Positions 1 through 64,000 of a DNA stretch of 64,000 bases are shown here, one piece after another (position 1 is the stretch's first letter; the number at the start of each line of letters is the position of its first letter). This DNA comes from Candidatus Krumholzibacteriota bacterium (lineage in GTDB: Bacteria > Krumholzibacteriota > Krumholzibacteriia > LZORAL124-64-63), in contig JBDLKA010000006.1 of the NCBI GenBank assembly GCA_039714075.1, positions 16,800 to 80,799 of the forward strand, in the 5' to 3' direction. A program made the position numbers and the translations under genes. The notes beneath the pieces are model-generated. The model saw only the letters and a program-made list of their open reading frames with translations. It searched no databases and was not told the DNA's origin.

Positions 1-324
1 GCCAAGTACTGGGGCCCCGCGGTGGCGTTCGACCCGGCGCGCAGTCCGCTGACCTGGTGCCGCATTCCCCATTTTTTCTACAACTATTATGTTTACCAGT
101 ACGCCACGGCCTATTCGGCGGCGGTGGCGTTGTCGCGTAAGGTGCTGGGCGGAGACGGGAAAGATCGGGAACAATACCTGGACATCCTGCGTTCCGGAAG
201 CAGCAGATATCCCGTGGACACCATCAAGCTCGGCGGGGTGGACATGACGACGTCCCGCCCCATGGAAGACGTCATCGCCCTTTTCGGATCGCTCATCGAC
301 CAGACGGAAGAGCTATTGGACTGA
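1..324 (+). CDS. pepF: Oligoendopeptidase F (M3B peptidase), C-terminal part, truncated by window edge
   Basis: WxRIPHFxYNYYVYQYAT and LxSGSSxYPxDxxKxxGVDMT motifs typical of the PepF C-terminus. Confidence 0.9.
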   Translation, partial: AKYWGPAVAFDPARSPLTWCRIPHFFYNYYVYQYATAYSAAVALSRKVLGGDGKDREQYLDILRSGSSRYPVDTIKLGGVDMTTSRPMEDVIALFGSLIDQTEELLD

Positions 325-326
325 TC

Positions 327-983
327 ATGCGTTATTCAAGAACATTTGTGCTGACGGCCGTGGTGCTGCTGTTTTCCGCCACCATCGTTGCGGGTGGCGT
401 CTCGGACCCGGTCAGGGACAGGGAAAAGAGCGCCGGCGGGATCTCGCCCGATGACATTCCGGAGAACCTTTCGGTCAAGCCGGTGGATTTCACCAGCGAG
501 AACGGGGATTTCAAGATCACGTTCCCGGGGGGCTGCGGCAAACTGGTGACGCGTTCCAATGAACCGGACCTTTTCGGAGGCGAGGAGTGGGACGACATCA
601 TCCAGGTCACCTATGTCTTTTGCGACCGGTACCAGACAGAGGGCGAGGGCTGCTCGATAAGGGCCACCTTCAATCTTCACGACCAGGACGGGGGGATGGC
701 CGGTCCGCAACACGTCGTCACCGGGGTCGAAGAATACCTGAAACACTTCCAGGCGAAAATCGTCAGGCAGAAGGCCGTCAGGCGGGAATTCGAGAACGGG
801 ATCGTGGCCGAGGGCGTCGAAATCCACGCAAAACCCGCGGACGGTCCGGGGGAAGTCTGGCTGCGGGGATTGCTTGTCGAGGGTGACATCTACGTGCTGG
901 CCGCCTGGAACCACCAGGGCGGCCTTTGGAACAATCCGGACTACATGGCGTTTTTCAATTCCTTCCAGCCCTGGACCGAATGA
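327..983 (+). CDS. Secreted hypothetical protein (possibly PsbP/DcrB-like fold)
   Basis: 218-aa ORF starting 2 nt after the pepF stop; N-terminal signal peptide; FTSENGDFKITFPG motif. Confidence 0.7.
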   Translation: MRYSRTFVLTAVVLLFSATIVAGGVSDPVRDREKSAGGISPDDIPENLSVKPVDFTSENGDFKITFPGGCGKLVTRSNEPDLFGGEEWDDIIQVTYVFCDRYQTEGEGCSIRATFNLHDQDGGMAGPQHVVTGVEEYLKHFQAKIVRQKAVRREFENGIVAEGVEIHAKPADGPGEVWLRGLLVEGDIYVLAAWNHQGGLWNNPDYMAFFNSFQPWTE

Positions 984-998
984 CCGCCAAGCCGTTTT

Positions 999-1030
999 TT
1001 GCCTGCAAGCTCCTCCCAAAACCGTATAAT
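999..1030 (+). promoter_or_regulatory. Candidate sigma70 promoter of the TonB operon
   Basis: Perfect TATAAT at 1025-1030; -35 element weak. Confidence 0.4.
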
Positions 1031-1114
1031 GTCGTTTCGAGTGTCCGCGCCGGGATATTTCCCCCGGCCGGTCGGCGCTTGATCCAAACTGATCATCACG
1101 AGTAAAGGAATGTC

Positions 1115-1882
1115 ATGGGGTTTCGTTTTATGGTTTTGGGCCTGCTGTTGATCCTTGCGGGGGGCGGGGCGGCTGTCACCTTTGCCCAGACCACGGATGA
1201 ACAGGCCCGCGAGGATACCGAACAGGCCATCGACACGCGCCGGGATACCCAGCGGCGGCAGGACGAGTGGTCGGAGGAAAAAGCCGATCTGGTGCGCCGG
1301 TACCGGTCCGCCAACGCCAACGTGACATGGCTTCGGGAGCGCAAAGAGGAAGAAACCGCCCAGGCCCAGGCCCTGGACGACAGGGTGGCCGAGCTGCAGA
1401 GGCGCCTTGGTGAGGCCGACCGCCTGGAAGGCAGCATGCAGGACACCCTGATGGTGATCTTCCACCGTCTGGAGGATGCGGTCGCCGCCGGCCTGCCCTT
1501 CCTGCCCCAGGAGCGCCGGCTGCGTCTGGCCTCGGTACAGGACGAACTCCTGCGCCCGGACGTGACCTCGGCCGAAAAGCTCCGCCGCCTGCTGGAGGCC
1601 CTGCAGGTCGAGGCCGGATACGCCTCCACCGTCGAGGTCTACCAGGACAAACTGGAGGTGGCTGGTGAGGAGATCCACGCCGACGTGCTGCGCATCGGCC
1701 GGGTGACCCTTTTTTGGCGCACGCCGGACGGTGAGAGGGTGGGCGGTTTCGACCAGGCCGCGGGCCGGTGGACCGAGCTGGAGGGCTCGTCGAAACGCCG
1801 CATCGGCCTGGCCATGGAGATGGCCGCCAGAATGCGGCCGGTCGAGCTGATCGATCTTCCCCTGGGGAGGATCGGCCGATGA
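1115..1882 (+). CDS. DUF3450 family protein (TtpB-like, TonB2-system associated)
   Basis: Signal peptide, coiled coil, LPFLxxERxxRL and AEKLRRLLEALQVE...LRIGRVxL motifs; first gene of exbB/exbD/tonB operon. Confidence 0.85.
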   Translation: MGFRFMVLGLLLILAGGGAAVTFAQTTDEQAREDTEQAIDTRRDTQRRQDEWSEEKADLVRRYRSANANVTWLRERKEEETAQAQALDDRVAELQRRLGEADRLEGSMQDTLMVIFHRLEDAVAAGLPFLPQERRLRLASVQDELLRPDVTSAEKLRRLLEALQVEAGYASTVEVYQDKLEVAGEEIHADVLRIGRVTLFWRTPDGERVGGFDQAAGRWTELEGSSKRRIGLAMEMAARMRPVELIDLPLGRIGR

Positions 1883-3279
1883 AAACCCTGTACTACCTGC
1901 TGATGTTGATCGTTTTGGCGGCCCCGGCCGCCGGCCAGGATATCCGCGAAGCGGCCCGCCAGGCCGCCGCCGACCGCGCCGCCGCCCGGGAAGAAGCCCG
2001 GCAGGCCGAAGAAGCCATCCTGGCGGACCGGGAAAAACTGCTGGCCGAGGTTTTGCGGCTGGAACAGGAACAGGCCGCCCTGGAACAGGACCTGCGGGAT
2101 CTGGAGGCGCGCCAGGCCGCCGCGCGGTTGCAAAGGGAAGACCTGGCCGAAAAGTGGTCCGGCCGCGAGCTGGGCTTCAGGGAAATCTCCGGTAACGTGC
2201 GGGTGGCGGCCCGCGACCTGGAATCGATGTTGAAGGCCTCACCCCTGAGTGCCGGGACGCCGTGGCGCCTGGAAACCATCAGCCCGCTTCTGGACAAGGG
2301 ATACTTCCCCGACATCGACGACATCGCCGGCATGGCCGACGTGTTTTTCGACGAGATTGACCGGGGCGGACAGGTCAGCCTGCAGGAAGGCGCCTTTGTC
2401 GGGCGGGACGGCAGGCAGACCGAGGGACGAATTTTCCAGCTGGGCAAGTTCACCACCGTCTACCAGGATGCCGACGAGACGGGATTCCTGGTCTGGTCGC
2501 CCGAAGGCCAGCGGCTTTTCGCTCTGTCCGAACTGCCGCCGCGCGGGGTGCGCCGTTCCCTGGACAAATATCTGGCCGGCGATTCGGATCTCGTTCCGCT
2601 GGACATGAGCGGCGGCGCGGCCCTGCGCCAGATCACCCAGGGCACCGATTTCCTGGAACAGATACGGCAGGGCGGACCCATCATCTGGCCGATTTTCCTG
2701 ATAGCGCTGGCCGCCCTGGTGATCGTCGTCATCAAGATCATCTATCTGAACCGCATGCACGGCAATACCGACCGCATCATGGGCGAGGTCAACGATCTGG
2801 CGGCCCGGGGCGATTGGGACGCGTGCGAAAAGATCGTCGCCGGACACCAGGGCAAGAACTGGCCGGTGGTCCGCGTGATCCGGGCGGGGTTGGAAGCCCG
2901 CGACGATACGCGGGAAACCCTGGAAAGCGTTCTGCAGGAAGCGATCCTGCACGAACTGCCCCAGGTCCAGAAGGGAATCGCCATGCTGGCCGTACTCGGT
3001 GCGGTAGCGCCTCTGCTGGGACTGCTGGGCACGGTGACCGGCATGATCGACACCTTCCGCGTCATCACCCTGTTCGGCACCAGCGATCCCAAGCTCATGT
3101 CCGGCGGCATCAGCGAAGCCCTGGTGACGACCGAACTGGGCCTGGCCGTTGCCATTCCCATCATGCTGTTGCACACCTACCTGTCGCGGAAGGCGGATCA
3201 TCTGGTGGGCGACATGGAAGCCAAGGCCGTGCAGATGACCAACATCATCGACAAGCGGAAGATCGCGGGGGCGTCATGA
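1879..3279 (+). CDS. Long MotA/TolQ/ExbB proton-channel protein (TtpC-like)
   Basis: ATG at 1879 overlapping upstream stop; periplasmic coiled coil; C-terminal APLLGLLGTVTGMI...GGISEALVTTELGL. Confidence 0.9.
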   Translation: MKTLYYLLMLIVLAAPAAGQDIREAARQAAADRAAAREEARQAEEAILADREKLLAEVLRLEQEQAALEQDLRDLEARQAAARLQREDLAEKWSGRELGFREISGNVRVAARDLESMLKASPLSAGTPWRLETISPLLDKGYFPDIDDIAGMADVFFDEIDRGGQVSLQEGAFVGRDGRQTEGRIFQLGKFTTVYQDADETGFLVWSPEGQRLFALSELPPRGVRRSLDKYLAGDSDLVPLDMSGGAALRQITQGTDFLEQIRQGGPIIWPIFLIALAALVIVVIKIIYLNRMHGNTDRIMGEVNDLAARGDWDACEKIVAGHQGKNWPVVRVIRAGLEARDDTRETLESVLQEAILHELPQVQKGIAMLAVLGAVAPLLGLLGTVTGMIDTFRVITLFGTSDPKLMSGGISEALVTTELGLAVAIPIMLLHTYLSRKADHLVGDMEAKAVQMTNIIDKRKIAGAS

Positions 3280-3893
3280 CCGAGGCCTTCTGGTTCACGG
3301 TCGAATACTTCCGCCAGGGCGGCTGGATCATGTTGCCGCTGGTGGCCACGTCAGTGGTCCTGTGGACGATGATCGTGGACCGCTGGCGCGAGTTCCGGGT
3401 TTTGGGCCGGGGTGATCTCGATACGAAAGAGATCATCGCCCTGGCCGCGGGCCGGGGAGAGGTTCCCGCAGGTCCGGGCGCGGGTCTGAAAGCCCGCCTG
3501 GTGCGCGATTTCCTGAAGGAACGGTCGGGCGTGGTCCGGCTGGACCGGAAAATCCTCGGCCAGGTTTCGCTCCAGCTTCAGCAGTCCCTGGACGCGCGGC
3601 TGGCCGCCATCGCGGTGCTGGCCGCGGTGGCACCCCTGCTGGGTCTGCTGGGCACGGTGCTGGGCATGATCGAGACCTTCGACGTGATATCGGTCTTCGG
3701 CACGGGCAACTCGCGCGCGATGGCGAGCGGCATTTCCATTGCCCTGATCACCACGCAGACCGGTCTGCTGGTGGCCATCCCCGGCATGTTGATGAGCAAC
3801 CGCCTGAACCGGACCGCGCAAAGGCTCAAAACGAGCCTGGACGAAACCACGGCGGTCCTGGCCCGCCATCTGACCGAAGGGGCCTCGTCATGA
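3276..3893 (+). CDS. exbB: MotA/TolQ/ExbB proton-channel protein
   Basis: MTEAFWF start (ATGA overlap); APLLGLLGTVLGMIETF...GISIALITTQTGL. Confidence 0.9.
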   Translation: MTEAFWFTVEYFRQGGWIMLPLVATSVVLWTMIVDRWREFRVLGRGDLDTKEIIALAAGRGEVPAGPGAGLKARLVRDFLKERSGVVRLDRKILGQVSLQLQQSLDARLAAIAVLAAVAPLLGLLGTVLGMIETFDVISVFGTGNSRAMASGISIALITTQTGLLVAIPGMLMSNRLNRTAQRLKTSLDETTAVLARHLTEGASS

Positions 3894-4309
3894 TCAACGT
3901 ACGCAACACCCTGCGCGGCGGTGGCAGCGAAGTGAACATCAACATGGGTCCGTTGGTGGACATGGTGTTCCTGCTGCTGATCTTTTTCGTGGTGACGACT
4001 TCGTTCGTGAAGGAAACGGGTATCGACGTCCAGCGCTCCACCGCGGCCACCGCCGAAAGAAAGGAGCGGGGCAACATCATGCTCGGCATCAGCGCCGACG
4101 GGCAGGTCTACATCGAGGGCAAGCGCATCGACGTGCGCAGCGTGCGGGCCCTGGTCGAACGCGCTTTGGCCGAAGACCCCGAAAGCGGCGTGGTGATCGT
4201 GGCCGACAAGGACAGCAACACCGGCACCGTGGTGCAGGCCATGGACCAGTGCCGGCTGGCCGGTGCGATGAACGTGAGCCTGGCAGCCAAGCAGGAATAC
4301 GGCGAATGA
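3890..4309 (+). CDS. exbD: Biopolymer transport protein ExbD
   Basis: INMGPLVDMVFLLLIFFVVTTSF motif. Confidence 0.93.
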   Translation: MINVRNTLRGGGSEVNINMGPLVDMVFLLLIFFVVTTSFVKETGIDVQRSTAATAERKERGNIMLGISADGQVYIEGKRIDVRSVRALVERALAEDPESGVVIVADKDSNTGTVVQAMDQCRLAGAMNVSLAAKQEYGE

Positions 4310-4932
4310 CTATTCGCAAGGGCATGCTGTTGGCGTACGCGGCCACGGTGGCGGTGGTGTTGAACATCGTCCTGTTCGCCTCGGCGGCGCTGTTGTCGCG
4401 CGACCGGCCCGTCCGGGATGTGACCCTGGATCCCGTCTCGGTGAACCTGGTCACGTTGAAGCCCGCGACTCCGCCCCCGCCCGAGAAGAAGCGGGAAATC
4501 CCCAAACCCAAGCCCAAACCCCGGCTGGATTTCACGCCCGAACTGGCCCGGCCCTCGTTGCGGGGTCCGGCGCCCCTGGATGTCCAGGTGCAGATCGATC
4601 CTTCCCTGTTTGCGGGCAGGCCCGAACACGGCGAGTTCATCTTCAACAGCGGCGATCTGGACCAGCCGCCGCGGAAGGTGATTCAAACCGAGCCTGTATA
4701 TCCCTACAAAGCGCGGCAGCGGAACATCACAGGCTTCGTGAAAGTCAAGATGCTGGTTCGGGCGGACGGCACCGTTGGAGAAGTGTCCGTGCTTGATGCC
4801 AAACCGAAAGGGTTGTTCGACTCGGCGGCCCTGAAGGCCGTTCCCTCGTGGAAATTCCAGCCGGGTGTTATCGACGGCCAGGCTGTTCCTTCCTGGGTGG
4901 TAACAACCATTCGGTTCACGCTTAACGACTGA
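4306..4932 (+). CDS. tonB: Energy transducer TonB
   Basis: N-terminal TM helix, Pro/Lys-rich linker, PVYPYKARQRNITGFV...FDSAALKAVPSWKFQP C-terminal domain. Confidence 0.9.
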   Translation: MTIRKGMLLAYAATVAVVLNIVLFASAALLSRDRPVRDVTLDPVSVNLVTLKPATPPPPEKKREIPKPKPKPRLDFTPELARPSLRGPAPLDVQVQIDPSLFAGRPEHGEFIFNSGDLDQPPRKVIQTEPVYPYKARQRNITGFVKVKMLVRADGTVGEVSVLDAKPKGLFDSAALKAVPSWKFQPGVIDGQAVPSWVVTTIRFTLND

Positions 4933-4935
4933 GGG

Positions 4936-6327
4936 GTGGTGATGGGGCGGTTCTTTTCTTCCGGTTGGGGTGTTGCTTCGTGTTCGGGGGCGTTTGTCCG
5001 CAACTTCCTGTTGCGGACTCACTCGGCATTCCGGTCTCTCCGCCATCCATGGCTCCGAAACCTCCATGACGCCCCGCACACGAAGCAACACCCCAACCGG
5101 AAGAAAAGAATCGCTCCATCGCTAGCGCTCGGAATATTAATTGTGATCTTCCCCATGGCGGTTACAGCACAGGAAGAGCCGGACCTTCGACAAGAGCAGG
5201 CCGCCATCGAATCCGGGGAAGGGCTCAGTGCGCGGGCCAAAAAGGCACTCTTTCGGGCGCGGTCGAAGCAAGACGAAGGTGATTTCGAAAGCGCCGCTCG
5301 GATCATGTCCGAATTTTTGGAGGGGAAGCCCGAGCGGGAGCATCCGCTGCTTCTTTTGAATCTGGCCTTGAGTCATTTTGCCCTGGAGCAGGACGCGCCA
5401 GCTTATGAAGCCTTGAAAAAGGCGGTGGAACTGGAACCGCGGTACGGGCGGGGCTGGCTGCGGCTGGGCGAAGCGGCCTATAACCTGGAAAAGTACGCGG
5501 AGGCCGGGGAGGCCTTCGCCTGTTCCTACGATCTGACCCCGGAACACACTCCCGACATCCTTTACTACGCCGGGGTCAGCCTGCTGACCGGGAAAAAGCC
5601 CGAGCGCGCGCTGACGGTGTTGGAGAAGCTGCTGAAAGAACATCGCGACGGGGCGGATCTCGATTGGTATCAGGCCCTGATTTCGGCGGGGATCGAAGCC
5701 GGGCAGCCGGGGCGCGTGGCCACGTTGCTTGATAACCTGCTGGCCGACTATTCCTCCGAACCGCGGGCCTGGGGACTGGGCTACCAGTTCGCCGCGGCGC
5801 GGGAGGACTACCGGACCGCAGCGGTTTGTTTGACCGTCACCGGTTATCTGCGGCCCCTGACCCGTGACGAATCCATCCAGTTGGGAGACCTCTACGCCGT
5901 GATTTCCGTGCCTTTGCAGGCCGCCCGGTATTACGAAAAAGCCATGGGCCTGCCGGGGACGGGCGAGGGCGCCGAAGCGGGCCGCGCGGACGAGTTCGAG
6001 CGCCTGGCTTCGGCCTGGCTCGGGGCCCACGATCACGAAAGGGCGCGGGCCACGCTGCAAACGGCCATCGGTGAGAAGGAAACGGTCGAGCTGTGGTCCC
6101 TGCTGGGGGATCTGGAATATATGGACGAGGATTTCGAGGCCGCCCTGAAGGCCTTCGGCCGCGCCTGCGCTCTGGACCAGGATTTCGGCCGCGGCTGGCT
6201 GATGATGGGCTACTGCGCCATCGAACTGGACCGCCCGGGTGAGGCCCGTCGGCACTTGAACAAGGCGGCCGCCTATCCCGGCACCGAAGCCGGCGCGCGC
6301 AGTCTGCTGGACAGGGTCGGCTCATGA
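4936..6327 (+). CDS. TPR-repeat periplasmic protein (TtpD-like); N-terminus contains an in-frame palindromic element, start uncertain
   Basis: Multiple TPR-like helices; hydrophobic signal segment LALGILIVIFPMAVTA; follows tonB. Confidence 0.8.
   Translation: MVMGRFFSSGWGVASCSGAFVRNFLLRTHSAFRSLRHPWLRNLHDAPHTKQHPNRKKRIAPSLALGILIVIFPMAVTAQEEPDLRQEQAAIESGEGLSARAKKALFRARSKQDEGDFESAARIMSEFLEGKPEREHPLLLLNLALSHFALEQDAPAYEALKKAVELEPRYGRGWLRLGEAAYNLEKYAEAGEAFACSYDLTPEHTPDILYYAGVSLLTGKKPERALTVLEKLLKEHRDGADLDWYQALISAGIEAGQPGRVATLLDNLLADYSSEPRAWGLGYQFAAAREDYRTAAVCLTVTGYLRPLTRDESIQLGDLYAVISVPLQAARYYEKAMGLPGTGEGAEAGRADEFERLASAWLGAHDHERARATLQTAIGEKETVELWSLLGDLEYMDEDFEAALKAFGRACALDQDFGRGWLMMGYCAIELDRPGEARRHLNKAAAYPGTEAGARSLLDRVGS
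4941..5120. repeat. 180-bp palindromic (MITE/REP-like) element
   Basis: 43-bp inverted arms 4941-4983 and 5078-5120 with 2 mismatches; inner hairpins GTCCGCAAC-TTCCT-GTTGCGGAC and GCCATCCATGGC. Confidence 0.85.
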
Positions 6328-7433
6328 AAAAGAAACTCATGCTGATGGCGGGCGGTGTTTTCTTTGCCTTTCTGATCGGGGAGGTGGCCGCCCGCGTCGT
6401 CCTGCCCCTGCTGCCGGATCCGCCCGACACGCCGTTCGTAGGGGACGAGGCCTGCATGTATCGCCTGCGTCCCAGCGAGCCGGGCGAATTTCCGGAGGAC
6501 CACGACCACCACATCAACCAGCTCGGTTTCCGGGACCGCAATCATTCCCGGACCAAACCCGAGGGACGTTTGCGCGTGCTGGGCCTGGGTGACTCCTTCG
6601 TGTACGGCTGGGTGTCGATACAGGACAACTTCCTGCGCGTGGCCGAACGCCGGTTCAACTCCGGCGGGGTTCAGGCGGACATCCTGTTGATGGGCGTGCC
6701 GGGCTGGAGCACGGAAAACCAGTTGGGGTATCTGCAAAGCGAAGGCCTGGGTCTGGACCCGGACCTGGTGGTGGTGAACTTCTACGTGGAAAACGACGTG
6801 ACCGGGATTCCCGTCCGGGGCCGTGTCATCCGCGGCAACCTCTTCCCGACGACCAGCCCCCTGCCGGTGCGCAACCTGCTCCGCAAATCGCAATTGTTCC
6901 TCATGTTCGAAAGCCTGGTTTTACGCGGTATCATGAAAAAGGTCCGGGGCGATGATTCCTCCGGTCCCGCGTCGGACTCCGCGCCGGTCAACGACATATA
7001 TCTGAGAATTTTGGACCAGAACCTGCCGGTGTATCTGCGCCAACCCGATCCGCGCACCGAGGCCCTGTGGGCCGAAGCGATAGGTTACCTGGAAGAAATC
7101 GACGCCGCCTGCGCCGCTGCGGACGTACCCTGGATGGTCGTTCTGATCCCCGGTGAAATCCAGGTGGACACCGCCGTCAGATCACAGGTTTTGGGCCAGT
7201 TGGGGTTGCCGGCGGATGCTTATGATTTTGACGCTCCCCAGCAACGGCTGGTAAGCTGGGGCCATGCGCGTCAGGTGGCCGTTCTGGACTTGCTGTCCAC
7301 CCTGCGTCATGAACACAAGCCGGATGCCCGGCTGTACGTGCCCAACGACACCCATTGGAACATACGGGGCAACCAGGTCGCCGGATTGACGTTGTCCCGT
7401 AGCCTGACGGACATCCTTCACCGTAAACCCTAG
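6324..7433 (+). CDS. SGNH/GDSL hydrolase family protein (membrane anchored)
   Basis: INQLGFRD, LGLGDSFVYG block I, NDTHWN catalytic DxH. Confidence 0.88.
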   Translation: MKKKLMLMAGGVFFAFLIGEVAARVVLPLLPDPPDTPFVGDEACMYRLRPSEPGEFPEDHDHHINQLGFRDRNHSRTKPEGRLRVLGLGDSFVYGWVSIQDNFLRVAERRFNSGGVQADILLMGVPGWSTENQLGYLQSEGLGLDPDLVVVNFYVENDVTGIPVRGRVIRGNLFPTTSPLPVRNLLRKSQLFLMFESLVLRGIMKKVRGDDSSGPASDSAPVNDIYLRILDQNLPVYLRQPDPRTEALWAEAIGYLEEIDAACAAADVPWMVVLIPGEIQVDTAVRSQVLGQLGLPADAYDFDAPQQRLVSWGHARQVAVLDLLSTLRHEHKPDARLYVPNDTHWNIRGNQVAGLTLSRSLTDILHRKP

Positions 7434-7445
7434 AAAGAGAAACCC

Positions 7446-8648
7446 GTGGACAAGGCCTGCATCACCAAACAGCCCCAGGGGCTGAGCGTCTTCGAAAAAT
7501 ACCTGACCGCCTGGGTGCTGCTGTGCATCGGGGCGGGCATTGTTCTGGGCAAACTCGCGCCCCAGGCGGCGCGCTATCTCGACAGTCTGGCCATCACTTC
7601 GAACGGTGCGCCTATCGTTTCCATCCCCATCGCCGTGTGCCTGTTTTTCATGATGTATCCCATCATGGTCAAGATCGATTTCAGCGAAGTGGTCAAGGCC
7701 GGCAAGTCGGTCAAACCCGTGGGGCTGACCCTGGTCATCAACTGGCTGATCAAACCGTTTACCATGGTGGCGATCTCGGCGTTTTTCCTGGGCGTTCTCT
7801 TCAAGGGATTGATCGGCGCCGAGGCCGTGGATCTGCTCAGGATGCCCCTGGGCCTGGACCTGCCGCTGGGCGCGACCCACGGCGACGGCACCGTGGTGCT
7901 GGTCGACGGCATCAAGATGCTGGAAATCCCCCTGTGGCGCAGCTATCTGGCCGGCTGCATCCTGCTGGGCATCGCGCCCTGCACCGCGATGGTCCTGGTC
8001 TGGGGCTACCTGGCCCGCGGCAACGATGGCCACACGCTGGTCATGGTGGCCATCAATTCGCTGACCATGCTGTTCGTGTTCGGGCCCCTGGGCGGATTCC
8101 TGCTGGGCGTGGGCCGCTTGCCGGTGCCCTGGCAGGCGTTGCTGCTTTCGATCGGGATCTATGTCGCCCTGCCGCTGGTGGCGGGCTTCGTCTCGCGCAA
8201 GGCCATCATCGCGACCAAGGGACAGCAGTGGTTCGAGGAAAAATTCCTGCACGTGCTGACGCCGATCACCATCGTTTCGCTGCTGGCCACGCTGGTGCTG
8301 CTGTTTTCGTTCAAGGGCGAAGTGATCATCGCCAATCCGCTGACGATCCTGTGGATCGCTGTCCCGCTGTTTATCCAGACGGTGTTGATTTTCGGGTTGG
8401 GCTGGTTCCTGTCGCGCCGGCTGGGGCTGACCTACGAAGACGCCGCGCCCACGGCCATGATCGGCGCGAGCAACCATTTCGAGGTGGCCATCGCCACGGC
8501 GGTCATGCTGTTCGGGTTGTCTTCCGGGGCGGCGCTGGCCACGGTGGTCGGGGTGCTGATCGAGGTACCGGTCATGCTGATGCTGGTCAGGATCTGTCTC
8601 AAGACCCGTCATCGTTTCGCTCCCGGCACGTCAGCCGGCGCGAGGTGA
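7446..8648 (+). CDS. acr3: ACR3 family arsenite efflux transporter
   Basis: [59 protein letters not shown]. Confidence 0.95.
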
Positions 8649-9030
8649 GGGATATGATCTCGAGTTGATACTTCTTCGAGCCCCCGCGGGCGGCGTGGCA
8701 AATGTCCACCAGCCGGTCGTCGGGTCGGCTCCACAGGCCTTCCTGATTCAGCCAGGTTTTCGGTGTCCCGCACCAACCGGCGGTCCGCACGATCAGTCCC
8801 CCGTGTTCACTGAATTCATAGCCGGGGCGATTTCCTGTCAGAGCGGCCGCCCGCATGAAGACCTTGGCTCCGTCATCGGTCTCGCCCTCGTAAACCCAGA
8901 CGCCGACCAGGGTCCGTTGCTGGTCGAGCCCGGGGTCGGGTTCCGAGGTGCTGGTGCAGGCGGCCAAAAGCAGGGTCAGCCCCATGGCGAAGGCGATATT
9001 GACGATCGCGAAATGTCCCCTGTCGATCAT
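8599..9030 (-). CDS. Hypothetical lipoprotein (lipocalin-like)
   Basis: RBS GAAGGAAGGG; lipobox LLAAC; LVGVW motif; 3' end overlaps acr3 by 50 nt. Confidence 0.6.
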
Positions 9031-9068
9031 GACCCTTCCTTTCGCTTTCGAAATACCGGCTCCGGTGT

Positions 9069-9431
9069 TCATCGTCTTCGGGGCGATTGTATTGGTGTTC
9101 GTTCCGCAACCCTGACGGGGTTTGATTTGGCCCCGCCCCTGGGCGGTTTGGTCACCCTGTCGCGGGAGGGGCGATGGGGGGCGGGGCTTTTGGTCCGTGG
9201 CGGGTGTTCCCCCGTGGCGGAATCCCTGACCAAGGGTTCCTTTCGAGGGGGCCGTGGCCTGGGACCCGGACAAGGTCCGGTGGGCGGAACCGGGGGCGGC
9301 CAGGGGTCGTGGACGATGACGATTACGGGAGGGTCGTAGCATCCCTGATAGGGAAGTGGTGTGCATCCCGCCATAAGCAGGATTCCAATCGTAAGAAGCG
9401 AGGCGGATGCAATCGTGGTCGATATTTTCAT
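9069..9431 (-). CDS. Proline/arginine-rich hypothetical lipoprotein
   Basis: RBS GGAGG; lipobox LMAGC; low-complexity Pro-rich tail. Confidence 0.55.
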   Translation of the reverse strand: MKISTTIASASLLTIGILLMAGCTPLPYQGCYDPPVIVIVHDPWPPPVPPTGPCPGPRPRPPRKEPLVRDSATGEHPPRTKSPAPHRPSRDRVTKPPRGGAKSNPVRVAERTPIQSPRRR

Positions 9432-9527
9432 CAGAAAACCTCCAATGCTGCTTAATTTAGGTTAATGCATTAATGATGTCAACATTATGTCTTTAAAGTA
9501 AAATAGTGTCAAGTCATTAATTTTGGG

Positions 9528-9556
9528 TTGCCGGTTTCGTGGCTGTATGCTATAAG
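9528..9556 (+). promoter_or_regulatory. Sigma70 promoter for the GntR-like gene
   Basis: TTGCCG-N17-TATAAG with extended TG, in an AT-rich intergenic region. Confidence 0.55.
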
Positions 9557-9605
9557 GTTTTTAAATACAACAATTTGACTGCGGTTTGATTGACAGGAGA
9601 TCGCC

Positions 9606-10562
9606 ATGACACTGGGCCGACCGCACAGCAAGGACTATCCGGAGAAATACAGGGATTCCTTCGCATTGTACCAGTTGACCCAACCCCAGACCCAGGCCGG
9701 CAGCACCCTGGCCGACCAGGTCGCGGCCTATCTCGAATGGGCCATCACCGAAAAGCAGGCCGGTTTCGAGAAGGGTGAGATCATCAGCATCGGGGCCCTG
9801 GCCGAAGGCTTGGGGAAATCCCGCAATACGGCGGCCAAGGGCGTGGAACAGCTGGTGGCCATGGGCATGCTGGCCCGGACCAAGCTGAAATCCCCCTACG
9901 AGATCGTTTCCCGGGTGCCCATCTTCAAGGATTCGAGCCTGGTGGCCGACGAGCAGATTTCCCTGACCATGAAGATGGATTCGGAATCCACCTTCAGCAA
10001 TGTCCGCCGGCTCAGGTTTCCCAACCCGGACGATCCTTTCGCCACGCTTCTGGTCGACGAGCTGGCCGCCAGTAGCGACGGGCTCGTCAAGGATGCGGCG
10101 GCGGGCGACTGGACCGAGGGCGAGGTTCTGTACTACCTGCGCATGCGGTCGATCAAACAGGACGGGGGTTCCATAGGCTACCTGGCCGAGGTCACCTTCC
10201 TAAACCTGACGCCCGACCAGTCCTACCGTTTCGTCGAACGATTCACGCTTCTTCACGACCAGCACGTTTCGCGCTTTTCCATGTATTCGGTGCTGGAGCA
10301 ATGCGGGTTGACGGACCTGCGCGCGGGCCGGACCCAGGTGTCGGTCGGCAATCCGCCCGGTTTCATCGCCCACGAACTGGAGGGGTTCATCAACGGACGC
10401 ACCATCGACATGGCCGATTATTCGGCGGGCAAGACCATGCTCAAATGGAACTACGCCCTGTTCCAGCCCGCGGCCAATCCCATGGCCACTTTTTCGGTTT
10501 GCTTCGTGCGTCCGGACCTGATAGGAATATTCATTCGCAAGCTTGATGTCGAGTTGAAATAG
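9606..10562 (+). CDS. GntR-like winged-helix regulator with divergent C-terminal domain
   Basis: LADQVAAYL...GEIISIGALAEGLGKSRNTAAKGVEQLVAMGML resembles the GntR HTH; RBS AGGAG. Confidence 0.6.
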   Translation: MTLGRPHSKDYPEKYRDSFALYQLTQPQTQAGSTLADQVAAYLEWAITEKQAGFEKGEIISIGALAEGLGKSRNTAAKGVEQLVAMGMLARTKLKSPYEIVSRVPIFKDSSLVADEQISLTMKMDSESTFSNVRRLRFPNPDDPFATLLVDELAASSDGLVKDAAAGDWTEGEVLYYLRMRSIKQDGGSIGYLAEVTFLNLTPDQSYRFVERFTLLHDQHVSRFSMYSVLEQCGLTDLRAGRTQVSVGNPPGFIAHELEGFINGRTIDMADYSAGKTMLKWNYALFQPAANPMATFSVCFVRPDLIGIFIRKLDVELK

Positions 10563-10571
10563 GAGGGGCCC

Positions 10572-11567
10572 ATGAGAACATTCGTGATGTTGATGATGAT
10601 CCTGATGTTGATTGGCGCGGCGGGATGCGGCAAGAAGGAAGAGGCGACCGACCAGACAGCGGCCGCGGACCAGCCGCCCACCCTGGAACAGACGAAAGTA
10701 AAGGTTCCCCCTCCGGCGGCGGACAAGCCCGCCGATCCGTTTTTGACCAAACTGAAAAACGCCACCTATACCGGCGTCCAGGAGCAGGACCCGGTGACCC
10801 TGACGGATGGCCTGTGGGAAGGCGAACCCTCGGCAGAGGGCGGCGCCTCGCGGCCGCGCGTCCAGTTCGTGCGCGACTACCATCTGGTGGGCGACCTCGA
10901 CGGCGACGGTCAGGATGAAGCGGCCGTCGTGCTGACCGCCGGCTCGGGGGGAACGGTCGAGAACTCGTACCTGGCCGTGCTCGGCCTCAGGGAAGGCGAA
11001 CTGCGGAACCTGGACACCGTGCTGCTGGGCGACCGCGTGCAGATCCGCAAATCGGGCATCCTGGAAGGCCGCATCTTCATGGACATCCTGCGGGCGGGAC
11101 CCGAAGACGCCCTGAGCAATCCCGGAAATCTTGAAGGAGCTGCCTGGAGGCTGGAAAACGACAAGCTCGTGGCCATGGAAGCAGCCAGCGCGCCCCTGAG
11201 ATTGTCGTTGGATTCCGTGGCGGGACCCGAATGGGTGCTGCGCTGGTGGACCCTGGACGAAGAGGCGCCCGCCGAACCCGAAGTGACACTCAGCTTCCTG
11301 GACGGCCGGCTCGGCGGCAGCAGCGGCTGCAATACCTATTCCGCCGCCGCCAACACCGGCGAGCAGCCGGGCGATCTCCAGATGGGACCGGCCGCCGGCA
11401 CCAGGAAGATGTGTCCCGAGGAAATCATGGCCGTCGAACAGCGGTACTTGGCCCAGATGGCCGGCGTGAAGAAGTTCGGGTATGTGGCCGGCATGCTGGC
11501 GCTGAGCTTCGAACATGAGAACGGCGGCGGGGTCATGCTGTTCGAGGGGCGGAAGCCGGCGCAGTAG
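10572..11567 (+). CDS. META/HslJ domain lipoprotein
   Basis: Lipobox AAGC; GDLDGDG motif; C-terminal GSSGCNTY...GTRKMCPEEIMAVEQRYL META signature. Confidence 0.85.
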   Translation: MRTFVMLMMILMLIGAAGCGKKEEATDQTAAADQPPTLEQTKVKVPPPAADKPADPFLTKLKNATYTGVQEQDPVTLTDGLWEGEPSAEGGASRPRVQFVRDYHLVGDLDGDGQDEAAVVLTAGSGGTVENSYLAVLGLREGELRNLDTVLLGDRVQIRKSGILEGRIFMDILRAGPEDALSNPGNLEGAAWRLENDKLVAMEAASAPLRLSLDSVAGPEWVLRWWTLDEEAPAEPEVTLSFLDGRLGGSSGCNTYSAAANTGEQPGDLQMGPAAGTRKMCPEEIMAVEQRYLAQMAGVKKFGYVAGMLALSFEHENGGGVMLFEGRKPAQ

Positions 11568-11603
11568 GACCGACGCGAAACGAAATTCAGTTGATCATTG
11601 ATG

Positions 11604-11633
11604 CGAAAACCCGAGGGCAACCTCGGGTTTTCG
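11604..11633. terminator. Probable bidirectional intrinsic terminator
   Basis: CGAAAACCCGAGG-GCAA-CCTCGGGTTTTCG between convergent genes. Confidence 0.8.
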
Positions 11634-11670
11634 TTCATCCAGTCAAAAACAGGATTCCCCGGGAAACCCC

Positions 11671-12966
11671 TCACTCGTCGTTGATGACATCAAGCAGAAA
11701 TTCAGCCGCCCGCTCGCTGTCGAAGCGCGAGACCCAGAACACGGCTTCCTGCTTGATCTCCGGATCGTCTTCGGTGCGGATGATCTCGATCAGCGCGTCC
11801 AGGGCGGCCTCTTCATCGTCCATGCGGGTGATGACGTGGCAGATCTGCTGCTTCATGTCGCGGCTTTCGGCCTTGGCGTAGATCTGCTTCAAAAAATCAA
11901 GGTCCAACTGCTCTCGCTGGGCGGCGAAGTACAGGGCCTGGGTCCGCAGATCCTCGTCGGCCCGGGGGTTGTTGATCAGGTCGATGAAGATCTGGTCGGG
12001 GACGTCACCCTCGGCGCGTGCCAGGGCGAACAGCGCGGTCTCGATCATTTCGCGTTCGTCGTCCGACTGCAGGATTTCCACCGCAACCGCGGTGACGTCC
12101 TCGTCGCGGCCGGTATGGCTGAGGCCGTACAGGGCCTGCCGGCGCAGTTCGAGGTCGTTCTGCCGATCGCGCACGATATCCGCGAGTACCTGGAAGGCCT
12201 TGTCGCCGCCGTGCCGGCCGATGGCGAACATCGCGGCCTCGTCGATTTCGGGATCATCCACGCGTTTGAAAAGATCGATGATGGCGTCCAGGGCTCGTTC
12301 GCTGTCCTTCATCGACAGGCACATCACCAGCTCGGAGAGCATCTCCGGATCGTCGGTGGTGTTCAACATGTCGATGAGCAGGTCTTCGCTGCGCTCGTCA
12401 TCCATCCGGCAGAGGATGAATACCGAGTGCCGGCGCATCTGTTCGCTGGTTTTCTTTTCCCCGGTGACGATTTTTTCCAGGATGGGCAGCGCCTTGTCCG
12501 GGTCCATGCGCATCAGGGCCTCCAGGGCGGCCACCCGGGTGGCGTCGCGACGCATCTCGTCGTCCGAGAGCTCGTGGATTTCCCGCACGCCCTCGATTTC
12601 CCCTCGCTCGGCAAGTTCCCCGTACAGGCGGGCCAGCAGGGCTTCACCATCGCCCGCGGTTTCGGCCTGGCCGTATTTCTCCTGCTGTAGCCGCAAGAGT
12701 TCGGCGGCGATCTTCAGTTCGTGGGTCTTCTGGAGTTTGTACCGCGCGAAGGCCTGCCAGTACAGGGCGTTGCCGGCTTCCTGCTGCTCTTTTTGCAGTT
12801 CGTAGACTTCTTTCAGAAGTTGAGCCGCCTGCTCGTACCGCGCCTGGTTCAGGAACTCGCGCGCTTCCTGCATCTTCAGTTCGGTGTCTTCGTCGGCCAG
12901 GGCGTATCCGGTGATCGCCAGGGCGGCCACCAGGAAAACGAATCCCACGATGTTCCAGGTTTTCAT
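11671..12966 (-). CDS. Secreted TPR/HEAT-repeat protein
   Basis: MKTWNIVGF signal peptide after RBS GGAAGGA; ALYWQAFARYKL helix then repeated HEAT-like units. Confidence 0.82.
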   Translation of the reverse strand: MKTWNIVGFVFLVAALAITGYALADEDTELKMQEAREFLNQARYEQAAQLLKEVYELQKEQQEAGNALYWQAFARYKLQKTHELKIAAELLRLQQEKYGQAETAGDGEALLARLYGELAERGEIEGVREIHELSDDEMRRDATRVAALEALMRMDPDKALPILEKIVTGEKKTSEQMRRHSVFILCRMDDERSEDLLIDMLNTTDDPEMLSELVMCLSMKDSERALDAIIDLFKRVDDPEIDEAAMFAIGRHGGDKAFQVLADIVRDRQNDLELRRQALYGLSHTGRDEDVTAVAVEILQSDDEREMIETALFALARAEGDVPDQIFIDLINNPRADEDLRTQALYFAAQREQLDLDFLKQIYAKAESRDMKQQICHVITRMDDEEAALDALIEIIRTEDDPEIKQEAVFWVSRFDSERAAEFLLDVINDE

Positions 12967-12986
12967 GACAGTTCCTTCCTCGCAGT

Positions 12987-13640
12987 TCATATCTCGGAGC
13001 CGGCGGATACGGTCCGCAGGCGGTCGATGGTTGCTCGTTCCTGCAGGCCCCGGCGGATCCAGGCCATGTCGCGGGCGCAGTTGTCCTTGGACAGCCCCAC
13101 GATCTGGGCCAGCACCAGTTCCAGTTCCTCCAGCAGGTTCTTCATTTCCAGGTCGTCGGCCGCGGGGGTGTCCATCAGCAGGCGGGTCTGCACCAGCATG
13201 CCGCCGGCCCAGTCGGGCACCTCGGACAGGTCGTCGCGGCCGCAGGAGCGCACCTTGAAGTCCGTGAGCAGGAAGTCGGCCCGGCCGAACAGGTCGCGCG
13301 CGGCCATGGCGTAGACGTCTCGGCGCAGGCCGGGATCGGGAGCCGTATCTTCCGGGATGGCCGCCACCGGGACGGGATCGGTGGTGGGCACCGATGACGG
13401 CTGTCGGGTCAGACGGCCGATGAAAATCCCCACCACCAGCACCGCCGCCACCGCCGCGGCCAGGCGCATGATCCGGAAGGCGGGTCCGCGCTGCGGGGTG
13501 AAATCGGGCCGCGCCACGTTCCGTCGTCCGGCCCGCGCGGCGTCGATCTTTGCCCACATCCGGTCCCGGGGAACCTCGGGCGGCGGATTGTGTGTGCGCG
13601 CCATCTCTTGGCGGTCCTGTTCGTTGTTCGGGTCCATCAT
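12987..13640 (-). CDS. Putative anti-sigma factor (single TM)
   Basis: Coupled to ECF sigma (ATGA overlap); PRDRMWAKI, TM AAAVAAVLVVGIFIG, helical periplasmic domain. Confidence 0.7.
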   Translation of the reverse strand: MMDPNNEQDRQEMARTHNPPPEVPRDRMWAKIDAARAGRRNVARPDFTPQRGPAFRIMRLAAAVAAVLVVGIFIGRLTRQPSSVPTTDPVPVAAIPEDTAPDPGLRRDVYAMAARDLFGRADFLLTDFKVRSCGRDDLSEVPDWAGGMLVQTRLLMDTPAADDLEMKNLLEELELVLAQIVGLSKDNCARDMAWIRRGLQERATIDRLRTVSAGSEI

Positions 13641-14221
13641 TCCATCTCCATGCTCAGTCCGGGTCCGCTCAAGGCGTCCCGCAGTTTATGTCGGGCCCGC
13701 GAGAGCCGGGCCTTGATCGTGCCCACCGGAGCGTCCACGGCCGTGGCGATTTCCTGGTGGGTGAAGCCTTCCATGTCGTGCATCACGAACACGAGGCGGT
13801 GGTTTTCGTCCAGGCCGCCGACGGCACGGTCGAGACAGCGCTTCAGTTCGGGGTCGGCCCCGGGCCCGGGCCCGGCCACCCATTCCAGATCGTCCCGGAT
13901 CGATTCCACATCCTGCATCCGTTTTCGCTTGCGCAACCCGGTCAGGATCACCGAAGTCGCCACCCGGTGAAGCCAGCCCGCGAACGGTGCGTCGCCCCGG
14001 AAGTCGGCCAGCCGGTCGAAGGCCCGGATGAAGGTGTCCTGGGTCAGATCTTCGGCCTGGGTGGCGTCTCCGATCATCCGGTAGGCCAGGCGGAACACAC
14101 GCTCGACGTGCGCCTCGTACAGCTGCCTTTCGGCGGCGGCGTCCCCGGCCAGGATCCGGCTGATCAGTCGGCGTTCTTCCAACATTCTCTCCACGTGAAT
14201 CGTCTGCATGTGTGTCGACAT
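13637..14221 (-). CDS. ECF (sigma-24) RNA polymerase sigma factor
   Basis: AEDLTQDTFIRAF...FAGWLHRVA region 2; VFVMHDMEGFTHQEIA...GTIKARLSRAR region 4. Confidence 0.93.
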   Translation of the reverse strand: MSTHMQTIHVERMLEERRLISRILAGDAAAERQLYEAHVERVFRLAYRMIGDATQAEDLTQDTFIRAFDRLADFRGDAPFAGWLHRVATSVILTGLRKRKRMQDVESIRDDLEWVAGPGPGADPELKRCLDRAVGGLDENHRLVFVMHDMEGFTHQEIATAVDAPVGTIKARLSRARHKLRDALSGPGLSMEME

Positions 14222-14228
14222 CCATAAT

Positions 14229-14255
14229 GACACCGAAACGGGACGAAGGGTTGCA
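14229..14255 (-). promoter_or_regulatory. Candidate autoregulatory ECF promoter
   Basis: TGCAACC-N16-TGTC on the minus strand immediately before the sigma start. Confidence 0.55.
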
Positions 14256-14345
14256 CCACTCCCGAAAATTCCTGCCTTTTTGGAAAACCCAACAATTTAC
14301 TGGACATTTCCGGCATTTATAACGATTCTTTGTGGAGACAAAAAC

Positions 14346-14364
14346 TTTTCATATATACCGAAAA
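14346..14364. promoter_or_regulatory. Candidate DtxR/MntR operator
   Basis: 19-bp imperfect palindrome TTTTC-ATATATACC-GAAAA upstream of dtxR-feoAB. Confidence 0.5.
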
Positions 14365-14408
14365 CAGCCCGAATCACTCCTGATTCAGGGTTGGAAGGGG
14401 TCTCGCGG

Positions 14409-14987
14409 ATGTTGGCCGGAGAATCACAGGTCAGTTCCAGTCTCGAAGACTATCTCGAGGCCATCTACCACACCGTCGAGGCCAAAGGCGCCGCCCGGGC
14501 CAAGGATCTGGTTATGCGCCTTGGGGTTCACAACTCCTCGGTGACCCAGGCCCTGCGCTCTTTGGCCGAGAAGAAACTGGTCAACTACGCCCCCTACGAC
14601 GTGATCACGCTGACCGATTCGGGCGAGCGCATCGCCCTGGACGTGGTCAAGCGCCACCAGACCCTTTCCGAATTCCTCCACAAGGTGCTCGGGCTGTCCG
14701 AAACCGAGGCCGACGAAGGCGCCTGCCGGATGGAGCACGCCATCAGCGTCCAGATTCTCGACCGCCTCGTGAAATTCGTGAAATATTTCGAGAGCTGCCC
14801 CGTGAACGACGTGATGTGGGATGAAGAAGAGGGTTATTTCTGCGGCAAGAGCGATACGGACAAGGACGGCCACTCCTGCGGCCGTGATGTCTGCGGCCAC
14901 GACCTCGACGTTTCGGCTCTGGACGTTTCGGCGCCTGCCGAACCGTCCCCGAGGACCAACGAGAAGGACAACCAGGAAGAGGAATGA
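14409..14987 (+). CDS. DtxR/MntR family metal-dependent repressor
   Basis: SLEDYLEAIY, SSVTQALRSL, ACRMEHAIS; Cys-rich C-terminal tail. Confidence 0.92.
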   Translation: MLAGESQVSSSLEDYLEAIYHTVEAKGAARAKDLVMRLGVHNSSVTQALRSLAEKKLVNYAPYDVITLTDSGERIALDVVKRHQTLSEFLHKVLGLSETEADEGACRMEHAISVQILDRLVKFVKYFESCPVNDVMWDEEEGYFCGKSDTDKDGHSCGRDVCGHDLDVSALDVSAPAEPSPRTNEKDNQEEE

Positions 14988-15205
14988 TCATGCCCTTGAC
15001 AATGATCCGTGAGGGGAAAAAAGCCATTCTTCGCTCCATCGAAGGCGGCCGGCAGCTGCGTTCCCGACTGGCCGCCCTGGGGCTTTTGCCCGGCGCCGAA
15101 CTGGAAGTGATCCAGAACTCCGGCCAAGGTCCCTTCGTCATCGCGGTCAAGGGGAGCCGTATCGTCATCGGCCGGGGCATGGCCGCCCGCATAGCGGTGG
15201 AATAG
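14984..15205 (+). CDS. feoA: Ferrous iron transport protein A
   Basis: [15 protein letters not shown]...[11 protein letters not shown]. Confidence 0.92.
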
Positions 15206-17394
15206 TGACTCGGACCCTCGACAGGACCATCACCGTCGCGGTGGCCGGCAATCCCAACTCCGGCAAGACGACCATCTTCAACAACCTGACCGGCGCCCGG
15301 CAGCACGTGGGGAATTATCCCGGCGTGACCGTGGAGTGGAAAAAGGGTTCCTGCAAACGCGGCGATGTAAAGCTCGACCTGGTCGACCTGCCCGGCACCT
15401 ACAGTCTGACCGCCTTTTCCGAGGAAGAACTCGTTGCCCGCGATTACCTGCTGAACTCCGCGCCCGACGTGGTGGTCAACGTGGTGGACGCGGCCAATCT
15501 CGAACGCAACCTCTTTTTGACCACCGAACTCCTGGAAATCGGACGGCCCCTGGTCCTGGTCCTGAACATGGCCGATGTGGCCCGTGATCGCGGCCTGCAG
15601 ATCGACGCCGCGCGTCTGGCCGAAAACCTGGGCGTGCCCGTGGTGCCGGCCATCGGCAACCGGGGCGTGGGCATGGATGATCTGGTCGATGCCGTCATGC
15701 AGGTGGCCGTCAGCCAGGCCTCGTTGCCGGGTCCGGCGGGCATGTGCCGCGAGTCGGGTCCGGGTCCGGCTTCCCTGGCCGCCGTGGAAACCCGGGGCGG
15801 GCCCTCGCAGGTGGACTATGGCCAGCAGGTGGAAAAGATCATCAGCGAAATCGAAGACCTGCTGCCCGGGGATGAATACCGTCGCTGGCAAGCCGTCAAA
15901 CTGGTGGGGGGCGACGAAAAGGTGGTCGAGGGTCTGGCGGTGCCCGGCGCGCGCGAGGCGGTCGACGGAATCGTGGCCGCGTTCACTGCCGATTCCACCG
16001 ATGATCCCGACATCCTGCTGGCTCGCCTGCGCTACGAGTTTATCGCCGACATGTGTGACGGCGTCGTCAGGGCGCCGACCGAATCCCGGGTCACGGTCAG
16101 CGACCGCATCGATCGCGTGGTCATGCATCCGGTTTGGGGCGTGCCGATCTTCCTGTCCCTCATGTACCTGGTCTTCACCCTGACCTTCTCCCTGGGCAAC
16201 CCCCTGATGAACCTGATCGACGGTGGTTTCAACCGACTGTCCGGCCTGTTGACGGGTCTGTGGGTCGCCGAAAGCGCCAGCCCCCTCAAGTCGCTCATCG
16301 TCGACGGCATTATCGGCGGCGTGGGCGGCGTGATCGTGTTTTTGCCCAACATCGTGCTGCTGTTCATGGCCATCGCGATCCTCGAGGGCACCGGTTACAT
16401 GGCCCGCGCGGCGTTCGTCATGGACCGTTTCATGAGCAAGGTCGGCCTGCACGGCAAGAGTTTCATTCCCCTGTTGATCGGCTTCGGCTGCACCGTGCCG
16501 GCGATCATGGCCACACGCACCCTCGAGTCGCGGCGCGACCGCCTGATCACCATGATGGTCCTGCCCCTGATGAGCTGCGGCGCGCGTCTGCCCATTTACG
16601 CCCTGATGATCCCCGCCTTCTTCCCGGCCAGGTTGCAGGGCCCGGCCCTGTGGCTCATCTACGTGACGGGCATTCTGCTGGCCCTGGGCGGCGCGCACTT
16701 TTTGCGGGCCACCCTGTTCCGCGGGGAAACCACGCCCTTTTTGATGGAGCTGCCGCCCTACCGCATGCCGACGGTGACCAGCCTGCTGGTGCAGATGTGG
16801 ACCCGCGCCTGGCTCTACGTGAAAAAAGCCGGCACGGTGATCCTGGGCGCGGCCATCATCCTGTGGTTTTTGACTTTCTATCCCAAGCCGCCGGCCGATT
16901 ACCTGCTGCCCGCGGGGTTCGACCAGACGACCGCCGAAGCGGCCACGGTTTTCAGTGCCATCGACGATCCGAACCTGGCCCAGGCCGCCGAACTGTCCTA
17001 TTCCATCGCCGGCCGGGTGGGGCGTCTGCTCGAACCCGCGATTCGGCCCCTGGGTTTCGACTGGCGCATCGGCACCGCCCTGGTGGGCGCGGTCGCGGCC
17101 AAGGAAGTGTTCGTGGCCCAAATGGGTATCGTGTTCGCCGTCGGCGAGGCCGACGAGACCAGCGACCAGCTGCGCGCCCAGTTGCGCAGCCGCTACTCGC
17201 CGTTGATCGGTTTCTGCATCATGCTTTTCGCGCTGATTTCGACGCCGTGTATCGCGACCTTCGCCATCACCAGGCAGGAGGCGGGGTCGATCAAGTGGGC
17301 CTTCGCCCAGACGTTCGGCCTGACGGCCCTGGCCTGGGTCGTGACCTTCGCGGTGTACCAGGGAGGGCTGCTGCTGGGGTTGGGGGGTATGTGA
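15205..17394 (+). CDS. feoB: Ferrous iron transport protein B
   Basis: [44 protein letters not shown]. Confidence 0.97.
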
Positions 17395-17684
17395 TGGGTT
17401 CCATCCTGGAAATGGTGGTCGTGATCGTGGCGGTGGCCGTAGCCCTGGCCTGGGCGGGCCGCGCCGCCTGGCGTTCGGTAAGGAAACAGGGCGTCTGTTC
17501 GTCGTGCGGATCGTCCGGCGAATGTCCCATCGCGCAGGATCCCGAGGTCCTGGCCGAAATCACCCAGAAAGGGCAGTTGCCCCACCTGGATTCCTGCCAA
17601 CCCGGCACGCTGACCTGCCAGGAACTGGCTGAGGCCCTGGAAAAGGAATCCGGGGACAAGACCCCCCGGACACCCGCTTCCTGA
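17394..17684 (+). CDS. FeoB-associated Cys-rich membrane protein
   Basis: [16 protein letters not shown] then CSSCGSSGEC; TGATG coupling to feoB. Confidence 0.75.
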   Translation: MGSILEMVVVIVAVAVALAWAGRAAWRSVRKQGVCSSCGSSGECPIAQDPEVLAEITQKGQLPHLDSCQPGTLTCQELAEALEKESGDKTPRTPAS

Positions 17685-17790
17685 CACCGTATCCCGCCAC
17701 AAGCATTTTCCTCCCGTTTCCTTACCTTGTGGGTTAGATCGGCCGCCAGACGCGACTTGGCCGCCTGCCCCAACTGACGGGAGGTTACCT

Positions 17791-19275
17791 GTGGCCGCGC
17801 CCGAGCGGACTCTCAAGGGTGCCGACCTCCACGATACCCTGTACCGTGGACTTCTTCGTCACGCCCTGGTGCGCTTGACCTTTCTCTACTTCATTCCCCT
17901 GCTGCTGCTGACCCTGTTCTTCCACCTGCAATACCGCCTGGTCGTTCGCGACGCCGAGCAGCGCCACCGCGAATCGCTGGCCTATCACCAGGCGGCCATG
18001 CTGGAAATGTACCTGGGCGACCGGCTGCTGAACCTGACCGACCTGACGGATCGTCCCAGCTCGCTGCTTGAGCCGCGGCGCGAGGATCTCGAAGCCCATC
18101 TGGCGAACCTGCGCACCGCCAGCGAGGCCTTCATCGATCTGTCGGTGCTGGACGGTGAAGGACGTGTCCTGGGCTACGCGGGCCCGCTGCCTTTCCTGGA
18201 GGAAAAAAACTACCGCGGGGAAGACTGGTACCAGCGCCTGTTGTCCGGTCCGTCCACCCACGTCATCACCGATGTCTACCTGGGGTTCCGCAGGAAACCC
18301 CACTTCACGATGGCCCTCAAACTCGAACCGCAGGGGAATACGCGAATCCTGCGGGCGGTGCTTTCCCCGGAAATTGCCCGGGCCCAGGTGGACGCCCCGG
18401 TCGACGATCTCTCCCAGACGGCCGACGGCCTGATGGCGAACATCGCCACCAACATCTGGTGGTTCTCGGCCCTGTTCTGCCTGATCGGCGGTCTGGTGAT
18501 CTGGCTGCAGGCCCGCTGGGTGGCGCGCGAACAGTACGAGGCCCAGCTCAAGCAGCAGCAGCTATCGCGTCAGCTGGGGCAGGCGGCCAAGCTGGCGCTG
18601 GTGGGCGAGCTGGCGGCGGGAATCGCCCACGAGATCAACAACCCGCTGGCCGTGGTGGCGGAAAAGGCGGGGCTGGTGAAGGATCTTCTCGACCCCCGTT
18701 TTGCCAAAAGCACTCCGCCCGGTGAATTGAGGGAACATCTCCACACCATCGAGGACGCGGTCTACCGCTGCACCGACATCACCCGGCAGCTGCTGGGTTT
18801 CGTGCGCCAACGCGACGTGGAGCTGAAGGAAACCGACCTCCATCAACTGGTGGACGACCTGGTCGACGGCCTGCTGGGGCCGGAACTGGAAGTGGCCGAC
18901 ATCGAGGTGGCCAAACATTACGATACCGGCATGCCTCCCATCGTCACGGACCCGGGGCAGTTGCGGCAGGTGGTGCTGAACCTGTTGAAGAACGCCTTCG
19001 ATTCCATTACCGGGCCCGGCGCCATCACCATCTCATCCAGGAAGAAGGGCGACCGGTTCACCCTGACCGTCGCGGACACCGGCCACGGCATGACGCCCGA
19101 AGAGCTGGAGCTGGTCTTCATCCCGTTCTTCACCACCAAGGCGCCCGGCAAGGGCACGGGGCTGGGGCTGAGCGTCAGCTACGGAATCATCGAGGGGTTG
19201 GGAGGGCACATGACCGTGGTCAGCGCTCCGGACGAGGGCAGCGAGTTCACCATCGAGCTTCCGCTCAGGAGTTAG
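17791..19275 (+). CDS. Membrane sensor histidine kinase (Cache-like sensor, NtrB-type core)
   Basis: Two TMs; GELAAGIAHEINNPL H-box; FFTTKxxGKGTGLGLS. Confidence 0.92.
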   Translation: MAAPERTLKGADLHDTLYRGLLRHALVRLTFLYFIPLLLLTLFFHLQYRLVVRDAEQRHRESLAYHQAAMLEMYLGDRLLNLTDLTDRPSSLLEPRREDLEAHLANLRTASEAFIDLSVLDGEGRVLGYAGPLPFLEEKNYRGEDWYQRLLSGPSTHVITDVYLGFRRKPHFTMALKLEPQGNTRILRAVLSPEIARAQVDAPVDDLSQTADGLMANIATNIWWFSALFCLIGGLVIWLQARWVAREQYEAQLKQQQLSRQLGQAAKLALVGELAAGIAHEINNPLAVVAEKAGLVKDLLDPRFAKSTPPGELREHLHTIEDAVYRCTDITRQLLGFVRQRDVELKETDLHQLVDDLVDGLLGPELEVADIEVAKHYDTGMPPIVTDPGQLRQVVLNLLKNAFDSITGPGAITISSRKKGDRFTLTVADTGHGMTPEELELVFIPFFTTKAPGKGTGLGLSVSYGIIEGLGGHMTVVSAPDEGSEFTIELPLRS

Positions 19276-19284
19276 GGGGATGAT

Positions 19285-21342
19285 TTGAGTCCGTACCGGC
19301 AACCGCTGAAGGTCCTGTTGGCCGACGACGAGGCCGAATTCCGCGAACCGTTGGCCGAGCGCCTGGAGTTGCGCGGGTTCGTGGTGCTGCAGGCCGCCAC
19401 CGGCGAGGAGGCGGTGCGGATCGTGCGTGCGGACCGCGAAGTGGACGTGGTCCTCCTGGACCGCAGGATGCCCGGCATGGAAGGCAAGCAGGCGCTGCGC
19501 GAGATGAAGATGTTCCGGCCCGAGATCCAGGTCATCATGTTGACGGGCCACGGGTCGGTGGCCTCGGCCCGGGAGGCGGGCCAGCTGGGGGTTTACCGCT
19601 ACCTGGCCAAGCCGGTGCCGATGAATGAACTGGTGACGATCATCCGGGACGCGGGCCGGGAAAAAGGCCACGCCATGGCGCGCCAGCACATGCCCGCGGT
19701 CAAGCACCGCCACTGGAAGAAATGGCTGATCGGCACCCAGAACCTGCGCCCGCTGGTGATCGTCCTGGGGGTCCTGATCCTGTTGACCGCGGCGCTGATG
19801 CCGGTGCCCGGAAACCTGGCCCGGATCCTGGGCGAACCCAAGACCGGAAACCCGAAAGCCGACGCCATCGCCGGCTACCCCGCCTACCGGGAACTGGACA
19901 ACCGCGAGACGATTGCCGACCACCTGGTGCAGCGATACCGCCCGCCGGGCATGGAAGACCCCGCCGCATACCCCGCCGAGGCCGCGCGCAGGGCCCAGTT
20001 GATGATCGGCCTGATCCTGACCGCGGTCCTGTTCTGGGCCAGCGGGGCCGTTCCTTTGGGCATCACGTCGCTGATCGTGGCGGTGGTGATGTATGCCGGA
20101 GGGGTGATGCGCCCCGACCACATCGCCCAGGCTTTCGCCAAGGATTCGGTGGTGTTCATCTTCGGGGTGCTGATGTTCTCGCGGGTGATCACGAGCACGG
20201 GACTGGACCGGCGCATCGCCATGCTCCTGCTGATGCCCGTCCGCAACCTGGGCATGTTGTTGTTCGTGTTCCTGCCCGTCCTGGCGCTCACGTGTTCGTT
20301 CATCAGCGAGACCATCCTGATCGCCCTGATGATGCCGCTTTTCCTGGTCATTCACCGGCGGCTGGCCGCCGACCACCCGACCGTCGACCACCGTCCCCTG
20401 CTGGTCATGTTCGCCCTGATGCTCTGCTACAGCGCCAACGTGGGCGGACCCGGCTCGCCGGCGGCCGGCGGTCGCAACGCCGTGATGGTCGGCATCCTGG
20501 CGGACTATGGTCTGGCCCCCACCTTCCTGGACTGGGTGAAATACGGACTGCCCTTCGTGCCGGTGGCGGGCCTGGCGGTCGGTCTTTACTTCTTCGTGGC
20601 CTTCCGCGGCCGGATCAAGGTCCCCCACCTGAACGCCGCGCGCATCGCCCGCGAATCCAGCCGGCGCCTGGGGCCCATGAACCGCGACGAGTACCTGACC
20701 GCGGGGGTCGGCCTGCTGGTGGTCGCGCTGTGGATATTCGGTGGAGAGCGCCTGGGAATGGGTGGTCCGGTCCTGCTGGGGCTCATCTTGCTGAATATTC
20801 TCGGGGTGATGAAATGGAGCGAGGTCCGGAAGATCCACTGGGACCTGGTCTTCATGTACGCCGGGGCCAGCGCCCTGGGCAAGGGGCTGGCCGTGACGGG
20901 GGCGGCGCTTTTCCTGGCGCGCGGGTTCGTCGAGGGGTTGCCGGCCGGTCTGGTCGAAGGAACGTTCCTGGGCGGCGCTCTGGGCCCGGCCGGCCTGCCG
21001 ATGGCGGTGAGTTTCCTGACGGGCCTGGTGACCAACCTCATGAGCGACGGCGCCACCGTGGCGGCGATCGGACCCATTTCCGTGCCCATGGCCAAGGCGG
21101 CCGGACTGCACCCGTGGACGCTGGGGTTCGCCACAGCGTTCGCGTCGTCGTTCGCGCACCTGCTGATCATCGGCACACCGGCCAACGCCCTGGTCTACAT
21201 CATGTGCCGGGATCCGCGGACCGGCCGGCAGTTGGTGACCCAGGGCGATTTCCTGAAGCACGGCCTGGCCGTTTTCATCCTGAGCTTCGCGGTCCTGTGG
21301 GGTTGGGCCTTCCTGGGTTACTGGCGGTGGCTGGGACCGTGA
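19285..21342 (+). CDS. Response-regulator receiver fused to SLC13/DASS family permease
   Basis: N-terminal LLADDE...LLDRRMPGM...LTGHG...LAKP; C-terminal SANVGGPGSPAAGGRN, TNLMSDGAT, IGTPANAL. Confidence 0.88.
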   Translation: MSPYRQPLKVLLADDEAEFREPLAERLELRGFVVLQAATGEEAVRIVRADREVDVVLLDRRMPGMEGKQALREMKMFRPEIQVIMLTGHGSVASAREAGQLGVYRYLAKPVPMNELVTIIRDAGREKGHAMARQHMPAVKHRHWKKWLIGTQNLRPLVIVLGVLILLTAALMPVPGNLARILGEPKTGNPKADAIAGYPAYRELDNRETIADHLVQRYRPPGMEDPAAYPAEAARRAQLMIGLILTAVLFWASGAVPLGITSLIVAVVMYAGGVMRPDHIAQAFAKDSVVFIFGVLMFSRVITSTGLDRRIAMLLLMPVRNLGMLLFVFLPVLALTCSFISETILIALMMPLFLVIHRRLAADHPTVDHRPLLVMFALMLCYSANVGGPGSPAAGGRNAVMVGILADYGLAPTFLDWVKYGLPFVPVAGLAVGLYFFVAFRGRIKVPHLNAARIARESSRRLGPMNRDEYLTAGVGLLVVALWIFGGERLGMGGPVLLGLILLNILGVMKWSEVRKIHWDLVFMYAGASALGKGLAVTGAALFLARGFVEGLPAGLVEGTFLGGALGPAGLPMAVSFLTGLVTNLMSDGATVAAIGPISVPMAKAAGLHPWTLGFATAFASSFAHLLIIGTPANALVYIMCRDPRTGRQLVTQGDFLKHGLAVFILSFAVLWGWAFLGYWRWLGP

Positions 21343-21391
21343 TTTGTTAACATGTGGATGTCCCCCGGGGGCATTTCCGGAGGTGGAACCG

Positions 21392-21892
21392 ATGACCGAA
21401 GCGACCGAACGGAAGATCCATCTGCTGATCGTCGACGACGAGGTCGATTTCCTCGAGGCGCTGGGCGAACGTCTGGAGCTGCGGGATTTCCACGTGCGGA
21501 CGGTCACCAACGGCAACGACGCCCTGGAACTGTGCCGCACCGATAAGTTCGATCTCGCCCTCATCGACCTGAAGATGCCCGGCATGGACGGCAAGGATCT
21601 TCTGACCCGGATCAAGGACGAGCACCGTTACCTCGAAGTCATCATCCTGACCGGCCACGGCTCCCTGGGCAGCGCGGTGGAATGTGCCAAGCTGGGGGCC
21701 TTCAGCTATCTGCCCAAACCCTACCAGCTGGATGAATTGTTGAAGATCCTGCAGGATGCCTACGCCGAACGTCTGAAAAAGAAATTCGCGGCCGATGTCG
21801 CCCGCACCGAGGATTTGCTGAAGATCGCCCAGCAGGAAAGTCCGCGGGGAATCCTGCGTCGCATGAAGGAACTGGACGACGACGAGCGCTGA
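21392..21892 (+). CDS. Single-domain response regulator
   Basis: LIVDDE...IDLKMPGMDG...LTGHG...LPKP; RBS GGAGG. Confidence 0.92.
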   Translation: MTEATERKIHLLIVDDEVDFLEALGERLELRDFHVRTVTNGNDALELCRTDKFDLALIDLKMPGMDGKDLLTRIKDEHRYLEVIILTGHGSLGSAVECAKLGAFSYLPKPYQLDELLKILQDAYAERLKKKFAADVARTEDLLKIAQQESPRGILRRMKELDDDER

Positions 21893-22048
21893 GTTTGCCA
21901 ATCCCATATTACTCCTACAGTTCACCCCCTGCCCTGCCGATGAAATTCTGAATTCCACAGGTGGGTAATCCGGTGGATTCCGGGTGTTCGGGGCCTGGCG
22001 ACGACAGGCGCCCCGACCGGACTCCAAAAACCAGGGAACGGCGGAAAA

Positions 22049-24169
22049 ATGGCGGAAAACGGCAGCAATCAGGACCGGTCTCCTCAGAAGTTGATCGAGA
22101 CCTTGCGCGGGGCCCAGGCCGAACTGGCGGCAGGGTACGAAGACATGGTCAAGGTCAACGAAGAGGTGCAGAGGGAAAAGGATCTTTTCGAGGAGATCTA
22201 TTCCGGATCCAAGGAAGCCATATTCCTGGTCGACAGGGAAACCGGCGCCATCACCGGAGCCAATCCCACGGCCTGCGGGATGGTCGGTTATGACCTGGAT
22301 GAGCTGACCTCCATGCAGCAGCACGACCTGTTTCCCGAGGATACCCGGGAAGAAATGAAGCAGGAAATGCGCCGGGTCGTCGAGGACGGCGGGGTCAGCA
22401 GTTTGCAGGCCACGATGTGGAACAAGAACGGTGATTCGATCCCGGCCAGCATCACCGCCCATGCCCTGACCACCGGCGACCGTCCGCTCATGGTGGCTTT
22501 CGTTCGCGACGTGAGCAAGCGCCTGGCCGACGAGGTCGAGCTGCTGGAAATGAACAAGACCCTGGAAAAAAGGGTCACCGAGCGCACCGAGGAAATCGAA
22601 CGCTCCAACGAGGAGCTGGAAAAAGCCACCATCAAGGCCCGGCGCCTCGCCCTGGAGGCGGGAGAAGCCAACGCCGCCAAGAGTTCCTTCATCGCCAATC
22701 TGACCCACGAACTCCGCACGCCGCTCAACGCGGTCATCGGCATGTCCGATCTGTTGCTGGACATGGAGCTGGGCGACGAGCAGAGGGACACGGCGGAAAT
22801 CGTGGCCACCAGCGCCCGCAGCCTGCTGGGGGTCATCAACGACATCCTGGATTTTTCGAAGATCGAAGCCGGCAAGCTGGATCTCGAACACGAAATCTTC
22901 CACCTGGCCGACACGGTCCAGGGGGTGGCCGACACCTTCATGTTCCAGGTGCGCCAGAAGGGACTGGAGTTCGATCTCGAGGTGGAAGAACGGCTGCCCG
23001 AATACGTGGTCGGCGACCAGGCCCGCCTGCACCAGGTCCTGGTCAACCTGGTGGGCAACGCCCTGAAGTTCACCGACAAGGGTGAAGTGAGACTGAAGGT
23101 GTCCTGCGACACCGACGGCGATGACCGTTTCGAGCCCGAACGGGTCCGCTTCGAAGTCATCGACACCGGCATCGGTATCCCGCCCCACATCCAGGAAAGC
23201 CTGTTCCAGGCCTTCACCCAGGCGGACACCTCGACGACCCGCAAGTACGGCGGCACCGGTCTGGGTCTGAATATTTCCCGCCAGCTCGTGGAAAAGATGG
23301 GCGGCAACATGGGCGTCGAAAGCGTGGAGACCGAGGGTTCCAACTTCTGGTTCACGGTCATGTTCGGCAAGGCCAGCAAGAAACTTGTGGCCGCAGCCCG
23401 GGCCTCCGACAAATCCCGGCTGGGGCCGTCCGCGAAAAGACGGTCGAAGGATCTGCGCATCCTGCTGGTCGAGGACAACATGGTGAACCAGGCGGTGGCC
23501 ATGGGCATGCTGAACAAGATGGGATACGCCGCCCAGGGAGCGACCGACGGCCAGGACGCCCTGCGGCAGTTGTCGGAAACGGATTTCGACCTGATATTCA
23601 TGGATGTCCAGATGCCGATCATGGGGGGCCTGGAGGCCACGGCGAAAATCCGCGAGGGCAAGGCCGGCGGCGACAAGCGGAATGTGCCCATCATCGCCAT
23701 GACGGCCCACGCGACCAAGAAGGATCGCCAGGCCTGCCTGGACTCGGGGATGGACGACTACATTCCCAAGCCCATCAGCAGCCAGCTCATTCGCGAAGCG
23801 ATGAACCGGACCCTGTCGCCCGCTCTCCTGGAACGTCCGGTCGAGGTCCGTGAACCCTTCAGCATGGAAAAACTGGTCCTCAGTCTGGACGGGGACATCG
23901 AGATGGCCGGGGAAATCCTGGACGTCTTCGTGTCGGACTCGCGCCTGCGCCTGAAGACCATCACCGGCGCCCTGCACAATTACGATTTCGAGTTCGTGGT
24001 GCAGGAGGCCGGGGCCATCGAGTGCGGCGCCCAGAATGTCTTTGCGGAAAACATGGTGACCCTGTCGCGGGAACTGGCCCAGGCCGCCGAGGAACGGCAG
24101 CAGGAGTTCGGCCTTTCCTTCGTCGAGGAAATGGACCTGGCCCTGGAACAGATCGGGCAGAAGGTCTGA
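22049..24169 (+). CDS. Cytoplasmic hybrid sensor kinase PAS-HisKA-HATPase-REC-(pseudo)HPt
   Basis: [37 protein letters not shown]...MDVQMP; HPt-like helical C-terminus. Confidence 0.92.
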
Positions 24170-24203
24170 TCAACGATCACCCGTTGGTCCAACCAACCAT
24201 ACG

Positions 24204-24236
24204 CCCCGCCGGCTCAATAGCCCGGCGGGGTTTTTT
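24204..24236 (+). terminator. Intrinsic terminator overlapping the convergent amidase 3' end
   Basis: CCCCGCCGG...CCGGCGGGG followed by TTTTTT. Confidence 0.7.
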
Positions 24237-25908
24237 CATGCCATGAAGTGATTTCCTGGAAGGTGCGGGCCACCGCCAGCAGCGTCGCTTCATCATACAG
24301 GCGGCCGACGAAGCTGAGCGAATGGGGCGATTCCTCGCCGGTGAATCCGGCCGGGACGACCACCTGGGGATGCCCCGTCAGGTTGGTGATCAACAGGCTG
24401 TCCCCGGCCAGGGACGGGGTGAGGTAGACGTCGACCTCGCGGAACACCTCGTTCATCATGGCCATCAAGCGGGTGCGATGCCGGTTGGCCTGGACGTACT
24501 CCACCGCCGGAATGAATTGCGCGGTCCGGAAAACGTTGGGCCAGGCGAAACGGACCTGCCGGACCAGCTCGTCGTCGCGGCCGGACAGGGTCAGGTCCTG
24601 GAAGGCCGCCCCCGCCTCGACGGTCAGGATGATGGCCAGGTCCGACGGGTTGATTCCCATCTCCTTCAGGGGGAACTCCAGGGGCACCAGGTCCACGCCC
24701 CGGTAACGCAATTCCCTCATGGCTTCATGATCCAGCTCCCGCCCGGGATATTCCTCGTCGAAGGCGCTTTTCAGGTAACCGATTCTCAGACCGGACAGGT
24801 CCTGGTCGTACCGGTAGGGGAACGGCGCGTCGATGGAGGTGGGATCGCGCGGGTCGGACCCGCGGATGGCGTCGAAAACCACGGCGCAGTCCGCGGCCGA
24901 GCGCGCGATGGGGCCGATCTTGTCCATGGTCCAGCTCAGGGCCATGGCGCCCGCGCGGCTGACCCGGCCGAAGGTGGGCCGCAGACCGGTCACCCCGCAG
25001 CGGGTGCTGGGCGAGACGATGGAACCCCAGGTCTCGGTCCCGATGGCGAACGGAACCAGCCCCGCGGACACCGCCGCCGCCGAACCCGCGGATGATCCGC
25101 TGGACCCTTCATCCAGGTTCCAGGGGTTGCGGGTCTTGCCGTTGAACCACACGTCACCCCAGGCCAGGGCGCCCAGGGTGAGCTTGGCCACCAGGACGGC
25201 GCCCGCCTGGTCCAGCTTGCGCACGACGGTGGCGGTTTCATCGAGCACCTGATTCCTGTAGGGAGTGGCGCCCCAGGTGGTGGGGGCGCCCTTGACGGCG
25301 AGCAGATCCTTGGCGCCGTAGGGAATGCCGTGCAGGGGCCCCAGGTATTCGCCCCGGTCGAGCATGCGGTCCAGTTCGCGCGCCCTTTGGCGGGCCCGTT
25401 CGGGCATCAGGGTGATGACGCACTCCAGGTCGGGTCCGAAATCCTGGAGACGGTCCAGGGCCAGTTCGGTCAGTTCCAGGCAGGTGACCTGCCGCTGCCC
25501 GATCAATTGGCCCAGTTCCGCCACGCCGGCGAAGGCCAGGCTTTCGAGGCGGGCGGGCCTGCTGACGGGACCGGGGTCGCCCCACTGGGGTTGATCTACG
25601 GGGGCCATCGCCTCGTTCGGCCGGTCCTGGGTTCCCCGCGCCCACGCCAGGCGGGGGTCGAAGCGCACCGCGGGCCGGATGCCGTTGCCCGGTATGTTCC
25701 CGCGCATGGAAACATAGGAATCCCGTTGCTCCGCCAGATCTTCCATCATCAAATCCCGCTCATCCGGGGTCATTTCCAGGCCGAAAACCACTTCGGATGC
25801 CCGAATCTGGCTCTTGCCGAGGGTCTGGGTGTCCCGGATTTCCTCCCCGCACCCCGAAAGTGCCAGGATCACCAGTAGACAGGCGGCAATGGACAGATTG
25901 GACTTCAT
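24214..25908 (-). CDS. Amidase-signature family lipoprotein
   Basis: GPLHGIPYGAKD, GSSGSSAGSAAAV, GTETWGSIVSP; lipobox LSGC. Confidence 0.92.
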   Translation of the reverse strand: MKSNLSIAACLLVILALSGCGEEIRDTQTLGKSQIRASEVVFGLEMTPDERDLMMEDLAEQRDSYVSMRGNIPGNGIRPAVRFDPRLAWARGTQDRPNEAMAPVDQPQWGDPGPVSRPARLESLAFAGVAELGQLIGQRQVTCLELTELALDRLQDFGPDLECVITLMPERARQRARELDRMLDRGEYLGPLHGIPYGAKDLLAVKGAPTTWGATPYRNQVLDETATVVRKLDQAGAVLVAKLTLGALAWGDVWFNGKTRNPWNLDEGSSGSSAGSAAAVSAGLVPFAIGTETWGSIVSPSTRCGVTGLRPTFGRVSRAGAMALSWTMDKIGPIARSAADCAVVFDAIRGSDPRDPTSIDAPFPYRYDQDLSGLRIGYLKSAFDEEYPGRELDHEAMRELRYRGVDLVPLEFPLKEMGINPSDLAIILTVEAGAAFQDLTLSGRDDELVRQVRFAWPNVFRTAQFIPAVEYVQANRHRTRLMAMMNEVFREVDVYLTPSLAGDSLLITNLTGHPQVVVPAGFTGEESPHSLSFVGRLYDEATLLAVARTFQEITSWHEKTPPGY

Positions 25909-26356
25909 GGAATTCCCTTTCAGGTAAAGGGGCCGCACCAGCCCCGGGGCCGTTGACAGGATCCGATATGGAGGTTGCGGAGTCAATCCGGTTCCGGCCT
26001 GAGGATGTATTTCCTCACGCCCATGTGATAAACAGCCAAAATGTCATGACAATTGGCAGGATTTGGTTCGTGACATTTTTCGCATACGGTATACAATCGA
26101 AAAATGCCTTTTTGTCAATCTGTGGAACTTGTTGAAAATATTGAAATTAAAAATATATTTTTTCCCGCGGACTCCAATTGCCGGAGTGGCCTTTACCCTG
26201 CATTCCTGCCGACCAGACGCAACATCTTAGGAACCGCACCCAGGCCGGGGCCCCAGGAAGCATCCCGTCATCCGATCTCCCTTGACGGGTACTCGCTCAA
26301 GCATCCAGGGCCCCGGCCTGATTTTCACGGAAAACGAAGGGAAAAGGAGGTTGGAG

Positions 26357-26773
26357 ATGCGTATCTGGACACCCCAGGCGATGGAATTGATGAACGAGGC
26401 ACGGGAAAAGGCTTACGCCATGGGCCACGCGGAGCTGGACCCCCTTCACCTTTTGTGGGTTTTCCTCCAGGAAGCGACCCGGCCCGAGGGAAGGGCCATG
26501 AGAGTGCCCGGTTCCCCCGGACCCGCCATTCTGCGGACGGAACTGAAGTTGGCGGAACTGCCCCGGGCGATTAGAACAGTGGTGGCCAGCCCCAATTCGG
26601 CCTTCCAGGAGCTTATCCTGAGGGCGGCCGACCTGGCCCCGAGCACGGCCATGGTGCAAGGCGAAGGCCGCATCGGTCCCCATGAACTGGTTCTGGCCCT
26701 GGTGGGCGATCAGGGACCGGCGGGCGACATGCTGAGGAATTTCGAAATGAGAACGGCACGGATGGCCGGATAG
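26357..26773 (+). CDS. Stand-alone Clp protease N-terminal domain protein
   Basis: WTPQAMELMNEAREKA...GHAELDPLHLL and IGPHELVLAL repeat pair; RBS AGGAGG. Confidence 0.7.
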   Translation: MRIWTPQAMELMNEAREKAYAMGHAELDPLHLLWVFLQEATRPEGRAMRVPGSPGPAILRTELKLAELPRAIRTVVASPNSAFQELILRAADLAPSTAMVQGEGRIGPHELVLALVGDQGPAGDMLRNFEMRTARMAG

Positions 26774-26908
26774 ACGGATATATGGAGATACGTCGGGCGT
26801 GCCGCCCCGACTGACCAGGAGCGAAATGTGACCCCGCTTCGGTCGGCATTTGGCGGCACGCCCGGCAGCTAATTGGAATCGCCGGTTCAGGTGTGGTAAA
26901 ATCGGGTC

Positions 26909-27460
26909 ATGAAATCCATTTTCCTGATCGCAATTTTTCTGAGCGGAATTGGGACCGCGACCGCGACCGAAATCCAGGTGGGGGTCTTTGTCGGTCTCGG
27001 CGGGGAACCCGACCGAACGATTACCTGCGTTTCAGGGCCACCCGGAGCCACGTTCGAACAGGTGGCCTGGGCCTGGATACCGGAAGAACTGGGCCTGGCC
27101 TACGTTACCCTCCGTTTTGTATTTCCCACCAACCTCGATCTCACCAGCCGCCCCGTTTTCCACGCCCAGGTATCCGAGGTGATCTTCACCGAATTCGTTG
27201 ACGGTACGTCCGAGTGGAACATGATCTTTGACGGATGTCCGTCGGGATGGGTCAGGATATTCACCCAGGAGTGCGTGCTGCTGGATACGCAGCCTTCGCG
27301 GATCGGGATCGTCGGCGTTCGTTCCATGGTGCGCGACTGCACCACCTTTGTCTTGAACGATGTGGCGGTCCTGAACGAGATCGAGGTGAACGACCCCGCC
27401 TGTGCGGTGGTTTCCGCCGAGACAGTCACCTGGGGCGGCATCAAGAGTATTTTCCACTAA
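26909..27460 (+). CDS. Secreted hypothetical protein with C-terminal TWGxIKxxF motif
   Basis: Signal peptide; ends VSAETVTWGGIKSIFH. Confidence 0.8.
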   Translation: MKSIFLIAIFLSGIGTATATEIQVGVFVGLGGEPDRTITCVSGPPGATFEQVAWAWIPEELGLAYVTLRFVFPTNLDLTSRPVFHAQVSEVIFTEFVDGTSEWNMIFDGCPSGWVRIFTQECVLLDTQPSRIGIVGVRSMVRDCTTFVLNDVAVLNEIEVNDPACAVVSAETVTWGGIKSIFH

Positions 27461-27526
27461 GACATAATGGAGGTTCTATTTTGGCTTTCAAATCATAACT
27501 CATTTGTTATCAATAGGTTGATTTTT

Positions 27527-27550
27527 AAAAGTGTCCCCGGGGACACTTTT
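27527..27550. repeat. 24-bp perfect palindrome (REP-like)
   Basis: AAAAGTGTCCCCGGGGACACTTTT. Confidence 0.7.
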
Positions 27551-27773
27551 CGCGGTGATATCCAATATCCATGCATTCAAACCCGCCGGCGGGTTTTCCT
27601 GCATTGAAAACCCATATCCCAGCGCTCCTGGAATCGCCGCATCAGGCGTCCTTAGTGCCGGACACAATTTCAGGGGCACAACTCATTGCTTTCCCTTCGC
27701 ACCCTCTTTCCGGGGATGTTAATATGGCGGCCTTGAAAAATCGGGGTTCCGCTCACCGACCGGAGGTGCCGTC

Positions 27774-30053
27774 ATTTCCAGATTGATCCTTTTCTGCACC
27801 CTGATGCTGGCCGGGGCCGCGGGTGTCGATGCAGCCACACCGGCCCTCGAGGACCTCGCCATCACCGTCACCCCCGATCACGGGCGTGAGTACATCTTCA
27901 CCGACAAGGGCGCCGCCCACCTGGCGGGCGAAGCGGTCGGGGTCAATACCCGCAGCTACCACGGTTTCTACATCGCCATGCACGAGGTGGTGGACAGCTG
28001 GAGCCTGCGCCTGGAAGACGGAACCGTAGTCGGACCCGGCACGGTCCAGGAAGCCGTCATCACGCCCGACCGAATGACAAGGCGCCACAAGCTGCCCGAC
28101 GGCGGTGTGGTCACCGAAACGGTGGAGCTCTTCGACCGGGAAAACGGTTTCCGCGTGGTGTACGACGGGGTGCCGGGCGGCAACTTCGAATTTTTGCCCC
28201 TGGTGGACATGCGGTTCCTGTGGAAGACCGGCAAACCCGGGTACGAGGTCCGCTGGGAGGGCGGCAACCTGCTGGTCTGCCGCCAGGACGCCCTGGACAA
28301 GGAGCCGGATCCCGCCCATCCGGCCTGGCTGGCGGTCGCGGTGCGGGGGGCCAATGAATTTCGTACCGACGGACGCCACATCGACACGGTCTACCCCAAG
28401 GGGCAGGCCCGCAAGGCCATGGACCGGACTTCGCCCTATCTGCCGGGGGCCATCCGCGGCCGCATTCCGCCCCGGGTGCCCTCGGGAAAAGTGGAGGCTG
28501 TGTTCGCGGCGGATGTTTCCGCCTCGGGAGCCGCTGAACGGGCCAGCCGGTTGCGGGCGGAAGCCGCCGGCCTGATGACCGCCCGCCGTGAGCGTCTGCA
28601 GAACCTCGTTTCCGCCGCGGCGATCACCACCGGCGTGCCCCGTGACGACCGGGCCCTGGCCTGGGCGCGCGTCTCCCTCGACAACCTCGTCATGAACCAG
28701 CGGGGGCCCGGCATCTACGCGGGGTTCTACTGGTTCACCACCTACTGGGGCCGCGATACGTTCATCACCCTGCCGGGATCGAACATCGTCAGCGGGGATT
28801 TCGAGAACGCGAAGATCCTGCTGCGGTCGTTCGCCGAATTCCAGGACCTGGACCCGGGCAGCAAGCGGCAGGGCCGGGTGCCGAATTTCGTGACCGTGGA
28901 CCAGGTGCAGTACGCCAGCATCGACGGCACCTGGTGGTTCGTCCGCGCCCTGGACGAATTGTGGCGGCAGTCCGGCGATGACGATTTCGCCCGGGAAATG
29001 GCGCCGGTCGTCTTTCGTGCGGTGGCCGGCGCGATCACCCACGCGGTGGATGACCAGATGTTCATCACCCACGGCGACGGCGAGACCTGGATGGACGCCG
29101 GGGGCGAGGACCACCCCTATTCCCCGCGCGGCAATCGCGCGGTCGAAGTCCAGGCGCTGTGGCACCGTGGTCTGTTGACCGCCGCCCGCCTGGCCGATCG
29201 ATTCCCCGAAACCGCCGACCCCGCCTGGGACTACCGCGGCCGGGCCGCCACCCTGGCGGACAATTTCCACCAGAAGTTCTGGACCGACGGCCGGCTGGTC
29301 GATCACCTTAACGTGGACGGTTCGCCCGACACCCAGATCCGGCCCAACGGACTGCTGGCGGTGATGGCTTCGCCCACCCTGTTCACCAGCGACCAACGCA
29401 CCGCGATCACCGAACTGGCGGGCCGTGAACTGGTCATGCCGTGGGGCGTACTGTCGTTGAACCGGGATGATCCCTTTTTCCATCCCAAACATCTGGACCT
29501 GGGCAACTACTACTACGACGAAGCGTATCACAACGGAGATCTGTGGCTCTGGTTGTCGGGCAGTTACGTATCGGCGTTGAACAGCCCGTCCGAGGGGTTC
29601 GGCCAGACCCGCATGCTGCTGGACGAGATCATGGACGAGGGCGCCGTGGGCACGCTGCAGGAAATAAGGGACGGCGCGCAGGCCGCCAGCAACGACGAGT
29701 TCGGCGGCGCCACCAGCCAGGCCTGGTCCCTGGCCGAACTGCTGCGGAACGTGGTGCAGGATTACGCCGGATTGAAGGTGGACCTGACCGCCGATCCGCC
29801 GACGGTCACGCTGCGGCCCTCGGCGCCGGCCGACTGGCAGGATTTGCAGGTCCGCACCCGCATCGGCGAATATCACTGCCTGTTGTCGTGTACTGGAGCG
29901 GAACCCGGAGAGGTGGTCGTCCGTTTCACCAAACGACCACCCCGAAAATGGAAGCTTGTCCTGGAAAAACCGGGCGGCGGGTCGTTGAACGGCACCGTGG
30001 TTGTCGATCGCGACGCCCCCGCAGGTTGGGATTTCCGCATTGATTGGAAGTAG
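27774..30053 (+). CDS. Secreted amylo-alpha-1,6-glucosidase / glycogen-debranching-like (alpha/alpha)6 glycosidase (start ATT 27774 or TTG 27783)
   Basis: AGFYWFTTYWGRDTFITLPG, TWMDA, RAVEVQALW, AYHNG, QAWS motifs; signal peptide. Confidence 0.85.
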   Translation: MSRLILFCTLMLAGAAGVDAATPALEDLAITVTPDHGREYIFTDKGAAHLAGEAVGVNTRSYHGFYIAMHEVVDSWSLRLEDGTVVGPGTVQEAVITPDRMTRRHKLPDGGVVTETVELFDRENGFRVVYDGVPGGNFEFLPLVDMRFLWKTGKPGYEVRWEGGNLLVCRQDALDKEPDPAHPAWLAVAVRGANEFRTDGRHIDTVYPKGQARKAMDRTSPYLPGAIRGRIPPRVPSGKVEAVFAADVSASGAAERASRLRAEAAGLMTARRERLQNLVSAAAITTGVPRDDRALAWARVSLDNLVMNQRGPGIYAGFYWFTTYWGRDTFITLPGSNIVSGDFENAKILLRSFAEFQDLDPGSKRQGRVPNFVTVDQVQYASIDGTWWFVRALDELWRQSGDDDFAREMAPVVFRAVAGAITHAVDDQMFITHGDGETWMDAGGEDHPYSPRGNRAVEVQALWHRGLLTAARLADRFPETADPAWDYRGRAATLADNFHQKFWTDGRLVDHLNVDGSPDTQIRPNGLLAVMASPTLFTSDQRTAITELAGRELVMPWGVLSLNRDDPFFHPKHLDLGNYYYDEAYHNGDLWLWLSGSYVSALNSPSEGFGQTRMLLDEIMDEGAVGTLQEIRDGAQAASNDEFGGATSQAWSLAELLRNVVQDYAGLKVDLTADPPTVTLRPSAPADWQDLQVRTRIGEYHCLLSCTGAEPGEVVVRFTKRPPRKWKLVLEKPGGGSLNGTVVVDRDAPAGWDFRIDWK

Positions 30054-30117
30054 AGTTTTGGAAGTAGAGATCACGTAGGCCGCGAGGCCGTTTCACCCCC
30101 GCAAGGAGAATATCGCC

Positions 30118-30879
30118 GTGAGAAAATTCATAGCCACCGCCCTGCTGTTGAGCCTGGCCGTCGTTTCCCCGTTGGCCGTACAGGCCATGGACGCCGACGA
30201 GCTGATCGCCAAGACCATCGAGGCATCCGGCGGCCTGGAGAAACTCAAATCCGTCGAGACGGTGAAGTTCACCGGCAAGTTCCTGGCCCAGGGCATGGAG
30301 TTTCCCTTCACCATGATCCAGAAACGTCCCGACATGATGAGGATCGATGCCGAAATCATGGGTGCGACCATGGTCCAGTGCTATTCCGGGGAAAAAGGCT
30401 GGACCATCAATCCGATGACCGGATCGACCGACCCCCAGCCCATGAGCGGGATCGAGGAGAAGAGCTTCAAGTTGCAGTCCGACATGGACGGGCCGCTGAT
30501 CGACTACGCCGACAAGGGTTACACCGTGGAGTACGTCGGTGAAGAAGAGGTCGAGGGAACGCCCGCCCATCGATTGAAAGTGGACACCAACGACGGCATC
30601 GTCATGGACGTGTTCATGGACGCCGAATATTTCCTGGTCATCAAGAGCTCCAACAAGCTGACCGTGGACGAGAACGAGTTCGAAACCCAGACCTACATGA
30701 GCGACTTCCAGGAGGTCGAGGGGCTGGTCATTCCCTTCGCCATCGAAACGCGGTCCGGCGACGCGGTCATGAACCAGATCATGATGGAAAAGGCCGAATA
30801 CGGCGTCGAGGTGGATGACTCCCTTTTCGCCATGCCGGAAGTGCCGGCGGCACCGAGTGGGTTGGAGAAGGTGGAATAG
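30118..30879 (+). CDS. Outer-membrane lipoprotein-sorting (LolA-like) protein
   Basis: ADELIAKTIEASGGLEKLKSV, DMDGPLIDY, DFQEVEGLVIPF. Confidence 0.75.
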   Translation: MRKFIATALLLSLAVVSPLAVQAMDADELIAKTIEASGGLEKLKSVETVKFTGKFLAQGMEFPFTMIQKRPDMMRIDAEIMGATMVQCYSGEKGWTINPMTGSTDPQPMSGIEEKSFKLQSDMDGPLIDYADKGYTVEYVGEEEVEGTPAHRLKVDTNDGIVMDVFMDAEYFLVIKSSNKLTVDENEFETQTYMSDFQEVEGLVIPFAIETRSGDAVMNQIMMEKAEYGVEVDDSLFAMPEVPAAPSGLEKVE

Positions 30880-30936
30880 TTCCGGCCACATAACGGGCCC
30901 CGAAATGGACAACAGTTTTAACAGAGGAGATTTCCC

Positions 30937-33900
30937 GTGCGAACGTCCCTTCTTGTCCTCGGATTGTTGATGCTGTTGCCCGTTTCGGGCTGGACTCAGG
31001 ATACCGTTGAACAGGGGATCGATATCGGTCCCCATGTTTTTGGCGCCATGCGGGCCCGCGGCATCGGGCCGGCGGTGATGAGCGGCCGGATTTCGGCCCT
31101 GGACGTGGTCGATTCCGACCCACGGATCATCTACGCGGGGGCCGCATCGGGCGGCGTGTGGAAAAGCAGGAACGGCGGCGTGAATTTCCGTCCGGTCTTC
31201 GATGATCACAATCAGTGCATCGGGGCCATCGCCGTCGACCAAGCCCATCCGGACACGGTCTGGGTCGGCACCGGCGAAGTGTGGGTGCGCAACAGCGTCT
31301 CGGTGGGTGATGGTCTGTACCGCACCTACGACGGCGGGGACAAGTGGGAACGGGTGGGCCTGGAGAACACCGAGCGCATCGGCGAGATCATCGTCCACCC
31401 CACCAATCCGGAAATTGTCTATGTCGCGGCCCTGGGCCATCTGTGGGACGCCAACGAAGAGCGCGGCCTGTTCAAGACCAGTGACGGCGGGGCCACCTGG
31501 GAAAAGATCCTTTACGTGGACGAGAACACCGGGTGCGCGGATATCGCGATCGATCCCCGCGATCCGGACGTTCTGTACGCCGCCATGTGGCAGTTCCGCC
31601 GGCGGCCGGATTTTTTCAAGTCCGGCGGCCCGGGCAGCGGCCTGTACAAGAGCACCGACGGCGGCATGAACTGGCGAAAACTGGAAGAGGGTTTGCCCGC
31701 GGGCGAGTTGGGGCGCATCGCCCTGGCGGTGGCTCCAGCGGAACCCGACCGGATCTACGCCGTGGTCGAGGCCGCCGAGTCGGCGCTGTACCGCTCCGAC
31801 GACCAGGGCGAGACCTGGGAGAGAAAGAACACCCAGAAGGCGGTCAAGGGGCGCCCGTTCTATTTCAGCCTGTTGGTTCCCGACCCGGTGGATCCCGACC
31901 GCCTCTTCAAAACCAGTACCGGTCTGTTGATGAGCCGGAACGGGGGCAAGACCTTCTCCAGCGTCGGCGGCTGGGTCCATGCGGATTATCACGCCCTGTG
32001 GATCAATCCGGCCGATCCCAACAACATCATCGCCGGTACCGACGGGGGCCTCTACATCACCCGCAACCGGGGTGGCGGCTGGCAGCATGTGACCAATCTG
32101 CCGGTCTCCCAGTTCTACCGCGTGGCGGTGGACGACCGCCGGCCGTACCACGTTTATGGCGGGTTGCAGGACAACGGATCCTGGACCGCGCCTTCCAGGG
32201 CGCGGGGCGGCATCGAAAACTCCGACTGGGAAAACCTCGGGGGCGGCGATGGTTTCGCCGTCGCCATTGACCGCGCCGATCCCGACATCATCTACTGGGA
32301 GTGGCAGGGCGGAAACATCAACCGCCGCGATCTGCGCACGGGTGAAAACAAGGACATCAAGCCGCAGCCCGAGCAGGGCGATCCCGATTTCCGTTTCAAC
32401 TGGAACACGCCCATCGTTCTGAGTCCCAACGATGAGAGCAGACTGTACGCGGGCTCCCAGTTTCTGCACCGCTCCACCGACCGGGGAGAATCCTGGGAAA
32501 AGATTTCGGGCGATCTGACCACCGACGATCCGGACAAGCAGCGGCAGACCGAATCGGGCGGGCTGACGATCGACAACACCAACGCCGAAACACATTGCAC
32601 GATCTTCACGATCAGCGAGTCCCCCCTGGACAAGAGTGTGATCTGGGTCGGCACCGACGACGGCAACATCCAGGTCACCGATAACGGCGGGAAGGAATGG
32701 CGGCTGGCCAGCGGCGGCATCGAGGGGTTGCCGGACGGCACCTGGGTCAGCTGCATTGAAAGTTCAGGGCATGATCGCGAAACCGCCTTCGTCACGTTCG
32801 ACGGCCACCGCACCGGCGACATGGCGCCGCATGTGTACGTCACCCAAGACCTGGGCAAAACCTGGCGCTCGATAACGACGGATGACATTGTCGGGTATGC
32901 CCACGTGATCAGGCAGGACCCCGTCAATGCCGACCTCCTGTTCCTCGGTACGGAATTCGGCCTGTTCATCACCCTGGACGGGGGGCTGCACTGGGCCAGG
33001 TTCGAGGAGGAGTTCCCGCCCGTATCGGTCCGGGACATGGTGATCCAGGCAAGGGATTCGGCCCTGGTGATGGGTACGCACGGGCGGGGCATCCAGATCA
33101 TCGACGACATCCGGATCCTGCGCCAGTTGACCACCGAAACCCTGACCGCCGACGTGGCGCTGCTCGACTCCAGAGCAGCGGCCCTGCGCACGCCCCAGTG
33201 GAAACAGCATTCCCCGGGCAACAACTACTTCGTGGCGGGCAATCCGAGCTCGGCGGCGGGGATCGTCTACTTCCTGAAAAAGCGACACATGTTCGGGGAA
33301 ATGAAACTGGAGATCTTCACCCCCGAGGGCGAACTGCTGAAGGTCCTGCCCGGCGGCAAGCGCAAGGGCCTGAACTTCGTGCGGTGGTCGCCGCGGTTGA
33401 AGCCGCCCAAGGTGGCTCCGTCGCCGACTTTGAACCCGTCCCTTTCCTTTGCCGCCGCTTTCGGTCCGGCCGCGCCCGAGGGGACCTACACCTACCGCCT
33501 GACCAAGGGCAAGGATGTCTACGAAGGCACGGTGGACGTGGGTTATGACCAGGATTTCCCCCACGCGGTCAAGGAAAGAGCCCTCCAGCAGCAGACCGTG
33601 GGCGAATTGTATGAGCTTTTGGGCCGGTTGGCCTACTTGGCCGAGGCCGCTGACGGTGTTCGCCATGGTGCCCGCGATCGGGCCGGCCTTTTGAAAGAAG
33701 ATGGCACGTTGAGCACGCGGCTGCTGTCTTTTGCCAGCGATATTGAGGAAGTGCACAACGGTTTCATGGTTTCGGGCGAGATCCAGGGCATCAGCGGTCA
33801 AAGGAAGACCTGGGAGAAGATGTTGCGGCTGTACGGGTCGGTCAGCGCATACGGTGGGCGGCCGACGGCGTCACAGCTGGCCCGTTTGGCGGTCCTGCGT

Positions 33901-34041
33901 GGCGAGATCGAGGTGACTGAAACGGATTTCCACGAACTCATCCGTGCCAATCTGGAAGACCTGAACGGGAAGTTGGCGGACCAGGAATTGGAGCCCATCC
34001 ACCTGCTGACTGAAGAAGAGTTTGCAGCCAGGGGAGATTAG
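30937..34041 (+). CDS. Secreted sortilin/VPS10-like BNR-repeat (glycosyl hydrolase-like) protein
   Basis: RGIGPAVMSGRI, repeated S/TxDGGxxW Asp-boxes, YGGLQDNGSW. Confidence 0.88.
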   Translation: MRTSLLVLGLLMLLPVSGWTQDTVEQGIDIGPHVFGAMRARGIGPAVMSGRISALDVVDSDPRIIYAGAASGGVWKSRNGGVNFRPVFDDHNQCIGAIAVDQAHPDTVWVGTGEVWVRNSVSVGDGLYRTYDGGDKWERVGLENTERIGEIIVHPTNPEIVYVAALGHLWDANEERGLFKTSDGGATWEKILYVDENTGCADIAIDPRDPDVLYAAMWQFRRRPDFFKSGGPGSGLYKSTDGGMNWRKLEEGLPAGELGRIALAVAPAEPDRIYAVVEAAESALYRSDDQGETWERKNTQKAVKGRPFYFSLLVPDPVDPDRLFKTSTGLLMSRNGGKTFSSVGGWVHADYHALWINPADPNNIIAGTDGGLYITRNRGGGWQHVTNLPVSQFYRVAVDDRRPYHVYGGLQDNGSWTAPSRARGGIENSDWENLGGGDGFAVAIDRADPDIIYWEWQGGNINRRDLRTGENKDIKPQPEQGDPDFRFNWNTPIVLSPNDESRLYAGSQFLHRSTDRGESWEKISGDLTTDDPDKQRQTESGGLTIDNTNAETHCTIFTISESPLDKSVIWVGTDDGNIQVTDNGGKEWRLASGGIEGLPDGTWVSCIESSGHDRETAFVTFDGHRTGDMAPHVYVTQDLGKTWRSITTDDIVGYAHVIRQDPVNADLLFLGTEFGLFITLDGGLHWARFEEEFPPVSVRDMVIQARDSALVMGTHGRGIQIIDDIRILRQLTTETLTADVALLDSRAAALRTPQWKQHSPGNNYFVAGNPSSAAGIVYFLKKRHMFGEMKLEIFTPEGELLKVLPGGKRKGLNFVRWSPRLKPPKVAPSPTLNPSLSFAAAFGPAAPEGTYTYRLTKGKDVYEGTVDVGYDQDFPHAVKERALQQQTVGELYELLGRLAYLAEAADGVRHGARDRAGLLKEDGTLSTRLLSFASDIEEVHNGFMVSGEIQGISGQRKTWEKMLRLYGSVSAYGGRPTASQLARLAVLRGEIEVTETDFHELIRANLEDLNGKLADQELEPIHLLTEEEFAARGD

Positions 34042-34063
34042 CGGGCAGGCCAATCTCCCCTGG
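34028..34063. terminator. Hairpin between convergent genes
   Basis: CCAGGGGAGATT...AATCTCCCCTGG 12-bp stem. Confidence 0.55.
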
Positions 34064-34087
34064 GCAATGTTCCGTTGAACCGTGCTT

Positions 34088-34966
34088 CTACTCCGCTTTC
34101 GGCCCAAGCTTGACGACCAGCGCCAGGGTAAAGATCGTATCCATCTTCTTCAACGGAGTGGTCACGTTTTCCCCGGTGGGAACCCCGGCCCCATCCAGCA
34201 GGGGAACCGTGGTCAGGGCCGGCTGGTTGCGCCACAACATCTGGAGCGCGGGCTTCAGCTGGAGGGTCTCGCTGATGGCGACGGGCAGGGAATTGTACCA
34301 GTCGAAGCGAAGGTCGTCCGAATTGTCCAGGTTCCAGTCGCCGACCAGGGTGCTCTCGAAATTCGTGGTGCCGGACAGCTGGAGCTTCAGGTCGTAACCG
34401 AAACGAAAGCCGGGAAAATCGGATTTCACGAAGGGGTTTTCCACCACGTCTTCCTGGAACGTGTAGGTCAGGGAATAAAAGGTCTTGAGTTTGAGCTTGT
34501 CGGTGTCTTTCCAGTTGTTGCCCGCGCCCAGGGCGATAAGGAACCGACTGTCGATCCCGGCAAAGCGATTGGCCAGCCAGTCGACACCCGAGTAGACGAA
34601 AAATTTCGGACTGATGGAATATTGATACCAACCCCGGGCAAAATATATTTCGGCGGTTTTGGTGGTGACCTTGTCTTCCAGAATCTGATAATCGGTGGGG
34701 GTGCCTTGCGCGGTCCGCGTGAGGAGCGAGGATTCGGTTTGTGTCGCGCCGCCGGTGAAGGTCAACTCGGACTGCGACCAAACACGACGCAGTTTGGCTC
34801 CCAGCCCCAAGGTGCTGGATTCCGAGTTGCCGGCCGTCATGACCTGGGCCAGTTCCGCATCCAGATACCATCCCGGAATTTCCTCGCCGGCCATTGCCGG
34901 GGCGGCGCCCGCCAGGATCGAAATCGTAACCATGGCTGCCAAAGAAACGCTCCGGAATCCATGCAT
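34088..34966 (-). CDS. DUF481-like outer-membrane beta-barrel protein
   Basis: Signal peptide; TAGNSESSTLG; NRFAGIDSR; amphipathic strands; RBS GGAGG. Confidence 0.75.
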   Translation of the reverse strand: MHGFRSVSLAAMVTISILAGAAPAMAGEEIPGWYLDAELAQVMTAGNSESSTLGLGAKLRRVWSQSELTFTGGATQTESSLLTRTAQGTPTDYQILEDKVTTKTAEIYFARGWYQYSISPKFFVYSGVDWLANRFAGIDSRFLIALGAGNNWKDTDKLKLKTFYSLTYTFQEDVVENPFVKSDFPGFRFGYDLKLQLSGTTNFESTLVGDWNLDNSDDLRFDWYNSLPVAISETLQLKPALQMLWRNQPALTTVPLLDGAGVPTGENVTTPLKKMDTIFTLALVVKLGPKAE

Positions 34967-35232
34967 TATCGTTGCCTCCATGTTGGGTGCTGAAACATCA
35001 AATCGGGTTCGGTTACCTGACGGGGAATCCCAACCCCTCGGCGGGGTCCCCGGGACCTACCGACCCTTTGGACACTTGGATTGTTGCGAAAATACAAACT
35101 ATCAGGAATTGAAAAATGCGTCTCCTAAAAACTGACAAAACAATTAACCACCTGTAAACAAATAAGTTAAAAACGGAGTAAACCGGAGGGATAATCCCCT
35201 CGGAAAATAATGAAAAACGCCCTGTTTATTTC

Positions 35233-35261
35233 TTGACATCAACTGTTTAAATTAAAACATT
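35233..35261 (+). promoter_or_regulatory. Candidate promoter/operator of the group 3b hydrogenase operon
   Basis: TTGACA at 35233 with TGTTT-N6-AAACA palindrome overlapping the spacer/-10 region. Confidence 0.45.
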
Positions 35262-35352
35262 TATCCCAAATCAACCGGTTGTGGATTAAGGGTTACCGGT
35301 TGACGCTCTTTCAGGAGTCGCCCACCGCGGCTCAACCTGGAGGGTCCTTTTC

Positions 35353-36375
35353 ATGGTCCAATTCTACCTTGAAGACGAACGGATTACCGAATTCGTCGCC
35401 CACCTCATGAACCGTCATCCGGTTTACGCGCCGCACCGCAAGGGAGAGAAATCCTTTTCTTTCGAGCGTACGGAAAACGCGGCCGACGTGGTTCTGGATT
35501 ACCCGCGCACCATGCACTCGGTGAAGAAATTCTTCCTGCCGCCGCGCGAGGAACTGCTCAGCTTCGACCTCGAGGAAAACGATTTTCAGACAGCGGACAT
35601 TCCAACCTCCGCGGCTGTCTTCCTCGGTGTCCATTCCTATGACCTGGCGGCGGTCGGCAGGCTGGACTACAACTTCACCGTCGGCAGTCCGGAACGGAAC
35701 TACCTGACGCGCCGGCAGGACGCCGTCTTCATCGGCGTTTCCTTCGAGCCGGACGCGTATCACTTCTCCGGCTCGGTCGGCATTCGCCCCGAGGACAGCA
35801 CCGGTTGCGACATCTTCTTGACCAGGCTGTTCGACGGGTACGTCCTGGAGGTTCTCACGCCCAAGGGCCAGGAGCTCTTGGAGGGACTGGACCTGCCGGC
35901 CCATGACGCGGGCAAACCGGTCACCGGCCATTTCCAGCAGCACATTTTCGTGCCGCAGGCCAAGTTGGGCGAGATCATGGAACGCAGCTACGACAATGCC
36001 GTCTGGGAAGAAACGGCGGAAAAATGCGTCGGCTGCGGCACGTGCAACCTGGTCTGCCCGACCTGCTACTGCTTCAACGTCGAGGAAAACGTGGACATCA
36101 CGGTGACCAAGGGCAGCCGCGAGCGCCACTGGGACGGCTGCATGCTGCGCAAGTTTTCCGAGGTTGCCGGCGGCGAGGTGTTCCGCGAATCGCTGGCCTC
36201 CCGGCAGCGGCACCGTGTGTTCCGGAAATTCAAGTACATCAGCGACCAGACGGGGCAGCCGTGGTGCGTGGGGTGCGGACGTTGCACCGCCTACTGCACC
36301 GCCGGCATCAGCATCGTCAGCATCGTCAACAGGCTCATCGGAGACTACGAACGCGCCGCCGTGGCGCCGGTATAG
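35353..36375 (+). CDS. hydB: Group 3b NiFe sulfhydrogenase beta subunit (4Fe-4S dicluster, AsrA-like)
   Basis: CVGCGTCNLVCPTCYCF and CVGCGRCTAYC. Confidence 0.88.
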   Translation: MVQFYLEDERITEFVAHLMNRHPVYAPHRKGEKSFSFERTENAADVVLDYPRTMHSVKKFFLPPREELLSFDLEENDFQTADIPTSAAVFLGVHSYDLAAVGRLDYNFTVGSPERNYLTRRQDAVFIGVSFEPDAYHFSGSVGIRPEDSTGCDIFLTRLFDGYVLEVLTPKGQELLEGLDLPAHDAGKPVTGHFQQHIFVPQAKLGEIMERSYDNAVWEETAEKCVGCGTCNLVCPTCYCFNVEENVDITVTKGSRERHWDGCMLRKFSEVAGGEVFRESLASRQRHRVFRKFKYISDQTGQPWCVGCGRCTAYCTAGISIVSIVNRLIGDYERAAVAPV

Positions 36376-36387
36376 GGGAGGTCGGAC

Positions 36388-37239
36388 ATGAATCTCAGCG
36401 AGTTGAAGACACCCGCCGAACTGGAAGACCTCTACCAGCCGGTGATGGCCCAGATCAAGGAAGTCAAAAGACTGTCGGCCATGGAGACCTACTACCGGGT
36501 CGAACTTCCCGGCGGCGAGGAACTGGGCCACGTGCCGGGCCAGTTCGTGGAACTGTCCATATTCGGCGTGGGCGAGGCGCCGTTTTCGGTCTCCTCGTCC
36601 CCCACGTTGAAGGGATCGTTCGAACTGGGGGTGCGGCGCGCGGGCATGTTGACCGACGTTCTGCTGCGCCAGCAGCCGGGCACGAAAATCGGCATCCGCG
36701 GGCCCTTCGGCAACGGCATCGACGTCGAGAAGTTCAAGGGCAAGGACGTGCTGATCGTCGCGGGCGGCATCGGACTGGTGCCCATGCGGTCTATGATCAA
36801 CTACGTCATCGACAACCGGGACCAGTTCGGCAAGCTGATCATCTGCTACGGCAGCAAGACCGATCAGGATCTGCTGTTCACCGACGAGCTGTCCCGGTGG
36901 GAAAAGGATCCCTCCATCGACTACCGCGTCACCGTGGACCAGGGCTCGGGTTCATGGCAGGGAAACACCGGCGTGATCACCACGTTGATTCCCGGCCTGG
37001 ACCTGGATCTGCCCAACACCGTGTGCTGCATCTGCGGACCGCCGGTCATGTACCGTTTCGTCCTGCTGTCGCTGAAGTCGAAAGGCCTGGCGGACGAGAA
37101 CATCTACATGTCGCTCGAACGGCGCATGAAGTGCGGCGTGGGCAAGTGCGGGCACTGCCAGATCAATCATTCCTACGTCTGCCAGGACGGTCCGGTCTAC
37201 CACTACCCAGACATCAAGTCGTTGCAGGAGGCGTTGTGA
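36388..37239 (+). CDS. hydG: Sulfhydrogenase gamma subunit (FAD/NAD(P)-binding, 2Fe-2S)
   Basis: PGQFV, RGPFGNG, AGGIGLVP, ERRMKCGVGKCGHC. Confidence 0.9.
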   Translation: MNLSELKTPAELEDLYQPVMAQIKEVKRLSAMETYYRVELPGGEELGHVPGQFVELSIFGVGEAPFSVSSSPTLKGSFELGVRRAGMLTDVLLRQQPGTKIGIRGPFGNGIDVEKFKGKDVLIVAGGIGLVPMRSMINYVIDNRDQFGKLIICYGSKTDQDLLFTDELSRWEKDPSIDYRVTVDQGSGSWQGNTGVITTLIPGLDLDLPNTVCCICGPPVMYRFVLLSLKSKGLADENIYMSLERRMKCGVGKCGHCQINHSYVCQDGPVYHYPDIKSLQEAL

Positions 37240-37988
37240 TGGCCGACAAACCCCGTGTCGCGATTTTCGACTTCACCGGCTGCGAAGGCTGCGAGCTGAA
37301 CCAGCTGAACTTCGAGGACCAGCTGCTGGACATCCTGGCCCACGTCGACATCGTCGAGTGGCGCGAGGCCATGGACGGCCAGGTGGACGAATATGACATC
37401 GCCTTTGTCGAGGGTTCGCTCTCGACGCCCGACTGCATCAACCGGATCAACGAGGTGCGCCGCAAGGCCAAGGTCCTGGTCGCCCTCGGCGCCTGCGCGG
37501 TGCAGGGCGGGGTCAACGGCATGAAGAACACCCGGCCCATTGAGGAGGTGCGCCAGGAGGTCTACGGGGACCAGAAATACCTGTTCCCGACCCTGCCGGC
37601 GCTGCCGCTGTCGTCGGTGGTCAAGGTGGACTACAACGTGCGCGGCTGCCCCATGACCCAGGTCGAATTCCTGAAGGTCTTCACCTCCCTGGTCATGGGC
37701 AAGGAGCCCATCGAGCCGGACCATTCGGTCTGCGTGGATTGCAAGCTCAAGGAAAACGAGTGCGTCTACGAGAAGGGCATGATTTGCCTGGGCCCGGTGA
37801 CCCGCGCCGGCTGCGAGGCCCAGTGCCCCAGCGTCGGACAGTACTGCACCGGCTGCCGGGGTCTGGTCACCGAGCCCAATCTCAAGGGCATGGAAGACAT
37901 CCTGGTCGAACACGGCCTGAGCGTGGACGAGGCCTGGAAACGGCTCGAACTCTACAACGCCAACCATCTGGAGGGGGTGCGCCCATGA
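37239..37988 (+). CDS. hydD: Group 3b NiFe hydrogenase small (delta) subunit
   Basis: FTGCEGCEL, ALGACA, RGCP, CVDC...CLGPVTRAGCEAQCP...CTGCRG. Confidence 0.9.
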   Translation: MADKPRVAIFDFTGCEGCELNQLNFEDQLLDILAHVDIVEWREAMDGQVDEYDIAFVEGSLSTPDCINRINEVRRKAKVLVALGACAVQGGVNGMKNTRPIEEVRQEVYGDQKYLFPTLPALPLSSVVKVDYNVRGCPMTQVEFLKVFTSLVMGKEPIEPDHSVCVDCKLKENECVYEKGMICLGPVTRAGCEAQCPSVGQYCTGCRGLVTEPNLKGMEDILVEHGLSVDEAWKRLELYNANHLEGVRP

Positions 37989-39313
37989 GTTCCGTAACAA
38001 GTGCGGAAAGCGGCACCAACCTGGACATCAAGGTCAAGCACCTGACCCGGGTCGAGGGGCACGGCAATATCGTGGTCAACATGAAGGAAGGGGTGCTGGA
38101 GAAGGCGCAGCTCGAGATCGTCGAGGCGCCCCGGTACTTCGAGGCCATGCTCAAGGGACGCAGCTTCCATGAGGCGGCGATCATCACCTCGCGGATCTGC
38201 GGCATCTGTTCTCTGGGCCACCAGATCACCTCGCTGAAGGCCACCGAGCAGGCGCTGGGCCTGGAGGTCAGCGAGCAGACGGTCCTGTTGCGCAAGCTGC
38301 TGATCCACGGGGCCACGCTGCAGTCCAACATCCTGCACGCCTACTTCCTGGCCGCGCCGGATTTCCTGAAGGTGGGTTCGGTGTTCCCGCTGGTGGGCAC
38401 GCATCCCGAGGTGGTGGTCCGGGCGCTCAGGATGAAGCGGCTGGCCAACGACATCGGCGACGTCGTCAGCGGCCGCGCCGTGCACCCGATCACTCCGGTG
38501 CCCGGTGGATTCACGCGCATCCCGACGGCGGGCGAGCTGAAGGAACTCAAACGCCGCCTGGAAGAGGACATGTATCCCGACCTGCTGGCCACGGTGGAAA
38601 CGCTGAAGGCGCTGGCCGGGGCCATCCCGCGGTTCGAACGGGAAACCGAGTACATCTCGCTGCGCAGCGATGATGATTACGCCCTGTACGACGGTGACAT
38701 CTGCAGCACCGACACCGGCCGGGTGCCGGACAGCGAGTACCTGAAGATGACCAACGAGTTCGTGGTGCCCCACAGCACCAGCAAACACGCCAAGGTCGGC
38801 CGGTCCAGCTACATGGTCGGCGCCCTGGCCCGCTGGAACAACAACCACGACCGCCTGTGCGAACTGGCGCATACCGCCGCGGGCGCGCTGGGCCTCAAAC
38901 CGGGCTGCTGCAACCCGTACATGAACACGATCGCCCAGGTGGTCGAAGCCGCCCATTGCGCCATCGACTCCATTGCGATCATCGACCAGTTGCTGGACGC
39001 CGGCTTGAAGGATGAAAAGCCCAACCAGGAACCGACGGTTTACGGGACGGGCGTGGGTGCGACGGAGGTGCCGCGCGGCATTCTGTACCACGAGTACACC
39101 TACGACCGGGCCGGCAGGATCACGGCCGCCAACTGCATCATCCCGACGGGTCAGAACCTGGCCAACGTCGACGACGACATGAAAAAGCTGGTGCCGGAGA
39201 TCATCGACAAGTCGAAGGAGGAGATTACGCTCCATCTGGAGATGCTGGTCAGGGCCTACGACCCCTGCATCAGCTGTTCGGTGCACATGCTGGACGTGGA
39301 CTTCATCGAGTAG
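37985..39313 (+). CDS. hydA: Group 3b NiFe hydrogenase large (alpha) subunit
   Basis: TRVEGHG; L1 SRICGICSLGH; L2 RAYDPCISCSVH with a short cleavable tail. Confidence 0.93.
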   Translation: MSSVTSAESGTNLDIKVKHLTRVEGHGNIVVNMKEGVLEKAQLEIVEAPRYFEAMLKGRSFHEAAIITSRICGICSLGHQITSLKATEQALGLEVSEQTVLLRKLLIHGATLQSNILHAYFLAAPDFLKVGSVFPLVGTHPEVVVRALRMKRLANDIGDVVSGRAVHPITPVPGGFTRIPTAGELKELKRRLEEDMYPDLLATVETLKALAGAIPRFERETEYISLRSDDDYALYDGDICSTDTGRVPDSEYLKMTNEFVVPHSTSKHAKVGRSSYMVGALARWNNNHDRLCELAHTAAGALGLKPGCCNPYMNTIAQVVEAAHCAIDSIAIIDQLLDAGLKDEKPNQEPTVYGTGVGATEVPRGILYHEYTYDRAGRITAANCIIPTGQNLANVDDDMKKLVPEIIDKSKEEITLHLEMLVRAYDPCISCSVHMLDVDFIE

Positions 39314-39322
39314 GCGGGAACC

Positions 39323-39775
39323 ATGAAGATCTTCGCGGTGGGCAATTCCTTCTTCGGGGACGACGGGGTCGGGGCCGCCGTGCTGGAAAGGATCCGGCGG
39401 GAGGACGTCTTTCCGGGCGCCGACCTGATCGACGTCCATACCGATGCCCTGGCCCTGCTCGACCACCTGAGCCGCGGGGAAATGAACGTGGTGGTGGATG
39501 CGGCGGAGATGGGCCTCGAGCCCGGCGCCGCGATCGGTTTCCGGCCGAGCGAAGTCCGGCTGAAGATCAATTCGGACCATCTGTCCATGCACGGGTTCGG
39601 CCTGGCCGAGGCTTTCGACCTGGCCGCCCAGCTGGACCGGATGCCGGACGACGTCCTGATCGTGGGCGTGGAACCGGAGCGTGTCCAAATCAATCAGGGG
39701 TTGTCCGCCGTCGTCAGCGATGCGGTGCCCCGAGTCATTTCCATCATTCAAGCGGAGGTTCAGTCAAATGGCTGA
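39323..39775 (+). CDS. Hydrogenase maturation endopeptidase
   Basis: VGNxFFGDDGVG, VVVDAA, SMHG. Confidence 0.9.
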   Translation: MKIFAVGNSFFGDDGVGAAVLERIRREDVFPGADLIDVHTDALALLDHLSRGEMNVVVDAAEMGLEPGAAIGFRPSEVRLKINSDHLSMHGFGLAEAFDLAAQLDRMPDDVLIVGVEPERVQINQGLSAVVSDAVPRVISIIQAEVQSNG

Positions 39776-40163
39776 AAAAACCATCCTGGTAATAGACGAC
39801 GACATCGATCTGGTGGAGATCATCCGGGTGACGCTGGAAAACCAGGGCTTCAAGGTGATCGACGCCCAGACCGGCGAACGCGGCCTGGCCATGGCAAAGG
39901 AACAGCGGCCCGACCTGATCCTGCTGGACGTCATGATGGGCAAGGTTGACGAAGGATTCCATGTGGCGTATGAGTTGCGGAGCGACGATACGACAGCCGA
40001 GACGCCCATCCTGATGCTGACCGCGGTGACCGACCAGACAGGGTTCGATTTCGACCCGGGCAGGGACAAGGATTTCCTGCCGGTGAACGAGTTCCTGGCC
40101 AAGCCGGTCAGTCCCCGCATGCTGGTGGATATGGTGCGCAAGCATTTGCCGACGAGTGTGTGA
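39768..40163 (+). CDS. Single-domain response regulator
   Basis: ILVIDDD...LLDVMM...MLTAV...LAKP. Confidence 0.9.
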   Translation: MAEKTILVIDDDIDLVEIIRVTLENQGFKVIDAQTGERGLAMAKEQRPDLILLDVMMGKVDEGFHVAYELRSDDTTAETPILMLTAVTDQTGFDFDPGRDKDFLPVNEFLAKPVSPRMLVDMVRKHLPTSV

Positions 40164-41533
40164 GGTGTGATCTGCGAAGCCCGAATGAACCCATAGCGCC
40201 CGGTTCCTCCCAGTTCGTATCGGCGGTTTCGCTGCGCCTGCGGCTGGACTGGTTCAACAAGCTGCGCTGGGGAGCGGCCCTCGGGATCATGGTCCTGGTG
40301 TTTGTCGCCGGCGTGGTGCTCGAGGCGGACATAGAGGTGCGGGGCCTGCTGTTGACCGGTGCGGTCCTGTTGCTGTTGAACACCATCTACGTGATCCGCA
40401 GCCGGCGCTTCCCGGCGGTGGAAATCACGCGGGAGCTGCGCCTGGTCAAGGTCCAGATGGTCTGTGATCTGGTCGCGCTGACCATCATGCTGAACCTGTC
40501 CGGCGGGGTGGAAAACCCCCTTCTTTTCATCTACATCATCCACGTGATCATCGCCAGCCTGCTGTTCAAGGGGCGGGAAATCTTCCAGATCGCCTGGCTC
40601 GCCATCTTCCTGTTCACGGCCGAGGTCTTCGGCGAGTTTTTCGATCTGTTTCCCCACCATCACCTGCCGACCGCCGGTGAAATGTCCCATGAACTTCCCT
40701 TCATCCTGATGACCCTGGGCTCGTTCTGGCTGGTGATCCTGTTCAGCGCCTATGTCGGGGCCCTGATCATGAAGCACAACCGGTCCATCAAGGATGAACT
40801 GGTCGTCCGGCAAAAGGTGTTGTTGTCCGAAGACCGGGCCAAGACCGACTTCTTCCGTTACGTTACCCACGAAATAAAAAGCCCGGTGAATACCGCGCAA
40901 AGCGGAGTGGAAACCGCCCTCGATCTGGGAGGCGACTCCCTGGCTCCCTCGATCCGGGACGTCCTCGGCCGGGCGGTCAGCCGGCTCCAGCAGGCCACCA
41001 GAATCGTCCAGGATCTGGCGGACCTGACCCGCGGGGGTGTTCTCAAGGAGGAAAACCTGGCCGCGGTCGATTTAAACAAGCTGATCACCACCGCGGTCGA
41101 CGCCCAGGGTGAGGTGGCGGTCCGCAGCGGTCTGAAAATCGACCTGGCGCTTCCGGACCGGCCGGTGGTCCTGACCACGGTTCCTCCCATGGTCGAAACC
41201 GTGGTCGCCAACCTGGTGAACAACGCCTTTCGCTACAGCCACGACGGCGGCCGGGTTTGGGTAAGGGTCGTGGACCTGGGCAAGAGGGTGAGCCTGGTGG
41301 TGGAGGACGAGGGTATCGGAATCTCGGAGGAAGACCTCGACCTGATATTCGAAGAGTTCTTCCGCTCCACCTCGGCGCGGGACAAATCGAATCTGGGCAC
41401 CGGCCTGGGCCTGCCCATCGTCAGGAAGTTCGTGGAGGAATTGGGGGGCTCCATCGAGGTGGAGAGCAAGGAAGGCACGGGATCGCTCTTCACGGTGACT
41501 CTGCCGCGGCGATCCCGGAAAAAGAGGAAATGA
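40160..41533 (+). CDS. Multi-TM sensor histidine kinase
   Basis: Several TMs (SGGVENP motif); THEIKSP; NLVNNAFRY; GTGLGL. Confidence 0.9.
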   Translation: MRCDLRSPNEPIAPGSSQFVSAVSLRLRLDWFNKLRWGAALGIMVLVFVAGVVLEADIEVRGLLLTGAVLLLLNTIYVIRSRRFPAVEITRELRLVKVQMVCDLVALTIMLNLSGGVENPLLFIYIIHVIIASLLFKGREIFQIAWLAIFLFTAEVFGEFFDLFPHHHLPTAGEMSHELPFILMTLGSFWLVILFSAYVGALIMKHNRSIKDELVVRQKVLLSEDRAKTDFFRYVTHEIKSPVNTAQSGVETALDLGGDSLAPSIRDVLGRAVSRLQQATRIVQDLADLTRGGVLKEENLAAVDLNKLITTAVDAQGEVAVRSGLKIDLALPDRPVVLTTVPPMVETVVANLVNNAFRYSHDGGRVWVRVVDLGKRVSLVVEDEGIGISEEDLDLIFEEFFRSTSARDKSNLGTGLGLPIVRKFVEELGGSIEVESKEGTGSLFTVTLPRRSRKKRK

Positions 41534-41558
41534 GACGACTCAGCCCGGAGAACATGAA

Positions 41559-42038
41559 ATGCCGGACAAGATAAATTGCGGAGGATTGATGGAACGGGGC
41601 GACCTGTGCCTGGTCGAGGTGCTCGGTTTCGATTGGCGGCCGGGCCAGGCCTGCGGCATCCTGGGAAAATTCGGTCAGGCGGGGATCTCGTTGTCCTATC
41701 TCAGCATCGGCAACGGGCCCGAAGGGGACAAGAACATGTCCTTCTGCCTGAGCACCACGAAGCTGGCCGACCACCGGCACCTGCTGGACGAGGTCCAGGC
41801 GGAATACAACCCCACCAAGATCGAAGCCCGCGCGCCCATGGTCATCCTGACTCTCTACGGGCCACATTTCCTGGAAAAGCATAATCTGGCCAGCGAGGTG
41901 TTTTCGGCCCTGTGCGTGGACGGTATCAACGCCCACACGGTGTGCTCGTCGGTCAACAGTATTTCGGTGGTGGTCGATACGCTGGACCGGGACCGCACGG
42001 TGGCGTGCCTCGGGCAGAGGTTTTCCTGGCCGGAATAA
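41559..42038 (+). CDS. Tandem ACT-domain protein (aspartokinase regulatory-like)
   Basis: PGQACGILGKFGQAGISL and LYGPHF...LASEVFSAL...GINAHTVCSSVNSISVVV. Confidence 0.75.
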   Translation: MPDKINCGGLMERGDLCLVEVLGFDWRPGQACGILGKFGQAGISLSYLSIGNGPEGDKNMSFCLSTTKLADHRHLLDEVQAEYNPTKIEARAPMVILTLYGPHFLEKHNLASEVFSALCVDGINAHTVCSSVNSISVVVDTLDRDRTVACLGQRFSWPE

Positions 42039-42039
42039 C

Positions 42040-43527
42040 TCAGTTCAACAGCCAGGTGGTGGCCAGGCGCAGTTCGGGGATCCGCTCGTTGACGTCGTCG
42101 AGGCCCTCGAGGTGGTAGTTCCGCCGGGAATTGATCAGCCGGTATTCCAGACCCAGGCCCAGGTTGAAGCGGATGGGAAGCTCCATCCGGACGAACGATT
42201 CACCCAGGAAGTGGTCGGCGTCGTTGCCGTTGACGGTGTGGATCCAGCTATGGGTGTGGCCGACGTGCAGATAGTGCCAGCCGTTCCGGCCGATCCTGGC
42301 CGCCAGGTCCACGCCGGCGCCCGGTCCGTAGTCGTAGGTCCGGCCCGAAGTGCTGCGGTAATCCGACTTGTTGGCCCCCAGGATGATGGCGTTCGTGTGA
42401 AGCTCGGTCCTTATTTCCAGCCCGGAGTCCGTTTCGAACCGGGACATGAGGCCCGCTCCCAGGCTCTGGGCGCCGAACTCGACCTTGGAGTTGTTGAGGT
42501 AGTCGTAGCGGAGGAAGCCGGCCAGGATGTGCGAGGACGGATCGGTCTCCTTCAGGAAGGTTCCGGCCAGCATGCCGTTGACTTCCACCCGCCCGACCAG
42601 CTTGACGTCGGCGAAGTTCAACTGCAGGTCCATGTCGAAGGAGTCGAAGGGCTGGTCCATGTCCCCGAAAAACATGTCTCCGTATTCGAAGTCGAACTTC
42701 ATGTAGACCCGGGTCGTATCGGTTTGCCACAGCTGGTCGTCGGCGACGGTGCGGAAACCGATATCCATCTGGGAACTGTAGTTGGCGGGGAAACGGTCCG
42801 GGCTGTTCGCGTAGACCCGGCCCCAGTCGCCGTCGAGGATACGGTTCAACCCTCCCATGGGGTTGATCAGCATCCCACCGACTTCGCGCCAGTTGCGCGA
42901 GCTGCCGGTGGCGGTGTTGTCGCGGACGGTCATGGACAACCGGTGGAGCATTTCACCCAGGGTGACGCCGCCCACGCTGGTGGCGATCCAGTCGTTCATC
43001 GAGGGGTGGTGGACCTCGAAGAAGAATTCCCACAGGTAGCTGCCGGCAAAAGTGAAGGGCACCGACTCCCAGAAGGTGTAGCCGTTGCCGCGGGCGGCGT
43101 TGAAGTACTGGCTGCCGTGGTAGGGATGGTCGATCTGGTTGGTCGAGAAGTTGTTGTCGTCCCACTCGAAACCGTTGGCGAGATTTTCCGACATGGAGTT
43201 GAAGCCGATGCGGAAACCGGGATTGGTGCCCCCCTCCCGGATATAACGGTCGTAGAACCAGATCAGGGCGTTCAGTCCCACGACCTCCACGGCGGCCCGG
43301 GTGAAGTTTTTCTTCACGATGATGGAGGTATCGGTGAGCGCCGAACGGTTGGTCTTGTCCCAGTCGATGGGCTTGGGTTCGTTGGCGTCCCATTTCTCGG
43401 GGGGCAGGGTGCCCTGCGCCTGGTCGGGATTGCGCACGGGGTCCGTCTGGGCGGCACACGGAGCCGCCAGACCCGCCAACAGGGTCACCGAAACCAGGAA
43501 TATCAGGTTGATCAGTTTGACTTTCAT
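42040..43527 (-). CDS. DUF3943-like outer-membrane protein
   Basis: FEWDDNNFSTNQIDHPYHGSQYFNAARGNG...WEFFFE...PSMND...GEMLHR; beta-rich C-terminus. Confidence 0.78.
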   Translation of the reverse strand: MKVKLINLIFLVSVTLLAGLAAPCAAQTDPVRNPDQAQGTLPPEKWDANEPKPIDWDKTNRSALTDTSIIVKKNFTRAAVEVVGLNALIWFYDRYIREGGTNPGFRIGFNSMSENLANGFEWDDNNFSTNQIDHPYHGSQYFNAARGNGYTFWESVPFTFAGSYLWEFFFEVHHPSMNDWIATSVGGVTLGEMLHRLSMTVRDNTATGSSRNWREVGGMLINPMGGLNRILDGDWGRVYANSPDRFPANYSSQMDIGFRTVADDQLWQTDTTRVYMKFDFEYGDMFFGDMDQPFDSFDMDLQLNFADVKLVGRVEVNGMLAGTFLKETDPSSHILAGFLRYDYLNNSKVEFGAQSLGAGLMSRFETDSGLEIRTELHTNAIILGANKSDYRSTSGRTYDYGPGAGVDLAARIGRNGWHYLHVGHTHSWIHTVNGNDADHFLGESFVRMELPIRFNLGLGLEYRLINSRRNYHLEGLDDVNERIPELRLATTWLLN

Positions 43528-43585
43528 TTCTTTCCGCGGGTGGAAGGGTCCGTACTTTGGGCGCAATCCTAGGCCAAAATCGTAT

Positions 43586-43614
43586 TTGCCGCTACTGAAA
43601 GCTTGGGTTAGGAT
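43586..43614 (+). promoter_or_regulatory. Sigma70 promoter, likely leaderless transcript
   Basis: TTGCCG-N17-TAGGAT with ATG 6 nt downstream. Confidence 0.5.
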
Positions 43615-43620
43615 GTGCCC

Positions 43621-44274
43621 ATGTCGAATTCCCGAAAAACCAGCAATCTCTTTATGGTGTTGGCTCTTACAGTCATGGTCCTGTGCCTGTCGGCAGGCCC
43701 GGCCACCGCGCGGAAGACCCATGTCCGTGACGGATGGCTGGTCGGCCTATCCTACGGCTACAGCCAGGGCCACATAAGCTGGTCCGGTGAGCCGCAGGGT
43801 TCCTACAAGGGAGGGGCCATTCCCCAGATCCGATTTGGCCGCATGGTCAGCAGCAAACTGGCCCTGGGTTTGGAATACCACGGCTGGATGCTGGAACAGG
43901 GGATCGTGCCGGTGAAGATCCGCAGCAGTCTGCAGAGCGCCACCCTGGCGGCCACCTGGTATCCCGGCGGGGCCGGCTCGGCCTGGGAGGGGTTCTACCT
44001 CCGGGGAGGCGCGGGTTACGCCTGGGCTGGATTATCCTTCGTCGAGATCGATGAAGAACCCCCGGAACACGTGCCCCTGGAGCAGGAACACGGCACGCGC
44101 TACGATGAATCGGGTCTGGGGCTCAATGTCCAGATGGGCTACGAATTCCGGGTCAGCCGGAGTTTCGCGGGGGGGATCGGCATGGGTTTCGATTACCTGT
44201 CGATCGACAAGACCATCTACAAGTCGTCCTACTATTTCCCCGTCACCCTGACCGCGGTCTGGTACTGGGACTGA
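43621..44274 (+). CDS. Small outer-membrane beta-barrel protein
   Basis: Signal peptide; GFYLRGGAGY, GYEFRV, terminal aromatic strand. Confidence 0.75.
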   Translation: MSNSRKTSNLFMVLALTVMVLCLSAGPATARKTHVRDGWLVGLSYGYSQGHISWSGEPQGSYKGGAIPQIRFGRMVSSKLALGLEYHGWMLEQGIVPVKIRSSLQSATLAATWYPGGAGSAWEGFYLRGGAGYAWAGLSFVEIDEEPPEHVPLEQEHGTRYDESGLGLNVQMGYEFRVSRSFAGGIGMGFDYLSIDKTIYKSSYYFPVTLTAVWYWD

Positions 44275-45333
44275 TCAGCATATCCGCGGCAACTGCTCTC
44301 CCACCGGCATATCCACGATGCGTTCGGCCCCCAGGCCGGTTTTCATGGCCACCAGCCCCGGATGATCCGCCACGACTTCGCCGATGACCGCCGCGTCCCG
44401 GCCATGTTCGTGGGCCCGCATGGCCTTTACCACGGCGTCGGCCTCGTCCCCGGGAACCACGGCGATCAGCTTGCCCTCGTTGGCCACGTACAGGGGATCG
44501 ATACCCAGGATCTCGCAGGCGCCCCGCACGTCCGGCCGCACCTTGACGGCGCCCTCGTCCAGTTTGATGCCCACTTTGCTGGCCCTGGCGAATTCGTTCA
44601 GGGTGGTGGCCGCGCCGCCGCGGGTGGGGTCGCGCAGGGTCTTGGCGCCCGGCCCGGCGGCGAGGATTGTCGTCACCAACCCGTTCAGGGCCGCGGTGTC
44701 GCTGATCACCGTGGACTGGAAGCTGAGTCCCTCGCGCACGGTCATGACCGCCATGCCGTGATCGGCCAGGGTTCCGGACAGGATGACCGCGTCTCCCGGT
44801 TCCAGGGAACCGGCCGACAGACGCACGCCGTCGGGAATGACGCCCACGCCCGAAGTGTTGATGAAGATTCCGTCGCAGCTGCCGCGGCCGACCACCTTGG
44901 TGTCGCCGGTGACGATGCGCACGCCCGCCTTCTTCGCCGCGCTTTCCATCGAACACAATACCCGGTGGAAATCCGCGAGCGGCAGCCCCTCCTCGAGCAC
45001 GAAACCAACCGACAGAGCGTGGACTTCCGCCCCGCCCATGGCCACGTCGTTCACGGTGCCGTTGACCGCCAGTTCGCCGATGTCGCCGCCCGGAAAAAAG
45101 ATGGGGCTGACCACGAAGGTATCGGTGGAAAAGGCCAATCGTCCCGGCGGCAATTCGAGCACGGCCTGGTCTTCGAGCTTCTCCAGTTCGGGGCTGGCGA
45201 AGCGGGGCATGATCAGCTTGTCGATGAGGTCGGCCGACAGCAGGCCGCCGGCCCCGTGGGCCAGCTGGATGGAATCGTGGTCCATCAGCGGCAGCGGGCA
45301 ACTCATTTTGCCGAAGTCCGGGCGTTCGGTCAC
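44275..45333 (-). CDS. hypE: Hydrogenase maturation carbamoyl dehydratase HypE
   Basis: [18 protein letters not shown]-terminal PRIC. Confidence 0.96.
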
Positions 45334-46424
45334 AGCAGGCCCTTCCTGGAGTATTTGTGGTACGCGGCGCAGGCGCCTTCGCTGGAGACCATGGTGGCGC
45401 CCAGCGGCGAGGTCGGAGTGCACTCCTTGCCGAAGGCCGGGCACTCGTGCGGCTTCTTCAAACCCTGCAGGATTTCCCCGCTGATGCAGACCTCCGGTTC
45501 CTCGGTCACGATGTCGTCGACGGCGAATTTCTTCTCCGCGTCGAAGGCCGCCAGTTCGTCGCGGATCTTCAAGCCGCTGCCGGGAATGTTGCCGATGCCC
45601 CGCCATTTGCGGTCGCAGACTTCGTACACTTCATCGACCACCGCGCGCGCCGCTGGGTTGCCTTCGGCCCTCACCACGCGCAGATACTGGTTTTCCACGC
45701 CCGGCTCGCCGCTCTCCAGAAGCTGAACGGTTTTCAGGATGCCCTCGAGAATATCCACCGGTTCGAACCCCGTCGGCACGATGGGCACTTTGTATTTAGC
45801 GGCCAGGGGTTCGTATTCCTCCCAACCCATGATGGAACACACGTGGCCCGCGGCGAGGAAACCCTGCACCCGGTTGACGGGCGAAGAAAGAATGGCCTCC
45901 ATGGCCGGCGGCACCAGCACGTGGCTGACGATCTCGGAGAAGTTGGCCAGCCCTTCGGCGGCGGCCTGCTTGACGGCCATGGCGTTGCCCGGCGCGGTGG
46001 TCTCGAAGCCCACCGCGAGAAAAACCACTTCGCGAGCGGGATTTTCCCGGGCCAGTTTCACCGCTTCGAGGGGCGAGTAGACCATGCGGACGTCGCCGCC
46101 CCGCGACTTGACCCGGAACAGGTCGTCACGGCTGCCGGGAACGCGCAGCATGTCGCCGAAGGAAGTGAAGATCACCTCGTCGCGCGCGGCGATGGCCAGC
46201 GCCCGGTCGATGGTTTCCAGAGGCGTGACGCACACCGGGCAGCCGGGGCCGTGGACCAGGGTGATCTCCGGCGGCAGCAACTGATCGATGCCGTACCGCA
46301 TGATCGCATGGGTCTGCCCGCCGCAGATCTCCATGATCACCCAGGGCCGGGTGACGGTCCGCTTGATTTCTCCCAGCAGACCCTTGGCCAGTTCGGGGTC
46401 ACGGAATTCGTCCAGGTATTTCAC
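45330..46424 (-). CDS. hypD: Hydrogenase maturation protein HypD
   Basis: [34 protein letters not shown]. Confidence 0.97.
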
Positions 46425-46681
46425 GTGATGTCCTTTTCCTTGGCGTCTTTTTCCATGATGTCCGCCAGACGGCCCAGTTCACGCAGCGAGGCCTGGGCCT
46501 CTTCCTCGTTGAGCACCTGCAAGGCGAACCCGGCGTGCACGATGACGTAGTTGCCCACTTCCGCTTCGGGAGTGTACGTCAGGCAGGCCTGGTTGCGTGT
46601 GCCGGCATAGTCGATCAGGCCCATGACCAGCCCGTTCTCCTCGAAAGTTTCAAGCACCTTGCCGGGTATGGCCAGACACAT
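46421..46681 (-). CDS. hypC: Hydrogenase assembly chaperone HypC
   Basis: MCLAIPGKV...[10 protein letters not shown]. Confidence 0.96.
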
Positions 46682-46774
46682 GGCCGCTCCATTCTGTTCG
46701 ATGCAGGGATGGTAATCGGCGTCCCGCTTCCTGTATAATAACACCCCGAACCGGTAAATTCAGGAGGATTCGAC

Positions 46775-47602
46775 TTGCGTTATCCATACTTGTTATTGGC
46801 TCTGGCGGCGCTTTGTTTTTGTGTCGGCGCCTGCAGTGACGACGACCCCGCAAGGCCCGGGGAATTCGCGGTCACCATCAAGGTTGCCGATGCCGCCGGC
46901 GACCCCGTGGAGGGGTTGCGGGTGGGCCTGGTCAACGACACTTCGTTTCTCCCGGACGGAGCCCGGGCAGCCAAGGCGGCCACGAGCATCCGGTTTCAGA
47001 TGGCGGTTTCAGCCCGGCTCCTGTTCACCATCGAGGACATCGAAGGCCGGGAAATCCGGATTCTGGTCGACGAGGACCTGAACGCGGGCACCTACACCTT
47101 GATGTGGGATGGTGTGGACAATGAGGGTGTTCACCAGCCTTCGGGCCGTTACACCGCTCACATGGCCGCAACGGAACTCGACACGGGCGACCTGATGTTC
47201 GAAGACAGGACGGACATGCTGCTGGCGATGCTTGATATGTCGCGGGTGCCGGCCGGCTACACCGATGGTAACGGAAAACTGGTGCTGAAAGACAAGAAGC
47301 TGTTTCCCCACCTTTACGACTTGCCGGATATGCAGGCCACCAACGAAAACGGTGAACCCATCGGCCTGATTAATTTGACGCCGTTGATGCGGATCAGCCT
47401 GAAGGACGAAGTCGGCGGCGGGTACATGAACTTCAAGGAAGAGATCATCGCGGGAACGGTTTTGAACGTGGTCTGGGACCCCCGGCTGACAACCGGAACC
47501 GAGTTCCAGGCAACGGATATCGGGGAGCCGGATTATGTCGGGCCCCCGCCTCCGGAAGGAAAATTCGAACTGAGCGGGGTCTACCCCAATCCGTTCAATT
47601 GA
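46775..47602 (+). CDS. Lipoprotein with split FlgD/CTD-like Ig domain
   Basis: RBS AGGAGG, TTG start; lipobox VGAC; GREIRILV...AGTYTLMWDGVDNEG...PSGRY; ends YPNPFN. Confidence 0.8.
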   Translation: MRYPYLLLALAALCFCVGACSDDDPARPGEFAVTIKVADAAGDPVEGLRVGLVNDTSFLPDGARAAKAATSIRFQMAVSARLLFTIEDIEGREIRILVDEDLNAGTYTLMWDGVDNEGVHQPSGRYTAHMAATELDTGDLMFEDRTDMLLAMLDMSRVPAGYTDGNGKLVLKDKKLFPHLYDLPDMQATNENGEPIGLINLTPLMRISLKDEVGGGYMNFKEEIIAGTVLNVVWDPRLTTGTEFQATDIGEPDYVGPPPPEGKFELSGVYPNPFN

Positions 47603-47614
47603 TCCGCCTGGGTG

Positions 47615-47908
47615 TTACTCCCCGGTCGCCTCGTCCAGGATCTGCTGCAGGTCTTCCTGCTTGATCGCCATCATCAGCTCGCCGTCGGGATACTTGACGG
47701 CCATGACGCCCTGCTCGCAGCCGCCCAGGCAACCGCTCTGGAATACGCGGACCCGTCCCTCCAGACCCTTCTCCTTGACCATGTTCTTCAGCTCATCACG
47801 CAGGTCGCGTCCGCCGCGGTCGGCGCAGCAGGGTTTGGGATGCCCGTCGGGCCGCTTGTGGGTGCAGACGAAGATGGCGTTGGGAAAGGGCGCGGGAAAT
47901 TTCAACAT
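47615..47908 (-). CDS. Thioredoxin-like (2Fe-2S) ferredoxin
   Basis: IFVCTHKR...CC...SGCLGGCEQG...YPDG. Confidence 0.85.
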   Translation of the reverse strand: MLKFPAPFPNAIFVCTHKRPDGHPKPCCADRGGRDLRDELKNMVKEKGLEGRVRVFQSGCLGGCEQGVMAVKYPDGELMMAIKQEDLQQILDEATGE

Positions 47909-47963
47909 CGTTCACTCCGGGGTTGGCGGGTGTTGATTTTAATTTTCCCTACTAATAACTGAT

Positions 47964-50363
47964 TTATCTCCCACCCGCACCCAGGCGGGCCCGGGCGACC
48001 GCAGCCTGTCCCAAAGCGACCGCGCCGTCGTTGGCCGGGACCCGGGCGGGGCGGTGGACCGTAAAACCGTCTTCACGCAAACTGCGGGTCGTTCCGCTCA
48101 GCAGGATCTCGTTCTGGAATACGCCGCCGCCCAGGACCACGTCCCTGATTCCGGTCCGGGCGGAGGCTTCCCGGGCCGCGGCCGCGAACAGGTCGATGAG
48201 GGTCCGGTGGAACCGTGTGCTGATTTCGGCCGGCGGGGCGCCGGTGCCCAGGGCCTCGACAACCCCCCTTATGATGGGGATCACTGGAACATTGAACCCG
48301 TCAACCTCTTTGGATTCAACGGATTGCCAGGAAGATGCCCCCCGGGGGGCATCCACGGACAAAGGCGCGGCAAAGGGCAAGGCCGCGGCGACTTCGTCAC
48401 AGCTGGTCAGGGCCATCATCTCGATGGCTGCCTGGGCCTCGTAGCGGGCCTCGAGCCAGCCGCCGGTCAGGGCGGCCACGGCGTCGAACAGGCGGCCGCA
48501 GCTGCTGGTCACCGGGGAGTTCACTCCTTTGTCCAGCATCTCCAACACCGCGGCCACGGGCAGATCATCCATCCACGGCAGTTTCGGCAGGTCATCCCCG
48601 TAGGCATGCCGCAGGTAGCTGACGGCCGTGCGCCAGGGTGCGCGGATCGCCGCGTCGCCCCCCGGCAGGGGAACGGGGTCAAGATGGCCCACGCGCCGAA
48701 AATCCGTCAGGTTTCCGGCCAGGATCTCCCCGCCCCAGATGGTGCCGTCGGTCCCGAACCCGGTGCCGTCCATGATCAGGCCGATCACCGCGTCGGTCAG
48801 CCCGTGCTCGGCCATGACGGCAGCCATGTGGGCGTGGTGGTGCTGGACCGGCATCAGGGTCACCCCCGCCTCTGCCTGCTCCTTGGCCCACCGCGTGCTG
48901 AAGTAGCCGGGATGAAGGTCGTGGGCGATCACCCGGGGCTCGCACTCCAGGACATCCTGCAAGGTGGCCACCGTCTCGGTGAAGAATTCGAACGCCTGCA
49001 GATTTTCCAGGTCGCCGATGTGGGGGCTGAGAAAGGCCCGGTCTTCCTTCAACAGGCAGACGGTGTTCTTCAGCTCGGGTCCGGCCGCGAGGATGTCGGG
49101 ACCTTGTCCGCCGCCTTCCAGGTGCACCGGCACCGGCGCGTGGCCGCGGCTGCGCCGGAACAGAAGCGGTTCCCCGTCCAGGTCCTGGATCACCGAATCG
49201 TCCGCCCGGCGTACGATGTCCCGGTCGTGCAGCAGCCAGGAATCGGCGATTCCCTGCAGCCGGGTGGTTGCCTCCTCGTTGCCCAGGCAGATGGGCTCGT
49301 CGCTGGCGTTGCCGCTGGTCATGACCAGGGCCTCGACGCCACGGGCCCGCAGCTTGTCGAATAACAGATGGTGCAGGGGAGTGTACGGCAGCATGACTCC
49401 CAGGCGCCGGTGCCCGGCCGCGACCGAGGGGGCCGCCAGCTGGCCGCCGTCGTTTTTTTCCACCAGCACGATGGGGGCCCGTGCCGAAGTCAGCAGTTCC
49501 TCCGCGGCCTGGTCGAAAACGCCCAGCAACCGCGCGGATTCCAGGTTTCCGGCCATGACCGCCAGGGGCTTGGCTTCGCGGTTCTTGCGCCGGCGCAGGC
49601 GCGCGACGGCTTTTTCATCGTCCGCCCTGACGGCCAGATGGAAACCGCCCAGACCCTTGATCGCCAGGATCCGGCCGACGGCCAGCAGTCCCGCCGCCGC
49701 TTCCAGGGGATCGGTGCGGCCGGGGACAACGCCGCCGTCGTCTTCCAGCCACACGCGTGGCCCGCACTCCGGACAGGCGTTGGGTTGCGCGTGAAAGCGG
49801 CGGTCGCCGGGATCGTCGTATTCGGCCTGGCACACCGGACACATGGTGAACGGGGCCATGGAGGTATGGGGTCGGTCGTAGGGGATGCGGCCGATGATGG
49901 TCCACCGGGGCCCGCAGTTGGTGCAGTTGGTGAAGGAGTATCCGCAACGCCTGTCTTCGGGATCGCGGATTTCGGCCAGGCAGTCGTCGCAGGTGGCCAC
50001 GTCGAAGGGGATCAGGGTGCGGGTTCCGGGCGCGTCGACCGAGGCCCGGATTTCGAATTTACCCGCGAATACACCCGTGAATACACTCGCGAATCCCTCC
50101 GCGCCGGCTTCGGCTTCCATCACCTCAACGGCCACCGCCACGATGTCCGCCAGGGGCGGCGCTTCGGCGGTCAACCGGGCGACGAAGCGGTCCAGCGCCT
50201 CGTCCGGCCCCTGGATTTCGATGACCACGCCTTCGCTGGTGTTGGTGACGAACCCCCCCAACCCCTCGTCGCGCGCCAGGTTGTAGACGAAGGGACGGAA
50301 CCCAACGCCCTGGACGATACCGTCGACCAGCAGCCTGCGACGAAGGAGCGGGGAAGAGGTCAT
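47964..50363 (-). CDS. hypF: Carbamoyltransferase HypF
   Basis: [15 protein letters not shown]...CTNCGPR, CPVC...[21 protein letters not shown]. Confidence 0.97.
50055..50102. repeat. 4 x 12-bp tandem repeat inside hypF
   Basis: GAATTTACCCGC GAATACACCCGT GAATACACTCGC GAATCCCTCCGC, encoding [16 protein letters not shown]. Confidence 0.75.
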
Positions 50364-51208
50364 GATCCGGCCCGGCGACTCCCCAACTGGTCCTTCAACC
50401 AATCGTACCACTGGTCCAGGCCTTCGCCTGTGGTGGCGGACACGCGGTGGAACGCGAGCCGGGGATTCACCGACCGCGCAGCCTGTTCACACTTGTCCAC
50501 GTCGAAGTCCACGTAGGGCAGCAGGTCGATCTTGTTGATCAGGCACAGGTCCGCCGCGGCGAACATGGTGGGGTATTTGAGGGGTTTGTCGTCGCCTTCG
50601 GTGACGCTGATGATCACGACCTTGGCGGCCTCGCCCAGGTCGAACATGGCGGGGCAGACCAGGTTGCCCACGTTTTCGATCATCAGGCACGAGCCGTCGG
50701 CGGGCGCCAGTTCGTCACAGGCCCGCCGGATCATCCGCGCGTCCAGATGGCAACCCTTGCCGGTGTTGACCTGGATCACCGGCGCGCCGGTGGCGGCGAT
50801 GCGGTCCGCGTCGTTCAGCGTCTGCTGGTCGCCTTCGATGACCGCAACGGCGACCTCGTCCTTCAGTGCGGTGATGGTGCGTTCGAGCACCGTCGTTTTA
50901 CCCGACCCCGGCGAGGAAACCAGGTTCAGCGCGAGAATGCCCTTGGCCTCGAACCAGCCGCGGTTCCGTTGGGCCAGCAGGTTGTTCTGCTGCAGGATGT
51001 CGGCTTCGACCTGCAGCGTGCGCGAGGCCCCTTGTTCATGAAGATCAGGGGAATGATCATGATGGTGATGGTTGTGATCGTGGTGATCGTGCGCCTCGCC
51101 GTGATCGTGATGATGATCATGATGATGGTCGTGATGATGCCCGGATTCGCCGGGTTTGCGGAAGGTCACCGCCTCGGGGGGTTGGTTGCAGCCGCAGGTG
51201 TCACACAT
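50360..51208 (-). CDS. hypB: Hydrogenase nickel-insertion GTPase HypB (His-rich)
   Basis: MCDTCGC, poly-His linker, [29 protein letters not shown]. Confidence 0.97.
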
Positions 51209-51237
51209 GTCGCACTCCCGGTTGGTTCAGGTTCGAT

Positions 51238-51579
51238 TCAATCCACGTTGAGCGAACGGACCTTCAACTCCTTGCCCTGCAGGATTTCCAGCAGCGCCTG
51301 TCCGCAGTTCGGACAGACGGCCATGAAAAAATCCATCGCCACGTCGCGGTCGCAATCAGGGCAGTGTCCGCGGCCGGGAATTTCATGGATCACCAGCTCC
51401 GCGGTCTCGGCGAGCGTGCCGCGGCGGGCCGTTTCGAAGCAGAATTCCAGCGCCGGAATTTCCACTCCGGCCAGTCCGCCGACTTCGATTTCGACGGCGT
51501 TGATGACCCGGGCACCGGCCGCTCGCGCCTCTTTCTCCGCGATGTCCAGGATCCCGGCGACGATGGACATCTCATGCAT
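51238..51579 (-). CDS. hypA: Hydrogenase nickel-insertion protein HypA
   Basis: MHEMSI, CPDC, CPNC, GKELKV. Confidence 0.96.
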   Translation of the reverse strand: MHEMSIVAGILDIAEKEARAAGARVINAVEIEVGGLAGVEIPALEFCFETARRGTLAETAELVIHEIPGRGHCPDCDRDVAMDFFMAVCPNCGQALLEILQGKELKVRSLNVD

Positions 51580-51581
51580 GG

Positions 51582-52301
51582 TTACAACCCGAGGAAGCGG
51601 ATGGCAAGGCCGCTGCCGAGAATGGCGGTGCCCGCGATGACGTGAGTATAGCGTTCGATCCGCTGCATGGGAATCAGCCTGATGCCGCGTTGCGCCAGGA
51701 AGACCATCAGCAGCATGGTGGCGATGGTCACCACGGCGAAGATGCCCGTCACCAGAACCATGCCGGCAATGCTGTTGGTGGCCGCGGGGTACATCAGGAT
51801 GGGAATGAGCGGTTCGCAGGGGCCCAGTACGAAAATCACGAAAAGGGCCCAGGGGGTGAGGCTACGGCCCGGTCCGGAATTCCGGTCGTGCACGTGGGAA
51901 TGTTCATGATGGTGGCTGTGATGGTGGCTGTGGGCCGTGCCGTCGGCATGCCGGTGCACGTGGGTGTGGGGGCGGTCCCGCAGGGCCTTGCGCAGGCCCC
52001 ACACGGCGTAGACCAGGCCGAAGCTGATCAAAAGCCAGGCCGCGATGTCCCCGCGAACGCCCTCGATGATGTTCAGACTTCCGACCGCCAGTCCCAGACC
52101 GATGCCGACCAGGCCCAGCACCACCGAACCGAGAACATGACCTATCCCACAGAGGGTGGTGACGCCCAGGGTGCGGCCCAGGGACCAGTTGCGGGCTTTG
52201 CCGATGACGATGAAGGGCAGGTAGTGATCCGGGCCGGTCAGGGTGTGGACGAAACCGATGGTTGCCGCCGTGGCTGCCAGGACGCCGAGTTCCGAACCCA
52301 T
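51582..52301 (-). CDS. His-rich nickel/cobalt transporter (UreH/RcnA/NiCoT-like)
   Basis: HTLTGPDHY, GHVLGS, HTHVHRH...HSHHHSHHHEHSH loop, LGPCEPL; first gene of hypABF. Confidence 0.75.
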   Translation of the reverse strand: MGSELGVLAATAATIGFVHTLTGPDHYLPFIVIGKARNWSLGRTLGVTTLCGIGHVLGSVVLGLVGIGLGLAVGSLNIIEGVRGDIAAWLLISFGLVYAVWGLRKALRDRPHTHVHRHADGTAHSHHHSHHHEHSHVHDRNSGPGRSLTPWALFVIFVLGPCEPLIPILMYPAATNSIAGMVLVTGIFAVVTIATMLLMVFLAQRGIRLIPMQRIERYTHVIAGTAILGSGLAIRFLGL

Positions 52302-52332
52302 GTCACCCTCCGGGTAAATGCCTGCAAATCAA

Positions 52333-52350
52333 TATGACAAAAATATAACA
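52333..52350 (-). promoter_or_regulatory. Direct-repeat operator (PhoB/OmpR-box-like)
   Basis: Minus strand TGTTATA-TTTT-TGTCATA, 11-bp period, about 30 nt before the Ni transporter start. Confidence 0.4.
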
Positions 52351-52430
52351 GGTTCCGGGTCCCGGACCAAGAAGAAAGCGTTTGGTGGATGATTTGGAGG
52401 ATATATTAAGGAACCAGCCGGTATTATTGA

Positions 52431-52640
52431 GGGAAAAACCGGGCCGATTGGATTGGTAACCCTCGCCCAAAAGTTACCAGCAGGTGGCCCGGTTTTCCCG
52501 ATGTATATTTTTTTTCAACCCAGTCGGTAGCGTCATCAAAACCTGATGATTCGAATTGAAATACAGGTTGAAATTTTTCCCGTTTGTTTTTTGCGACGCT
52601 ACCGACCCACCGGAGTCGGAATCTCCCTCGCTACTCCCGT
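52431..52640 (-). ncRNA. Candidate structured non-coding RNA / leader
   Basis: Two nested hairpin domains (52431-52499, 52523-52606) in an intergenic region lacking a credible ORF; strand inferred from flanking genes. Confidence 0.35.
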
Positions 52641-52762
52641 ATATGTATAAAGGTCATGAGACGGCGATTTGGTTACACTCCCCGCAGCATTTTCTTCATT
52701 TTTTTTGGAGAAATTTTGATTATTACAAACAGGGCGGAAAAAACCTGTGAATAGTTTAAAAC

Positions 52763-53257
52763 CTAAGTCAATTCCTCAAATACACCCGCGTCCCGATTCT
52801 TTCTGACGTTGTCCCAGGTGAAATATCGGCCGTTCATGGCGATGTAGACACCCGCGGGAAGGCTTTGGGCGAAGGCCAGGGCGCTGCCGAGATTGAAAAG
52901 TCCGTCGCTGCTGCCGAAAGCGTAGGGGATCATCGCTCCGGTCAGCACGATGGTCTTGTCGGTGATGTTCTCCCCCAAAAGGCGGGCGGTGGTTTCCATG
53001 GTATCGGTGCCGTGGGTGATGACGATGCGGTCGGGACCGCACTTGCGGCACTGGCCGAGAACGACCTGGCGGTCCTCGTCGTCCATGTCCAGGCTGTCGA
53101 TCATCATCAGGGTGCGGATTTCCACGTCCAGCAGGCAGCGGCCCAGCTTGAGCATGTCGCGCAGGTGGGTGTCCTTGAAGTAGAGGCTGCCGCCCAGTTC
53201 GTCGTATTCCTTGTCGAAGGTGCCGCCGGTGACGAAGAGGCGGATCGGATCGGACAT
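52763..53257 (-). CDS. Asparaginase N-terminal-domain-only protein
   Basis: VTGGTFDK, ITHGTDTM, LTGAMIP. Confidence 0.88.
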   Translation of the reverse strand: MSDPIRLFVTGGTFDKEYDELGGSLYFKDTHLRDMLKLGRCLLDVEIRTLMMIDSLDMDDEDRQVVLGQCRKCGPDRIVITHGTDTMETTARLLGENITDKTIVLTGAMIPYAFGSSDGLFNLGSALAFAQSLPAGVYIAMNGRYFTWDNVRKNRDAGVFEELT

Positions 53258-53267
53258 GGCGCTTCCT

Positions 53268-55130
53268 TTATTCCACTTCAAGCTGCAGGACGGTTCCGAA
53301 ATCACCGACGGCGATCAGGGAATTCGTATCGACGAACGCGGCGGCATGAAGGGTGTTCCAGGTTTCGGTGTCCTTCTTGACCCAGGTGATGCCGCCGTTC
53401 TGGGTTAAATAAATCGCATGAGGGTATCCAAGCACCTGTCCCCTGAATTCGTCAAAGAACGAAATGCTGCTGAAACCGTCCACATTGAACTTGTTCTGGG
53501 TCCAGGTCAATCCCGCGTCCACGGTCCTCATGACCAGACCCCGGTCGCCCACTGCATAACACCTTCCGTTACCGACATAGCAGATACTTCGGATATCTTC
53601 AGTGACAAAGGTGTCCACCTCACTCCATGTGAATCCGCCGTCGGCGGTGCGCAGGTTTGCTCCCGATCTGCCGACGGCGAATCCGATGTCGGGTTCCATG
53701 AATACGACGGCCGTCAGCTTTGTGCCTAGGTGGTCATTATTTTTTTCCCAGGTGTTGCCGCCATCGGCGGTGAAATAGATTTCGCCTAATTCGCCGACGG
53801 CCAGGCCGGACTCGGTGTCCAGAAACGAAACATCCACAATGTTGGAGACGAACCCCGAAAACTGCGTAATCCAGTTTTGGCCCGCGTCGGAGGTGTGAAG
53901 GATCAGGTCATCATTTCCGACCGCCCAGCCATTCTGATCATCCACGAAATCAATGCCGGTAAGATTATTCGTTGTCCCGGCTTCCACTTCGGTCCAGGTG
54001 GCGCCGCCATCGATCGTTCTCATAATGGTCCCCAAAGCTCCCACCGCACAGCCAATGCTTTCGTCGGCAAAGTCCACGTCAAACAACAGGGCGCTCGTGC
54101 CCCGGGAAAGCCTGGCCCAGGTTCCCCCTCCGTCCGCGGTCTGGTACATCAGCCCGCCATCGCCCACGGCGACGCCGAATCTGCCGTCCTTGATGAATCC
54201 CCCGTGCAGAGAATGCTGTTTCGTGTGTTCAAGCTGGACGGTCCAGTTTTGACCGCCGTCCGTTGTCCGGAATATGCCTCCCATGGTTCCGCCCACGATA
54301 AGTCCGTTGTCCGGACCGTTGAAACCCACCTGGGCCAGGCTTCCCCATTCACCATGCGATTGGGTTTCCCAGGTAGCCCCTCCGTCCATGGTGCGCAGAA
54401 TGGTCCCCTGATCCCCGACGACGGTGCCGATATTCGCGTCGACAAAGGAAACATCCCGCAAGGTCAGATTGGTACCCGTGGGCTGAGGGGTCCAGGTCAT
54501 CCCGCCGTCGGAGGTTGCGACCACCCAACCCGAAGTGCCGACCGCAACGCCATGGTCCGCATCAACCATGGAGATTCCATTGAGATGATTGGACCACTCG
54601 GTCTCACGGGTCTCCCAGTTGAGGCCGCCGTCGATGGTCCACAGGATGGTTCCGGCCGCACCCACGACGACTCCGGTCAGGTCATCGAGAAAGTGGACAT
54701 CCTTCAGATCCTGGTAGGAGTTGCTGGTCTGCTTTTCCCAGGATGCCCCGCCGTTGGTGGTCCTGAAAATCAGCCCCCTGTCGCCGACGATGGTTCCGGT
54801 TTCCGTATCGGTGAAACAAACGTTTCTCAGGGATTTATCGGTACCGGAGTCCTGGGTTTCCCAGGTTGTCCCGCCATCATTGGTGCGCAGGATGGTGCCG
54901 AAGGCTCCCACCATGGTGATCGTGACCGAATCAGCCATGGAAGCGCCGAAAAGGTGATCCCCCTGGGGCAGCGGGTTCCGCCAGGACCACTTGAATACAT
55001 GTTCTGTCACAGGGGTGGGAAGTGGAGGGTCGGTGGCGTCGCTGGAACAGCCGAAAAGAAAAAAGGCGTATCCAGCCAACAATAGAAGGGCAAATGGTCC
55101 AGCCGGGTTGTAAAAAAATTTACGCATCAT
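53268..55130 (-). CDS. YCF48-like BNR/Asp-box repeat lipoprotein (beta-propeller)
   Basis: Lipobox LFGC; WRNPLPQG; many VGxxGxIxxTxDGGxTW repeats. Confidence 0.88.
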   Translation of the reverse strand: MMRKFFYNPAGPFALLLLAGYAFFLFGCSSDATDPPLPTPVTEHVFKWSWRNPLPQGDHLFGASMADSVTITMVGAFGTILRTNDGGTTWETQDSGTDKSLRNVCFTDTETGTIVGDRGLIFRTTNGGASWEKQTSNSYQDLKDVHFLDDLTGVVVGAAGTILWTIDGGLNWETRETEWSNHLNGISMVDADHGVAVGTSGWVVATSDGGMTWTPQPTGTNLTLRDVSFVDANIGTVVGDQGTILRTMDGGATWETQSHGEWGSLAQVGFNGPDNGLIVGGTMGGIFRTTDGGQNWTVQLEHTKQHSLHGGFIKDGRFGVAVGDGGLMYQTADGGGTWARLSRGTSALLFDVDFADESIGCAVGALGTIMRTIDGGATWTEVEAGTTNNLTGIDFVDDQNGWAVGNDDLILHTSDAGQNWITQFSGFVSNIVDVSFLDTESGLAVGELGEIYFTADGGNTWEKNNDHLGTKLTAVVFMEPDIGFAVGRSGANLRTADGGFTWSEVDTFVTEDIRSICYVGNGRCYAVGDRGLVMRTVDAGLTWTQNKFNVDGFSSISFFDEFRGQVLGYPHAIYLTQNGGITWVKKDTETWNTLHAAAFVDTNSLIAVGDFGTVLQLEVE

Positions 55131-55178
55131 TTCCCTCTTTGGAGTCCGGGGCAAACCGGGAATCATGATTTCCGAATT

Positions 55179-55814
55179 TCAAATAACAACAATCAACCTC
55201 TCCCCGGCAAGCGAAGAATGCCGGTAGATCAGTAGGCGATAGTCGAAACCGTCATTGCGACGCCAGGCCTGGGTGATTTCGCCGCCCCAGGCCGAGCCCA
55301 CGGGATCCGGATCCGGTGCGGCGTTGGCGGTCAGGAGCCGGAAAGCCTCGGGAAAGCTGTCGGCCTGTTTCCTGAGGATGTGGGTCATGAACGAGACCAT
55401 TCCCGCATTGATGACATCCCCTTCCTGGTTGATCAGGATGGTCACCACCTGGTCGGTATCGGCCGGGATGTCGGCGCGCAGGCGGTCCCCGATGGCCAGC
55501 GAGTGGTCCGGCCGCCCCCCGATCTGCCGCAGGATCTCGCCATAGGGTTTGCCCACGGGGTTGCCCAGGTCGCCGAAAACCGCTTCCAGGTGGGGCAGGA
55601 TCTCGAAGCCGGCCAAAAAGCCGCGGGCCGAGGCCGAACCGTCGCCGGTGGTGACGACCAGCCGGAAATGCCGGGCCAGTTCGGGAAGGTACTCGTCGAA
55701 GCCGGGCAGGGGCTGGGGCCGGCCGGTCAGCGGATCGTACGGAATCAGGGTTCCGGCCATGTCCCACAGCATGACGGCGGTCCGGTTGTCGGGCTGGTGG
55801 GGATCTGACGACAT
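55179..55814 (-). CDS. HAD-superfamily hydrolase-like protein
   Basis: LWDMAGTL, VVTT, KP, IGDRLRADI. Confidence 0.7.
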   Translation of the reverse strand: MSSDPHQPDNRTAVMLWDMAGTLIPYDPLTGRPQPLPGFDEYLPELARHFRLVVTTGDGSASARGFLAGFEILPHLEAVFGDLGNPVGKPYGEILRQIGGRPDHSLAIGDRLRADIPADTDQVVTILINQEGDVINAGMVSFMTHILRKQADSFPEAFRLLTANAAPDPDPVGSAWGGEITQAWRRNDGFDYRLLIYRHSSLAGERLIVVI

Positions 55815-55972
55815 GGACAGGCTTTCAGGTTGCGGTTAAGTCCGATTCAGGCTTGTATGTTAGGGGATTAACATAACACACAAAAATGATTCCAAGGTAC
55901 ACTGACGCGGGGGCTTCGGTCCCCCATGTTAGCTGATGGGCTCCTAATTACCAACAGGGGGAGGACGAAATC

Positions 55973-57001
55973 ATGCGATTATTTTCCTGGTCCGGACGAC
56001 TTCCGGGATGGAGCAACGGCACGAGGGCGGGCGTCACGGCGATACTGATGGTGGGCCTGGTCCTGGCCGGATTCACCGGCGGCGCCCGGGCCGACACGCT
56101 GCAGCAGCTCATCGAACAGGTGGGTCCGGAGTACGCGGAAGCCTACGCGGCCCCGTTCATCCATTCCTTCGGTCCCAACCAGAATTCCAATCTCTACTCC
56201 ACCGCGGCCATTCCCTACGGGAAGCTGACCTTCGGTTTCGGGATCAAGGTGATGGGCACCCATCTGAACGAGGAAGACCAGACCTTCAGCAAAGTGGTCA
56301 AAATAGACAACCTGGGTGATTTTGATCCGGCACTGGAGGGGGTGTCCGGGACGGCGGTCATGTCCGGGCCCACGGTCTTCGGCAGCACGGCGGACGAGGA
56401 CATCGGCCAGGTCGATTTCTACGCCAACGGGGTCTATCTGGATTCCGTGGACGGCATCACGGGGTTCTGGGAAACACGCTGGGCGCCCCTGCCCGCGCCG
56501 GAGGCCTACATCGGCGGCATTGCGGGCTTCAAATTCACCCTGCGGTATCTGCCGACCATGTCTGTGGGGGATCTGGAAAACATATCGTACATGGGTTACG
56601 GCCTGCAGTGGAGCGCCAGTGGGGTGCTGAACAACTTCCCCGTGGACCTGATGGTGGGTTTCTTCCGTACGAGCCTCGATGTGGAGAATACCCAGGGCCT
56701 GGGCCAGGACAAGCTCTTCGATTCCGATGCCAATTCCTATTTCCTGGCCGTCAGCAAGAGTTGGCCGGCCCTGACCGTGTACACGGGCTTCGCCATCGAG
56801 GACTCGAAAATGGACGTGACCTATTACTACGATGACCCGGATTTTCCGGCCCTGACCCAGGAAGTAAATATCTCGGTGGACGGCCGCCAGAAAAGCCGGT
56901 TCACGGTCGGAGTCACCCTGGACTTCCTGCTGGAACTGAACGTGGAAGCCGGTTTCGGCGACCTGTCCACCTATTCGGCCGGCCTGATGTTCGGCTTCTG
57001 A
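55973..57001 (+). CDS. Outer-membrane protein (DUF6588-like)
   Basis: Signal peptide; YAAPFIHSFG...NSNLYSTA; PTVFG; LRYLP; terminal YSAGLMFGF. Confidence 0.7.
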   Translation: MRLFSWSGRLPGWSNGTRAGVTAILMVGLVLAGFTGGARADTLQQLIEQVGPEYAEAYAAPFIHSFGPNQNSNLYSTAAIPYGKLTFGFGIKVMGTHLNEEDQTFSKVVKIDNLGDFDPALEGVSGTAVMSGPTVFGSTADEDIGQVDFYANGVYLDSVDGITGFWETRWAPLPAPEAYIGGIAGFKFTLRYLPTMSVGDLENISYMGYGLQWSASGVLNNFPVDLMVGFFRTSLDVENTQGLGQDKLFDSDANSYFLAVSKSWPALTVYTGFAIEDSKMDVTYYYDDPDFPALTQEVNISVDGRQKSRFTVGVTLDFLLELNVEAGFGDLSTYSAGLMFGF

Positions 57002-57066
57002 TCGAGCACGGTGACAACCAACGGACCGCAACACGGAATCACCGGTCCTCGTGAAAGGATGAAATC

Positions 57067-57789
57067 ATGGAGCACAAAAAATTCATGTTTCGGGGGAGCG
57101 GAATCGGGGCTCTGCTGCTGCTGGTGGCCGGTGGCCTGATGCTGGCCGGTTGCGAAAGCGACGCGGTGGCCCCCCAGGACGAGCTGCCCCAGCTTACGGA
57201 ACAGGAAGCCGCCCAGCAGGCGGCCATCGTGGCGGTGGGCCTGGCCCAGGTGGGCCCTGAACTGCTGAAGTTCAGCGGGCTGAAATACGACCCCGAGGGC
57301 TTGGGGGTCTATCCCTACGAATTCCCTCCGGGGGGCGACATTACGGGTTCCATCATGCTGGAGTACTTCGACGGCGGGCCCGGGGGAATCCATTCCCACT
57401 GGGATGATGCCGACTACGGTCTTCTCTATTCCGCCGCGGGCGAGGTTCTGACCGCCGCCCTGGACATCGGGATAGGCGTCGATGTGATCGTGGGAATGAC
57501 CTTTTACCTCGCCGGTCCCATCAACCGGACGACCGACACGGCGACGGTCACCGGATCGGGAACCTTCACGATCCACGATGTGACCGATGGTTTCACGATC
57601 TCCGAGTTGGACCCGGTGGTCCTGTCCGGGGTGAGCACCTATCCCTCGGGTGGGATGCTGCTGTTCAACATCGACGGCATCGAACTGGTGGTTCTCTATG
57701 ACGGGGATGATACCGCCGCGGTGGCCATCGCGGAGGTCGTCACCTTCATGATCGACCTGGAAACAGGGGAAGTCACCCCGGTCACCTAG
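57067..57789 (+). CDS. Hypothetical lipoprotein
   Basis: Lipobox LAGC; acidic beta-rich sequence; YPSGG motif. Confidence 0.75.
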   Translation: MEHKKFMFRGSGIGALLLLVAGGLMLAGCESDAVAPQDELPQLTEQEAAQQAAIVAVGLAQVGPELLKFSGLKYDPEGLGVYPYEFPPGGDITGSIMLEYFDGGPGGIHSHWDDADYGLLYSAAGEVLTAALDIGIGVDVIVGMTFYLAGPINRTTDTATVTGSGTFTIHDVTDGFTISELDPVVLSGVSTYPSGGMLLFNIDGIELVVLYDGDDTAAVAIAEVVTFMIDLETGEVTPVT

Positions 57790-57815
57790 CAGGTTGTTCA
57801 AAACGGCAACACGTT

Positions 57816-58119
57816 CCAGTGCCAAAAAACTAGGCGGAGCCCTCCTGGGCTCCGCCTCTCTCCGCTATGTCCGAACCGCTCCAGCCCGGTTCCTTCCTGC
57901 ATCCGGACCGGACCCTGGCTTTCGCCCTGAGTCGCTGGTCCGGCCTGGAGCCTGCGCCCGACACGACTTTGCGCTGCCTGTGATTCAGGGCAGACGGTCG
58001 GTCCCGGGTCAGGTTCCGGTTCGGTGGCTCCGCTTCCGCTCGAACCATTCCGTATTCTAAGGCTAAATTTCCTTATCACAAGGTCCGTTTTGGGCCGGGC
58101 GCGGGGGTTTTGGCATTGG
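57816..58119. repeat. ~300-bp multi-hairpin palindromic element
   Basis: Terminal CCAGTGCCAAAA / TTTTGGCATTGG; perfect 11-bp stem AGGCGGAGCCC-TCCT-GGGCTCCGCCT; further internal stems. Confidence 0.5.
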
Positions 58120-58287
58120 TTATCCAATTGAAAATGGGAATCGACTTCATTTTGAAGATGGGTAATCAAAACCCTTCCGGAGATCATTCCTAAATGATAG
58201 GATGTTACTAGTTCCAATTTTGTTGGTTTTGAAGTCTGGATTTTTCCCGGTTTTCAGAACAGCGAACCTCTACGCGGAGGCAAGCCG

Positions 58288-59418
58288 ATGGATCGAATCT
58301 CCGACAACCCCCCTTCGTCCCTCAGTGCACTCGAAACCAAAATCGGGCGACGAAAATTCCTGAAGATCATCACTGCGGCCGCGGCTTCTATCGGGCTGTC
58401 CTCCTCCGCGGCTGTCAAAATTGTCGAAGCGGCGACCCAGGGGCTGAAGCCCTCGGTCATCTGGCTCCATTTCCAGGAATGCACCGGTTGCACGGAATCG
58501 CTCCTGAGGACCTCGCACCCCGAACTGGCCGAGCTCATTCTCGATCTCATCTCCCTGGACTACCACGAAACGCTGAGCGCGGCGGCGGGTCACCAGGTCG
58601 AAAAATCCCTGCATGACGCCATGGAGGCGAACAAGGGCAAGTACGTGCTGATCGTCGAAGGGTCCATTCCCGAGAAGGACGGCGGCATCTACTGCAAGAT
58701 CGCCGGCAAGACCGCCCTCGACTTGCTCAATGAGGTCGCCGCGGACGCCGGGGCCGTCATCGCCCTCGGTTCCTGCGCATCGTTCGGAGGAATTGCGGCT
58801 TCGGGTCCCAATCCCACCGGAGCCACCGGGGTGCCCATGATTCTCAAGGACAAGACCGTGGTCACGATTCCCGGCTGTCCGGCCAATCCCTACAACCTGC
58901 TGGGCGTCGTGCTTCAGTACGTGGCCCTGGGAACGCTGCCCGCCCTGGACGAAAAAGGGCGGCCGATGTTCGCCTACGCGCGCGTGATCCATGAAGACTG
59001 TCCTCGCCGCCCCCATTTTGACGCGGGCCGTTTTGTCCAACAGTTCGGAGACGAGGATCATCGTCTGGGCCACTGCCTGTACAAAATGGGATGCAAGGGC
59101 CCGGCGACTCACGCCAACTGCTCCATCAAGCACTTCTGCGAGGTTCCGGGGGCCTGGCCCATCGGCATCGGTCATCCCTGTGTGGGGTGCACGGAGAAGG
59201 AACTGGCCTTCCAGGTGCCGATCCACACCACGGTCGATATCGAGCGGCCGACGCCGCCGGATACCTACCCGCCCATCCACGCCGAACACCGCGGGCCCGG
59301 TCCGGTGGCCACGGCCGTCGGCGGAGCGGTGGTGGGCGTCGCCCTGGGCGCGGCCTGGAGGCAATCGAAAAAACTTGATGCCGAAGCTCCGGACTCCACC
59401 GAGAAAAAGGAGGAATAG
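58288..59418 (+). CDS. hybO: Group 1 (Hyb-type) NiFe hydrogenase small subunit
   Basis: Tat GRRKFLK; QECTGCTES; IPGCP; CLYKMGCKGP; HPCVGC; C-terminal TM. Confidence 0.92.
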   Translation: MDRISDNPPSSLSALETKIGRRKFLKIITAAAASIGLSSSAAVKIVEAATQGLKPSVIWLHFQECTGCTESLLRTSHPELAELILDLISLDYHETLSAAAGHQVEKSLHDAMEANKGKYVLIVEGSIPEKDGGIYCKIAGKTALDLLNEVAADAGAVIALGSCASFGGIAASGPNPTGATGVPMILKDKTVVTIPGCPANPYNLLGVVLQYVALGTLPALDEKGRPMFAYARVIHEDCPRRPHFDAGRFVQQFGDEDHRLGHCLYKMGCKGPATHANCSIKHFCEVPGAWPIGIGHPCVGCTEKELAFQVPIHTTVDIERPTPPDTYPPIHAEHRGPGPVATAVGGAVVGVALGAAWRQSKKLDAEAPDSTEKKEE

Positions 59419-59421
59419 CTG

Positions 59422-60300
59422 ATGGATAGGACCAGACGCTCTTTCCTCAAAGGCATGGCCTTCGCCGGTACCACCGCGGCGGTCGGCGCGGTGCCCGCGG
59501 TCGCCGACGAAAAACGCCGGGCGCCGGACGACGCGGTGGGCATGCTGTACGACACTACCCGCTGCATCGGCTGCAAGGCCTGCGTGGTGGCCTGCCACGA
59601 GGCGAACGATCTTCCTCCCGACGATCGGGGCGACGGACTCTACGACGCTCCCCAGTCCCTGAACGACCGCACCAAGAACATCATCAAGCTCTACCGGGAA
59701 GAAGGCCGACGGTCGTACATGAAGCAGCAGTGCATGCACTGCATCGATCCGGCCTGCGTGGGGGCCTGCATGATCGGGGCCCTGCGGAAACGCGAGTACG
59801 GGATCGTCACCTGGGACAGCGGCCGCTGCATCGGCTGCCGTTACTGCCAGGTGGCCTGCCCCTACAACGTGCCCAAGTTCGAGTGGGAAGAGGCCAATCC
59901 TCGGATCATCAAGTGCGAGCTGTGCAATCACCGGTTGGCCGAGGGCAAGGAACCGGCCTGCTGCGAGGTCTGCCCCCGCGAAGCGGTGATCTACGGCAAG
60001 TACGACGAACTGCTGGCCGAGGCGAAAAAACGCCTGGCCGACAATCCCGGCCGTTACGTGGACAAGATCTTCGGCGAATACGACGGCGGGGGCACCCAGG
60101 TGCTCTATCTCTCGCACGTGCCCTTCGAAAAGCTGGGCCTGCCCGAGCTGGGTGAAGAACCGGTGCCCGAGCTGAACCGCACGATCCAGCACGGCATCTA
60201 CAAGGGCATGATCGCTCCGGCGGCCCTGTATGTGGTGATGGGCGCGGTCATGCTGCGGAACCGGCGCACCGGTTCCGGGGATGAAGGGGGTGAATCATGA
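59422..60300 (+). CDS. hybA: Hydrogenase-2 Fe-S subunit HybA
   Basis: Tat TRRSFLK; CIGCKACVVAC, CMHCIDPAC, CIGCRYCQVACP, KCELC; GGGTQVLYLS. Confidence 0.92.
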   Translation: MDRTRRSFLKGMAFAGTTAAVGAVPAVADEKRRAPDDAVGMLYDTTRCIGCKACVVACHEANDLPPDDRGDGLYDAPQSLNDRTKNIIKLYREEGRRSYMKQQCMHCIDPACVGACMIGALRKREYGIVTWDSGRCIGCRYCQVACPYNVPKFEWEEANPRIIKCELCNHRLAEGKEPACCEVCPREAVIYGKYDELLAEAKKRLADNPGRYVDKIFGEYDGGGTQVLYLSHVPFEKLGLPELGEEPVPELNRTIQHGIYKGMIAPAALYVVMGAVMLRNRRTGSGDEGGES

Positions 60301-61487
60301 GTGATCACAAGGCAACCCCCGTCGGCGGCCGCCTGATGACCCCGACGACCCGGGTCCTGCTGTTTGTCTTCATGGTGGGCGCGGCCCTGACCGTCTGGCG
60401 TTTCGCCGTCGGCCTGGGCCCGGCGACCGGCCTGAATGACGGTTATCCGTGGGGCCTGTGGATCGCCTTCGACGTGGTCACCGGCACGGCCCTGGCCTGC
60501 GGCGGCTATGCCATGGCGCTGCTGGTCTACATCTTCAACAAGGGCAGGTACCACCCCCTGGTCCGGCCCGCCCTGCTGACCAGCGCGCTGGGTTATTCGG
60601 TGGCCGCCGTCGGCATCATCATCGATGTCGGCCGTCCCTGGTACATCTGGAAGATCCCCCTCAAGGTGGGCAGCTGGAACCTCGATTCGGCCCTCCTGGA
60701 AGTGGCGCTCTGCGTCATGGCCTACGTGATGGTGCTGTGGATCGAGCTTTCCCCGGCTTTCCTGGAAAAATGGCGGGAAAGCGGCCACACCGGCCTGGCG
60801 AATTTTTCGCGCGGGTTGTCAAAGTTCATGGACAAGGCACTGATCTGGTTCATCGCCCTGGGCCTGCTGTTGCCGACCATGCACCAGTCTTCGCTGGGTT
60901 CGGTGATCATGCTGGCCGGTCCGCGGCTGCACGCCCTGTGGCACACGCCGTGGCTGCCGTTCCTGTACCTGGTGTCCTGCATCTCGATGGGCTACGCAAT
61001 GGTGGTGATGGAGTCGACCCTTTCGAGCCGCGCCTTCGGCCGGCAGCGCGAGGACCGGATGCTGGCTTCCCTGTCGGGAGCGACTTCCTTCACCCTGTTT
61101 CTGTTCGTGGTCGTGCGGTTCGTGGATCTGTTTCTGCGGGGACGCGGTCCGCTGCTGATCAGTGAGGGGTATTACAGCGTGATGTTCTGGCTGGAGACGG
61201 TCCTGTTCCTGGCGCCGGCGGTCATGCTGGCCGGAAGCCGGGGCACCGCGCGCATCGGGAACATGTTCCGCGCGGCCATGATGATCGTCCTGGCCGGTTC
61301 CCTGTACCGGTTCGATTCGTACCTGGTTGCCTTCAACCCCGGTCCGGGCTGGTCCTACTTCCCCTCGGTTTCCGAAACCGTAATCACCCTCGGACTGGTG
61401 GCGATGGAGATCATGGTCTTCATCATGCTGGTCAGGAGTTTTCCGATTCTCAGCGGTACTTCGCCCATGGCGGCGCATAGAAAGTAG
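60297..61487 (+). CDS. hybB: Hydrogenase-2 membrane subunit HybB (NrfD family)
   Basis: LNDGYPWGLWIAFDVVTGTALACGGY, LPTMHQSSLGS. Confidence 0.93.
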   Translation: MSDHKATPVGGRLMTPTTRVLLFVFMVGAALTVWRFAVGLGPATGLNDGYPWGLWIAFDVVTGTALACGGYAMALLVYIFNKGRYHPLVRPALLTSALGYSVAAVGIIIDVGRPWYIWKIPLKVGSWNLDSALLEVALCVMAYVMVLWIELSPAFLEKWRESGHTGLANFSRGLSKFMDKALIWFIALGLLLPTMHQSSLGSVIMLAGPRLHALWHTPWLPFLYLVSCISMGYAMVVMESTLSSRAFGRQREDRMLASLSGATSFTLFLFVVVRFVDLFLRGRGPLLISEGYYSVMFWLETVLFLAPAVMLAGSRGTARIGNMFRAAMMIVLAGSLYRFDSYLVAFNPGPGWSYFPSVSETVITLGLVAMEIMVFIMLVRSFPILSGTSPMAAHRK

Positions 61488-61496
61488 GGAGAGAAC

Positions 61497-63194
61497 ATGA
61501 GCAAGAGAATCGTCGTAGATCCGGTCACGCGCATCGAGGGCCACCTGCGTATCGACGTCGAAGTCGACGGCGGCAAGGTGACCAAGGCCTGGTCATCGGG
61601 TCAGATGTGGCGGGGTATAGAGAATATCCTTATCGGTCGCGACCCGCGTGAAGCCTGGCTCTTCACCCAGCGGTTCTGCGGGGTGTGCACCACCGTCCAT
61701 GCGATCGCTTCGGTCCGCGCGGTGGAAAACGCCGTCGGCGTGGAGGTGCCGCTGAACGCCCAGCTGATCCGCAACCTGGTCCTGGCGGCCCACGCCATGC
61801 ACGATCATATCGTGCACTTCTTCCATCTGTCGGCCCTCGACTGGGTGGATGTGGTGTCGGCCCTCGAAGCCGACCCCAAGGCCACCGCCAAGCTGGCCCA
61901 GTCGCTCAGCCCCTGGCCGCGCAACAGCGTGCAGGAGCTGACGGCGGTCAAGGACAAGCTGGCCGGATTCGTGGCGCGGGGGCAGCTCGGTCCCTTCGCC
62001 AACGGCTACTGGGGTCACAAGGCCATGAAACTTCCGCCGGAGGTGAATCTGCTGGGGGTCCACCATTACCTGCAGGCCCTGGACTATCAGCGCAAGGCCA
62101 ACCAGGTGGTGGCCATTCTCGGCGGCAAGACCCCGAACATCCAGAACCTGGCCGTCGGCGGGGTGGCCAACGCCATCAACCTGGACAACCAGTCGACCAT
62201 CAACATGACGACCCTGTTCAACATCAAGAACCTGCTGGACGAGATGACGGACTTCGTCAAGAACGTCTACCTGACCGATGTCTGCGCCATCGGGGCGATG
62301 TATCCCGACTGGCTGGGCTACGGCTCGGGTGTCGTCAACTACCTGGCGGTGCCGGACCTGCCGACCGACGCGGCGGGTACGCAGTTCGACCTGCCCGGCG
62401 GCACGATCATGGACGGCGACCTGGGTACCTACAAGGCGATCACGAATTTCGAGGACAAGTATTTCGCCGACAACGTGGCCGAGGGCATCGCCCATTCCTG
62501 GTACGCGGGCGATTGGGAACGCCATCCCTACGAGGAGGAGACGGTTCCGAACTACACCGACTTCCAGGAGGACGGCAAGTATTCGTGGATCAAGTCGCCC
62601 CGCTTCCTGGGCGAGGTGATGCAGGTCGGGCCGCTGGCCCAGGTGCTGGTCGGTGCGGCCGGCGGCCACGAGCCCACCGCGCGCTGGCTGAAGTGGGCGA
62701 CCGACCTGGCCGGCAGCGTGGCCGGCATCCCGATCAAGGTGGAGATGCTGCACTCGACCCTGGGCCGCCACCTGGCCCGGGCGGTGCGCACGGCCGTGAT
62801 CTGCGAGAAGGCCCAGGAGCATTGGAAGCTGCTGGTGGACAACATCGCCTCGGGCGACACCGACACCTTCAACGAGCCGGTGTTCAGCGGGCTGCAGATG
62901 GGCTTCGGTTTCCATGAGGCCCCTCGCGGCACGCTGTCGCACTTCGTGGTGATCGAGAACGGCAAGATCAAGAACTACCAGGCGGTGGTGCCTTCGACCT
63001 GGAACGCCGGGCCGCGGGACGGGCAGAACCGGCCGGGGCCCTACGAGGCCTCGCTGGTCGGTAATCCGATCGCCGATCCCGAGAGGCCGCTGGAGGTCCT
63101 GCGCACGATCCACTCCTTCGATCCCTGCATCGCCTGTGCGGTGCATGCGCTTGATGTCGAGGGCAGGGAACTCGGAGTCGTGCGGACGCTCTGA
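61497..63194 (+). CDS. hybC: Group 1c NiFe hydrogenase large subunit
   Basis: DPVTRIEGHLRI; L1 QRFCGVCTTVH; L2 HSFDPCIACAVH with cleavable tail. Confidence 0.95.
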   Translation: MSKRIVVDPVTRIEGHLRIDVEVDGGKVTKAWSSGQMWRGIENILIGRDPREAWLFTQRFCGVCTTVHAIASVRAVENAVGVEVPLNAQLIRNLVLAAHAMHDHIVHFFHLSALDWVDVVSALEADPKATAKLAQSLSPWPRNSVQELTAVKDKLAGFVARGQLGPFANGYWGHKAMKLPPEVNLLGVHHYLQALDYQRKANQVVAILGGKTPNIQNLAVGGVANAINLDNQSTINMTTLFNIKNLLDEMTDFVKNVYLTDVCAIGAMYPDWLGYGSGVVNYLAVPDLPTDAAGTQFDLPGGTIMDGDLGTYKAITNFEDKYFADNVAEGIAHSWYAGDWERHPYEEETVPNYTDFQEDGKYSWIKSPRFLGEVMQVGPLAQVLVGAAGGHEPTARWLKWATDLAGSVAGIPIKVEMLHSTLGRHLARAVRTAVICEKAQEHWKLLVDNIASGDTDTFNEPVFSGLQMGFGFHEAPRGTLSHFVVIENGKIKNYQAVVPSTWNAGPRDGQNRPGPYEASLVGNPIADPERPLEVLRTIHSFDPCIACAVHALDVEGRELGVVRTL

Positions 63195-63202
63195 TCGTCG
63201 GA

Positions 63203-63294
63203 GGGGGCAGGGTAGCACATACACACGCGCCGCGATGTCCTCAGCCTGCGGCCTGCGGATTACGCGGCGCGCGTGTATGTGCTACCCTGCCCTC
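63203..63294. repeat. ~90-bp near-perfect palindromic element
   Basis: GGGCAGGGTAGCACATACACACGCGCCGCG / CGCGGCGCGCGTGTATGTGCTACCCTGCCC, 1 mismatch. Confidence 0.85.
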
Positions 63295-63327
63295 AGCCAA
63301 CGTCCACACCGTTCGCAAGGAGCCGAG

Positions 63328-63894
63328 TTGCCTGACATCGACAGCCATAAGACAGCGCCCGTGGGAGTGTTCGGGCTCGGGAACGTGCTGATGGGGGACG
63401 ATGCGCTCGGGCCCACGGCCATCGCCCGCCTGCAGGCGGGGTTCGAATTCCCGCCGGATATCGAAGTGGAGGATCTGGGTACGCCGGGGCTTGACCTGCA
63501 TCCCCATCTGGCAGGTCGGGAAGTCTTGATATTGATTGACGTTGTGAAGGCGGAAGGGGAACCGGGCGAAGTTCGGCTGTACCGCAGGGACGATATCCTC
63601 CGCCACGACCCCGGAGCGCGGGTCGGCACCCACGATCCCGGGGTGAAGGAGGCCCTGCTGGCCTTGAGGTTCGCGGGCGACGACCCGCGCGAGATCCTGC
63701 TGGTGGGGGTCATCCCCGGGCGGATCGACTACGAGATCGGGCTGTCCGTCCCGGTGCGAAAGGCCCTGCCCGCCCTGGAGGCGGCCGTTCTGGAGGAGCT
63801 GGCCCGGCTGGGCCGTGCCGTGACCCCGCGGGACCCACGGCCGCCCGCGAAGATCTGGTGGGATAACGAGCGCCCTCAAGGGGACCGGCCGTGA
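63328..63894 (+). CDS. hybD: Hydrogenase maturation endopeptidase (HybD-like)
   Basis: RBS AGGAG + TTG; GLGNVLMGDDALG, DLGTPG, LIDVV, THD. Confidence 0.85.
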   Translation: MPDIDSHKTAPVGVFGLGNVLMGDDALGPTAIARLQAGFEFPPDIEVEDLGTPGLDLHPHLAGREVLILIDVVKAEGEPGEVRLYRRDDILRHDPGARVGTHDPGVKEALLALRFAGDDPREILLVGVIPGRIDYEIGLSVPVRKALPALEAAVLEELARLGRAVTPRDPRPPAKIWWDNERPQGDRP

Positions 63895-64000
63895 ACAAGA
63901 GGAATTCCTGGGAGCGTTTCGAAGCGGTGGGGGTGGCGCTGGTCGTCCTGCACAGTCTCGTGCTGGGGGTCATGCTGATCTTCCTGCCGGGCTGGACCTT
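63891..64000 (+). CDS. Membrane protein, truncated by window end
   Basis: GTGA overlap with the protease stop; hydrophobic VGVALVVLHSLVLGVMLIFLP. Confidence 0.55.
   Translation, partial: MNKRNSWERFEAVGVALVVLHSLVLGVMLIFLPGWT

Follow-up and report, generated by a model that had tools for sequence, protein, structure and literature searches.

Within the 64,000-nucleotide stretch of DNA that we analysed (the window), one open reading frame raises the question of how an Ig domain is completed when its first strand does not stand where the rest of the domain begins. Strands 2–7 of a sandwich of the FlgD/type IX secretion system (T9SS) C-terminal domain (CTD) type lie in the interior of the encoded protein, and a motif resembling strand 1 of the same sandwich forms the last residues before the stop codon. 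The parts of the locus on which the argument depends are as follows.

46762..46767, + strand: AGGAGG, Shine-Dalgarno-like, 7 nt upstream of the TTG start; read from the sequence.
46775..47602, + strand: coding sequence, 275 aa, TTG start, TGA at 47600-47602; full-length compared with homologues of 267-292 aa.
46775..46834, + strand: signal peptide and lipobox V-G-A-C, with Cys20 as the predicted lipidation site; read from the sequence.
46835..46849, + strand: S-D-D-D-P right behind the Cys, like the Bacteroidota lipoprotein export signal.
46865..46939, + strand: first part of a transthyretin-like sandwich, aa 31-55, with strands 33-39 and 48-54 (AF2 secondary structure).
46940..46978, + strand: loop leading to the Ig body, aa 56-68; its basic residue K67 is conserved and stands before an Ala.
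46979..47224, + strand: Ig body, strands 2-7 of the FlgD/T9SS-CTD-type sandwich, aa 69-150.
47237..47482, + strand: aa 155-236, second part of the transthyretin-like sandwich, in which GxTDxxGxLVL, LFPHLYD and W234 are conserved.
47483..47557, + strand: variable Pro-rich linker, aa 237-261.
47558..47599, + strand: relocated strand 1 and turn motif, GKFELSGVYPNPFN, aa 262-275; the chain ends exactly after Asn.

The reading frame is a genuine gene, as its strong ribosome-binding site and many profile-detected relatives attest. The TTG start is consistent with the MRK... N-termini of homologues, and the stop codon lies only 12 nt from the end of a convergent gene (47615..47908). A profile made from an alignment of 28 sequences (A1) matched 363 cluster representatives at E ≤ 1e-30, not all of which belong to the family, because the 150 listed include long FlgD_ig proteins with multiple repeats. 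The family is real and conserved, its lengths cluster at 267–292 aa, and neither Pfam nor NCBIfam holds a model of its own for it.

The product is a predicted Sec/SPII-exported lipoprotein. Its N-terminus reads MRYPYLLLALAALCFCVGAC and then SDDDP, and Cys20 of the lipobox is at least 90% conserved in alignment A1. The sequence SDDDD was proposed and tested as a lipoprotein export signal of B. fragilis, according to excerpts of PMC5080379, which also supply the definition of the motif used here (a polar residue and then at least two acidic residues directly after the lipidated Cys) for a signal established only in Bacteroidota; C-S-D-D-D-P conforms to it. Among the 117 family members with a recognisable lipobox, the commonest four-residue strings after the Cys are SDDD (18) and GDDD (15), and only 10 of 150 candidate lipoproteins of the genome carry three acidic residues at +3 to +5. 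By analogy, a protein with such an acidic Cys-SDDD start would be displayed on the cell surface if the signal works likewise in this phylum, and the lipoprotein is probably surface-exposed.

The interior of the protein consists of one domain nested in another. Pfam FlgD_ig (PF13860) matched at 41.9 bits (cut-off 27), with aa 70–134 corresponding to profile positions 12–77 of 79; since the match starts at position 12, the first ~11 profile positions are missing before the body. For a CTD profile we used 125 canonical C-terminal domains found in this genome. Residues 69–134 matched positions 21–86 of this profile (49 bits), and positions 87–97 were unmatched, the chain running on instead into the transthyretin-like domain. 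An AF2 monomer model of the lipoprotein had a pLDDT of 84.6 and a pTM of 0.77. Its best Foldseek matches were FlgD structures (7eha_A, E 9.1e-6), the PorU CTD 6za2_B matched the Ig body over model range 67..153 (Z 7.2, 83 aligned), and Por_Secre_tail/FlgD_ig clusters among the Atlas structure rows covered aa 64/66–152. The surrounding domain, over model range 31..238, matched 5aq0_B (Z 8.9, rmsd 2.6, 78 of 82 aligned) and 3e8v_A (Z 8.6, 82 of 82 aligned), values of a size that is common and that establishes the fold alone; ranges of 31..235–239 in the VIA tables matched these two structures and transthyretins. Modelled in this way, the host domain has a transthyretin/carboxypeptidase-regulatory-like fold, with a structural match over its whole length, and Pfam CarboxypepD_reg is absent from the matches of the lipoprotein.

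The loop that leads into the Ig body (G62-A-R-A-A-K67-A) is basic across the family: 127 of 137 tail-bearing members have K or R at the position of K67, and Ala comes next in 110 of the 137. Tail-less relatives are likewise basic there, on which ground a salt bridge between K67 and the terminal carboxylate was discarded.

At the other end, the chain closes with ...KFELSGVYPNPFN (C-terminus ...GPPPPEGKFELSGVYPNPFN, then TGA). The tail, aa 262–275, aligns with positions 6–19 of the CTD profile, a weak match when taken alone (3.7 bits, E 0.22), and the matches of body and tail are complementary on that profile, with position 20, a Pro, alone missing. The contiguous order of strands 1 and 2 is thus broken: the body starts at aa 69, strand 1 is at aa 262–275, and its motif is encoded ~112 residues after strand 7. 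In the AF2 model residues 265–270 of the tail form a strand (pLDDT ~82) and linker residues 240–256 fall below a pLDDT of 50; in the VIA tables the ranges of six FlgD rows reach from the body to residue 269–271. Across the family, the span from W234 to the last 12 residues has a minimum of 23, a median of 31 and a maximum of 50 residues and is 20% Pro. N272, P273, F274 and N275 are each at least 90% conserved in the 28 aligned homologues, 26 of which end exactly in PNPFN, a degree of conservation that, judged from the alignment, is far beyond chance.

If the tail replaces a strand that the body lacks, a relative should seldom need both. We surveyed 174 relatives of up to 600 aa, and 141 had the C-terminal motif and no internal one. 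In 13 others PxPF[NY]P stands directly before the body, strand 1 is contiguous, and no tail is present. A single protein has both, and it is a fusion of two modules, of which the first holds the internal motif and the second depends on the tail. Within one module, tail and internal strand 1 are therefore mutually exclusive as far as these sequences tell. Some relatives have neither (P0073, P0189, P0110 and P0132), and the fusions P0090, P0099 and P0111 have two strand-less bodies and one tail, so that strand 1 must be dispensable in places or shareable in trans. A model of tail-less P0122 has an internal strand at aa 78–83, which lengthens the match to solved CTD-like domains by ~12 residues: the match to PorU 6za2_B starts at residue 1056 (Z 8.7, 95 aligned) as compared with 1068 for the window protein, and that to Vpr 8jmw_A starts at 705 as compared with 716. 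The Vpr fibril 8jmw is also the top fold match of the P0122 model (Z 9.4). As a precedent for strand exchange it was set aside, as the excerpted account of the fibril concerns side-chain interfaces between 'assembly domains' and describes no strand donation.

These results bear out much of the initial annotation. It had read the protein as a lipoprotein, in whose VGAC lipobox Cys20 proved conserved, and had placed the Ig body inside a transthyretin-like domain, to which the 5aq0_B fold match over 31..238 corresponds; the basic loop that it noted before the body is present. Its observation that the body lacks its first strand and that the terminal YPNPFN is that strand moved is borne out by the complementary profile matches and the tail-less relatives. 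An Ig domain complete without the tail, the opposite outcome, is not what the monomer model shows; it sets the tail as a strand beside the Ig body.

The protein therefore probably contains a discontinuous, circularly permuted Ig domain that is completed in cis, inside a lipoprotein with two interlaced β-sandwiches. By this reading, the transthyretin-like domain would be broken after its second strand by Ig strands 2–7; once it is completed, a flexible, Pro-rich linker, nowhere shorter than 23 residues, would return strand 1 and the PNPFN turn to the Ig body, most likely that of the same chain. The new chain end would be the exact point at which a normal CTD goes on, through a Pro, into strand 2. 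Such an internal Ig domain, with a last strand that continues into the host domain, cannot serve as a normal C-terminal T9SS signal; it would instead be a permanent structural or binding module, and the lipoprotein may have a binding or scaffold role. Insertion in cis is drawn from range tables and from an AF2 monomer model, which can give a cis arrangement only. As estimated from strand parity, ~12–14 extended residues would suffice to lead the chain from where the host domain ends to the distal side of the Ig body, so that closure in cis would be easy. Long hinges as a rule favour closed monomers over swapped oligomers. Given the long linker and the tail-less paralogues that hold the strand in cis, a self-complemented monomer fits better than a pilus-like subunit.

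Two further computations bear on the contacts of the tail. A dimer prediction with two copies of aa 21–275 and alignment A1 gave ipSAE values of 0.16 and 0.08 (mark 0.42) and speaks neither for nor against an intermolecular arrangement. A mean-field coevolution analysis used 137 sequences with the tail (Neff 119). Its highest-ranking pairs were artefacts of gaps, and the best pairs involving the tail ranked 854th or lower of 36,585; several of these fall in the Ig region (73-267, 70-269, 75-267), a signal too weak for use.

A purely structural permutation does not account for two features, the conserved K/R67 and a chain end that is strictly fixed.

The tail might instead leave its own Ig body, perhaps after proteolysis in the K/R67 loop, and fill the groove of another subunit, building non-covalent chains; in a variant it would dock on groove-only paralogues, in the manner of type V or chaperone–usher pili. 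Monomers would then be exported self-complemented, and the PNPFN-ended strand would move to another subunit or to a groove-only paralogue. That the protein is a lipoprotein would suit such an exchange, as would its transthyretin-like fold, its conserved basic loop and the conserved point at which its C-terminal strand ends. Type V pilins need even their last residue for assembly and have monomers that are self-complemented before exchange, according to excerpts of PMC13655056, and the isolated RgpB CTD dimerises via strand swapping, as stated in PMC4804311. Groove-only relatives, fusions of two bodies with one tail, and tandem paralogues in some genomes also exist, L025 having a tail-bearing and a tail-less member next to each other. 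Against these stand several properties of the protein and its family. Pilin families gave no match at E ≤ 10, and one host domain with an insert differs from a tandem NTD+CTD plan. In the model no anchor strand from the N-terminus occupies the groove, so that nothing would have to be removed in order to free it, and cleavage at K67 would take away two host-domain strands rather than a single anchor strand. Cis is favoured by the length and flexibility of the linker, the 13 members that have an internal strand and no tail can neither donate a strand nor accept one, and the gene is single-copy and without partner genes in its genome. We consider exchange in trans unlikely, and give slightly less credence still to a surface donor-strand exchange fibre or docking system outside Bacteroidia that would use a T9SS sorting-domain fold and not a fimbrillin fold.

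The functional proposals of the initial annotation fared accordingly. It had left completion in cis or in trans undecided; cis is now the most likely, and nothing was found in support of trans, with no evidence for pilus building or donor-strand polymerisation. Its type V pilus-like polymerising subunit is disfavoured by the missing pilin match, the different domain plan, the linker and the tail-less paralogues. No evidence was found either for an adaptor on which cargo with a CTD would dock. This is the only real gene product with such a tail in its genome; an 89-aa frame on contig C63 that ends in ..VPNPFQ is broken by stops and has no domain around it, and was put down to chance.

A second possibility is that the six-stranded Ig body is complete by itself and that the tail serves as a free C-terminal peptide tag resembling the beginning of a CTD, to be read by another protein, for example the PorU sortase, a PorV-like shuttle or a tail-specific protease. 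The genome could supply such readers: SprA (472 bits, cut-off 200) and PorU (467 bits, cut-off 420) identify a T9SS translocon and sortase, a PorV-like gene adjoins PorU (96.6 bits, below the cut-off of 250), and there are ~125 CTD proteins. In addition, the junction of linker and strand resembles a cargo–CTD junction, relatives lacking any strand 1 exist, and the tail comes closer to the canonical motif than does the internal copy in tail-less members. Nevertheless, the mutual exclusion of the two motifs (141, 13 and 1) is expected for one shared site and unexpected for an independent tag, the tail is paired as a strand in the AF2 model and not loose, and no other real gene product of the genome bears the tag. 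A free tag is thus improbable, and the domain permuted and closed in cis remains the reading we prefer.

The position of the gene inside a hyp cluster could be taken to mean that the protein serves [NiFe]-hydrogenase maturation or nickel handling. A locus search with a 13-sequence alignment found the order hypE-hypD-hypC, this gene, a small Cys-rich protein, hypF and hypB kept in three loci (L001–L003). In 18 further loci, for which neighbouring frames of the GC-rich DNA were chosen by third-position GC, HypD is among the three nearest reading frames in 4 cases (L021, L025, L026 and L035), which come from four other genera. The neighbours in the remaining 14 of the 18 are unrelated (guaA, IMPDH, cytochrome bd, PALP enzymes), the gene lies on the strand opposite to the hyp genes, and the protein has no conserved His/Cys metal site, H179 varying in the wider family. 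All loci bearing hypD fall within one taxonomic family, so inherited gene order suffices for the pattern, and we regard a role in hydrogenase maturation as very unlikely.

That a truncation or frameshift in this copy of a T9SS cargo gene cut off the CTD after its first strand, as the exact likeness of the tail to a CTD start and the convergent gene 12 nt past the stop might suggest, can be dismissed with near certainty, being refuted by family-wide conservation: 141 of the 174 relatives, on many contigs and in many genera, have the same end residue, none of the 174 goes on beyond PNPFN into a full CTD (the continuation that would have marked a truncation was looked for and not found), lengths cluster at 267–292 aa, and the body lacks exactly the piece that the tail supplies.

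The Ig fold of the T9SS sorting signal thus appears to have been reused in lipoproteins as a permanent, internal and reordered module. The family provides its own natural control, in that paralogues have the strand in one of two places, immediately ahead of the body or at the far C-terminus, and no module has it in both; this makes it a clean system for studying how a β-sandwich tolerates the relocation of a strand. It also shows one solution to the problem that nesting poses, that of two chain ends at opposite ends of a sandwich. If the tail acted in trans, it would represent a new kind of strand-exchange assembly. The host lineage has a large T9SS cargo set for which no published account was found: full-text literature searches returned nothing on Krumholzibacteriota together with type IX secretion. 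They also returned nothing on circular permutation together with type IX secretion and the C-terminal domain, and only unrelated uses of 'YPNPF'.

Of the known systems near to it, the Ig domain resembles T9SS type A CTDs (RgpB CTD, PorU CTD 6za2), with which it shares the seven-strand Ig-like sandwich and the motifs PNPFN(P)-xTxIxF, GRxVRxL, AGxHxxxWDG and SGxY. A cargo CTD, however, ends the chain and has contiguous strands, whereas here the body occupies aa 69–150 of 275, its last strand enters another domain, and strand 1 is encoded after strand 7. The protein also has a lipoprotein signal, unlike type A cargo, and it was rejected as such cargo because its Ig domain is neither C-terminal nor contiguous. 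The FlgD hook-cap protein (3osv, 3c12, 7eha, 7bhq) has an Ig domain of the same FlgD_ig family, but its host domain is a tudor domain rather than a transthyretin-like one, and it is not a lipoprotein. FlgD itself was excluded by the NCBIfam FlgD equivalogs, which scored at most 29.9 bits against cut-offs of 197–383 (the 29.9 against a cut-off of 383); Pfam gave no rows for the FlgD N-terminal or FLgD_tudor families, and no flagellar genes were identified among the examined neighbours in the window, which are hyp genes.

Type V pilins (FimA/Mfa1, Bacteroidia), to the extent covered by the excerpts of PMC13655056, are likewise lipoprotein precursors with a transthyretin-like β-sandwich and a basic residue in an early loop; their C-terminal strand is self-complemented in the monomer and its exact end is critical, as the end is conserved here. 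They differ in their tandem NTD+CTD plan (PMC13655056, in the same excerpts), compared with one transthyretin-like domain (31..238) and a nested Ig domain. In pilins an N-terminal anchor strand precedes an Arg/Lys cleavage loop, and its removal frees the acceptor groove; K/R67, conserved in 127 of 137 members, might correspond to that loop, although in the model a pair of host-domain strands comes before it and the Ig groove contains no strand from the N-terminus. Their lineage is Bacteroidia, and that of the present protein is Krumholzibacteria-type. No pilin or fimbrillin family appeared among the 5 Pfam rows at E ≤ 10, and no type V pilin among the best 50 rows of the VIA tables, an absence that is no exclusion. 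Identity with type V pilins was rejected for want of a family match and for the differing domain plan, the lipoprotein precursor, as read from the sequence, being common to both.

Within the phylum, a comparison can be made with small CarboxypepD_reg + CTD proteins of an Atlas cluster (CarboxypepD_reg 97%, FlgD_ig 77%, Por_Secre_tail 65%; feature score 0.87, a lead only), which combine the same two building blocks in the same lineage. In those proteins the domains follow one another in series and end in a normal terminal CTD, whereas in the lipoprotein they are interlaced, and descent of the lipoprotein from such a CarboxypepD_reg + CTD protein is plausible.

The lipoprotein gene and its N-terminal features are as follows.

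46775..47602, + strand: lipoprotein ORF, 275 aa, TTG start
7 nt upstream of the TTG start, + strand: AGGAGG, read from the sequence
N-terminus of the product, + strand: signal peptide with lipobox, MRYPYLLLALAALCFCVGAC followed by SDDDP, read from the sequence

FlgD_ig was the sole Pfam family above cut-off in this protein (41.9 bits vs a cut-off of 27), with residues 70–134 matching profile positions 12–77 of 79; because the match begins at position 12, the first ~11 FlgD_ig positions are missing before the Ig body. The chain ends in ...GPPPPEGKFELSGVYPNPFN, followed by TGA, and the initial annotation had proposed that this tail is the displaced first strand of the Ig domain. Within the window's own genome, 147 frames of at least 80 aa contain PNPF, in most of them 78–95 residues before the stop, the usual position in a C-terminal sorting domain (CTD). 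Against a profile built from 125 distinct CTDs of this genome, the body (aa 69–134) aligned with positions 21–86 at 49 bits, and the tail (aa 262–275) with positions 6–19, a match that is weak alone (3.7 bits, E 0.22). Taken together, the body and tail matches complement each other exactly, the sole gap between them being position 20, occupied in ordinary CTDs by the Pro after PNPFN. Positions 87–97, the usual chain end, are unmatched because the last Ig strand runs on into another domain.

A word-indexed search yielded 78 homologues, most of 267–292 aa. In a 28-homologue alignment, 26 sequences end exactly in PNPFN, and Cys20, N272, P273, F274, and N275 are each at least 90% conserved. When 1.84 billion cluster representatives were searched with a profile, 363 proteins reached E<=1e-30; among the 150 matches listed, some are long multi-repeat FlgD_ig proteins that score via 7–24 matched stretches. 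We classified 174 proteins of 600 aa or fewer. The tail motif stands at the end, with no internal motif, in 141, and another four end in PNPFD, PNPFH, PNPFR, or PNPF. Thirteen are tail-less, with PxPF[NY]P (internal strand 1) immediately before the body (P0068, P0116, P0122, P0125, P0127–P0130, P0134, P0135, P0140, P0144, and P0145). Four have neither motif (P0073, P0189, P0110, and P0132), seven have fragment-like or aberrant ends, and four are unrelated, ordinary CTD proteins (P0075–P0078). Only P0079 has both; it is a 523-aa two-module fusion in which the internal motif lies in the first module and the second depends on the tail. As read from these sequences, strand 1 of a given module lies either before its body or at the C-terminal end of the chain, and this mutual exclusion is the strongest evidence that both occupy one structural site. 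The P0197/P0216 variant (candidate division KSB1) has an additional domain of ~100 aa that separates the tail from the transthyretin-like domain, and it still ends in ..QNYPNPFN; thus, the tail is retained even if shifted further off. The complementary profile matches, the conserved PNPFN end, and the exclusion of tail and internal strand bear out the relocated strand.

A truncated CTD can be dismissed, as the PNPFN end is conserved, none of the 174 classified proteins runs on beyond it into a full domain, and the 12-nt gap from the lipoprotein stop to the end of the convergent gene leaves no space for the remainder of a CTD.

Several relatives combine modules. At locus L025, in another genus, a tail-less gene with internal strand 1 (7890-8762) and a tail-bearing gene (8762-9619) lie back to back beside hypD; in P0079, two genes of these kinds are fused with their order unchanged. 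P0090, P0099, and P0111 (also L036:8834-10357) have two strand-less Ig bodies and one PNPFN tail, and P0110 and P0132 also have two strand-less bodies but lack a tail altogether, an unbalanced count of strands and grooves.

An AF2 model of the window protein from the 28-sequence alignment (pLDDT 84.6, pTM 0.77) contains two domains by VIA alignment: a transthyretin-like/carboxypeptidase-regulatory-like sandwich (aa 31 to 235–239), the host domain, and a region (aa 67..150) that aligns with Ig domains.

VIA matches to solved structures
5aq0_B vs host domain: Z 8.9, rmsd 2.6, 78 of 82 aligned
3e8v_A vs host domain: Z 8.6
PorU CTD 6za2_B vs body: 67..153, Z 7.2
Vpr 8jmw_A vs body: 65..150, Z 7.6

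In an Atlas structure search, residues 64/66–152 aligned to Por_Secre_tail/FlgD_ig clusters. In the model, residues 240–256 of the linker have pLDDT <50, and residues 265–270 form a strand (pLDDT ~82). The top Foldseek matches were FlgD hook-cap structures (7eha_A, E 9.1e-6), and six FlgD rows in the VIA tables range from in or just before the body to residue 269–271; by these range tables of a predicted model, therefore, at least the tail end lies inside the superposed Ig domain. For tail-less P0122 (model pLDDT 80.2, 13-sequence alignment), which has its internal strand at aa 78–83, matches to solved domains are ~12 residues longer: PorU 6za2_B starts at 1056 (Z 8.7, 95 aligned) vs 1068 for the window protein, and Vpr 8jmw_A at 705 vs 716. 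Such longer matches would be expected of these models if the contiguous body of the window protein is without strand 1.

We consider it probable that the tail inserts in cis, into the Ig body of its own chain, although an AF2 monomer model can by nature yield only this arrangement. By strand parity, the last strand of the host domain would end beside the Ig insert and strand 1 would have to start at the distal end of that body, a path of about one Ig-domain length, or roughly 12–14 extended residues. Across the family, the linker from W234 to the last 12 residues measures at least 23 residues (median 31, maximum 50, 20% Pro) and thus has slack for cis closure. Long hinges generally favor closed monomers. 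Insertion of the tail into another chain is improbable in our judgment, given this minimum linker length, the tail-less paralogues, which carry strand 1 in cis by construction, and the single-copy gene: 83 of 84 matches in its own genome are to the Ig body only, inside large CTD proteins, and the frames of that genome include no further real gene product with such a terminal tail. In favor of exchange between chains are the relatives with neither strand 1 nor tail, the three fusions in which two strand-less bodies share one tail, tandem paralogues in some genomes, the very strictly conserved position of the chain end, and Lys or Arg at position 67 in 127 of 137 tail-bearing members. Moreover, two reports describe a type V pilin monomer that is likewise self-complemented and whose assembly is stopped by loss of the last residue alone (PMC13655056), and an isolated CTD able to dimerize through strand swapping (PMC4804311). 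K67 (46973-46975) lies two positions ahead of the first strand of the Ig body, and a basic residue is also found there in some tail-less relatives; it could be cleaved by a protease, pair with the C-terminal carboxylate, or do neither. The donor-strand polymerizing, type V pilus-like subunit of the initial annotation is not supported.

A FastTree phylogeny of 152 single-module members, from columns without loop and tail, grouped the 13 tail-less members, without exception, in a single cluster of 23 rows (support 97) nested deep among tail-bearing lineages, with four changes of tail type vs 14.6 in shuffles. The tail-less form may have a single origin. Under midpoint rooting without an outgroup, the tail-bearing order would be ancestral; tails closest to the canonical form (..QNYPNPFN) occur in the deepest lineages. 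Names attached to relatives point to Krumholzibacteriia, and those of the P0197 form to candidate division KSB1. Matches at E<=1e-25 occurred in at least 42 of 201 phylum genomes, including at least 37 of the 86 scored genomes of the window's own family; these counts are lower bounds, with 12 candidates scored per genome.

The lipoprotein gene lies inside a hyp cluster on the opposite strand, in the order hypE, hypD, hypC, lipoprotein gene, 97-aa Cys-rich protein, hypF, hypB, and loci L001–L003 share this order. Among 18 further loci, HypD is one of the three nearest ORFs in four, from four other genera of the same family, and the other 14 have unrelated neighbors. We attribute the location to inheritance of gene order rather than to a link in function. 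Several neighbors have features of their own.

43615-44274, + strand: outer-membrane beta-barrel-like protein of ~215 aa, with sub-threshold OMP_b-brl and Autotransporter matches; its place beside hypE is kept in related genomes (L001:3860-4501; L003:905-1558)
46421-46744, − strand: hypC, whose longest frame begins 21 codons upstream of the conserved N-terminus (Pfam HupF_HypC from residue 22); translation probably begins at the ATG at 46681, and ~93 bp of divergent intergenic DNA would then precede the lipoprotein gene
47615-47908, − strand: the 97-aa Cys-rich protein between the lipoprotein gene and hypF, with sub-threshold Pfam matches only (DUF1636, 24.2 vs 31.6 bits, and Suc_Fer-like); its place is kept in related loci
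50360-51208, − strand: HypB, with a cobW/HypB/UreG domain and an extended N-terminal stretch rich in His and Asp, presumably for nickel storage

A Peptidase_M64 (IgA peptidase-like) gene adjoins the lipoprotein gene in the same hyp block of two further genera (L021:6371-7876; L035:9267-10751).

Contigs C3 and C19 of the window's own genome encode type IX secretion (T9SS) components.

C3:64770-68672: SprA-like, 2234-aa frame, 472 bits vs cut-off 200
C19:26763-30179: PorU, 467 bits vs cut-off 420
C19:25950-26597: PorV-like, adjoining PorU, 96.6 bits, under cut-off 250

Because the genome encodes SprA and PorU, its ~125 CTD proteins are likely T9SS cargo; a full-text literature search found no paper on Krumholzibacteriota and type IX secretion. 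With its internal Ig domain and its lipoprotein signal, the window protein cannot be cargo of this ordinary kind; nor is it a type V pilin or FlgD proper. It represents an undescribed family of lipoproteins in which transthyretin-like and Ig domains are interlaced and the first Ig strand is relocated. Our best guess is that it would be a stable module on the cell surface that binds partners or acts as a scaffold. A rough screen of the genome gave 150 candidate lipoproteins, of which 10 bear three acidic residues at +3 to +5, and the commonest family starts after the Cys are SDDD and GDDD. The Cys-SDDDP start of the window protein, which may be surface-exposed, is similar to the signal for lipoprotein export in Bacteroidota; in Bacteroides fragilis, SDDDD was proposed as that signal and was functional once transplanted (PMC5080379).
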